Shown: piece after piece, positions 1-41,315 of the stretch
Layout: each line of letters starts with the position of its first letter
Position numbering within the stretch: the first letter of the stretch is position 1
NCBI GenBank assembly: GCA_051294375.1
Contig: JBJCIZ010000639.1
Coordinates: forward strand, 1-41,315
Direction of reading: 5' to 3'
From: Paraspadella gotoi
Taxonomy: Eukaryota > Animalia > Chaetognatha
DNA: 41,315 nt
The notes under the pieces: generated by a model
Told to the model about the DNA's origin: nothing
Database searches by the model: none
Seen by the model: the letters and a program-made list of their open reading frames with translations, nothing else
Position numbers and translations under genes: made by a program

Positions 1-245
1 TGAACCCGTGTAGGTCTGCGCCCATAGGATTGCGCCCATATGATTGCACCCATAGGTTTGGGCCCACATATAATTGGGCCCACGAAGGATTGGGCCCACG
101 TAGGATTGGGCCCACGTAGGATTGGGCCCACATACAATTAGGCCCACATATGATTGGTCCCACGTAGGATTGGGCCCACGTAGGAGTAGGCCCTGGAGGG
201 TTACGCCCACATAAGATCCCGCCCTCATAAAATATGCTCACATGG
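1..245. repeat. Tandem array of ~16-bp units (GGATTGGGCCCACGTA), truncated by the window edge
   Basis: About 14 degenerate copies; a related inverted copy lies at 41262-41315. Resembles subterminal arrays of Mutator/Foldback-type elements (inference). Confidence 0.85.
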
Positions 246-868
246 GATTCACGACCACAAGAAAGCACCAATGTAAGACTGTATTTGGTTCCGCTTACAA
301 ACGTCGCATTTAGCAAAAAACAAGTTTTTCCAATATAGTTCAGTTGTTACTTACAATATTAATTTAATTTGTACCACAATACAAATCGGGCGGAATCGAG
401 GGATTGGTTAAAATCATTTTGAGCTATTTCTAATGATAAAAAAGTACAATTTTTGCAACATTTAGGAGAAAAAATCATGTCCATTTTTGTCCATTTTCAC
501 TTTCGTTTTCTGATTTGAATGCCAAGGAAAGTTAAAAATTATTTTTTACTTTGGAAATCCGTTCTTTCTTATCTTTTTTACCTCTGGGTTAATTCATTTC
601 CTTAAATCATGTATAATTTGCCTATGAATTAATTTTAAAGTTGACAAGTCAAAAAGTTTCATTTTAAGTTTTTATCAAAATTAGTTAAACGAAAATTGTT
701 CAATTTTGTTTAAATTAACAGAATATATAGCCTATTGAATAAGCTTTTAATACCTACAAAATTATCTAAAAAATCTGTTTGGTTTAGCCACAAATAATTT
801 TTAAAGACGTTTACGTGGGCTGAAGATGACTGTCCGTAACTTCTATAACCCCCTCTAGCAGCCATGGA

Positions 869-948
869 ACGGGTCCCTGGGCTTGGAACCAGGCTTGAGG
901 GTTTTCCATGCCCCCAAGGCGGCTTACGGCCGTCCTCACGCTTCCCGC
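869..948 (-). ncRNA. Twister self-cleaving ribozyme, P5-type permutation, palindromic P1
   Basis: Minus strand: GCGGG(P5) AA GCGU(P2') GA GGA CGGCCG U^AA GCC(P2) GCC UUGGGGG..CCCUCAA(P3) G CCUGG UUCCAAGC CCAGG(P4) GA CCCGU(P5). Pseudoknots T1 (UCC/GGA) and T2 (GC/GC) are both satisfied. Predicted cleavage between 926 and 925. Confidence 0.88.
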
Positions 949-966
949 AGGGTAGGTACCGGGTTA

Positions 967-1027
967 GGATTGAACCCGGTACCTAGTGGTCATGAGCTGA
1001 TGGCTTTACTCAATGATCCACCGGGTC
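967..1027 (-). promoter_or_regulatory. tRNA-derived head (internal Pol III promoter) upstream of the twister
   Basis: A-box-like TGGATCATTGAG, anticodon-loop-like CTCATGA, B box GGTTCAATCC (967-976). The T-arm region is extended into a perfect 13-bp hairpin (953-965/973-985). Confidence 0.65.
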
Positions 1028-1309
1028 ACAACTGAAAGTGTCATGATTCTAGGCGGGGTGAACCTAGGCAATGCCCGACTACATTTATTAATTTGTGACT
1101 TTTTGTGACTTTCATTTATTTTTAATAAAAATAATATTTTTAACTCTTTTATTAGTTTTAAAAGATAATATACATACTGACATTGATTAATAAAAAAATC
1201 TAGATTGAATCTATATGAAGTTTTATAAAAGTGTGCGATCATAGTAAGTTAAAAATTTAGATATGGCTTCTCATCTTGAAATAGCTTTGAAATTTTTATA
1301 TTACATTTG

Positions 1310-1485
1310 GATTCAAGTGTTTTTTGTTTGAATTTCCATTTCATTATTATTTACTGCAATATGCAAATGAAATTATAGTACTCAGTATAATATCCAAATT
1401 ATTATATAGAAATGCTTTAATCTAATTTACATATTGCAGTAAATAATATTGAAGATGAAATTCATAAACAAATCTTTGAATCAAT
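1310..1485. repeat. Imperfect inverted repeat (MITE-like)
   Basis: TATTATTTACTGCAATATG pairs with CATATTGCAGTAAATAATA, and the flanks continue imperfectly. Confidence 0.55.
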
Positions 1486-2062
1486 AAAAAACAACAAATT
1501 CTAATACAAATAAAAATAAAATCTTTTACAAGCTATGATTAGAAAAAACTGTAACAATTTCCAATTGTAAACAATTGTAACATTTTTTTCCTTTCTTTTA
1601 TTTCTTTAAATTATATATATATTTTTCTTCTTATTTTCATAACATTTATTAATGATAATATTTTTGTTTTTATTGAATTTCAATACATAGTTTAGTTTTC
1701 CAGTCTTTTACACTGTTACTGTTTAAAAAAAAATTTCTTATTTTTGACTGTTTCTGCCTCTTCCGTACCCTTTAAAAACGAGTTCAGGCTCTGCAGTTAT
1801 TGTACAGCAGCCTTTCAGCGGCTGTCTTTCTCTCTCTGTCTCTGTCTGTCTCTTTCTTTCTCTTTCTGTCTCTCTCTGTCTCTCTCTCTCTCTCTCTGTC
1901 TCTCTCCCTCTCTGTACGATCTCTTGCGTGATCATTTTTTGAAAAATTTTGATTATTATTTTTCTTTTAAAAACTTTTATTATCGCCATTTATTCTGCGC
2001 TTTTTTCTTAATGTAAAATCCCAAATTTACATCCTAGATTTTTGTGGATTTATTCTCTTTTT

Positions 2063-2109
<47 letters not shown>

Positions 2110-2149
2110 ACTCATACAAGCATTTGTTTGTTTTATTTATGATGAATGA

Positions 2150-2400
2150 TTCATTGCGTCAATGAATGACTATCATCGCATCAATGAATGACTATCATCG
2201 TATCAATTAATGATTATCATCACATCAATGAATGACTATCATCGCATCAATCATTTGGATATTATCACATCAATCATTTAGTTATCATCACATCGATCAT
2301 TTGGTTATCATCGCATCAATTATTGGTTATCATCGCATCAATATTTGGTTATCATCCCATCAATCCTTTGGTTATCATCGCATCAATTTTTGGTTATCAT
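2150..2400. repeat. ~22-bp minisatellite (TATCATCGCATCAA core)
   Basis: About 11 tandem copies, ending at the hAT insertion site. Confidence 0.85.
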
Positions 2401-3665
2401 TAGGGTTACGATAACCGTTAACAGTTATTAACGGTTAAAAATAATTTTAACCTAACCGTTAATATATTTATTTTAACGGTTAAATTCAGTTAATTTTTAA
2501 ATATGATTTTTTTATTTTTTGGTATAAAATCTTTGATTTTTTAAAAGAAAAGTAATTTTTTCTTGTCCTCTCTTATTCTCCTCTCCTTTTTTCATCATAT
2601 TTTTTCACCTCTCTCTCTCTTTTCCATTTTTTTAAATTTTTTTCCTTTGTTATTTTCAACCCTTTTAATCTTTTTTTTATACTAATCTCCTTCTGTACCT
2701 TTCTTTTTCTTTCTCTTTTTCCCCTCCTTATTTTCCCCTTTTCTTTTCACTCCTTTTCATTTTTTTTCTTCCCTTCCAGTATTTTTTTCTTTTTCTTACT
2801 TATTTTCTCCCAATTTTTTTTCGTTTTTCCTTTCAGTTAATTTTATGCATTTACATCAAAGAATATAATGAAATATAATAGACATGCACATGCAAATAGT
2901 TGCATACATTTTCTTGCAAATTAAATTTTTATATAAAATAATATATCCTATTTTGCTATTTTTTTTATTTTACTCTTTAAACAAACAAAGAAGCAAAAAA
3001 AAAATAAAACCAAAATGAATGAAAAAATTTTAAAAAGAACTAAATAAAAATAAATGTAATAAAAAAAATTAATAATAGAAGGAACTAATCTTAAAATAGA
3101 CATTAAGGCTAACTAAACCTATCCTTCAATCATGATATATTTTTTAATAAAACTGAAAAAAATATTTAATAATCAATAAATCTTTGGATCAATCGATCAA
3201 TCAAACAATCAAAAAATTAATGTTCATAATTTATATAATATGGTTATGGCTTATGAAAAAATAAAAACAGAAAAAAAGCGTTCAAGAAACTAACAATTAG
3301 AAAAATAATGAAGAGATATAACGAAAGAAAAAGAGAAAGAGAGAAAAAAAACAAAACATAGAATTAGAATTACATTGTGGTTTTTCTTTCTTTGTCCTTT
3401 TATATATTTTTATTATGCTATGAGGCAAAAGAAAAAGTTTTGTAAGATTTATCACGATGCATTATCTGATTAGCTAAATTATCATAGGTAGATTCAAAAT
3501 AGTTTGCTCAAACCAATTTTTCATTTACTAACTAACTAAAATGTGTACCTATCTATCTGAAATAGAATATAAAAAAGATTCAGGAGTAAGGGTTAAATTT
3601 GAAATATCATTAAAAGATTTGTTTTGATTTAAATAATCATAATTTAGATTTAAAGTTAAATTATA

Positions 3666-3914
3666 TATTGTGTATAGACTTTCGATTTTGTTGTGTTTCG
3701 AATTTAGAGAGGAAAACAATTTATTTGTTTTGTTTCAACGAATTTTTAGGATATTTTTTCAGACATGTTTCAACTTTACAATTAGAGTCTTCATCAGCAT
3801 TGCAGCATCATTGCAGCATTGCTGATGAAGACTCTAATTGTAGAGTCGAAACATGTCCAAAAAAATGTCCTAAAAATTCGTTGAAACAAAACAAATAAAT
3901 TGTTTTCTTCTCTA
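3666..3914 (-). mobile_element. Penelope-like element remnant: inverted pseudo-LTRs with tail
   Basis: Inverted arms ~3703-3799/3820-3916, each with a hammerhead motif; ~37-nt asymmetric extension on the left; 14-bp flanking direct repeat AAAGTTAAATTATA (3652-3665, 3915-3928). Confidence 0.8.
3819..3860 (+). ncRNA. Minimal type I hammerhead ribozyme (Penelope-type)
   Basis: UUG CUGAUGA A GACUCU aauugu AGAGUC GAAA CAUG U C^CAA: intact core, 6-bp stem II, palindromic ACAUGU in place of stem III, 3-bp stem I. A more degenerate mirror copy is on - at ~3760-3799. Confidence 0.85.
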
Positions 3915-5254
3915 AAAGTTAAATTATAAAATTAACCGATTTTAACGGTTAACCGTTAAAAATATTAGTTTTAACAGTTAAGCGAAATTTCTCAAAAATT
4001 AACGGTTATCGGAACCCTAGTTATCATTGAAGGTAGGCTCGATCCGATTCTTTTAAGATTTTTATTTTCCATTCCTGCAAGGGTCGCGCGTTCAAGACGT
4101 CGGCCGTCGGATGAACTGGCTTTAACAAGGAGCAAGGTTTTCTAAATCTCAAAGATATATAAATGTCGAATAAATCACGAATAGGTTTATTCTTGTAGAA
4201 GTAAACAAATGGCGAAATATGTGTCGTACAATCAATTCGTGACGAAAATCCTTTTTTTCCATGATAAAGCCTGTTCATCCGACGGCCGATCTTTTCCTGT
4301 GAAACGATTATTATCGAATCAAGTTAGCGTCTGCCCGTTAAAAAAAGTTTCTGTGCCTCAAGGTGTCGCGCGTTCAAGACGTCGCCCATTGAAAGAGTAC
4401 GATGAGGGTTTTTGATATTATTGATACTAATAAAATAATAATTATATATAATATAATTATGTATAATATAATTAACAATTCAGAAAAAAATATCAGAGAG
4501 ATAGAATATAATAACTATTTATTTTTATTTTTCAAAATATTTTCAATTAAAAGTGTAGAGGGATACAAAGATAAGTGGAGGGAGAAAGAGTGTGTGAAAA
4601 AAAAGAGTAACAGGTAGAGAGAGAGCGATCGTATTTGAAAGTATAAAAAAAGAATAAGTAGGTTGAGAACAAGTGAGAAGGAAAGAAAAGAAGAGATGGA
4701 AAAGGAGAGAGAGAATCGAAGAGAGAAGAAGAAAAGAGATAAAAAGGGGAAAAAAATAGAAGGGGAAAAAAGGCAAAATAAAGGAAGAGAGAGGATGAGA
4801 GAAGGAAGAAAGAGTGACAGAGAGGGAGAAAGAGAAGGAAAAAGAAAAAGGGAGAGGGAGAAAGAAAAAGATTAAGTGTCATCTTTATCCTGAAGAGTTC
4901 TGTGAATCTGATTGACGCGTAAATTCCTACGAGCAATTTTATCTTTAAAAGTTGTGCTTACCCTGAAAAATCACATGTACATTTTTCTTAAATTAAGCAA
5001 ATAAAGAGATTTGATTGAAGAAATCATGTCTGACCGTATTTTGAAGGCAAAGAAATTCACCTTGTCTGCTCGATGTTATAAGGAAAAGATTACTATAGCC
5101 AACCGTTTTTTTAACTGAAGAATGTTCTATATTTATCATTGGTAGACTGGCAAGCTTCCTATGGGACGGGTTGGAATATCTTTACAAAACCTTGGGAATA
5201 TTACCTTGGTACCAAAATAAGAGATTTGAGATAGAACGATTTTTTGTTTACAAA

Positions 5255-8200
5255 GCCAAAAGGTTCGTAATAAAAATCGGGTTACTCCAATATGCAAATG
5301 AGATTAACGTTTCACAGTAATATTTTGATTTAATAAAAACTTATTAATCTTATATAAAAATTTAAATAAATATAATAAAATCAAATTAAAAAGCTAGTAT
5401 ATATAGTTTGAACAGCAGATAGGATAAAAAAATATTATTAAGGACTAAAAAAACATGAAAATACTATTGCAATAAAGGTTTCTTGTAACTTAATCTTGAA
5501 AGATAGAAAGACAGTGAAGCAATGACAAAAAGCTATTGAGACAGAGAGAGATACAGTTTAATCAGTTTTTTGTTTTTCTCACAACCAATTTGGTACTGTT
5601 TACTTGAATCATATCAAAATACTTTAATAGCAAGGATTCTTCAGATGCTTTCCTTTCCAGGGCTCTCTTCAATTAACTTCAGAGTAAGAGTAATAGTAAA
5701 AAGAATTCATGATTGTTTTTGTGATTCTCTCCGTCTTTGTCATAGTTATTATCTTTGTTTGTTTGCTTTAAAAAAGACAACAAAGTTGAAAACAAAAAGA
5801 ACATGCGGCCTTTGGCTTACCTGCAAAAATGATAAAAATGTTTATTTCTTCTAGAACAAAAAAAATACTTTTATGTAAGGTGATGGCAAACAAGAAGATG
5901 AGGAAACTTTATTCGTTTTGTTAGTGATAAATTTTGCTTTCATACATCACAAGGAAAAGAGTGAGCATTATCATTACATTTGAGATAATAAGTTATGACA
6001 GTAAAAAATTAATATGATTTAAGAATTTTAATTTTGGAGCTACTTGGAGGTTAATAAAAAATCAAGGGTAAATCATTCATTTGTCATGGGTGAGGTTCAG
6101 TTTTATCAAATTCCAACTTTTATTGCTTTACACTATTATAAAGTCTATATCTAAAAATTATACTTTTGGCTCAATCTGCATTTTTCTCTCTCCCTCTCTC
6201 TCTCTTAGTCTCTCTTTATATTTCTTATTTGTTTCCAGAAAAAACTTTTATTCTTGTTAAAACTTTTACCAATGATAATAACTTATAAAATAAGTCAAAA
6301 TATTTGGCAAAAATTATACTTTTTGTACTTGCCAATATAATTATGTCAAAATGATATTATGGGAATAAATAAACGAGTTTGTGAAAGAGTCTTGATTGAA
6401 TGCTTGCAAGGAACTGCTCTGTTATTATCTTGTACACTACGGCGGGAAAAAAATCACTTTTCACATCGAAAAAAACCGTATTGGATGGCTGAATTTTACA
6501 AAGATATAGATACATAAAATAAAGCTTATTGGACGATAAAGCGATTAGTACTAGTCCCAATAAAATCGAGCAAAGTGTTCGAAAGTTATAGGACGACAAA
6601 GTTGATTGGTACAAAAATCGAAAAAGAAGAAATTAGTTTTCGTCAAAATGAGTCAATAACTTTTCCCTATTAAAAGTGTTTATAATATTGAAATTGGTAC
6701 AGTACCGGAAACCAAGAATGTCGTAAGTCTGTACATGGGAAAACTTTTCCATTTATAGGATAAATAGCTTTAGGATTTTATAGGAAGTTGCCTGGATGGC
6801 TGGCTATTGCCCATTTAAGCAATTTTTCAAAAAAATAATCTTAAACCACTTAAAAATTGGGTCAAAATTTTTTTTAAAAACTTGCATAGCTCTAATATAT
6901 TTTAAATTTTTTTCTTAAAATTTTGCCAACTTATACTCAAGAGGGTTTGTAAACTTCTGTAGAAATATTGTTACTATCAAAAATTTTTTCCCCATATTTA
7001 TCAGTGCTATATATTTTAGATGGGTCATTTTTTCAATGATGCATAACTTCCTTATTTGTGAATATTATGGTTTTAAATTTTAGTAATAGGTGGGCCTTGG
7101 GTAGTCCTACAATACATATAAATTTCAATCATTTTGAAAAACTTTTTGACACAGGTCAATTTTTTTTTACAAAATTCAATTGTCAATCCTGCTAAAAATA
7201 TTATTGCAAATAATGTTATTCTTTGCCTATAAATCAGTTAAAACATATTTAAAATAAGCCTAAAGCAAAAAATTTTTCTCAACATTTTTAAAAACTCATT
7301 TGCATATTGTTGCATTTTATATTTTTTTTAATTTTTTCACATAAAACTAATCAATTTTTTAAAATTTTTGGTACACAGATAATATAATAATCAAACCTTT
7401 AAAAATATATCATCAAACCTAATTTTTAAGAAATTTCAAATATTTTTAATGTATTTTATATATATCTAAAAATTATGATTTTAATAAGCATTCTGCTAAC
7501 TTTTTCAAAGTGGGCATCATTGAAAAGAGGGCAACTCAAGGATTCCAAATATATAATTTTTTTACCAAATTTAATGTCCCAAAGCTGAGATAATTCTTTC
7601 CAAAGTGCTCAAAAATTGAAAAAAATACTACTTTTTAATCGTTAATAGAAAATGCGACTATGATAGTTTTGTTTCAATACTTGGTAACTAGGTCAAGAAT
7701 TGTTCATATTTTGTGGTAATGTCATGTCCAGGGAAGAAAATAAATATTATAGTAGATTCCTCAATCGATTTTTAAATTTGGCAGAACATTTTACTCTTTT
7801 TTACCAAGTTTTTAGAGTATGCTAAATGTTTCTCTGATTACGCAAAATAGAATTTGAGAAATAAAAAATTAATAGTACCAATAGTTGGTGTTATGTCTCA
7901 AATAGATGGAAAAAAAACCTTGTTTAAAAATTTGATCTGGAATAGGGGTAATTAGGCGTACCAATGGCATCGTCCATGCCAATCGTTCTTTCAAATAATT
8001 TTTTTTATTTAATACATTTGAAAGGCGAAAAAAGGAAATTCAAAATGCTGGTGGCATGAAAGTTATAAAAAATCCGGGCATAGTGACTTGAAAATCATGA
8101 CCTTTTATGTCTTGCGTAATGAGGGCATTAAATAAACTAAAAAAATGTAATCATTAAGTCAGTCAATCAACCCTTTCAAATAGGTTGTTCTGCGAAATTT

Positions 8201-8867
8201 TTTAGTGAAGAAAATAAATTTTTGAGTGAAGAGAACAAATTTCGCAGAACAGTCTATTTGAAAGGGTTGATTGACTGACTTAATGATTGAATTTTTGGTC
8301 TATTTACTGCCCCCATTACACAAGACATAAAAGGTCATGATTATCAAGTCACTATGGCCAGATTTTCTATAACTTTCATACCACCAGCATTTCGAATTTC
8401 CTTTTTTTTCCCCAAGACTCTCTCACAGTCTTGTTTATTCACTCCCAGAGTACCTGGCTTCCCTATCAATATGAAATGGTATAATGTTTCAAAGAATGTT
8501 TCAATTGTATTAAAATAATGTAATTTTCTTGCACCAATTGATTGCTTATTGAAAAAGATATATATTTTTAAATATTTTTTAAAATTAAAAAAGAAATAGT
8601 TGTTTTACCAATTTGATAATAAAAATATGAAAAAAAAAAAAATTGTAAAACTTCAATAGCCATGTTAATATTATTAGATTAATTAGCTTTTTTAAATATT
8701 TTTTAATATACAGAACTATCAAAACAAATTAAAGCATATTTATTAATTGTTTTTTTAAAAAAAAAATTATTATTAAAATGTTTATGCTTTTTTTTTGCCT
8801 TATATTCAACGCATTAATCTCATTTGCATATTCGAGTCACTCGATTTTCATTACTAACCTTTTGAGC
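5255..8867. mobile_element. Putative non-autonomous TIR element bounded by ~55-bp inverted repeats
   Basis: CAAAAGGTTCGTAATAAAAATCGGGTTACTCCAATATGCAAATGAGATTAA (from 5257) matches the reverse complement of ~8814-8867. No clear TSD. Confidence 0.5.
8028..8407. repeat. Fold-back palindrome with ~170-bp arms (MITE-like)
   Basis: 8028-8200 is a close reverse complement of 8237-8407, with a 36-bp spacer. Confidence 0.85.
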
Positions 8868-9234
8868 ATACTTGACCTACCGGCTGTATATCTAATTTCC
8901 ATTAAATATGGTTCTGATTATATTTGGAAAGTTTTTTGAAAATCTGAATCTAGATTCAGGCACTATCATTGGGATGAAAATAAATGATAATTATTCGAAT
9001 TTCAAAATCATTGTCGAAAATACCCGAGGCGGGAGTACTGCCATTTACGAGATACACTTATATCCATCAAGAATTTCTGAGACGGCAAGCTCTACAGAGG
9101 TGGGACCATATATCGAGATAAAACTTAACGTCCAGCCCTGTCTGAATGATTTGAGATACATTAATAGAATAGGATTGATCATGCGCGATCTGGGCCATAT
9201 TAAAAACGCTTTTCAACTTGGCTTTACCATATTT

Positions 9235-9325
9235 GAACGGAACGGAACGGATTGGAACGGAATGGAGCGGAATGGAATGGAATGGAACGGAATGGAACGG
9301 AATGGAATGGAATGGAATGGAACGG
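9235..9325. repeat. (GGAAT/GGAAC)n pentanucleotide repeat
   Basis: About 18 tandem pentamers. Confidence 0.9.
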
Positions 9326-9900
9326 TTCCCTGTCTGTTCTTGGTGGATTTTCCACAAACCATAGGGCGATAATGAATTTTTAACATTTGCAACGGGCAAT
9401 CAAACAAGTTTGAGCAAACCAGGGATGTGGAGTAAGGCGTAGTAAAATTCCTAAGTTTAACTTTAATTAAAATTTTAAAAGTGAGGAACGAACAACATTA
9501 TACTTATGAACATTTATGTATAAAATAATTTATAATAAATTTTACAATTTACGCAGTAGGCCATATTTATACTAGTACAAAACCAATAAATGTTAAAATT
9601 TCAAAACAGTTTTTTCTAAGATTTTTTTGCAGATTTGGATTCGTCATAAAAAGTTGATATAAAGAAATATAACTCTTTTTGAAAAATTCCTTCATTAAGT
9701 GGGTCAAAAATTAGAAATAGGGGGAGACTAAGTAAGGTGGTTAAGAAATTTGAATTAAGCACCTGCTCAAACAAAAAAAATTATTTATGAATAGGAAAGG
9801 CTAAAAATTTTTTTTTGATTTTTTGATTTTTAAGATCAGATTCAGGTAGCTTGCAAAAAGTTGTCTACACAAAGTAGAATTCTTTTTTCGATATTTTGAT

Positions 9901-10905
9901 AATTGTGATATAAATTATTTTTTTTCGTTGTTTGGGACGATTAGAGACAGTTTGAGTTTAATTTGACAAGCGATGTTTATTTTTATGCCAAACAGACATG
10001 TTTCGGCTTCATTTCAAGCTTCATCAGCGTTATTGTGAATTTGGAAAATATTTTGTGTAAAGGAAGAGAGAAAGAGAGAGGGCAAAGTTCCAACACAGAG
10101 TTTAGAAAGGACAGTGGTCAATTGGTGAGGAACGGCTGAAGTTGAGAAAACACAGAGTAAGTTGTGAAAGAAGTGAAATGGTGAAAAAGTGAGAGAGAAG
10201 AGAGAGAGAGAGAGAGAAAACAGTGCAAAATCTTTACATTGTGTAATGTATAACAATAATAAAAAGTTTTTAAACTGATGAATATTAGTGAAATTTAACA
10301 ATTAATCTTCTTAATAATTAATCAGAATGAAAACAGGAAATATAAAATGGTAGATTTGAGAGATGAGTTAATAAGTAATAAAGTGAAATTAAAGAATAAA
10401 GATAAAGCTCAAAATGAGCTGGCCCCCCTTGGCATGGGCAAATGATAGGCATGATTATTAACTCATTTCTCAAATCTATCATTTCAAATTTCAAATTTCC
10501 TGTTTCATTCTCACTAATTATTAAGTAGATTAATTGTTAAATTTCACTATATATTCATCAGTTTAAAACTTTTTATTATTGTTATACATTACACAATGTA
10601 AAGATTTTGCACTGTTTTCTCTCTCTCTCTCTCTCCCTCTCACTTTTTCACCATTTCACTTCTTTTCACAACTTACTCTGTCTTTTCTCACTTCAGCCTG
10701 TCCTCACCAATTGACCACTGTCCTTTCTAACCCTTGGGTTGGAAACTTTGCCCTCTCTTCTCTCTGTTTTTCTCTCTTTCTCTCTTCCTTTACACAAAAT
10801 ATTTTTCAAATTCACAATAACGCTATGAAGGCTTGAAATGAAGCCGAAACATGTCTGTTTTGCATAAAAATAAAATCGTTGTCGAAATTAACTCAAACTG
10901 TCTCT
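9901..10905 (-). mobile_element. Penelope-like element remnant: ~460-bp inverted pseudo-LTRs with hammerheads and tail
   Basis: 9943-~10380 is inverted against ~10455-10905; 42-nt left-only extension; 11-bp flanking direct repeat GATATTTTGAT (9890-9900, 10906-10916). Confidence 0.85.
9991..10031 (-). ncRNA. Minimal type I hammerhead ribozyme (slightly degenerate)
   Basis: AACG CUGAUGA AGCUU gaaaug AAGCC GAAA CAUG UC UGUU; one G is missing from stem II relative to the mirror copy at 10819-10859 (+), which instead lacks core G5 (CUAUGA). Confidence 0.75.
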
Positions 10906-12998
10906 GATATTTTGATCATAAGTGTAAGAAAAATATGAAAAAACTATTTATAATCATCATGATCATCATTTTTCGATAATTTTATTACTTTTTCCGAATT
11001 TTGACCAAGAAACATAAATATTTTTGAAAGTTGTAGTTAAATTTTTTATTTAACTTTTTATGCTCTATCAGAATCCATCAAAAAAAGTTAAGATTGATTA
11101 AAAAAATTGTTATCATTATATATTAATATTGTAATTTTAAAAGCAACAATAAAAGCATTAAAATCGAACTTTTTTTTAAAAATTCTTTTTTTACCTAAAG
11201 TAGACTTCATGACTAAAGTTTTGAACCCCCGCCCCTATTGAATTTAATTTCATAGTAGATTTCTAATAGAAAAAGCTATATTTTAAGCTGAAAATTCACT
11301 TTTTATATATTAAATATAGTTTTTTTTAATTTTTAACCCACTTAATGAAAGAATATTTAAAAATGATTTATATTTTTCTTCTATCAACTTTTTGACGAGG
11401 AATTCAAATCTGCAATCAAAATTAAGAAAAGCCTATTTTGAAGATTTTAGATTTTATAAGGATAGTACTATATATAAATAATAAATATAGCCTACTTCGA
11501 AAATTAAAAAACATAAACTTAATTTTTTTTTTAAATAAATGTTCACTGAAGGTATGTTGTTCATAATTAACTTTTAGAATTTTTGTATGTAACTTTCACT
11601 ACGCCTTACTGTGAAGCCGACCTAATTTTGTCGCGGCTCCAGCTCCGGCTCCAGCTCCAGGCCAAATTTTTTCCGGCTCCAGCTCCGGCTCCGGCTCCAA
11701 TATTCATAATATATTCTTTAAATTATATAATTTAAATTTTGATTATATTTAATATTTATTTTATATTAATCCCACCGCTGCCACCACAATTTAGTAACAA
11801 GGCAGGGATTTCTAAGCGAAATCAAAGTGGATTTTATTTCTTCAGAAAATAGACAGTGAACAAGACGGTGTCAATTTCCAGGCAGAGTGAATCAATACAG
11901 AATTTGGTTCCCTTTTATATGGCCCAAACGGATCAGAGGTAAGGGTAAAATTTCTCGACCATTTGTTCATTGGCCGATGCCATTTGTCTTTCGACCAATG
12001 AGAAAGTTCCATTATATTTCCATTTTATTACATAAATGTTCATTAATATTATCAACGAAATGGACCTATAAACGGACTATAATGTTGTTCATTCCTCACT
12101 TTTAGAATTTTAATTAAAGTTAAATTTAGAAATTTAACTACGCCTTAATATTCAGGGATAAATTTTACTTCATAAAAAATTGAAAGTATTTATAATAAAT
12201 TTAATAGATTAAAAATAAAGAATTATTATTATTTACTTAATCTTGTATGTAATAAATATATGATATTTACTTAATCTTGTATGTAATAAATATATGATAT
12301 TCTATAAATCATGTATATAATATTATATTTTTTAAAATATTTTTTATTTTAATAATTATAATCTTATTTTATTTTTATGAAGCTGGAGCTGGGCATTTTT
12401 ATTTCGGCTCCGGCTCCAGCTCCGGTCAAAAATTTATTTCGGCTCCGGCTCCAGCTCCAGCTCCGGCCAGATAAAAATTCTGGCTCCGGCTCCGGCAAAA
12501 AAAGCTCGGCTCCGGCGGCCCCAGCTCCGGCTCCGGCTCCACATCCCTGGAGCAAACAATATCGGAAATGCCCTCAGTAAGCAGCTGATCATGGCTATTA
12601 AAAGTGTGATATCATAAGGAGTTGAAAATGTAGATATGGCTTCTAATCATCATTTTCTTTGAAATTGTTATGCTTCATATCAATATTCGTATTTGTTTAT
12701 GTTTAATTTACAAAACAAAAACTTTTTAATTATATGTCGCTCTCTCTCCCTTTTAATTCTACATCGCTCTCTCTCTCTCTCTTTTTCTCCGTCACTGCTT
12801 CTTCTGATTTTTTTTTTCTTGATAAAGACGTTCTAAATTAGAATCTAATGGTAAAAAAAACAAAAACACTTGAACCTTCGGCGATTCATTAAGTATTTAT
12901 TTACTCTCTCTCTGGTAACGAGGTCTGTTCCATAGATTTTATCTTTTCATCAATTACTATTGCTCTATGGTGGACTAAAATCCACCAACCGTTCATCA

Positions 12999-13071
12999 GC
13001 AGCCATTGATGCCGGAGGCAAGTCATTCGCCTCCCAACCCAAAGGTCCGGGGTTCTAGCCCGGTGGTCGCC
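12999..13071 (+). promoter_or_regulatory. tRNA-derived (Gly-CCC-like) Pol III head in 5' LTR
   Basis: Acceptor-like stem GC(A/G)GCCA/TGGTCGC, A-box-like TG(A/G)TGCC(A/G)GAGG, loop CTCCCAA, T-arm CCGGG-GTTCTAG-CCCGG. The anticodon stem is broken, so this is not a functional tRNA. Confidence 0.75.
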
Positions 13072-13072
13072 T

Positions 13073-13148
13073 AGCAGTTAAGAGGGACGGGGCGCTTAAC
13101 CCACCTGTAACACGGAGTTACAGCCTGATCCGAAGCTCAGGGACTGCT
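13073..13148 (+). ncRNA. Twister ribozyme (P5-type) in 5' LTR of copy A
   Basis: AGCAGUU(P5) AA GAGG GA CGG GGCGCU U^AA CCC ACC UGUAAC..GUUACA G CCUGA UCCGAAGC UCAGG GACUGCU. T1 CCG/CGG is intact; L2 reads ACC instead of GCC, weakening T2. Predicted cut 13097/13098. Confidence 0.8.
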
Positions 13149-13199
13149 TACATTGAACCATTCTGTCACAACACATAATAATAATTACTGTCTCTTCAT

Positions 13200-13212
13200 T
13201 GGTGAGCTCGAC
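13200..13212 (+). promoter_or_regulatory. Primer-binding site, tRNA-Trp-like
   Basis: TGGTGAGCTCGAC resembles the complement of the metazoan tRNA-Trp 3' end (TGGTGACCCCGAC, recalled); copy B reads TGGTGAGCCCGAAC. Confidence 0.6.
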
Positions 13213-13372
13213 TTCCGAACACAACAGCAACAACAACACTTTCAGGCAACATGCCTCAACCTGGCGATGCACTTTCCGCCCACAACACATCAGGCGACAT
13301 GCCTCAACTTGGTGACGAACTTTCCACCAACAACAACAATTCACTGAAGAGATGCGACTGACTTCTCCCTAC

Positions 13373-13384
13373 GGGAGGGGGGGA
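13373..13384 (+). promoter_or_regulatory. Polypurine tract
   Basis: GGGAGGGGGGGA directly before the TG of the 3' LTR; conserved in copy B (36489-36500, -). Confidence 0.85.
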
Positions 13385-13419
13385 TGTATGGTGGACTAAA
13401 ATCCACCAACTGTTCATCA

Positions 13420-13492
13420 GCGGCCATTGGTGCCAGAGGCAAGTCATTCGCCTCCCAACCCAAAGGTCTGGGGTTCTAGCCCAGTGGTCGTC
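13420..13492 (+). promoter_or_regulatory. tRNA-derived Pol III head in 3' LTR
   Basis: GCGGCCA...TGGTCGT acceptor-like stem, TGGTGCCAGAGG A-box-like, T-arm CTGGG-GTTCTAG-CCCAG. Confidence 0.75.
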
Positions 13493-13493
13493 T

Positions 13494-13569
13494 GGCAGTT
13501 AAGAGGGACGGGGCGCTTAACCCGCCTGTAACATGGTGTTACAGCCTGATCCAAAGCTCAGGGACTGCT
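13494..13569 (+). ncRNA. Twister ribozyme (P5-type) in 3' LTR of copy A
   Basis: Same fold; L2 GCC intact, 7-bp P3 UGUAACA/UGUUACA, L4 UCCAAAGC (one T1 mismatch). Predicted cut 13518/13519. Confidence 0.8.
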
Positions 13570-13863
13570 TACATTGAACGGTTCTGTCATTAACACAACA
13601 ATAATTACTGTCTCTTCAAAAGTAAATTTTATTTTTTCATGTCAATGAGCAAAGCGTTCGAACGATTCTCCAATTAAAAATTCTTCTGGAAACTTAAATT
13701 CTTAAAGTTGTTAAGCATTTCTTTATTGTATAGATGGCGCATGCGCTAGCATCGTTGTTTATGAAAAAAGAATGATGTTGATTCAAATCCTGGCGACCCC
13801 TTTTTTTTACATTTAGTTGCAATGACCCAAAAGTACCAATAGAGCATTGACTTACCAAAAGGA

Positions 13864-16441
13864 GATTATCGATAATAATTTAAAACATTTCAAAAAAATA
13901 TAAAGCTAGCATTTTTACTGTTGGGACAGGCTAACTATACCAATATGGGGGTAGGGAATCTGATGGTAAGGTCAAAAACCGTCGCAAACCTCGATATCGC
14001 TTGACTACCAGGCCCTGAATGAGCATTTTTAGATTTTTTTAGAATTTCCAATAATTTTTGTAGTTTATTATTATCCAACTGAAATAAACAATAATTAATT
14101 AGTTTTTTATTCTTTTTTACCCATTTTTAGCCCTGAAACGAGCATAATACCGCAAAAATATTTTTTTTAAAATTATGCTAAAAATTTTATTCTGATTTTT
14201 TTTGTAATCACTAATTTTAAATTTGCAAACATTTAATTCAGAATAAGTAAAAGTCTTTGGTTTGTTTTGGCAATGGTAAAGTTTTATTTATCTTCATAGT
14301 AAACTATGGACATGTTTCGACAAAGTCATATCTTCATCAGCGTAAATTACAAATTTTTGGAGACATGGTTTGAGAAGAAAAGAAAGAGGAGAGAGAGTGA
14401 GAGAGATGGAATGGTTTCCTTTTCAAACCATGTCTCCCAAAACTTTTAATTTGCACTGATGAAAACTCTAGTAATTTACCAAGACCTTATTATCACAGTA
14501 TTATTTTTTAATTATATTAAAAAAAAGAAATTTATAATATTAAAGTAAAATAGATGAATACGATTTCAAAGCTTCAGAATTGAGTATTCAATTATTCATA
14601 TCAGAGAAAGATAGGGATTAATCGCGGGAGAGAGAGAGAGAGCGAGAGAGAAAGAAATAAAGAAAGCAAAAAACAGCCACACTGAAACGGATGAAATAAA
14701 AGGTAAGTATGGGTTTTTGATTGAAAGAATATCCAAATTCATCTCCCTTTTATTCCCATATTTCACCCCCAAAGTTTAAAATTTTTTTTAAATTTCCTTG
14801 AGAGAACGTGTTTCTTAGCTCGGCTAATTAGTATTTGGGTTTAGTGACTAGTTATGTATTAAATTTTATTTTGTTCATAAAAAATTCTATATACATAGCT
14901 TACTCTTATAGATATAAAGATTATATTGTAATAATCCTTTCTTTTTTGTTGCGGTAGTTGTTAAAAAATAGTGAAAATTAGAGGTTCAATAAAATTAAAA
15001 ATAGAAACAAATTGTTGTTGAACCTCAAATTTTCTCTAATAATTAAATTAAATTTCTTAAAAGCTTTTAAGAAAAAACCTTAGTTCATAAAACAGTTTAC
15101 GTTTACACTTCAAAAATATATTATTAACTAATTTAACAGGCATCTTTTTTCAAGATTTTCAGTATTTGTTTATTATTATTAAAAATAGTTGAAGCTTGCT
15201 CTTAAATGACGAAAGATTTGTGGCCGTCCCCCTTTTAAAATACAAAATAAGCTAAGATTTAAAAACACTTAAATGCGCAGATAGCCAGGGCACCAAATGC
15301 AAATTAACTTGCATGTAACGCTGATGATGAAATCAATCACAAAAGATGGCCTCAAGAAGTTTATTGATCCTCAGATTCCTGGAAAGGATCTTTTTCAAGA
15401 CAAAAGTGATGAAAAAAAGATAAGAGGATTAAATTTAATAACAAAATATTAATAGGTCAAGAGAGAAAATAAAAAAGATGAAAGTTTTTCATTTTAAATT
15501 AGAAGTCAAAGATTTGCTTCTGTAAACTTATTTCAGAGACAGGTTCTAGTTGGTTGGCGACTTTGCCATGGCGATATCGCTAGGGCCCTGGCGTTGTCGC
15601 CAGTACCCCCACTAGCGACCTTGCCAGTGATAAAAGTAGTGAGTTAGAGGAGAGGCTCGTGGCTGATGTTGAGACACGTGGATGAACGCATCACCCACGG
15701 GCTCTTCCCCCAACCCTAACCCTAAACCAGGCCTTCTGTTCAACTCCATGCCTCTCCCCCAACCCTCCCGTTCAACTCCCATTCAACCCTAACCCTAACT
15801 GCCTTTGACACGTCAACCACGGGCCAAACATTCATATTTTTTATTTTTTTTTATATTTTGACCTTTGCATTGTGTTAATAAACCAAAATTATTTTTTATA
15901 GTCTTTTTAAAATAAAAAACCGATTGGATTGTTTTCAGTAATCATTTACTTGAAAAATAATAATAAATAAAATAATAAATATAAAATTTAAAAAGTTTTA
16001 ACTTATTTTAAATGAAAGCAAATAGTTTTATATTAAATATATTTTTATACATTTTTATTTAATTTTGATTGAACTTCAACTTTAAAGTGGTTGATAAAGT
16101 CAAAACAGGGAAAAATGCTCCTATTGGGCCCTGTTTTTTAAAACTGTTACTTCAAATTATGATAAATATTAAAGTTTATATAATAAAAAGTGTAATTTAC
16201 TTTTTCTTTAGTTTAAAAAAGTAATTTAAATAGATTAATGATATTAAATGTTTTAAAATGTAGGAAAAATTGGAAAATGCTCGTTCAGGGCCCGGTAGTC
16301 AAGCGATTTCGACTAAACTGAGCAATTTCGACCTCACCATCAAATTTCCCATCCCAAAATTGGTCTAATAAGCCTGTCCCCAACCATTAAAAATATAATT
16401 TTGAGTTTTTTTGAAAGGTTTTGAATTTAATATCGATAATC
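13864..16441. mobile_element. Putative non-autonomous TIR element with ~170-bp diverged inverted repeats
   Basis: 13864-14030 is inverted against 16272-16441 (e.g. ATCGCTTGACTACCAGGCCCTGAATGAGCATTTT vs AAAATGCTCGTTCAGGGCCCGGTAGTCAAGCGAT). No TSD seen. Confidence 0.6.
14305..14344 (-). ncRNA. Minimal type I hammerhead ribozyme in a Penelope-like inverted remnant (~14260-14465)
   Basis: UACG CUGAUGA A GAUA ugacuu UGUC GAAA CAUG UC CAUA: intact core, 4-bp stem II unrelated in sequence to the other copies, one stem I mismatch. A truncated inverted partner ends CTGATGAA at ~14463. Confidence 0.75.
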
Positions 16442-16874
16442 ATGAGTATTTTTCAAAAAAATTCCCTTTAAAACCGTAGTTATAAGAAAGTCTCAGAATT
16501 AAAATTAAAATTATTTTTTAGGGTTTACTGAATAAAAATTCGAGAGTTTTTGTTTTTATTATCATTTTAACAACTTATTTGGAAGGCCACCAGTCAAGTT
16601 ATATAATTCTTGTAATTTGAGTTTTAGTTTTGGACTGTGAAACAAGTTTGAGCAAACAATGTCAGATCTGCCTACGATAATGAATTAATTAATTAATCGA
16701 TTAATTAATTAATTAATTTTAATATGTAATAATTAATTTTAAATTTATATTCAACTTATCATCATCGATGTCCTTAAAATTGGGTTAGGACAGTTATTAA
16801 ATATGTTTTGTTTACATTTTATCAAAACAAACAAATATCCTTTATTTTATTTTATGTCTCCTTTCTCTCTCACT

Positions 16875-16917
<43 letters not shown>

Positions 16918-17099
16918 ATGCAATTGCGACGATCTTTATGCTTTTAAGATTTTTTTAACTTGCATCATTTTTTTTACATTAATTAATTAAAACATTTATT
17001 AGTAATCATTAATATTAAGATTCAAGTAAATGTGACTTATGTTTTTTCCATCTAAACTCAATTCCACTGGCACAATTCCGTCAAAACTTTATATAATTA

Positions 17100-17808
17100 T
17101 TATATATTAATAAATATTTAAAAGCTTCAGTGCAAAACCCAATGAACTAAATCAAAAAGTTACATTGAAAATCGATTTAGTAGTAAAAGGAAAAAAATTT
17201 TTAAAGAGAACTAGAAGTTATAAAAAGTGTTCAATTTTTGGCCTGCACCTTACTAGATATTAGGCCGGAACAGGTTTGAAACTAGAAGTTCTCTCAAATG
17301 GTTAATGGTTAAGCGACTATTAAATAATATGAAAATGAAAATTAATTTTTAAAATTTTTGCCTTATCAATTTTTTTATATATTCTGATAAGAGCTTTAAA
17401 AGTTAGATAAAGGTTAATTAATACAAACTTTTTTTTGTTTTATTAATGAAAAATTTAAAAAAAAATAAAATTTCAGCCAAATAATGATGATGATGATAAT
17501 TTTTTAAGGTTTTTTCTATTTTTAACCAATTTTATTGTCAAAAATTTGAAAAAATTATAGTACTAACTTTCTTTAACTTTTTAAGCTCTACAAGAACCCA
17601 TTCTAAAAAATCAAATTTTTAAAATTTTTTTTGTCATTTGTTATATATTAATAAATATTTAAAAGCTTCAAGTGCAACAACCCAATGAACTAATTCAAAA
17701 AAGTTACATTGAAAATCGATTTAGTAGTAGAAGGAAAATACATTTTTTTTGAGAGAACTAGAAAGTTATAAAAAATGTTCAATTTTGGCCCGCCTTACTA
17801 GATATATT
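17100..17808. repeat. ~165-bp direct repeat (17100-17261 and 17641-17808)
   Basis: Two close copies about 541 bp apart. Confidence 0.8.
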
Positions 17809-19247
17809 GCAATGAGATTAAACAATGTTATCGGAAATAATAATTTATCAATTTTATTATTTTGTAAGTATTTTAATTATTTTTATTCAGTGAGTAAAAT
17901 AACTTTTTAAGTAAATTTTCGCGTTAGTTTTTTTTTGTTTTTTTTTGTTTTTTTTTTTTTTGTTTAATTTTTTTTATTTTAATTTTTTTTTTTTGAATTT
18001 TATTTTTTTGGGACTCTCTCGTTATCTTCCTCTCTCTCTCAGAGTCTCTCTCTCTGGCTCTCCGGTCTCTCCTCTCTCTCTCCTCGTTTGGCATTGAACG
18101 AAATAGCATCCCTTATGCGCTTCATTCGTTTTTTCTTCCTTGGCTCCTCCCTCTCCTCTTCTCTCCTCTTTTTGTTGCGGAGGATGGAAAAATTGCCTAT
18201 GGCCTATTTTTCATCCTAGAGCGTCGTTTTTTCTCTGCTTTGGCTCCCGCTGTTTCCTCATCAGTCACCTCTCTCTTCGTCTCCTCCCCCCGGCGTCTCG
18301 TCTCTTCCTCCTCTCTGGTCTCTTCGCTCTCTCATAAATAATAGATTGAAGTAATGTAACTTATGAAAATTGGTACTATACATATAAATTTAATGTCCAT
18401 GTCAATTTAATAGATAAGGCTAGTCGTTGCCCCTGACTTTTGGACTGTTGGTTGTTTTTTGCCATATTAAACTCCATGTTCACGCAACTGGCACGATTCG
18501 TCAAAAACTTTATATTTATTTTTTAGTTGTATGATGTCTTTTTTTTCTAAGCTTCTTTCCACACTTTCCTACCCGCTCAACAAATTTCATCTCCAATCTA
18601 TTATGGTGGTTAAAATAAGTAAAAAGATTCAAGTAATGTGGACTCATAATTTTTTTTTTTTTTTCATTTAAGCGTCAATTTCCCCTACTCGTACGTATTC
18701 CCCACCGAAACTTTTTATCAGCATCGTTACACATTTTTCTACTCACACAAAAAATTTGAACTCAACCTATCCATCCAATTATGATTAATTAGAGTATTTA
18801 TTGGTTAAAATAAGTAAAAATATTTTAGTAGATGCGACTTATGTTTTTTCCTCTTAAACTCACACGATTCCATCGAAACTTTATATCCAGCTTTATCACA
18901 CACTTTCCTACCCACACACAAAATTTCTTTCCAATCCAACCAGCCAATCACAAGTTATTGGAGCTTTTTGCTAAGGTGGGACGGATGGACGGATTGATTG
19001 ACTGATTAATTAATTGACTAATTGATTAATTAACTGATTAATTATTTGATTTATGAATACATCCTGCATTTACATTTAATATAAAAATAAAAAAGCATAA
19101 TTAATTAGTGAAACAGGTTTTTTGTTTTTTTTCCATTTAAACTCATTTCCACTCAAAAAAATTCCATCGAAACTTGTGTTTCCTGTTCGCATACATACTT
19201 TTCTAATGTACAAAATATGCGGTAACGATAATTAAGGTGTAATAAGC

Positions 19248-19692
19248 TAACTTGTCAACTTGCTATTTAATCAACTTGCATAATTTGGTCAACTGACATA
19301 ATTTGGTTAACTGACATAATTTGGTCTACTGACATAATTTTGGTCTACTGACATAATTTTTGTCAACTGGACATAATTTGTCAACTGACATACTTTGATC
19401 AATTAAGATAATTTGGATCAACCGGCATAATTGGTCAACTGGCATAATTTTTATCAACTGGCCTAAATTTGGTCAACTAGCCATAATTTTGGTCAACTGG
19501 CATAATTTGGTCACTGGCATGATTTGGTCAACTGGCATGATTTGGTCAACAGGCATAATTTGGTCAACAGTGCAACATATGCGTCAATCAGAACTTGATC
19601 AAACTTGCAGATTTGATACTGGCATATTTGGTCAACTTTAAGAATTTAAGTCAACTGGCATATATATTTTGTCAATTGGCATAATTTGGATA
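19248..19692. repeat. 18-bp tandem array (TTTGGTCAACTGGCATAA)
   Basis: More than 20 copies interrupting the HINE; absent from the other HINE copies in the window. Confidence 0.9.
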
Positions 19693-20885
19693 TCAATCAT
19701 CAGTCAGAGAGAGATAGAGAGAAAAGAAAACTTTAAAAATAATCAAAATAATGTGTCTTTGGTTTTTAATTTGAACTCTTTTTCACTCCTACGATTCATA
19801 TAATTATATAGCGCTTTATCACATACTTCTACCCACCACAAAATTCATTTCGTTTATCTATCCAATTTTTAATAAACATAATAATTATGAGTAAATTTAA
19901 GTAAAAATACTTCAAGTAAATAATGACTTTTGTTTTTTTTCCATTTTAACTCATTTCACTCGCACGATTCCATCGAACTTTATTTTATCCAGCTCAATCA
20001 CACACTTCCCTACCCTCATACAAAATCTCAAGTCAATTGACCTATCCACTCATGAGCAATTGGCGTTCAAATAGTGAAATATATTTTTTTGTTTTTTCCA
20101 TTTAAACCACTTTCCACTCGCACGATTCCCTCGAAACTTCGTATCCATATCAATCACACAGTTTCCTACCCACACACAAAATTTCATACCAATCCATCCA
20201 TCCAATCACGAGTAATTGGAGTTTTTTGCTAAGGTGGGACGGACGGACGGACGGACGGACGGACGGGCGGACGGACGGCCGGACGGACGGACGGACGGAC
20301 GGACAGAAAGACGGACATCGTTATTTTGCATAATTTATCATAATTCGATGTTCTGACATGATATAAGTGTGTGCCCGACAATATTGAGGGGGCGGACCGA
20401 CGGACCGACGGACCGACAAAGTGAGTTATAGAGTCGGGATCTGCTGAAAAGCAGATCCGACTAAAAATCTTATATAACCGTGCTGTATCACTGAAACTTT
20501 GAAAAAAATATTGAAAATACTTTAGTTATCTAGAACATAATATAATATAAAATAATATAAAATTTAAATACCTTAATGTAAGATAACCTAATATAATATA
20601 TATGTGAGTTAGGTAAAACCTGACAGATAAATAGATAGAAACTTCAAAACTTGGGTTTACTTACAAGTGAGTTGTCGAACAGATGTGTGTGTGCGTGCCC
20701 ACTCGGCTGCGTTTATTAACTCGACTCTCTCGATTTTTAGGTAAATTCGCTAAAATTTAACCCGACACTCAAATATTTGTGTTGCTGATTTTAATTACGC
20801 TTAAAATACCTTTATAATAGCTTTAGTTTACCATTTAAATACAATTATTTTTATAAACTTCTTTGTTCGCACAAAAAACAAAAAA

Positions 20886-22274
20886 ATGAACACTTCTGAA
20901 AGAGGAGGTTCAGTCATGAAACTCGGAGGATTTGAATTCCTTTTAAGAAAGGACAGGTTAGGAAAAAATGGTGAAAAAACATGGCGATGTCGCGAGTCCA
21001 GAAAATTTAAATGCCCAGCCTCCATTAGGACTTTGAATGATCAGGTCCTAGAAGGGCAAGGAAATGCAAACCACTCACATCCTGGAGATCCTGTGCGGAG
21101 TGAAGTGCGGCACCTACAGTCCCGAATTCGGAATGATTCTATCCGAGGCCAAGAATCTACAAGTACTATTTTGTCAACTCATTTGACTGATGTTAATCGA
21201 GACGTTCTTCAACGTTTGCCCAAGAAAGACAGTCTCGCGGCAAACGTCAGAGCAAAGAGAAGAAATACAAACCCTACAAACCCAAATCCTCAAAACAGGT
21301 CTTTTGAAATTCCTGAAAGATATCAAAACATGATTCTTCATGACACAGGCTCACAGGATCCAAATAGGATTCTTGTTTTGGGAGATTTGGATCTTGTGAG
21401 ATCACTTGAAAGTGAGGACTTGTGGCTTGGCGATGGTACATTTAGTGTAGTGCCACATATGTTTTTTCAACTTTATACAATTCATGCTAAAATTGGGACC
21501 AAATATCCCCCATGCATTTACTTTCTTCTGCCAAATAAAACACAGGATACGTACATCAGGATGCTAGAAGCCCTGGTCATAATCCTCCCAAATTCAAATC
21601 CTCAAACAATTCTTTTGGATTTTGAAAATGCGGCTCAAAATGCCTTCAGACTGACTTTTCCCAATGCCGCCATTAAAGGCTGTCTCTTCCACTTAGGCCA
21701 ATCTGTTTTGAGAAAAGTGGCAGAACTCGGTCTAAAAACAGAATATGAAGGAGACGCTGACTTTAACATCGCCATTAAATCCCTCATCGCTTTATCTTTT
21801 GTTCCCGAAATTGAGGTTTTAGAACGATTTATAGAATTGGCTGATACCATTCCTCCTTTAGACAGAGTAGAGGAACTTCTTTCATTCTTTGAAATCACCT
21901 ACATTCAGGGAAGGGATAGAGGCCAGGGAAGAGGAAGGGCTCCTGCACGCTATCCTCCAGAGATCTGGAATCACTTTACGGCACCAAGAGGAAATGTTCC
22001 TAGAACCACTAATGCTGTTGAGGGATATCATAATGGCCTCAATTCATTGTTTCTGTCTCAGCATCCAAGTATCTGGAAACTGATGGATGGCCTTAAGAAG
22101 GACATTTCCATGCACTTAAAGACACAAGCTGATGTGCAGGTAATGAACGACCCACCTGCACGACAAAAATATGTGATTTTGTCCATGAGATTAGCAGCTA
22201 GGATTGATAGCTATGCCAATGCTCATGACAAATTAGCTTATTTAAGATCTGTTGCACATATTTTCAGCTCTTAA
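20886..22274 (+). CDS. Mutator-superfamily (Phantom-type) transposase with N-terminal FLYWCH zinc finger
   Basis: 462-aa intact ORF. FLYWCH W33-x-C35-x7-C43-x19-H63-x-H65; MULE motifs D183 (GDGTF), FQLYTIH, PCIYFLLPNKT, D245 (LDFE), C266-x-x-H269, WN, and E379 (RTTNAVEGYH). Confidence 0.95.
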   Translation: MNTSERGGSVMKLGGFEFLLRKDRLGKNGEKTWRCRESRKFKCPASIRTLNDQVLEGQGNANHSHPGDPVRSEVRHLQSRIRNDSIRGQESTSTILSTHLTDVNRDVLQRLPKKDSLAANVRAKRRNTNPTNPNPQNRSFEIPERYQNMILHDTGSQDPNRILVLGDLDLVRSLESEDLWLGDGTFSVVPHMFFQLYTIHAKIGTKYPPCIYFLLPNKTQDTYIRMLEALVIILPNSNPQTILLDFENAAQNAFRLTFPNAAIKGCLFHLGQSVLRKVAELGLKTEYEGDADFNIAIKSLIALSFVPEIEVLERFIELADTIPPLDRVEELLSFFEITYIQGRDRGQGRGRAPARYPPEIWNHFTAPRGNVPRTTNAVEGYHNGLNSLFLSQHPSIWKLMDGLKKDISMHLKTQADVQVMNDPPARQKYVILSMRLAARIDSYANAHDKLAYLRSVAHIFSS

Positions 22275-23250
22275 ACATTTCATATTTTCATTATTACTAA
22301 AAAAATTAAGTTTTTGCTTTTTAGTTATCATCGTTTTTATCAATGTGACCCATTGTTTGAATGTCTGTATAAATTTAACAATGTCTAATACTGCAAGAAA
22401 AACGAAAATATTTTTTAGATTTATAATTTATTAATTTTTCTATATAATCTTTTTTAGTAATATACCCTTATTAATAAAAAGTATATGAGAAATCCTCATA
22501 TCTATTTTAGTGCAAAAAATATTGCATTAATGATTTTTTTTACCTAGTGGTTAAAAATCAGCGCTGATTTCTAATTTGTCAGAAAACTAAGCAAATCTTA
22601 GTTCCCGACAGACAAATTAGAAGGCTTTTGATTTTGATTGATATTAAATTTCAGTTTTTGCTTCATAAAAAAAAATTTTAAAAAAAGCCTGTTTTTGACA
22701 GAAAAGTTAAAAATTCGTGGTTTGTTGTTTGGTTTGTTGCGCAAGGGCAAAGTGGTCGATTACAAAAAAAAACAAAAAAAAAACAAAAAAAAATAAAGAA
22801 TACAAAAACAAAAAAACGATACAAAAAAAAAAAAAAACAAAAACAAAAAAAACAAAAAAAACAGTAAACCACCTATGCCAAGTTGCAAGTCTTGGAGGCA
22901 GAAGAGTGAGCACTGGTTAGTTACAATAAGTGGTTAGTAACCACTGGTTACGGTTATTAAAGTGGAGCTCTTGGGATATTAGATATTTCCTGAATAAAAT
23001 TACAACCAAAATATATATAGTACCCGAAGCGTCGAGTGTCCCTTTTCCAGGGATGAAATAATTCTTTTATTTTTACGTCCAATGAGCTGATATTTGAACA
23101 AATTAGTCTAAAATTAAAATCGGATTATTCTAAACCACTTAAAAATAGTTTTTTAATCACAGACAAGATTTCAAGTCAATTGATTCATCCAAACATAAAT
23201 ACAGGAGAAAGGATGGACAGACAGACAGATGGACAGACAAATGTTTGAAG

Positions 23251-23476
23251 TTTTTATCGTCGCAATCGCTTAACGTTTGCGACGATATTGTAACGCTTTT
23301 GCGCATAAGTGGCGTCGTCATCGTCTTCGTCGTCGTTGTCGTCAGCGTTCCAAATTATAGATCGCCTTTTTATCGTCGCAATCCCTTTGCGTTTGCAACG
23401 ATATTGCTGTGGTTTTGCTCATAAGTGGCGTCGTCGTTGTCGTCGTCGTCGTTGGCGTTCCTAATTATAGATCGCC
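23251..23476 (+). mobile_element. Tandemly duplicated 5' end (2 x 116 bp) of a second HINE-like family
   Basis: T5 + ATCGTCGCAA...TTGCGACGAT inverted repeat + (GTC)n, present twice. Matching 3'-type ends (TTGCGACGATC..TTATGCTTTTAAGATTTT) occur at ~16924-16957 and ~38083-38114, and inverted at ~28722-28763. Confidence 0.65.
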
Positions 23477-23853
23477 TTTTTTATGATTAAATTGGAATGT
23501 ATGAAGCTAAAAATTTATATACAGCTTCTCATCATCTATGTGCTTAAAATTGAGTCTGGACAGTTATTAAATATGTTTTGTTTACGTTTTATCAAAACAA
23601 ACAAATTTTCTCTCTTTTATTTTTATATTTATTTCTCTCTTTCTTTTCTCTTTTAATTACATGTTTCTCTCCCTCTCTCTTTTCCCGAGTTACTGATTCA
23701 TAGGGAAAAAAAACGAGTCTGCAACTGGCTCTGCAGCGGCTTATTCTTTTTCTCTCTTTTTTCCTGCTGATTCTGCTGCTGCCTTTTGATTACTTTCTTT
23801 TTTTCTGGGTGCCTCTGCTGCTGCCGCTGCTGATTCGTCCGAAAACGATTTGG

Positions 23854-23884
<31 letters not shown>

Positions 23885-23989
23885 GCGTTTTTATTTAAAA
23901 AAAAATTGAATTAGGATTGAACTCGTAAAACTAGGTATTTTGTTATCATTTTGCTATCGCAAACATCTTCTCGTCACTCTCTCTTTATT

Positions 23990-24305
23990 TTTATTTTTTT
24001 CCTTTCTATTCTTTCTTTCCTTTCTATTCTTTTTTCCTTTCTATTCTTTTTTTCCTTTCTATTCTTTCTTTCCTTTCTATTTTTTCTTTCCTTTCTATCC
24101 TTTCTTTCCTTTCTATTCTTTCTTTCCTTTCTATTCTTTCTTTCCTTTCTATTCTTTTTTTCCTTTCTATTCTTTCTTTTCTTTCTTTTCTTTCTTTCCT
24201 TTCTCTTCTTTCTTTCTTTTCTTTTTTTTTCCTTTCTTTTCTTTCTCTTTTTTCTTTCCTTTCTTTTCTTTCTCTTTTTTCTTTCCTTTCTTTTCTTTCT
24301 ATTCT
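23990..24305. repeat. Pyrimidine-rich 18-bp minisatellite (TTTCCTTTCTATTCTTTC)
   Basis: Direct tandem copies; explains the F/S/L-rich ORFs here. Confidence 0.9.
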
Positions 24306-26089
24306 TCCCTGCTCATCGACCTGCTTGTGACTACAGTAACTTTTCTCTAGACTCCACGAAGTTCAGGGAACTCTCTCATTTACTCTTCGATATTATGAGG
24401 GACGAATTGCTATTATAAGATTTCTTTCATTATATTCCGGAAGGATCAGGATGCGGATTTACAATCGGCAGGTGGCTCTTTATTGTTTACTCTTTACCTG
24501 TGATCGACCTATTTTTATTAAGAAATTTTCAAAATTTTCGCTCGAAGCCCTAAATTTTTTTAAAATTATTTTCTCATCTAGTCTTAAAAGTATTAACCCA
24601 AAATAAATAATTAAAGAAATTTTTATTAATAAGTCGTCCTAAGTTGAAGCTATAAAATGACGTAAAAAAAATTAAAATTATTTCTATTTTTTATGTTATT
24701 TTGAAAAGTTGTAAAAAAGCTATGATACCATTGTTCCTTTAAAAAGAGTTCACTTTTAAAAATTTTGGATACAAACAATTGTTCTCTCTCGCGAGATTGT
24801 TGTAAGATTACTTTATCATTTAAAAAAATTGTATTATATAATGAATGAAAATCTTTTTTATAATTTGTCAAAAAAAAGGAATGATCTAAATATATATGTT
24901 TAAATCTGAATTGTCTCAGTACATCTAAAAAGTAGAAGCTATAACTGATTCCAAATATACTTTCACATTTAAAAAATATTTTTTACAACACAGAAGTATT
25001 TATTTACAAAGCGACAAAAAATTTGAAAATCAACCTTTTTTTAAAGCTTAATAAAAACTGATGGAATGAATATTATTCAAATGAAATTTTGCATTCTATA
25101 TCCAAATAACCAACCATTTTAAGACAACCAAAACTTGCAACCACTCACCTTCCCAAAAAAAGATATACATTGAAAAAGATAGATTTTTTAATTTGAAATC
25201 TATTTTTTTAACTTTCAATGAATTTGATCGTTATTAATTAAAAAAATCATAATAGATCAGCTAGTTCCTGGGATAATCTATATACTCAATAAGTATTCAT
25301 TCTGTCAAGATCCACAGTTAGAATTTATAAAAATGGCTAATGATTGGTCAAATAAATATTGTAGGTAAATTTTGGAAGAAAATGATTGAATTAATTTAAT
25401 CTTTTATGTTCACCATAAGATAACCCCTTTTCAAAGTTTTCTTGTTCCAAACATCTGCCTCGGCAAAGACAAAAAGAAGGACCCTGTTATGCAACTTACC
25501 ATAGGTAAGGTCGACTGTCTTGAAAATAATCTAACAAAGATAACAAGACCAAAATATTATTTAAGCGCTTTGCTTCATTAATCATTAACGATTCCCCAGT
25601 TGTTGTCAAAGTCTGAAAAATTTGCATCGCTGCTTTTAGTTAAGGTTATTGAGGGGTTGTTGAAAAATGGGTCAGTGTGAAACAGTAATGAAAATAGTGA
25701 TTGAGAGATTAATGGAAAGAATGAAATATTCAATGTGAGATTGATGGAGAGAAAGAAAGATTGATTGGGAAATTGATAGAGAGAAAGGAAGAGAGAGTGA
25801 GAGTTTGACGGAGAGAAAGAAAAATTGAGAAATTGAAGGTGAAAAAAAAAGATTGATTAAGAAATTGATGTAGAGAAAGAAAGATTGATTGAGAGATAAT
25901 AAAATAATATTATGGCAACGTGAATACTGAATAGTCAAACCAGGCATAAATTAGACAAAGTTTTAAATATTTAAAAATTAAAATTTTTTAAAAATAGATT
26001 CTGATAAAGATTAAAAAGTTAGATAAAGGTAAGTACTACCAATTTTAAAAATATTAATGATAAATGGGTTAAAATTAGACTTTTACTCA

Positions 26090-26364
26090 CTCTTCATCCC
26101 TGTCCTCATCTTCACCTATTCTCACATCTGACCACTGTCCCTTACTAAATTCTTTGTTGGAAACTCTCTCTCTCCTCTCTCTCTCTCTCTCACCAACTCA
26201 ATGTTGTAAAAAAAATTTTGTGTCTTTTTAAAATGCTAATGAAGGCTTGAAGACAAACCGAAACATGTCCAAATTTTTATGCTAATAAAATTATTTTGTT
26301 GTTCCACGAAAATTTCGTTTCTTCTAATTCAACAAAACAACAAAAAAGAAAGGATTAACACAAT
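26090..26364 (+). mobile_element. Penelope-like pseudo-LTR fragment with mutated hammerhead and tail
   Basis: Similar to 10680-10870; CUAAUGA A GGCUUG aaga CAAACC GAAACAUGUC at 26236-26269 (G5A); ends AAAGGATTAACACAAT, like the tails of the other copies. Confidence 0.7.
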
Positions 26365-26402
26365 GTCTACCGAAAAAAACCTTAAAAATTATCATCATTC
26401 AT

Positions 26403-26915
26403 TGTTGAGGAACTTGTAGTCAAGCCTGCCTTGCCAGGTGTATCTCCATCCTATGACCCGCCGCCATTACTGGGAGAACTGCCGTCAACTTCCCTCGTCG
26501 CCGGAATTGGGCGCGGCCGCATCCAGCGCCCCTTTGGTGGTGCCGTTGCGAGTGACGCTGAGACCCTTTGTTGGCGAGGGTTCAGCCTCTTTGTCACTGC
26601 CTCAGTCAGTTTTCCACAAGTCCATCAAAAGTGCCTGGGTCGAAAGTGTGGGACACCACAAGTCTATTGCCCACGTTACAAAACGTCATGATCTGCTACA
26701 AGTGGTGACAAAACGTGACTGAGTGGCAACGTGCCTCAGGTCCCTGTTAAAAAGGCCGTTTTAGGACGGGCTGAGGTCTCACAGTGACTGGTCTCTCTGT
26801 GAAACGTGAAAAGGTAAAGAGCATAGAAGTAGCACACAGATAGGCTTGAGTAGACAAATGTAGAAAACGAATCATGATGAGCAAAATAACAGATGAGCAA
26901 CGGCATCTCTCAACA
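26403..26915. mobile_element. Putative solo LTR
   Basis: 513-bp GC-richer island bounded by the perfect 7-bp inverted termini TGTTGAG/CTCAACA. No clean TSD. Confidence 0.5.
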
Positions 26916-27332
26916 ATAATCATCCCATTAAATTTAATAGTTTTGTTAATTTTCATAGACAAATCATTAAAATTTCAAAAAGTTGTAATAATAACCTTCT
27001 TCTAATCTTTCAAGCTTCTATCAGAATCCGTTAAAAAAATTAGAATTTAAAAAAAAAAATTTTGGACATTATATAGTATTTGGATAATATAAAATAGCTT
27101 CCATGCGTTTAACCATAATATAAATATTAATTTTTTTAAATTTTTTACGATCTTTAATAAACACATTAACAATATTTATACCAGACTTTTGTTAGTTCAT
27201 TACTTATTACTCACTTTGTCGGTCCGTCGTCCTCCCCAACTTTTGTTGGTAAATCATTTTATTATGAGTCAGAAAATCGAATTATGATAAAATAATGCAA
27301 AAAAAAGAATTTGAGATTCAACAACAATTTTT

Positions 27333-28690
27333 AGTCGATCTGCTTATTCAAGCAGATCCCGGACTCTATAACTCACTTTTTTATAACTCACTTTTTCGGC
27401 CGTCGGTCCGCCCCCTTCAATATTGTCGTGGCTGCACACAACTTACTATCATGTCAGAACACTCGAATATGACTAAATTATGCACAAAAGAAACTGATGT
27501 CCGTCCGTCCGTCTGTCTGTCCGTCCGTCCGCTTCCGTCCGCTCCCACCTTAGTGCAAAAACACCAATTTACTCGTGATTGGACTGGATGGATTAAATGA
27601 AATTTTGTCGGCATGGTCCCTTGGTGTGCGTGAGGAATTGTCATAAGGGGAGAATGATAGGGAGAGTCCGATATGTGCGGATTAAGACGTAAGTTGTGCA
27701 TTGAGCTGTATTAACTACGGATACTAATTTCCGATGGTTTTATCGGTACCGAGTGAAATGAGTTTTAAATGGAAAAAACAAAAAAAAATATCATTTTCAC
27801 TATTTATGAAACACCAATCTTGCTCATGACAGTCGGATGGGCTGATTGACCTGGAATTTGATGTGGGTAGGAATTTAGTGTAATACTACAATAGCGTGAT
27901 TGAACAGAGAATCACAGTTTCAGGCTGATGGAATAGTTGAGTGTAATGATTAAATGGAAAAAAAACAATAAAAACCTGTATGGTACTAATTGATCTATGC
28001 TTCTTTTTCCTTTTATATTAAAGTGTATCTGCAGGGATGTATAATAAATCAAATAATTAATTCACGTTTAATTGAATTCATTAGTATAATAAATTAATAA
28101 CAATATTAATTATATTCGTCAATCAATCCGCTCCATCTCGTCCATCTTAGCAAAAAGCTTCCAATACTCGTTGACTTGGCTGTTTGGATTGGATATTTAA
28201 TTTTGTGTGTGGGGTGGAAAGGTGCTTACGTGATAAAGCATGTGGATATAAAATTTCGATTTGGAATCGTGCTTGTGGTGGAACATTAGGCTTAAATTGC
28301 GAAAAAACATGTAATTCAGATATTTACTAAAATCTTTATTACTTATTTTTAGAAGCAGCCAATGACCAATAAATACTCCAATTTAATCATAATGGATGGA
28401 TAGATTGAGTTTGAAATTTTGGAAGGTAGTGAGTGCGGTAGGGAAACGTATGACGAAAGCTTGATATAAAGTTCCAGTGGAAACGTACCAGTTGGAAAAT
28501 GTAGATTTTAAATGAAAAAAATAATGAGTCACATTTACTGGAATTCATTTTATATATTATTTTACCCGGATGATTTATAAGAGCTATAGCATTTAGAGTC
28601 ATGATCATTTATTTGTATGAGACCTTACAAGGTAGGAAAGTGAGTGATTAGAAGCTAGATATAAAGTTTGACCGGAATGCAGTGAAAAAA
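27333..28690 (+). mobile_element. HINE-like element, same family as 38624-39912, indel-rich copy
   Basis: T5-AGTCGATCTGC..GCAGATCCCGGACT hairpin, (GTCC/GTCT)n at ~27499-27541, internal repeats. A matching 3' end appears only at ~35700-35879. Confidence 0.75.
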
Positions 28691-29329
28691 TGATGCAAGT
28701 TTTGAAAAAATGATGCAAAGTTAAAAAAATCTATAAAAGCATAAGGATCTTGTCGCTATTGCATAAAAAATGAGAGAGAGGAGAGAGAGATAAGAGTCGA
28801 GAGTGAGAGAGAGAGCGAGAGAGAATGAGAGAGAAAGATTTAGAGAGAGTGAGAGACAGAAGAAGAGAGTAGCATGAGAAATAGTGAGAACAATAAATTT
28901 ATAAAAAATCTTTAAAAGACTCAAGATCGAAAGCCAGAGAGTAAATAACTATGGACCTTCCGGGTACTATCATAGATACAAATTAATTACACAAAAAACC
29001 TCCGGTCGATACATAAATATACGAGATCGTTACTAATGAATCATGCGATAACGCAATTGTTGATGTACTAGTAATTGATTGAGGAATACTAATTGATTGA
29101 TTGTTCGTGAACTCAGAGTGAATTATTTCGATTGTAATAGTGTTATCATTTTGATTAGTGCAATTTCTTAGCAACTGAATTACAATCGGAAATTATTGAT
29201 AGTTACTTATGCGATGATAGTCATTCACTGCCTGCTGATAAGTCATATCAGTACATTCGAGAGTGAAAGTGTACCGAATTAGTTGTTTGGAACATCTAAA
29301 ATTTGTACTATTTCATGATTCAGGCTACA

Positions 29330-31480
29330 ATGATTGATACTGTGTCTATTTGTTGAAATTTGATCTCGGGGAAATATTAAAATAGAATAACCAGCCTGCA
29401 ATACTCTAATGGACCAAAAATCGGCAATCCAATGCTTGTCCTCTCGTGTCCCTGTCTTATGAGGTTGAAAGAGAGAGTAGAGACTCGACCGCCGACGCCG
29501 GCCTCTTGCTCCTCAGACATTCTCTACGAGACGCGACCGAGAGATGAGAGAGAGAGAGAGACGGAGCTGAGAAGCCCGAGAAAAGAGGAGAATGTGCGAG
29601 TGGCGCACGACGCCAGTCCACTATTTAGGACCGCTTCTCCGTGAACCATGGGCCGACGCCATCCGCACGATAAATGCAACATTGTCATAACAGAGCTCAT
29701 TGTCGGCTTCGCATGAGGATGAGGTGACGAGATTGGAACCATGTATTGTTGATATACTTATGGGAAGGAAGTCTTTCCGTGTCGGTGACGGTGTCGACGG
29801 CGCGACCGGAGTTGATATCTTTTGAGATGACTGATGATCATGATGCTACGGAAATGTATCTGTGGAGTGGTAATCTGATTAAGATTGTCGAAGGTTCTCC
29901 AAACGCATTAGGTTAGGTCATGAAAAATAAACTAAAAAACCCAAGAGGGACAATCAAAAAAAAAAAAAAAAAGCATTGCGACCTTTGGTCATAATTATAT
30001 TTCTGAATTTTGAACATGAATAAACTAATGATGAACGAATGAATGGAAAAAATGAAGTGAGAGATGAATGAGAAATGAATGCAATGGATCAAAATGATAG
30101 ATGGAGATGGAAGGCCAGATATGAGTGAAGAGAGAAGAGAAGAAGATAGACAGGGAATAAGAGAAAGCGGAGTACAAAAGAAGAGGCAAGGAAGCAGTCG
30201 AAGCAATGGTGTAGGTCCCTCGAGAAGAGAATGATATGAAGCTGTGACGTAGAGCTAGAGTGCCAACACGAGGATGGTGATTATGTCGACATCGGATGGC
30301 CTCCTGAGTTGACGTAAGGGCTCGCTCCGGTTTTCGTGTGTAGGTGTTGGAGAGAGAGGGATGAGGCGGGGATGCGAAGACATCAAGTTGCAGTGTTGAC
30401 TGTATGTTTCGGGAGAGTTGTAGGAGAGAACATCGAGAGGGTATAGAGGCGAGCCGGTACGGCAAGCCGCGGGCGTGTTTCGGGAGGAACTGAGAATACT
30501 TGAGAGTGTGACGATGAGATCAGCGGGACGGGTGAGCATCTGTAGGAGAGAGAGAATGCTGGACGAGGGAGCGGCCGGAGGAAGCGGACTTGGGGCGGGG
30601 AAGGAAAGAGAGAGGTCGCCTGGACGGGAACGATGGCTCTTAACCTGGCCGAGGGAGGCTGACGGGAGAGGAAGAGAGAAAGGAAATAAAGATTAGATCG
30701 ATAGTGCGCGCGAGTGTGCGGTCGTGGAATTCATGACCTGTGAGGAGGGATTCCGATAGTTTGATATTGAGACAATGGCTTTGTCATCCATATTTTCAAT
30801 TCATTTGTCAGTTTATTTAGTGTGCAGTCAAAAAAAATTCCAGAGATAATTATGACAAAGTTCGCCATATAAAGAACAAAAAAAAAAAAAAGATTTTTTT
30901 TTTTTCTTTGATGTGTCTCTGGGATGAGTTATTATTATTTCATGGGACTAAACTAGTTCTTGGAGAGTGAGACCACAATTCTAAAAGTACATCCTTAAAT
31001 AAATTTCGAGCGTACAGCAGTCTTGATATCGATCTCCAAAAGAATAACCTGGGCGTGTGGACACGGTCACCGACACGAAAGCTCACTCTCCATAGATAAC
31101 AAACATACGCTAATCGGTCAACTCATCTCATCGAAGCCGAAAATGAGTTTACAGTTTGATTTAGTGGCAGGGTAGCCGTGACCCATGCAACGGAGAGAAG
31201 CGTCATGTGAGGTGGCGTTGATTGACGTCGCCAAGCAATCGAGGTGCGGTTAGATCAGGGAGAGCAAAGAGAGATGGCGGGTGAACCTGGTGATCAGAAG
31301 TGATGAAACTGGAAGTTGTGGTGAGAGACAAGGACAAGGGAGCGAGGATATTGCGTCATTAGGTCTCGGAGTTCTCTATATTTCCGAATACTTGCAAAAC
31401 TCATGCCTGTTCGACGCAATTGATATATTTAGAATGATTCAAACCATGTACCTTTTCATGTGATTGTAGTATAATCGCGT
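29330..31480. repeat. Large, very noisy inverted duplication (~29330-30060 vs ~30780-31480)
   Basis: Collinear inverted anchors, e.g. CGTGTCGGTGACGGTGTC vs GACACGGTCACCGACACG and GTCATAATTAT vs ATAATTATGAC, with dense indels. Confidence 0.7.
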
Positions 31481-34400
31481 GGTATATCAGAAATAAGACC
31501 GCGACATAGGTAACGTTAAAGAGATAATGTGTGGGATTCTTAATATACATCCATAGGTTATTACCTATTTAGTTATACTAAAACTTATAGACCATAGCTG
31601 TCATAGCTATAACTTATACTTATATAGCTCTCTTATAAGCCTTAGCTAGTATAGTTATATAGTTATATAGTTATATAGTTTAGCTCTCTCTTGAAAAACC
31701 GTCACGCACTCGAAGCCACTTGTTTTCTCGTAAACATACCAGCCCTTGAAGACGACAACTTTCATAGAGTTCAGTACCCACCAACAAAGATGTCGCAGAA
31801 ACTAACTATAAAAAACAAAAGTCTCCTCGCGATATCGATCAAATGAAATTGGGTACAACGCATTATATAATAATTATCCATTAAAATAAATTCAAATACA
31901 ATTCTAGCTGATTATCAAAATGAATAGATATAAATATTGTCAAGGTATGCATAATTTTTTATCATAATTAAGTCATAACAACAACGTTAGTCAACAAAAT
32001 AATTTTAATCGGCATAAATAAGGCAGCGTGATCTTCGTAGAAAAAACTTTCTAAAAAAAAAAAAACAAGCTCAGTGGGTAAACGAACAGAAAACAATCTG
32101 TTGCAGAATATTCAAAATCTGGAGTGATTGCAAGAATTATGGGTCGTTGACCAGAGGAGTAAAAGGTGTGCATAATTACGTTTTAAATTCTAGAGGCGCC
32201 CCCTTTGCCCGACATTTGCCCGACGAGACGTGTGAAGGGCGCCGATTCTTGTCTCGCAGCTGCTGCAATTCTCCGCTCGGCTGCGTGCTGGCGCTCTCGC
32301 TCAGAAAGCTCGAGGGACTTCATCATGTGGGCGGTTTTCCAACTAGATGATCCGATGGTGGGTGAGAGAAGAGAAAAAGATACGGTGATGGGCAATTGTA
32401 GGTAGTCTTAGTAAAGCATAAAAAGAAAGGAAGGTTACTGTAACGTATGAAAGGTAACTGAAAATCAAAATAAGAATAACAAAAAATGGTCAAGGAAGAG
32501 ATACGGTTCCAAAATGTGGTTCCCTGATTAGTAAGTAATTATGTAAGCGTATAATAATTATTCAGTCACTAAGAATTTTCCTCTTAACTTGGAAGCAGAC
32601 AAATCTCAGTTTTCGGAATTCTCTTCTGAATGTTTTCGATTTGCGTTTTCCCAGTTTCTGTCAAGCATTCAGCTTTGGTTTTGCGACGTGATGTGTCGAC
32701 GGCGTTCTCCGGATCGGCCAGGCCGACGATTCCGACCCTCTTCAGTTTTTCCTCTTGAACTTTTAAAACCGTAACGGAAATTGACTTTACACTTTACACT
32801 TAGTCACCATCGTAGTAACGTCCATCTTTCACCGTTACTAACGAAAGGATACTCACCTGCTGAAGATGGCTTCCGAGCTCGGGCACTCTTTCTCTCCCAC
32901 TCTTCCCGCTCCTTCCTTGCTCTGTTCCTGTCTGACAGCAACGTAGCCGCACTTTCTCGGTACCTCATCTTCGGGGATGGTGTTGCCGAAAATTTGACGA
33001 GGAGCGACTTTTGACGATCCCGCTTCGGCTCATTGGCGCGCCAGAGTTTCGGTCACCGACCAACAACTGCATTGTGAAGGAGGAAGGGAAGATGCTTTTT
33101 TTTTTAATTTGAGCATTGTGGATTCTCTTGCAACAAGAGATTAAAAACAAAAATACTTCATAGTGACTTGCTCTAGTTGTCTTTCTAAGCTCATGTGTTT
33201 CTTGCAATGTGTCGAAGATTTCGCGCGTTTGTTCTGCTCAGAGTTCAATTTGTTTCCTGGACTTCTCAGGCGTGGCTTAGGAATGGTTCACGCTGAGCAA
33301 AGAAAAAATAATGATTGTTTTCTTTCTCTACGGATATTATACGGCCTTTTCAAATCGAAAAAATTTAATTCAAAGAAAATAAATGATATCTTTTATCGAA
33401 TATTTAATGAATTTTAGTAAATTTTGAAAATCAATTTATTTTTCCTCTGTAAGACGATGAATCTTGATAATTCAATTAACTATGATCTCCGTTTACATAT
33501 TAGTGCTTCTTTCACAAGGAGTCTAGAATGAATAAAGAAGTTAAAAATGGTGTCAGAAAATAATAATGGAAAATTTGGGAAGAAAAAAGTATGACATTTC
33601 TGTTACTTTATCACAAATTTTTTATCTTTTCGTTCTACACTCATTTATCGCTGGAGACAGCAATTTGGCCCATCTCCTTCTGATCTGATGGGTGCATTTC
33701 CTCTGCATTCAACATAACAACTCGAGCTTTCTGTTCAAGGTATTTCCTCGTGTGTTCCTCTATGGGAGCTGAATTATCCACATGGAGTTTTAAAATGTAA
33801 AAGTTTAAGATAAAAGAAAAATCCATTGGAATCACTTGGATTAAGGGAAAAGAGTTTCATGCATGTAAAAACACTCCACTACTTATAATATAATTTCGAT
33901 TTGTGCGTGGGATATAAAATGTTTTTAATATACTGTGAGTAACGGAAGGAATGAGGACCGAGCAGCGATGTGCATGAGAGACGAGTCAGAGGAGTCGAAG
34001 GAAGTAGAGGAGGCATACGACGGGGTGAGCCGACGCGCGCGGACGACAGAGGTGAGGACGACTAGGGACGGAAGGGGAGAGAGGATGGGAACAGAAGAGA
34101 GAGGGAGGGCGTGTGACTTGGAGGGGACGTAGCGGGCGACGATAGAGTCTGTACGAGGCATGGCGACGAGATCGAGAGGACGTCTGTTGGAGTGCGTGGG
34201 CCAGAGGCAGAGCGGCGGAAGCCATGGAATGGACGCGGAAGCTGGTCGCTGTGAGGGTGACGTGAGACAGCGCCGCTGATGATGACAGTCGAAACCAGTA
34301 GAACAGCGTTCTAGTCTCAAGACTTCTTCCGTCTAGGTTGTCGACTCCGCCTGATGAAATTGTTAAGAGAGAGAATAAGAATATCATGTAACTGATGTAG

Positions 34401-35884
34401 TATGCACGAATAGAGGAGAAAGAGAGACGAGGGAGGAGAGGAGAAATGAAAGGAGAATAACACACGACAAATCTCGGGATGAAAATATGGGAATTGATAA
34501 TGTATATAAACAAAGCGCCGGTAATTCTTCCTGTATAAAATCCATGGCAATAATAGAAAATAGTTTTTATAGGAAGGTATAAAAAATTAAATTCTAGACA
34601 TTTCAATAAAATCAAACGATCAACGCAAGTAAAATTCGGACAGATAGGGACAGTAACACACTACAGTAGTACGAGAGTGACTCAGAGATAGAGAGAGAGA
34701 AAACAAGAGGATGAGAGAGAAACAGCCGCTTGCCATGAGAGTATTTAATAGCTTGAATAGATAAGAGAAAGGAGCGTTTATTATATTCGATAAATTGAAG
34801 AAAAACGATCGACGATGGAGATGTAGAAGTAGTAGCGGGGAGAAGCTCTTACAGCCCCTTTACTCGTAAAGAAATCAGCCGAAGGCTAGCCTATTATTCG
34901 CCGCGCTAACATCCAGCCAACGTAGCGATGACGTTGCTTATTCTCTAACCCAAAAAAGGACCTGGAATTCGACAGACCCATGTTACGCAAAAACGAGACA
35001 TGTTTTTTTACATTAGTGAACCCACATTATATCTAAAAAATTTTTTGTTAAAAAAAAAAGATATAAGAAGAAGACATAAAAGATATTGAAGAGAAGCGAA
35101 GAGAAGAACCGGATTTGCAGAGAAAGAAGCCTTGGACAGACGCTGGCAGAGCCGGAACTCTTTTTAGAAAAGACAGCAGGTGACGGAGAAAAGAGAGATC
35201 TTGACGAGCAGCGACCATATAATTAAAACGCTTTTTGTTTTGTAAGCTGAAAACATAACAAATACCGGATAAATTGACTATGAAACATTGAGAATTTTAA
35301 AGATCTTGATGTTATAAGTCCATATATGAAATTCAAACTCCCTATTGAGGATATCACAATCCTCTTTCAGATTTAGCCTATTGTAACTCTTGCAAAAACT
35401 AGTAAAGCCGAATGACAGCTAGGTATTCTTTTTACCGATATTGGCTCGTTGGCTTCTTGGCCAGAATTAATAGGGCCCCAGAGCATCATGTGATTGCTAA
35501 ACTATACAAACCGTTCAAATGACTAAACCAAAAAAAAAATCTTAGCCTACAGACGAATGTGCTGTCTAATGGCCGCCTGCTCGATAATAGAGGTAGATGA
35601 CCATTACTCAAATTGTTGTTTATGATATGTAATAAACAACAACATGTTACATATAACAAAATACGCTCCATGACTCAATCTTATGGCAACAATCGGGAAT
35701 TGAATGGACAGAGCTGAATAATAAATTATAATTAATCATATTAATTAAATTAATAATCTATATAATTAATTATTATTATATAATCTATCTAATTAATTAA
35801 TAAACTCTATTAATTATCTAATTAATCAATTATTATTTAATATTATCGTGGCTAGATCCACATTGTTTGCTCAAACTTGTTTTA

Positions 35885-36010
35885 TTTATAAACGGACATG
35901 TTTCGGCTTTGTAATTCAAACCATCATCAAGGTTTATAGAATTTGTAAAATTATAGCAAACTATGTGAAAAAGAAGAGGGGAGAGAGAGAGGAGAGAGAG
36001 AGGAGAGACT
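35885..36010 (-). mobile_element. Penelope-like pseudo-LTR fragment with degenerate hammerhead
   Basis: Minus strand UUGAUGA U GGUUU..AAGCC GAAACAUGUC CGUUU at ~35890-35935, next to a GA-rich tract as in the other copies. Confidence 0.6.
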
Positions 36011-36302
36011 GTCATAAACATAGGTACAAGTATTCGATATAGCTCTCTCTCTCTCTCTTTCTAACTGCTTATCCCTATCCCAACGCTAATCCTAAAACCA
36101 GATTTCTAATCCTTATCCCTTGCCCTTATCCCTATCCTTAACCCTAATGCCCTAACCCTATCCATAAATTATTCCCTCAATCTAAACTTATCCCTAACCG
36201 AAACCTAAGGCAAAAACTTAATGGGAAACGCCGGCCGTAATTTTTATGTGTGAAGAGACAGTAATTATTGATAAGTGTTAATGAAAGAACCGTTCAAATA
36301 TA

Positions 36303-36377
36303 AGCAGTCCCTGAGCTTCGGATCAGGCTGTAACACCATGTTACAGGCGGTTAAGCGCCCCCGTTCTCTTAACTGCT
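36303..36377 (-). ncRNA. Twister ribozyme copy (3' LTR of copy B), degenerate at P2/L1
   Basis: P3, P4, P5, L2 GCC and L4 UCCGAAGC are intact; GAGAACGG replaces GAGGGACGG. Confidence 0.65.
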
Positions 36378-36728
36378 AGGCGGCCACCGGGCTAGAACCC
36401 GGACCTTTGGGTTGGGAGGCGAATGACTTGCCTCTGGCACCAATGGCCGCTTATGAACGTGTTATGGTGGATTTTAGTCCACCATACATCCCCCCCTCCC
36501 GCAGGGAGAGTCTCTTGCGTCTCTTCAGTGAATTGTTATTGTTGTGGAAAGTGCGTCACCAAGTTGAGGCATGTCGCCTGATGTGTTGTTGGCGGAAAGT
36601 GCATCGCCAGGTTGAGGCCTGTCGCCTGAAAGGTGTTGTTCTTGTTGATCTGTTGTGTTCGGAAGTTCGGGCTCACCAATAAGAGACAGTAATATTGACA
36701 ATGTGTTAATGAAAGAACCGTCAATATA

Positions 36729-36807
36729 AGCAGGTCCCTGAGCTTTTGATCAGGGCTGTAACACCATGTTACAGGAGGGTTAAGCGCCCCGTCCCTCTTA
36801 AACTGCT
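36729..36807 (-). ncRNA. Twister ribozyme copy (5' LTR of copy B), degenerate at L2/L4
   Basis: GAGGGACGG GGCGCU UAA CCC is intact; L2 (UCC) and L4 (UCAAAAGC) are mutated. Confidence 0.6.
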
Positions 36808-38623
36808 AGGCGGCCACGGGCTAGAACCCGGCAAGCCTTTGGGTTGGAGGCGATATGACTTGCCTCTGGGCACTAATGGCCGCTGATGATAAGACGTTGG
36901 GTGGATTTTAGTCCACCATATTGGTAAGCTTTCTCAGCAATAACAACGCGCAACCTTTCGAGTTCTGCCCCTCTCTCTTTTTCTCACTCACTCACTCACT
37001 TGCTAACTCCACTTACTAGTCACTTACTTTTTTCACACACTCTATCTTTTTCACTCAAACTGATGTCTTTGTCTTTGTTTTTTTCCGCACTGTCCTGTAA
37101 ATATTGACCCGACGCTTTACTGTGTATAAATATTTTTACCCTACAAAAAATAATTTTCTCAATCTTAAACTTGTTTGTGTTAACACTGCACATTTTGTTA
37201 ATAACTTGAACTAATCAAAAAATTTTAAAATCTTTTGTTTTTCGTCCTTTCCATTTTCAAACTTTAAGTGGGTATAAAATTACCAGCATACAAATTTTAA
37301 TTAATAATTTTTAGGTGGCTAGTTTTTATAAATGATTGAAAATGGTGTTTTTTTAGGTATTTTTGACAGTTATTGGGTCATATTACTCATAGTTAATTTT
37401 TAAAAGTCTATATATATACATATATTTGGAATCAGCTTGATCCCCTCTTTGCCTTGGGACAGAAAAATTTAATATAGACTGCATATCTCAAAAAAATGGC
37501 AAAATGTTTTAATCTTGTAATCCAAGTTTTTCTAATGTGGTAATATTTTTTTTTAATTTGGGGTTGTCTTAGGTTAAAGCGCACCTTTTACAATATTTTA
37601 AAATCATCACGTAATTTGATTTATTATTTTTAACTATTTTAGTGAAAAAAGTTTTAAACTGATTTTTATGTGATAACTCCTATGTTTTTTTAAATACCTC
37701 CCTGAAATTACATCAATATGTGCGGGCATGTTAGTCGATTATATGGACCAAAAATAAAACAAATTTAAAAAGAAATAGCTGTTTTAGAAGCAAAACAAAA
37801 TAAAAAATAAATCAAGACCTTAGCGCAAAATTTTTGAATTGATTATTTTCCATCAGGTGGGCAATAGAGCAAATTTTCCTTCATCTTTTTACGAAATCTT
37901 AGCTCATTATAACGATAAGTTTATGAGTTATTCATTCCCTGAACTTCGTGGAGTCTAGAGAAAAGGTACTGTATTTATTCGTTTCTTCTTTTTCTTTCTG
38001 TTTATAAATTAATTTTCTTTTCTCAAATTTGATTTTTTTTTAGTATAAAAATTTGTCGTCAATCCAGATTTTTCTTATGCGATTGCGACGATCCTTATGC
38101 TTTTAAGATTTTTTATAGTATCAAAAACAGCTTAAACAGAGGAGTTTCTGACTGCATTGTTTTTTAAGAGATATGTTATTCACACATTACAAAATAAACC
38201 AATCTTCTTTTTAGTTTGAATTCTATCAGCATTTATGTATTTAATTGTATCTTGAGAGCTTTAAATGATTTTGCAATAATTTTTCTACATAACATTCAGG
38301 GAGTAATGACCTAGAATGAGAAACAATAAAAAATGAAAAAAATCAAAGATGAAATTTATTTTTTAACTGCATAGTTTTTTCTACGAGACTGTACATCACG
38401 TCATAAGTAATAAAATTATCAAAATATGATGATGATGATGATTATTAGTTTTTCGTATTTTTCACCCAATTATGATCAAAATTTTACTTTGTGTAGAAAA
38501 CTTTTTGCAAGCTAACTAAATCTGATTTTAAAAATAAAAAAATCTAAAAAAAATTTTTAGTCTTTCCTATTTATAAATAAATAATAAAAAATTAATATAT
38601 GGGATATAAATTAATATTAAAAA

Positions 38624-39912
38624 CAAGTTTGAGCAAACAATGTCGGATCTGCCTACGAAAATTAATTAATTAATTAATCGATTAATTAATTAATTAATTA
38701 ATTTTAATATTTAATAATTAATTATAACTTTATATACAGCTTATCATCATCGATGTCCTTAAAATAAAGTAAATGTGACTTATATTTTTTCCATTTAAAC
38801 TCATTTCCACTGGAATAATTCCCTCAAAACTTTATATCTATCTTCTTCACAAACTTTCCTTCCTGCTCACAAAATTTCATCTCAATCTATTATGGGTTAA
38901 AATAAGTAAAGACTCAAGTAAATGTGACTCATATTTTTTTTCATTTAAACTCATTTCCACTCGTACCGAAACTTTATATCAAGCTTCGTCACACATTTTC
39001 CTACCCACACACAAAATTTGAACTCAATCTATCCATCCAATTATGATTAATTAGAGTATTTATTGGTTAAAATAAGTAAAAAGATTTTAGTAAATGCGAC
39101 TTATGTTTTTTCCATTTAAACTCATATCCACTCACTCGATTCTGTCAAAACTTTATATCCAACTTCATCACACATGTTCCTACCCATACACAAAATTTCA
39201 TTCCGATTCAACCAGCCAATCACGAGTTATTGGGGCTTTTTGCTAAGGTGGGACGGATGGACAGATTGATTGACTGATTAATTAATTAGTGATTAATTAA
39301 TTGACTAATTTATTAATTAACTGATTAATTATTTGATTTATTAATACATCCTGCATATACATTTAATATAAAAGGAAAAAAAATCATAATCAATTAGTCA
39401 AACATGTTGTTTGTTTTTTTCTATTTAAACTCATTTCCACTCAAACGATTCCATCGAAACTTGGTTTCCTGTTCAATCACACACTTTCCTACTCACATAC
39501 AAAATTCCAGGTCAATCGACCCATCCAGTCCAGTAATTGGTGTTCAAATAGTGAATTATATTTTTTTGTTTTTTCCATTTAAACTCATTTCCACTCAAAC
39601 GATTCCATCGAAACTTTATATGCAGCTCAATCGCACACTTCCCTACCCACACACAAAATTTCATTCAAATCCATCCAACCAATCACGAGTAATGGGTGTT
39701 TTTTGCTAAGGTGGGATGGACGGACGGACGGACGGACGGACGGACGGACGGACAGACAGACATACGGACGGACATCATTTTTTTTGCATAATTTATCATA
39801 ATTCGATTTTCTGTCATGATATAAGTTAGTGCCCGACAATATTGAGGGGGCGGACTGACGGACCGACAAAGTGAATTATAGAGTCGGGATCTGCTGATAA
39901 GCAGATCCGACT
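38624..39912 (-). mobile_element. Complete DINE-1/HINE-like (Helentron-associated) non-autonomous element
   Basis: subTIRs GTCGGATCTGC (38642-38652) and GCAGATCCGAC (39901-39911); hairpin 39882-39912; (GGAC)n 39718-39772; internal tandem repeats; terminal GTTTG-AG-CAAAC stem-loop; inserted in an A/T run without a TSD. Confidence 0.85.
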
Positions 39913-40531
39913 AAAAATCTATGAAAAATTGTTACAGGCTGTCAAGATACAGTAAAATACAGTGAATAGTTTAAAAATCCATTACCCATAAATATTATTG
40001 GAACTAAGCTTTGCCATTGTGTAAAAAGTCATTTCGATCAATTTTTGTCAATTTCTGAATTTCTGGCTGGGATTTTGTTTTCACATCTATCTTTTTTTCA
40101 CTTTGACAAGGTACCTTTTTTCAAATTCATTTTTTTTGTTAAAAAAAATAAGGAAAAAGAGAGTAAAACATTCTGATAAATTTAAAAAATTATGAAGGAA
40201 TCTAAATAAATGTATATAATAAATAGAATTAGAATAATCAAATAAAGGGTTCTATAAAGGATGGTATGGGTTAGGGTTAGGGTTTTAGGTTTCTTTAGTT
40301 AGGTTGATTTCCTTTAGTAGATTGTTTTTGATTTTTGAGTTAGGGTTAGGGTTGAGAAGTATACGGGTTAGGGTTATAGGAGACTTATTCGGTTCTGACA
40401 CCAATTTATTTTTATATCTCTTTTTTATCTCTTTTTATACAAGTATACATTTTTTTTCTTTTTTAAAAATAAAAAAACAGAGAGTAACTATTTGCTAATA
40501 AGAGCAAGAGAGAGAGGGCGAGAAGAGAAAG

Positions 40532-40866
40532 AACGATTTTTGTTTTTCATAAAAAACGGACATGTTTCGGCTTACAATTCAAGCCTTAATTAGCGTAAAG
40601 AGTTTGTGAAAATATATTGAAAATTATGTGCAAAAGAAGAAAGAAAGAGAGAGAGAGAGAGAGGGCAAAAAGTTTCCAACACAAAGTTCAGAAAAAGGAT
40701 AGAGGTCAGAAGTGAAGACAGGCTGAAGGTAAGGACAGATAGAAGGTTTGAGTTGTAAGCCAAAACATGTCCGTTTTCTATGAAAAATAAAAATCGTTGT
40801 TGAAAACATATTTCAAACTTTTTTATAAATTTAAAACACAACGAAAAGAAAGGATTATATTCAGAT
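40532..40866 (+). mobile_element. Penelope-like inverted pseudo-LTR remnant with decayed hammerheads
   Basis: 40532-40588 is inverted against 40742-40798; GAAACAUGUC and stem II GGCUU/AAGCC are retained but the core is mutated (CUAAUUA); tail-like AAAAGAAAGGATTA on the right. Confidence 0.7.
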
Positions 40867-41261
40867 ATCACTATGAAATTAAAATCAAAAGGGCTGGGGG
40901 ACAAAACTTCAGTCTTGATGTCTACTTTCAAGTAGAAAATTAATTTATTTTTAAGTTTCTATTTTAATGCATTTTCTTTTTTGCTAACAAAATTACGATA
41001 TTACTAAATAATGATAATTTTTAAAAAAATAAATCATAGATTATTTTGATGGATTCTGATAGAGCACAAAAAATTAAATAAAAAATATAAGTATAACTTT
41101 TAAAATTTTCTTCGTTAAAATTAAGAAAAATTTATGGCGCAGGAACTATTTTCTAAATTATCAAATCGATGATTATGATTAAATAAAAATATAAAAGGAT
41201 AATCCCCAAAATTTTAAAATATAAAAAAAAAGAGATGAAGAGAAGGAAATATTCACAGTAT

Positions 41262-41315
41262 TCCCACGTGGTTACATGGGCCCAATCCTATGTGGGCTCA
41301 ATAATACTATGGGCG
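41262..41315. repeat. Inverted copy of the 16-bp array seen at the window start, truncated
   Basis: ATGGGCCCAATCCTATGTGGGCTCAAT is the reverse complement of the 1-245 unit. Confidence 0.8.

Follow-up and report, generated by a model that had tools for sequence, protein, structure and literature searches.

We find that a 270-bp repeat near the start of the 41,315-nucleotide stretch of Paraspadella gotoi DNA studied here (hereafter the window), at 814-1083 on the minus strand, is best explained as the solo LTR of a gene-less miniature LTR retrotransposon of Helenus type that carries a tRNA-derived promoter sequence and a predicted twister ribozyme, and we hold with moderate confidence that a two-LTR copy of this element would be cut, circularised, and copied by a helper. 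We call this repeat family 2; a second family in the same window, family 1, occurs as elements with two LTRs. Read from the sequences, both families are real, lie well beyond chance, and form a new combination of known parts with cleavage as a prediction only: the Helenus-type scaffold is known, and the twister is the new part.

When the window was compared with public contigs, 6829 contigs of run X1 matched 700-1200, and 814-1083 appeared on the minus strand as a high-copy repeat with two sharp ends, a GC-rich island in AT-rich, repetitive surroundings. Loose contig ends fall at 815 and at 1083/1084; at the latter boundary, which is the start of the repeat, 88+34 contigs of X1 and 53+23 contigs of X5 break off into unrelated flanks. 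Copies of family 2 therefore have a sharp TG start, 56 nt upstream of their tRNA-like head, and a far end near 815, where the contig comparison revealed neither a poly-A nor a repeat tail. The letters TTTA stand on both sides of the window copy (810-813 and 1084-1087), and joints from empty sites keep three letters between 810 and 1088, which makes the filled site 274 nt longer than the empty one. This difference equals 270 bp plus a 4-bp target-site duplication (TSD); a 269-bp insert with a 5-bp duplication would fit the length equally. The original prediction of a solo LTR rather than a SINE, with a TGTAG start and a TTTA duplication, was borne out by the sharp start ahead of the head, the lack of a tail, and the shorter empty site. 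A tRNA-derived SINE was rejected as a candidate, given a start at 1083 against a head at 1027 and no tail. The window copy ends in CG rather than CA, and another group of family 2 copies is about 17 nt longer and ends in CCACA. As a separate observation, the flanks (approximately 700-813 and 1084-1200) belong to a multi-copy AT-rich repeat, the target of the solo LTR insertion. The window holds only the single solo unit of family 2, and no internal region with a PBS was recovered for this family; one majority sequence at loose ends of X5 (23 contigs, agreement 0.46) is a stretch of purines ahead of the TG start, and no PBS was seen.

The two-LTR form is found in family 1. Element a (12966-13618, plus strand) has LTRs at 12966-13198 and 13387-13618 with TA...CA ends, a PBS-like site at 13200-13217, and a PPT at 13373-13384, and element b (36251-36920, minus strand) has LTRs running from 36920 to about 36680 and from 36486 to 36251, also with a PBS-like site and a PPT. 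These elements, 653 and 670 bp long, are non-coding, with paired LTRs, and in both the first LTR is followed by a TGG-type PBS and the second is preceded by a purine tract. The PBS starts TGGTGAG, which we take to be Trp-like. Contigs end sharply at 13387 and 13618, the limits of a family 1 LTR. The twister motif is present in 4/4 family 1 LTRs of the window, each with at least one lesion and with more lesions in element b than in element a; in element a, twister geometry predicts cut sites at U13097/A and U13518/A on the plus strand, 421 nt apart. T1 is intact in most family 1 copies (13553, contig comparison), and in run X1 CpG-type changes strike T1 and the linker of this family. Neither of the two elements is flanked by a TSD (flanks GCTC/AAAG and CCAA/CACA), and the LTR pairs within elements are 92% alike, with LTRs of different copies 89-94% alike; the absent duplications and the unexceptional likeness of the pairs could be due to age, to rearrangement, or to an error of assembly. 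Run X10 (organism B) yielded only 2 contigs, and run X11 (organism C) none for family 1; both were left out. No helper element was found.

Several further observations concern family 1 and its comparison across runs. Copies have their start at TATGG, which lies two bases inward from the TG after the PPT, in 151 contigs of X1 against 36. Positions 13347-13353 of the internal region are predicted to pair with 13190-13196 at the LTR end (probability >0.8), closing off the PBS domain, and such a pairing recurs in element b. Runs X5 and X9 differ from X1 in three respects: over the head of family 2 the depth summed across contigs is 2-3 times higher, a quantity that cannot show RNA level or RNA ends; family 1 variants of CpG type are far less frequent; and coverage of the internal region of family 1, set against that of the LTR, is lower, which would not favour a dominant circle of LTR plus internal region, depth again being no measure of RNA level. 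Differences in contig depth between runs were excluded from the evidence.

The LTRs of the two families are 59-61% identical over aligned bases, where shuffles average 56%, and align with a score of 95 against 43 for shuffles (sd 9). Since the score lies well above the shuffles, we regard the families as divergent relatives and not as independent inventions. Against this divergence, paired elements of the predicted structure have changed in concert: across five LTRs, 6/17 counted pairs changed on both sides, including 2/3 in T1, compared with 0-1 in slid controls. As claimed at the outset, T1 is UCC (887-885) with GGA (935-933) in family 2 and CCG with CGG in family 1, and P4 is CCUGG/CCAGG in family 2 and CCUGA/UCAGG in family 1. 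The claim of unrelated yet paired P3 and P5 also holds: P3 has 8 bp in each family (918-894 in family 2), P5 has 5 bp in family 2 (948-869) and 6 bp in family 1, and the only thing common to the two sets of sequences is the basal C-G of P3. The asserted invariance of GA, UAA, GCC, and U-NNN-AAGC stands when the family 2 copy is set against the family 1 majority, but not for the individual family 1 LTRs of the window, all four of which are lesioned. Similarly, the broader claim of a selected, diversified class supported by covariation is upheld by the pairs that change on both sides and weakened by common ancestry: there are only two related lineages, so each covarying change counts as one event.

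Variation among copies of family 2 points in the same direction. Among the eight variants listed in the 80-nt domain, none (0/8) falls in the conserved bases, the pseudoknot bases, or the P1 6-mer; two lie in stems with pairing kept, and six in loops or the bulge. Fisher's test on the placement of the variants listed gives p=0.0002, a provisional value that may be biased. The variant at 923, present in 123 contigs of X1, changes G-U to A-U and is not a CpG change, and that at 947 changes G-C to G-U.

The predicted twister variant, of the P5-permuted type, occupies 869-948 on the minus strand, where it is indicated by the best match to the Rfam Twister-P5 family, a check of its pairs, a descriptor search, and covariation. 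Read along that strand, the order is the first strand of P5, the second of P2, GA, T1, a 6-nt segment, U/AA, the first strand of P2, GC, P3, P4 with U-UCC-AAGC, and the second strand of P5. The pairs are P5 (5 bp, 948-944 with 873-869), P2 (941, 939, and 938 with 921-923, C940 bulged), P3 (8 bp, 918-911 with 901-894), P4 (893-889 with 880-876, closing loop L4 at 888-881), T1 (935-933 with 887-885), and T2 (920-919 with 882-881); GA lies at 937-936. Cleavage is predicted at the U926/A925 boundary from the geometry of twisters, and the 6-nt P1 region at 927-932 is a perfect palindrome and a candidate for an intermolecular P1. Each feature that the original prediction named for a P5-type twister was found at its expected minus-strand place, and the twister set (GA, U/AA, GC, U-NNN-AAGC, T1, T2, P4) is complete in family 2. 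The further claim of an intact core is right insofar as 26/26 listed pairs of P2, P3, P4, P5, T1, and T2 are intact in this copy, but P2 is a bulged helix of 3 bp instead of the typical 4 bp, and the 6-nt P1 region permits no normal hairpin, where twisters typically have an intramolecular P1 of 2 bp or more.

A loose descriptor built from published consensus features of twisters, and relaxed to a 3-nt P2 strand after the family 2 copy had been viewed, has a single match in the window, at U926/A925. When dinucleotides were shuffled it matched 0/100,000 versions of the element and 1/200 versions of the whole window. We rejected a chance likeness to twisters. In Rfam, Twister-P5 (RF02684) scores 17.1 bits on family 2 (E 0.28), short of the gathering score of 37.6, a low value that we attribute to the nearly absent P1, the short P2, and the inserted P3. 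Neither the Rfam scan of the whole window nor that of one family 1 LTR called a twister, and no hammerhead was matched in the window, in the family 2 element, or in the family 1 LTR scanned. From its sequence, then, the motif is a predicted twister variant that is not filed under RF02684. Natural twisters are described as tolerating defects in P1 and P2 and not in the catalytic G or A or the pseudoknots; P1 is reported to be dispensable, and P1 and P2 defects to be tolerated, in the natural type-P1 twisters tested (PMC11662667).

Searches for further families returned only one locus of note. With a covariance model trained on the five copies, the window yielded no third family, and none was found among the loci of the viral scans (1, 13, and 1) or of GTDB (4). 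The metagenome scan gave at least 120 loci, and among the matches listed 0/128 had both P4 4/4 and T1 3/3. Apart from the phage contig L139, the matches of all these scans were judged to be chance. L139 carries three canonical type-P5 twisters on the minus strand (292-345, 702-757, and 1207-1260), about 410-500 nt apart and each between short ORFs. These score 55-61 bits and have a P4/L4 almost identical to that of family 2; because L139 was picked with the P4/L4 pattern, its matches to the covariance model are partly circular.

Folding calculations place the nested twister fold 7.2-9.5 kcal/mol above the monomer minimum (pseudoknots not counted), compared with 4.4-6.3 kcal/mol in the same calculation for the three L139 twisters. 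In both families the predicted lowest-energy monomer fold contains a competing hairpin that masks the twister core. We still favour the twister, because the ribozymes of plant retrozymes are likewise blocked and because the base change at 923 disrupts the competing hairpin while improving P2 of the twister. Taken together, 869-948 very probably has a true twister fold, and we consider it likely that the predicted twister cleaves in some context.

Upstream of the twister lies a tRNA-derived head resembling a type-2 Pol III promoter (966-1027, minus strand), with box A at 1020-1009, an anticodon-like loop at 996-990, and box B at 976-966. Numbered as a tRNA from G1027, U8 is 1020 and positions 32-38 read CUCAUGA with CAU at 34-36, in agreement with the claim of a CAT-like head different from that of family 1. 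We take the head to be Met-like. The tRNA spacing is exact; the tRNA stems are not kept, ARAGORN calls no tRNA in the window, and a perfect 13-bp hairpin at 953-985 (minus strand) shares positions with box B, for which reasons a functional tRNA was rejected. Box B of family 2 has GGTTC, most copies have TGGCT in box A, and the second half of box A reads TGAG, not YGG; the window copy is off consensus at 1017 (box A) and 966 (box B), where most copies have the canonical letter. As far as its sequence goes, the head looks like the relic of a promoter rather than a tRNA. Just upstream of it, folding and contig variants point to a predicted 7-bp hairpin at 1026-1046 (minus strand), in which a variant at 1030 converts G-U to G-C and another at 1046, which is common, disrupts the outer pair; family 1 LTRs also start with a 7-bp hairpin, unrelated in sequence. 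The sense strands of both families contain no run of four or more U and therefore no standard Pol III terminator.

The window contains other repeats in addition to the two families. Between 18550 and 20430 and between 38660 and 39880 there are arrays of units of about 150-170 nt that end in GGAC microsatellites and represent a dispersed repeat, and 30-209 is a 16-bp tandem array rich in GGGCCCAC. Long MITE-like inverted repeats with arms 91-99% complementary lie at 3703-3916, 8028-8407, and 9976-10874, and account for spurious Rfam matches to plant microRNAs. An uninterrupted ORF for a FLYWCH-MULE transposase (20805-22274, plus strand; 462 aa from the likely start) has its nearest clusters, over 20886-22271, mostly in arthropods and rotifers, which by itself would point weakly to an invertebrate host.

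Under our preferred explanation, Pol III would initiate at the tRNA-like head of the 5' LTR and read through, with the predicted twister standing in for a terminator. One cut per LTR would then free a unit-length RNA without terminal redundancy, 421 nt long in family 1, which could be ligated into a circle as in plant retrozymes. A host tRNA would prime at the PBS, a Gypsy-type helper would reverse-transcribe the RNA, and integrase would insert the product; a solo LTR could arise from a short cDNA or when two LTRs recombine. A circle model and solo LTRs are known for plant retrozymes (PMC4918200), and animal Helenus elements have been assigned to Gypsy helpers (PMC10886601). For the circle route itself, argued by analogy, we consider the chances evenly balanced.

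A refinement that is compatible with this explanation concerns how the twister would be activated. Both families have a P1 segment of 6 nt that is self-complementary, although 4/6 positions differ between them, and the innermost (middle) pair is swapped from G-C to C-G. We read this as a hint of a dimeric twister formed by two LTRs. The same element might have a twister active only as a domain-swapped dimer, in which the 6-mers of the two LTRs form P1 and cleavage waits until both LTRs are present; we regard this as a tentative proposal that is probably not correct as it stands. The swapped innermost pair would be unusable in a monomer hairpin, self-complementary segments are only 8/64 and 24/384 of GC-matched 6-mers, and joining two nested monomers in the swapped arrangement lowers the computed energy by 12-16 kcal/mol. 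A precedent exists in Penelope hammerheads whose short stem III is palindromic and which are thought to cleave as dimers (PMC6765202). However, if the outer pair is needed anyway, we estimate a roughly 1-in-20 chance for the remaining pairs, and non-palindromic linkers gain nearly as much as the natural ones (-8.7/-9.0 vs. -11.9/-10.7). Further, unconstrained cofolding gave no twister-compatible structure with either natural or control linkers, folds of whole family 1 transcripts contain no swapped P1, and P1 is reported to be dispensable in twisters (PMC11662667). The most extended form of the proposal would be a diversified animal class of LTR retrozymes: Pol III-driven TRIMs with a stripped-down dimeric P5 twister, in which each LTR of a transcript would complete the active site of the other through the 6-nt palindromic P1, cleavage would be gated to full-length RNA, and a circle of about 400 nt would be the template for retrotransposition. 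We consider this whole doubtful; if true, a dimeric twister and a twister-based LTR element would both be on record for the first time.

It is also conceivable, and in our judgment unlikely, that the element is a Helenus TRIM whose twister only sets one RNA end or damps read-through, with replication through an ordinary linear, terminally redundant RNA, drawn from transcripts that escape cleavage, and no circle being formed. The blocked core in the predicted monomer fold would suit such a role, and neither Cassandra nor Helenus is considered to depend on a ribozyme (PMC10886601). Against it, catalytic and pseudoknot bases have been kept at approximately 60% identity, which implies selection for cleavage in the source copies, and an identical ribozyme is present in both LTRs. 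Less probable again is that the structured region is a multi-hairpin packaging or recognition signal in which the likeness to a twister is an accident or a relic. The low Rfam score fits this idea, as does an alternative hairpin, GG-A-CGGS...SCCG-CC, present in both families with high predicted probability, and 12 nt of family 1 are found again in two Ajax LTRs without the L4 loop. Such a signal would leave unexplained the mirrored changes in T1, one strand of which is in the L4 loop and the other after GA, as well as the exact set of GA, UAA, GC, and U-NNN-AAGC, the 0/100,000 shuffles matched by the descriptor, and the 923 variant, which disrupts the alternative hairpin. Finally, a SINE or a Penelope-dependent, non-LTR retrozyme, suggested by the tRNA-like head, by the occurrence of family 2 only as a single unit, and by schistosome SINE-like repeats described as joining a Pol III promoter to a hammerhead, is highly improbable in view of the sharp TG upstream of the head, the missing tail, the 4-bp TSD, and the homologous family 1, whose two LTRs enclose a PBS and a PPT, with sharp ends at 13387 and 13618.

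We return to a Helenus-type element with a predicted twister in its LTR as the preferred explanation. A tRNA-headed TRIM with one twister per LTR would join two designs that have been described separately, those of Helenus and of retrozymes; it would give the twister a defined job in the life cycle of an LTR element, and would explain how RNA ends are produced in a Pol III TRIM that has no terminator. Within the literature searched (closed journals and Repbase lay outside the search), we found neither a twister in an LTR element nor a dimeric twister, and the links between twisters and retrotransposons that came up, in sources available in part, concern non-LTR elements. Since the variant scores far below the Rfam threshold, similar elements could be widespread and have been missed.

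Among known ribozymes, the type-P5 twister (RF02684) shares with family 2 its strand order, GA, UAA, GC, U-NNN-AAGC, T1, T2, and P4, but in family 2 P2 is a bulged helix of 3 bp, not 4, P1 has 6 nt compared with 17-19 in L139, and P3 is added. Further twister permutations have been sought with none reported in the portion of the article available (PMC10085705), and circular RNAs that carry twisters are known both in metatranscriptomes and in peach, type-P1 forms being those named in the available text. The T-variant twisters of the Schistosoma element Perere-3 are likewise weak-P1 twisters serving a retrotransposon (Liu 2021, PMC8501958); they differ in being type-P1, in belonging to an autonomous non-LTR element, at whose 5' end they lie, and in drawing part of P1 from the target site (PMC8501958). 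Minimal hammerheads of Penelope-like elements also have a very short palindromic stem, tandem repeats, and a proposed completion by a second copy (PMC6765202), but they represent another ribozyme class, and dimer action in families 1 and 2 is hypothetical.

The scaffold is that of Helenus (TRIMp3), a TRIM with tRNA-like LTRs and, in animals, a 4-bp TSD (Kojima 2024, PMC10886601). Our families resemble it in being gene-less, with box A and box B in the LTR, a PBS and a PPT (family 1), and a solo LTR with a 4-bp TSD (family 2), and the TA...CA ends of family 1 occur among published wasp families (PMC10886601). In the published LTRs inspected by eye the tRNA-like part is placed near the 3' end, usually before a T-rich run, and most of these LTRs stop shortly after box B (PMC10886601), whereas family 2 has 150 nt after the head, containing the predicted twister and no T4 run. 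Helenus-1_MLe is an exception to this placement, and by eye no twister was seen in it. The word "twister" occurs 0 times in that article, which names no ribozyme, and a motif search of its supplement, where line wrapping at 70 letters can hide matches, found no counterpart of the P4/L4 described here. As a side observation, the LTRs of Ajax-1_NGe and Ajax-1_LiLo share 12 nt with 13515-13526, around a predicted cut, followed by a hairpin, which could be chance or a relic (PMC10886601).

Plant LTR retrozymes show the same organization, with a ribozyme in each LTR, a non-coding interior, a PBS and a PPT, a 4-bp TSD, and solo LTRs (PMC4918200, PMC7761336), and in them, too, the ribozyme is blocked in the predicted lowest-energy fold (PMC4918200). 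They differ in having type III hammerheads, a tRNA-Met PBS, and no tRNA-like head (PMC4918200, PMC7761336), and metazoan retrozymes are said, in the part of the account available, to lack LTRs, PBS, and PPT (PMC7761336). By its predicted parts, the element of families 1 and 2 would work like an LTR retrozyme and is not a member of that group as defined, having neither a hammerhead nor a tRNA-Met PBS.

Follow-up and report, generated by a model that had tools for sequence, protein, structure and literature searches.

The window (the whole 41,315-nt stretch that was analysed) has a G+C content of about 30% and contains one recognisable gene, a MULE/FLYWCH transposase. This gene is an uninterrupted frame of 489 codons at 20805-22274 on the + strand with FLYWCH zinc-finger and MULE transposase domains, and its nearest protein clusters are mostly from arthropods. 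Apart from this distant MULE transposase, no Pfam family was found in the open reading frames of the window; no reverse transcriptase or other retroelement protein is present among its 16 open reading frames, and no tRNA gene was found in it. The window also holds two copies of a short element in which a core is enclosed by two terminal direct repeats. The better preserved copy, element A, carries no annotated protein family and is 51% G+C. Its parts, together with the second copy, element B, are listed here.

12966..13618, + strand: element A, non-coding repeat-core-repeat unit, 653 nt
12966..13198, + strand: 5′ terminal direct repeat, LTR-like, 233 nt
13199-13386, + strand: core between the repeats, non-coding, 188 nt
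13200-13212, + strand: PBS-like word TGGTGAGCTCGAC, one base past the terminal CA of the repeat and containing TGG
13373-13384, + strand: polypurine tract GGGAGGGGGGGA, 12 nt, separated from the 3′ repeat by TG (2 nt)
13387..13618, + strand: 3′ terminal direct repeat, LTR-like, 232 nt
13098..13518, + strand: predicted unit-length RNA, 421 nt between the predicted cuts 13097^13098 and 13518^13519
36251..36920, - strand: element B, second and more decayed copy, 670 nt

In a repeat search, the two repeats of element A match over 203 nt (12966-13168 with 13387-13589) at 93% identity and a spacing of 421, and over a further 26 nt (13173-13198 with 13593-13618) at a spacing of 420. The core of element B is 91% identical to that of element A. 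Both the PBS-like word and the purine tract are conserved, the first being near-identical and the second identical in the two copies. Each copy is a repeat-core-repeat unit that contains both words, and no multi-copy tandem array was found in the window. When TGGTGAGCTCGAC is compared with the antisense of the human tRNA-Trp 3′ end printed in PMC6379413, which served as the reference in place of host tRNAs, 11 of the first 13 bases match.

Relatives of element A are present in one public run (X1), represented by contigs whose source material, DNA or RNA, is unrecorded and which cannot show RNA ends. There, 1149 contigs fall on 12400-14200 and present the family in many variants; in the two sister runs of X1, only 7 and 2 contigs reach it. 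Position 12966 is a fixed 5′ end in the family, as 14 X1 contigs with unlike flanks end exactly there. High summed depth of X1 contigs was also seen at 12583-12765 and at 13864-14107, which are probably other repeat families, and the DNA between them and element A lacks such depth.

No target-site duplication of 4-6 bp lies within 6 nt of the ends of either copy (2/2). Element A is flanked by an imperfect direct repeat of 22-24 nt (12933-12954 with 13623-13646), which is offset from the element ends by 11 nt and 4 nt and has a local score of 27 that 0/1000 shuffles reach; no such flanking repeat is present at copy B, where 539/1000 shuffles do as well. The repeat at element A may be a long target duplication or a coincidence of AT-rich DNA.

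Within the core, 13242-13335 consists of a 46-nt unit present twice in tandem (85% identical), which recurs in copy B, and several CAACAACA runs occur. The sense strand contains no TTTT run in 12966-13618 or 36251-36920, though the surrounding DNA is about 70% A+T, and the first T runs lie just past the 3′ end of element A. Degenerate TTAGGG-like repeats stand beside copy B (36100-36230), and arrays of GCTCCG-type hexamers lie upstream of element A (12405-12540). Immediately upstream of the motif described below, a segment of the terminal repeats (13420-13492, and likewise 12999-13071) resembles a tRNA in layout: GCGGCCA and TGGYCGC make an acceptor-like stem of 7 bp, which is perfect in copy B; GAGGC and GCCUC, 9 nt apart, make a hairpin; and CUGGG-GUUCUAG-CCCAG makes a T-arm-like hairpin that holds a box-B-like word. 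Neither ARAGORN nor Rfam called a tRNA in this part of the repeat, and in the minimum-free-energy (MFE) fold of the 3′ repeat one long hairpin replaces the tRNA-like layout. A Pol III type-2 promoter was considered for this segment and rejected, as the box-B-like word is accompanied by no convincing box A.

The twister-like motif of the terminal repeats

Each terminal repeat carries, on the sense strand, a motif whose parts follow the order P5-L2-P2-L1-(P1)-UAA-P2-GC-P3-P4-L4-P4-P5. This is the order of a type-P5 twister, the twister ribozyme reportedly being the class of Roth et al. 2014. The two motifs, and the parts of the one in the 3′ repeat, were placed as follows.

13074..13147, + strand: twister-like motif of the 5′ repeat, parts in type-P5 order
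13495..13568, + strand: twister-like motif of the 3′ repeat, parts in type-P5 order
13495-13499 with 13564-13568, + strand: P5 of the 3′ repeat, GCAGU with ACUGC
13500-13504, + strand: L2 of the 3′ repeat, UAAGA
13505-13507 with 13521-13523, + strand: P2 of the 3′ repeat, GGG with CCC
13507-13511, + strand: L1 of the 3′ repeat, G13507 and A13508 followed by the T1 strand CGG (13509-13511)
13512-13517, and also 13091-13096, + strand: linker GGCGCU in place of a P1 hairpin
13518^13519, + strand: predicted cut site of the 3′ repeat, U13518^A13519, followed by A13520
13524-13525, + strand: GC of L2, 3′ repeat
13526-13532 with 13538-13544, + strand: P3 of the 3′ repeat, CUGUAAC/GUUACAG
13545-13549 with 13558-13562, + strand: P4 of the 3′ repeat, CCUGA/UCAGG
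13550-13557, + strand: loop UCCAAAGC of the 3′ repeat, 8 nt

Beyond the order of parts, the motif shares with type-P5 twisters (Rfam RF02684) the 8-nt loop, which is of the type UCCNAAGC in each repeat, and a predicted U^A cut site. The UAA word at this site is present in 2/2 repeats of element A (13097-13099 and 13518-13520), and both repeats of element B also have UAA. P3 and P5 stand at places allowed in type-P5 twisters. P4 comprises 5 bp closed by the loop UCCGAAGC or UCCAAAGC (the UCCCAAGC type), seven of whose eight letters equal the rice seed, given for P4/L4 as CCGGTCCCAAGCCCGG in PMC11662667. Both pseudoknots of the class also have their potential counterparts, in that the loop GC can pair with the GC of L2 and the loop CC(G) with (C)GG, the loop-complementary strand that follows the G-A of L1. 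For T2 (PK1 of PMC11662667), the partner in L2 is GC in the 3′ repeat, AC in the 5′ repeat, owing to an A at 13103, and TC and GC in the repeats of copy B. For T1 (PK2), CCG/CGG is complementary in the family majority and in the 5′ repeat, where the third pair, G-C, is present; the 3′ repeat has an A.C mismatch. Compared with the canonical twister CCC/GGG, the CCG/CGG of the family is a two-sided change that swaps the third G-C pair of this larger pseudoknot and keeps it paired.

The motif also fits published descriptions of the class. Twisters of Schistosoma mansoni are laid out as P1-UAA-P2-GC-P3-P4-GUCCCAAGC-P4-GUAAA-P2-GAGGG-P1 in Table 1 of PMC8501958, and the manual criteria quoted from PMC11662667 comprise NC for one pseudoknot, complementarity for the other, an NA cut site, a general-acid A and a general-base G; the motif agrees with this list of parts and with these criteria. 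The base of P3 (13526-13544, CUGUA...UUAC.G) is the same as in the S. mansoni twisters of that table, a likeness that could reflect shared descent of a mobile ribozyme or structural constraint.

In other respects the motif is unlike a type-P5 twister. No P1 helix of two or more pairs was found beside the cut site; between the T1 strand and the U there is instead the 6-nt linker, in which no hairpin is possible. P1 is reported to be dispensable in the twister (PMC11662667) and imperfections of P1 and P2 to be tolerated (PMC11662667; PMC8501958), although cleavage without P1 is described as inefficient (PMC8501958). The linker GGCGCU is identical in 4/4 repeats and self-complementary between two copies, with a self-duplex of -8.3 kcal/mol. 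P2 has just 3 bp, and its register relative to the general-base G is ambiguous: GGG/CCC provides no G before the A, and an alternative register has two G-C pairs and a C.A mismatch followed by G-A, with G-A preceding the T1 strand only here. The MFE fold favours a competing hairpin, CGGG/CCCG, which would use up the T1 strand.

Rfam models give the motif no score. At the gathering score, the whole window produced 0 matches to twister or any other ribozyme; at E≤10, neither 12800-13800 (1001 nt) nor 13480-13585 (106 nt) produced a twister or other ribozyme, and no hammerhead was found in the searches of the window and of 12800-13800. We note separately the result of a stepwise descriptor, assembled from published twister parts and relaxed after looking at the sequence, which calls for the loop UCCNAAGC; P4; UAA-P2-NC-P3; an A-N-G-G strand with P2 pairing; UAA/UGA in L2; and P5. 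Its relaxed form was passed in full by 2/2 repeats of element A and by 0/1000 block-shuffled windows, in which 2077 loop words were reduced to 49 with P4, to 3 that also had the upstream part and to 0 beyond. Neither repeat passes level 3 of the strict form, because each has one non-consensus pseudoknot base (A for G at 13103; A for G at 13553). The first-pass annotation had placed a twister in each repeat; the order of parts and the relaxed descriptor bear this out, whereas the three negative Rfam searches and the missing P1 do not.

Across the four repeats of elements A and B, 0/25 pairs change on both sides, and 92.9% of cells are paired as against 27-44% in slid controls, for a structure that was itself derived from these sequences. 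Copy B has single-base insertions or deletions in the motif of both repeats. In X1, the family majority at 13103 is G (1673.6 of 1776.7 depth, 19 contigs), as it is at 13553 (77880.9 of 81364.9 depth, 82 contigs), where G restores the pseudoknot pair. Among 393 X1 contigs over 13478-13592, variation reaches 1% of depth at only four positions, namely 13533-13535 in the P3 loop and 13553. Upstream, at least nine positions of 13466-13491 vary at 10% or more, and summed depth is highest over 13502-13565 and lower on both sides. The motif is therefore the best-kept part of the repeat, as variation avoids the core and not its flanks. Selection acting on master copies would account for this conservation, and so would a recent burst from a single master. 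A metagenome pattern scan for relatives returned 0 loci with a first pattern; a second pattern gave one locus (L001), which we rejected as a chance match in G+C-rich, bacterial-looking DNA.

Against a twister stand the lack of a P1 hairpin, of recognition by Rfam and of covariation in the family. On balance, the family consensus is probably a twister.

The predicted 421-nt unit RNA

With UAA at 13097-13099 and again at 13518-13520, the RNA between the two predicted cuts runs from 13098 to 13518 and measures 421 nt. It consists of 101 nt from the 3′ part of the repeat, the core with the PBS-like and PPT-like words, and 132 nt from the 5′ part of the repeat. This agrees with the original proposal that two cut sites 421 nt apart enclose a PBS, a PPT and one permuted LTR. 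The proposed 5′-end word AACCCGCC, by contrast, is found at the 3′ repeat (13519), and the 5′ end of the unit itself (13098) reads AACCCACC.

With a motif of type P5, the cuts would leave half a ribozyme at either end of the unit. When the unit or its two joined ends are folded by MFE, P3, P4 and P5 form, and a CCC-GGG helix links one end with the other; folded in this way, the ends would set the 5′-OH beside the cyclic phosphate. The unit is neither rod-like nor unusually stable as a linear molecule (z -1.29, 13/100 shuffles as good), nor is it unusually stable as a circle (z -1.4, 54% paired, 12/100 shuffles as good). Joints in X1 contigs at 13336>13442, 13407>13502 and 13544>13198, seen in one contig each, do not coincide with the predicted cut sites. 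The locus of element A is itself probably a poor source of the RNA, because each of its motifs has one pseudoknot mismatch. A unit-length circular RNA is a sound and reasonable prediction.

These features suggest how such an element might replicate. Both end-repeat motifs, each a probable type-P5 twister without a P1 hairpin on the sense strand, would cut to release the 421-nt RNA of 13098-13518. In the nicked ribozyme, P2, P5 and both pseudoknots could then keep the ends of this unit in contact, and a host ligase of the RtcB type would likely join them into a circle. A borrowed reverse transcriptase would copy the circle, primed at the PBS by a tRNA, possibly tRNA-Trp, and about 1.5 turns of the circle would rebuild both repeats without strand transfer. 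The linker could have a part in this cycle. As it is self-complementary, two motifs could share a P1 by swapping halves, and the two motifs of one transcript may thus pair as a double twister. Double hammerheads swap halves in this manner, and in some viroids they switch between precursor cutting and circle stability. By such an arrangement, precursors with two motifs would cut well, and a circle with one motif would cut poorly.

Comparison with known mobile elements

Like the plant LTR retrozymes (Cervera, Urbina and de la Pena 2016, PMC4918200), element A is small and non-coding, and each terminal direct repeat holds a sense-strand motif, here predicted to be self-cleaving. In both, a PBS follows the 5′ repeat and a PPT precedes the 3′ repeat (PBS-like and PPT-like words in element A), and a double cut, predicted in our case, yields a unit without terminal repeat. 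In plant LTR retrozymes, double cleavage removes the terminal R, and the circle is proposed as the template for reverse transcription; it is argued to be needed in this role because a doubly cut LTR transcript has no R (PMC4918200). The differences are also plain. The motif of element A is twister-like and its host an animal, whereas the retrozymes of PMC4918200 carry type III hammerheads and come from plants; its repeats measure 233 nt against 300-400, and its unit 421 nt against 600-800. Further, the PBS-like word of element A is not tRNA-Met-like, no 4-bp target duplication is found and self-pairing is not strong, unlike the description of the plant elements (PMC4918200).

The animal non-LTR retrozymes (Cervera and de la Pena 2020, PMC7229834) share with element A an animal host and one ribozyme per unit (putative here). 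The 421-nt unit is near the upper range of these elements (about 170-400 nt), and circularisation by an RtcB-type ligase would be expected in both; in vitro, the monomers of hammerhead retrozymes are efficiently circularised by RtcB (PMC7229834). As described there, however, animal retrozymes have type I hammerheads and form multi-copy tandem arrays without LTR, PBS or PPT, whereas element A has two repeats, fixed ends and words that resemble a PBS and a PPT.

Without regard to ribozymes, element A is also similar to animal TRIMs such as PbTRIM of ants (PMC3532108), a sub-kilobase non-coding LTR element with PBS and PPT that is likewise abundant and inserted into AT-rich DNA. PbTRIM has repeats of 152-184 nt, a tRNA-Leu PBS and 4-bp (ATAT) duplications, and no ribozyme is described in the available text of PMC3532108. 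We rejected PbTRIM as a member of the same family because repeat length, PBS and target duplication differ, a separation made on its description and not on its sequence.

Twister-class motifs borne by retroelements, with P1 weak or missing, are known from Perere-3 of S. mansoni (PMC8501958) and from a note on RTE twisters (PMC7761336). There, a coding LINE-type element has a single motif at its 5′ end, which serves 5′ processing and translation, whereas element A is non-coding and has two copies, in terminal repeats. In the literature found, twisters are linked to non-LTR elements only (PMC8501958; PMC7761336) and are not tied to retrozymes or LTR elements, although supplements could list such loci. 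By analogy, the family of element A appears to work like a retrozyme but misses the hammerhead, target-duplication and Rfam twister features.

Proposed retrozyme-like replication and its alternatives

We consider element A probably to be a copy of an abundant, twister-bearing, retrozyme-like family. In the best explanation, to which we give a probability of about 0.5, it is one decayed member of a non-coding LTR-type family of mini retroelements with many copies, whose probable type-P5 twisters without P1 would release a 421-nt RNA, the circle of which would serve as template.

The most direct challenge concerns the LTR character of the element. Element A could instead be about 1.55 tandem units of a 421-nt circle, inserted by a Penelope-like or LINE machinery as in animal-type non-LTR retrozymes, the PBS-like and PPT-like words being coincidental. 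A short target duplication is absent from 2/2 copies, and the imperfect 22-24-nt direct repeat around element A (score 27, 0/1000 shuffles) recalls the animal retrozymes, which are described as having larger target duplications and no LTR features (PMC7229834). Yet that flanking repeat is 11 nt and 4 nt off the element ends and has no counterpart at copy B (539/1000 shuffles), and the 5′ end of the family is fixed at 12966 in 14 contigs. The terminal CA with TGG one base on, the 12-nt purine tract 2 nt before the 3′ repeat, the retention of both words in copy B and the 11/13 match of the PBS-like word to tRNA-Trp antisense also count against it. We regard this alternative as unlikely. An LTR-type element is favoured over a non-LTR one by about 2 to 1, on the fixed 5′ end, the CA followed by TGG, the purine tract kept in copy B and the tRNA-Trp match; the lack of a 4-6-bp target duplication in 2/2 copies and the 22-24-nt flanking repeat at element A count against it.

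Two further readings keep the LTR-like or repetitive nature of the element and question what the motif does. In one, a TRIM-like LTR element bears an active twister that only trims transcripts, for example those from read-through RNA, and no circle is used as template. In its favour, transcript processing is reported for twister variants that sit at the 5′ ends of non-LTR elements (PMC8501958; PMC7761336), and the self-pairing of the unit falls short of the strong pairing reported for retrozyme circles (PMC7229834). Cuts in both repeats would, however, leave no R for strand transfer, the same argument that calls for a circle in plant retrozymes (PMC4918200), and the unit ends carry complementary ribozyme halves that would draw them together; we find trimming as the sole function quite improbable. 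In the other, the element is a plain small LTR or SINE-like repeat whose conserved structure does not cleave and acts in promotion, packaging or primer handling, the likeness to a twister being incomplete. The 3/3 negative Rfam searches, the missing P1 hairpin, the lack of covariation and the competing MFE hairpin speak for this reading, and the conservation could reflect a recent burst from one master copy. Against it stand a descriptor found in 0/1000 shuffled windows, loop, L2, L1 and cut-site letters at twister positions, family variation that spares the core and not the flanks, and the single loop difference from canonical twisters, which is matched by a complementary change in the pseudoknot partner. 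A non-cleaving structure is also an outside prospect in our judgement.

Building on the LTR-type, circle-templated reading, a bolder version may be offered tentatively, and we doubt that it will hold in full: that this is the first twister-based retrozyme and the first LTR-type retrozyme of an animal, with a palindromic linker that has taken the place of the P1 hairpin, allows cutting only as a double twister and leaves the circle, with its one motif, uncuttable. In the literature found, as far as its text was available, all retrozymes are hammerhead elements, those of LTR type come from plants only, and those of animals lack LTR features. If the reading is true, a twister-bearing LTR-type family in an animal would mean that the retrozyme lifestyle is independent of ribozyme class. 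More broadly, it would supply a function for many 'orphan' eukaryotic twisters, and it would imply that Rfam-based surveys miss permuted twisters without P1. The palindromic linker, meanwhile, would be a simple possible switch between precursor cutting and circle stability.
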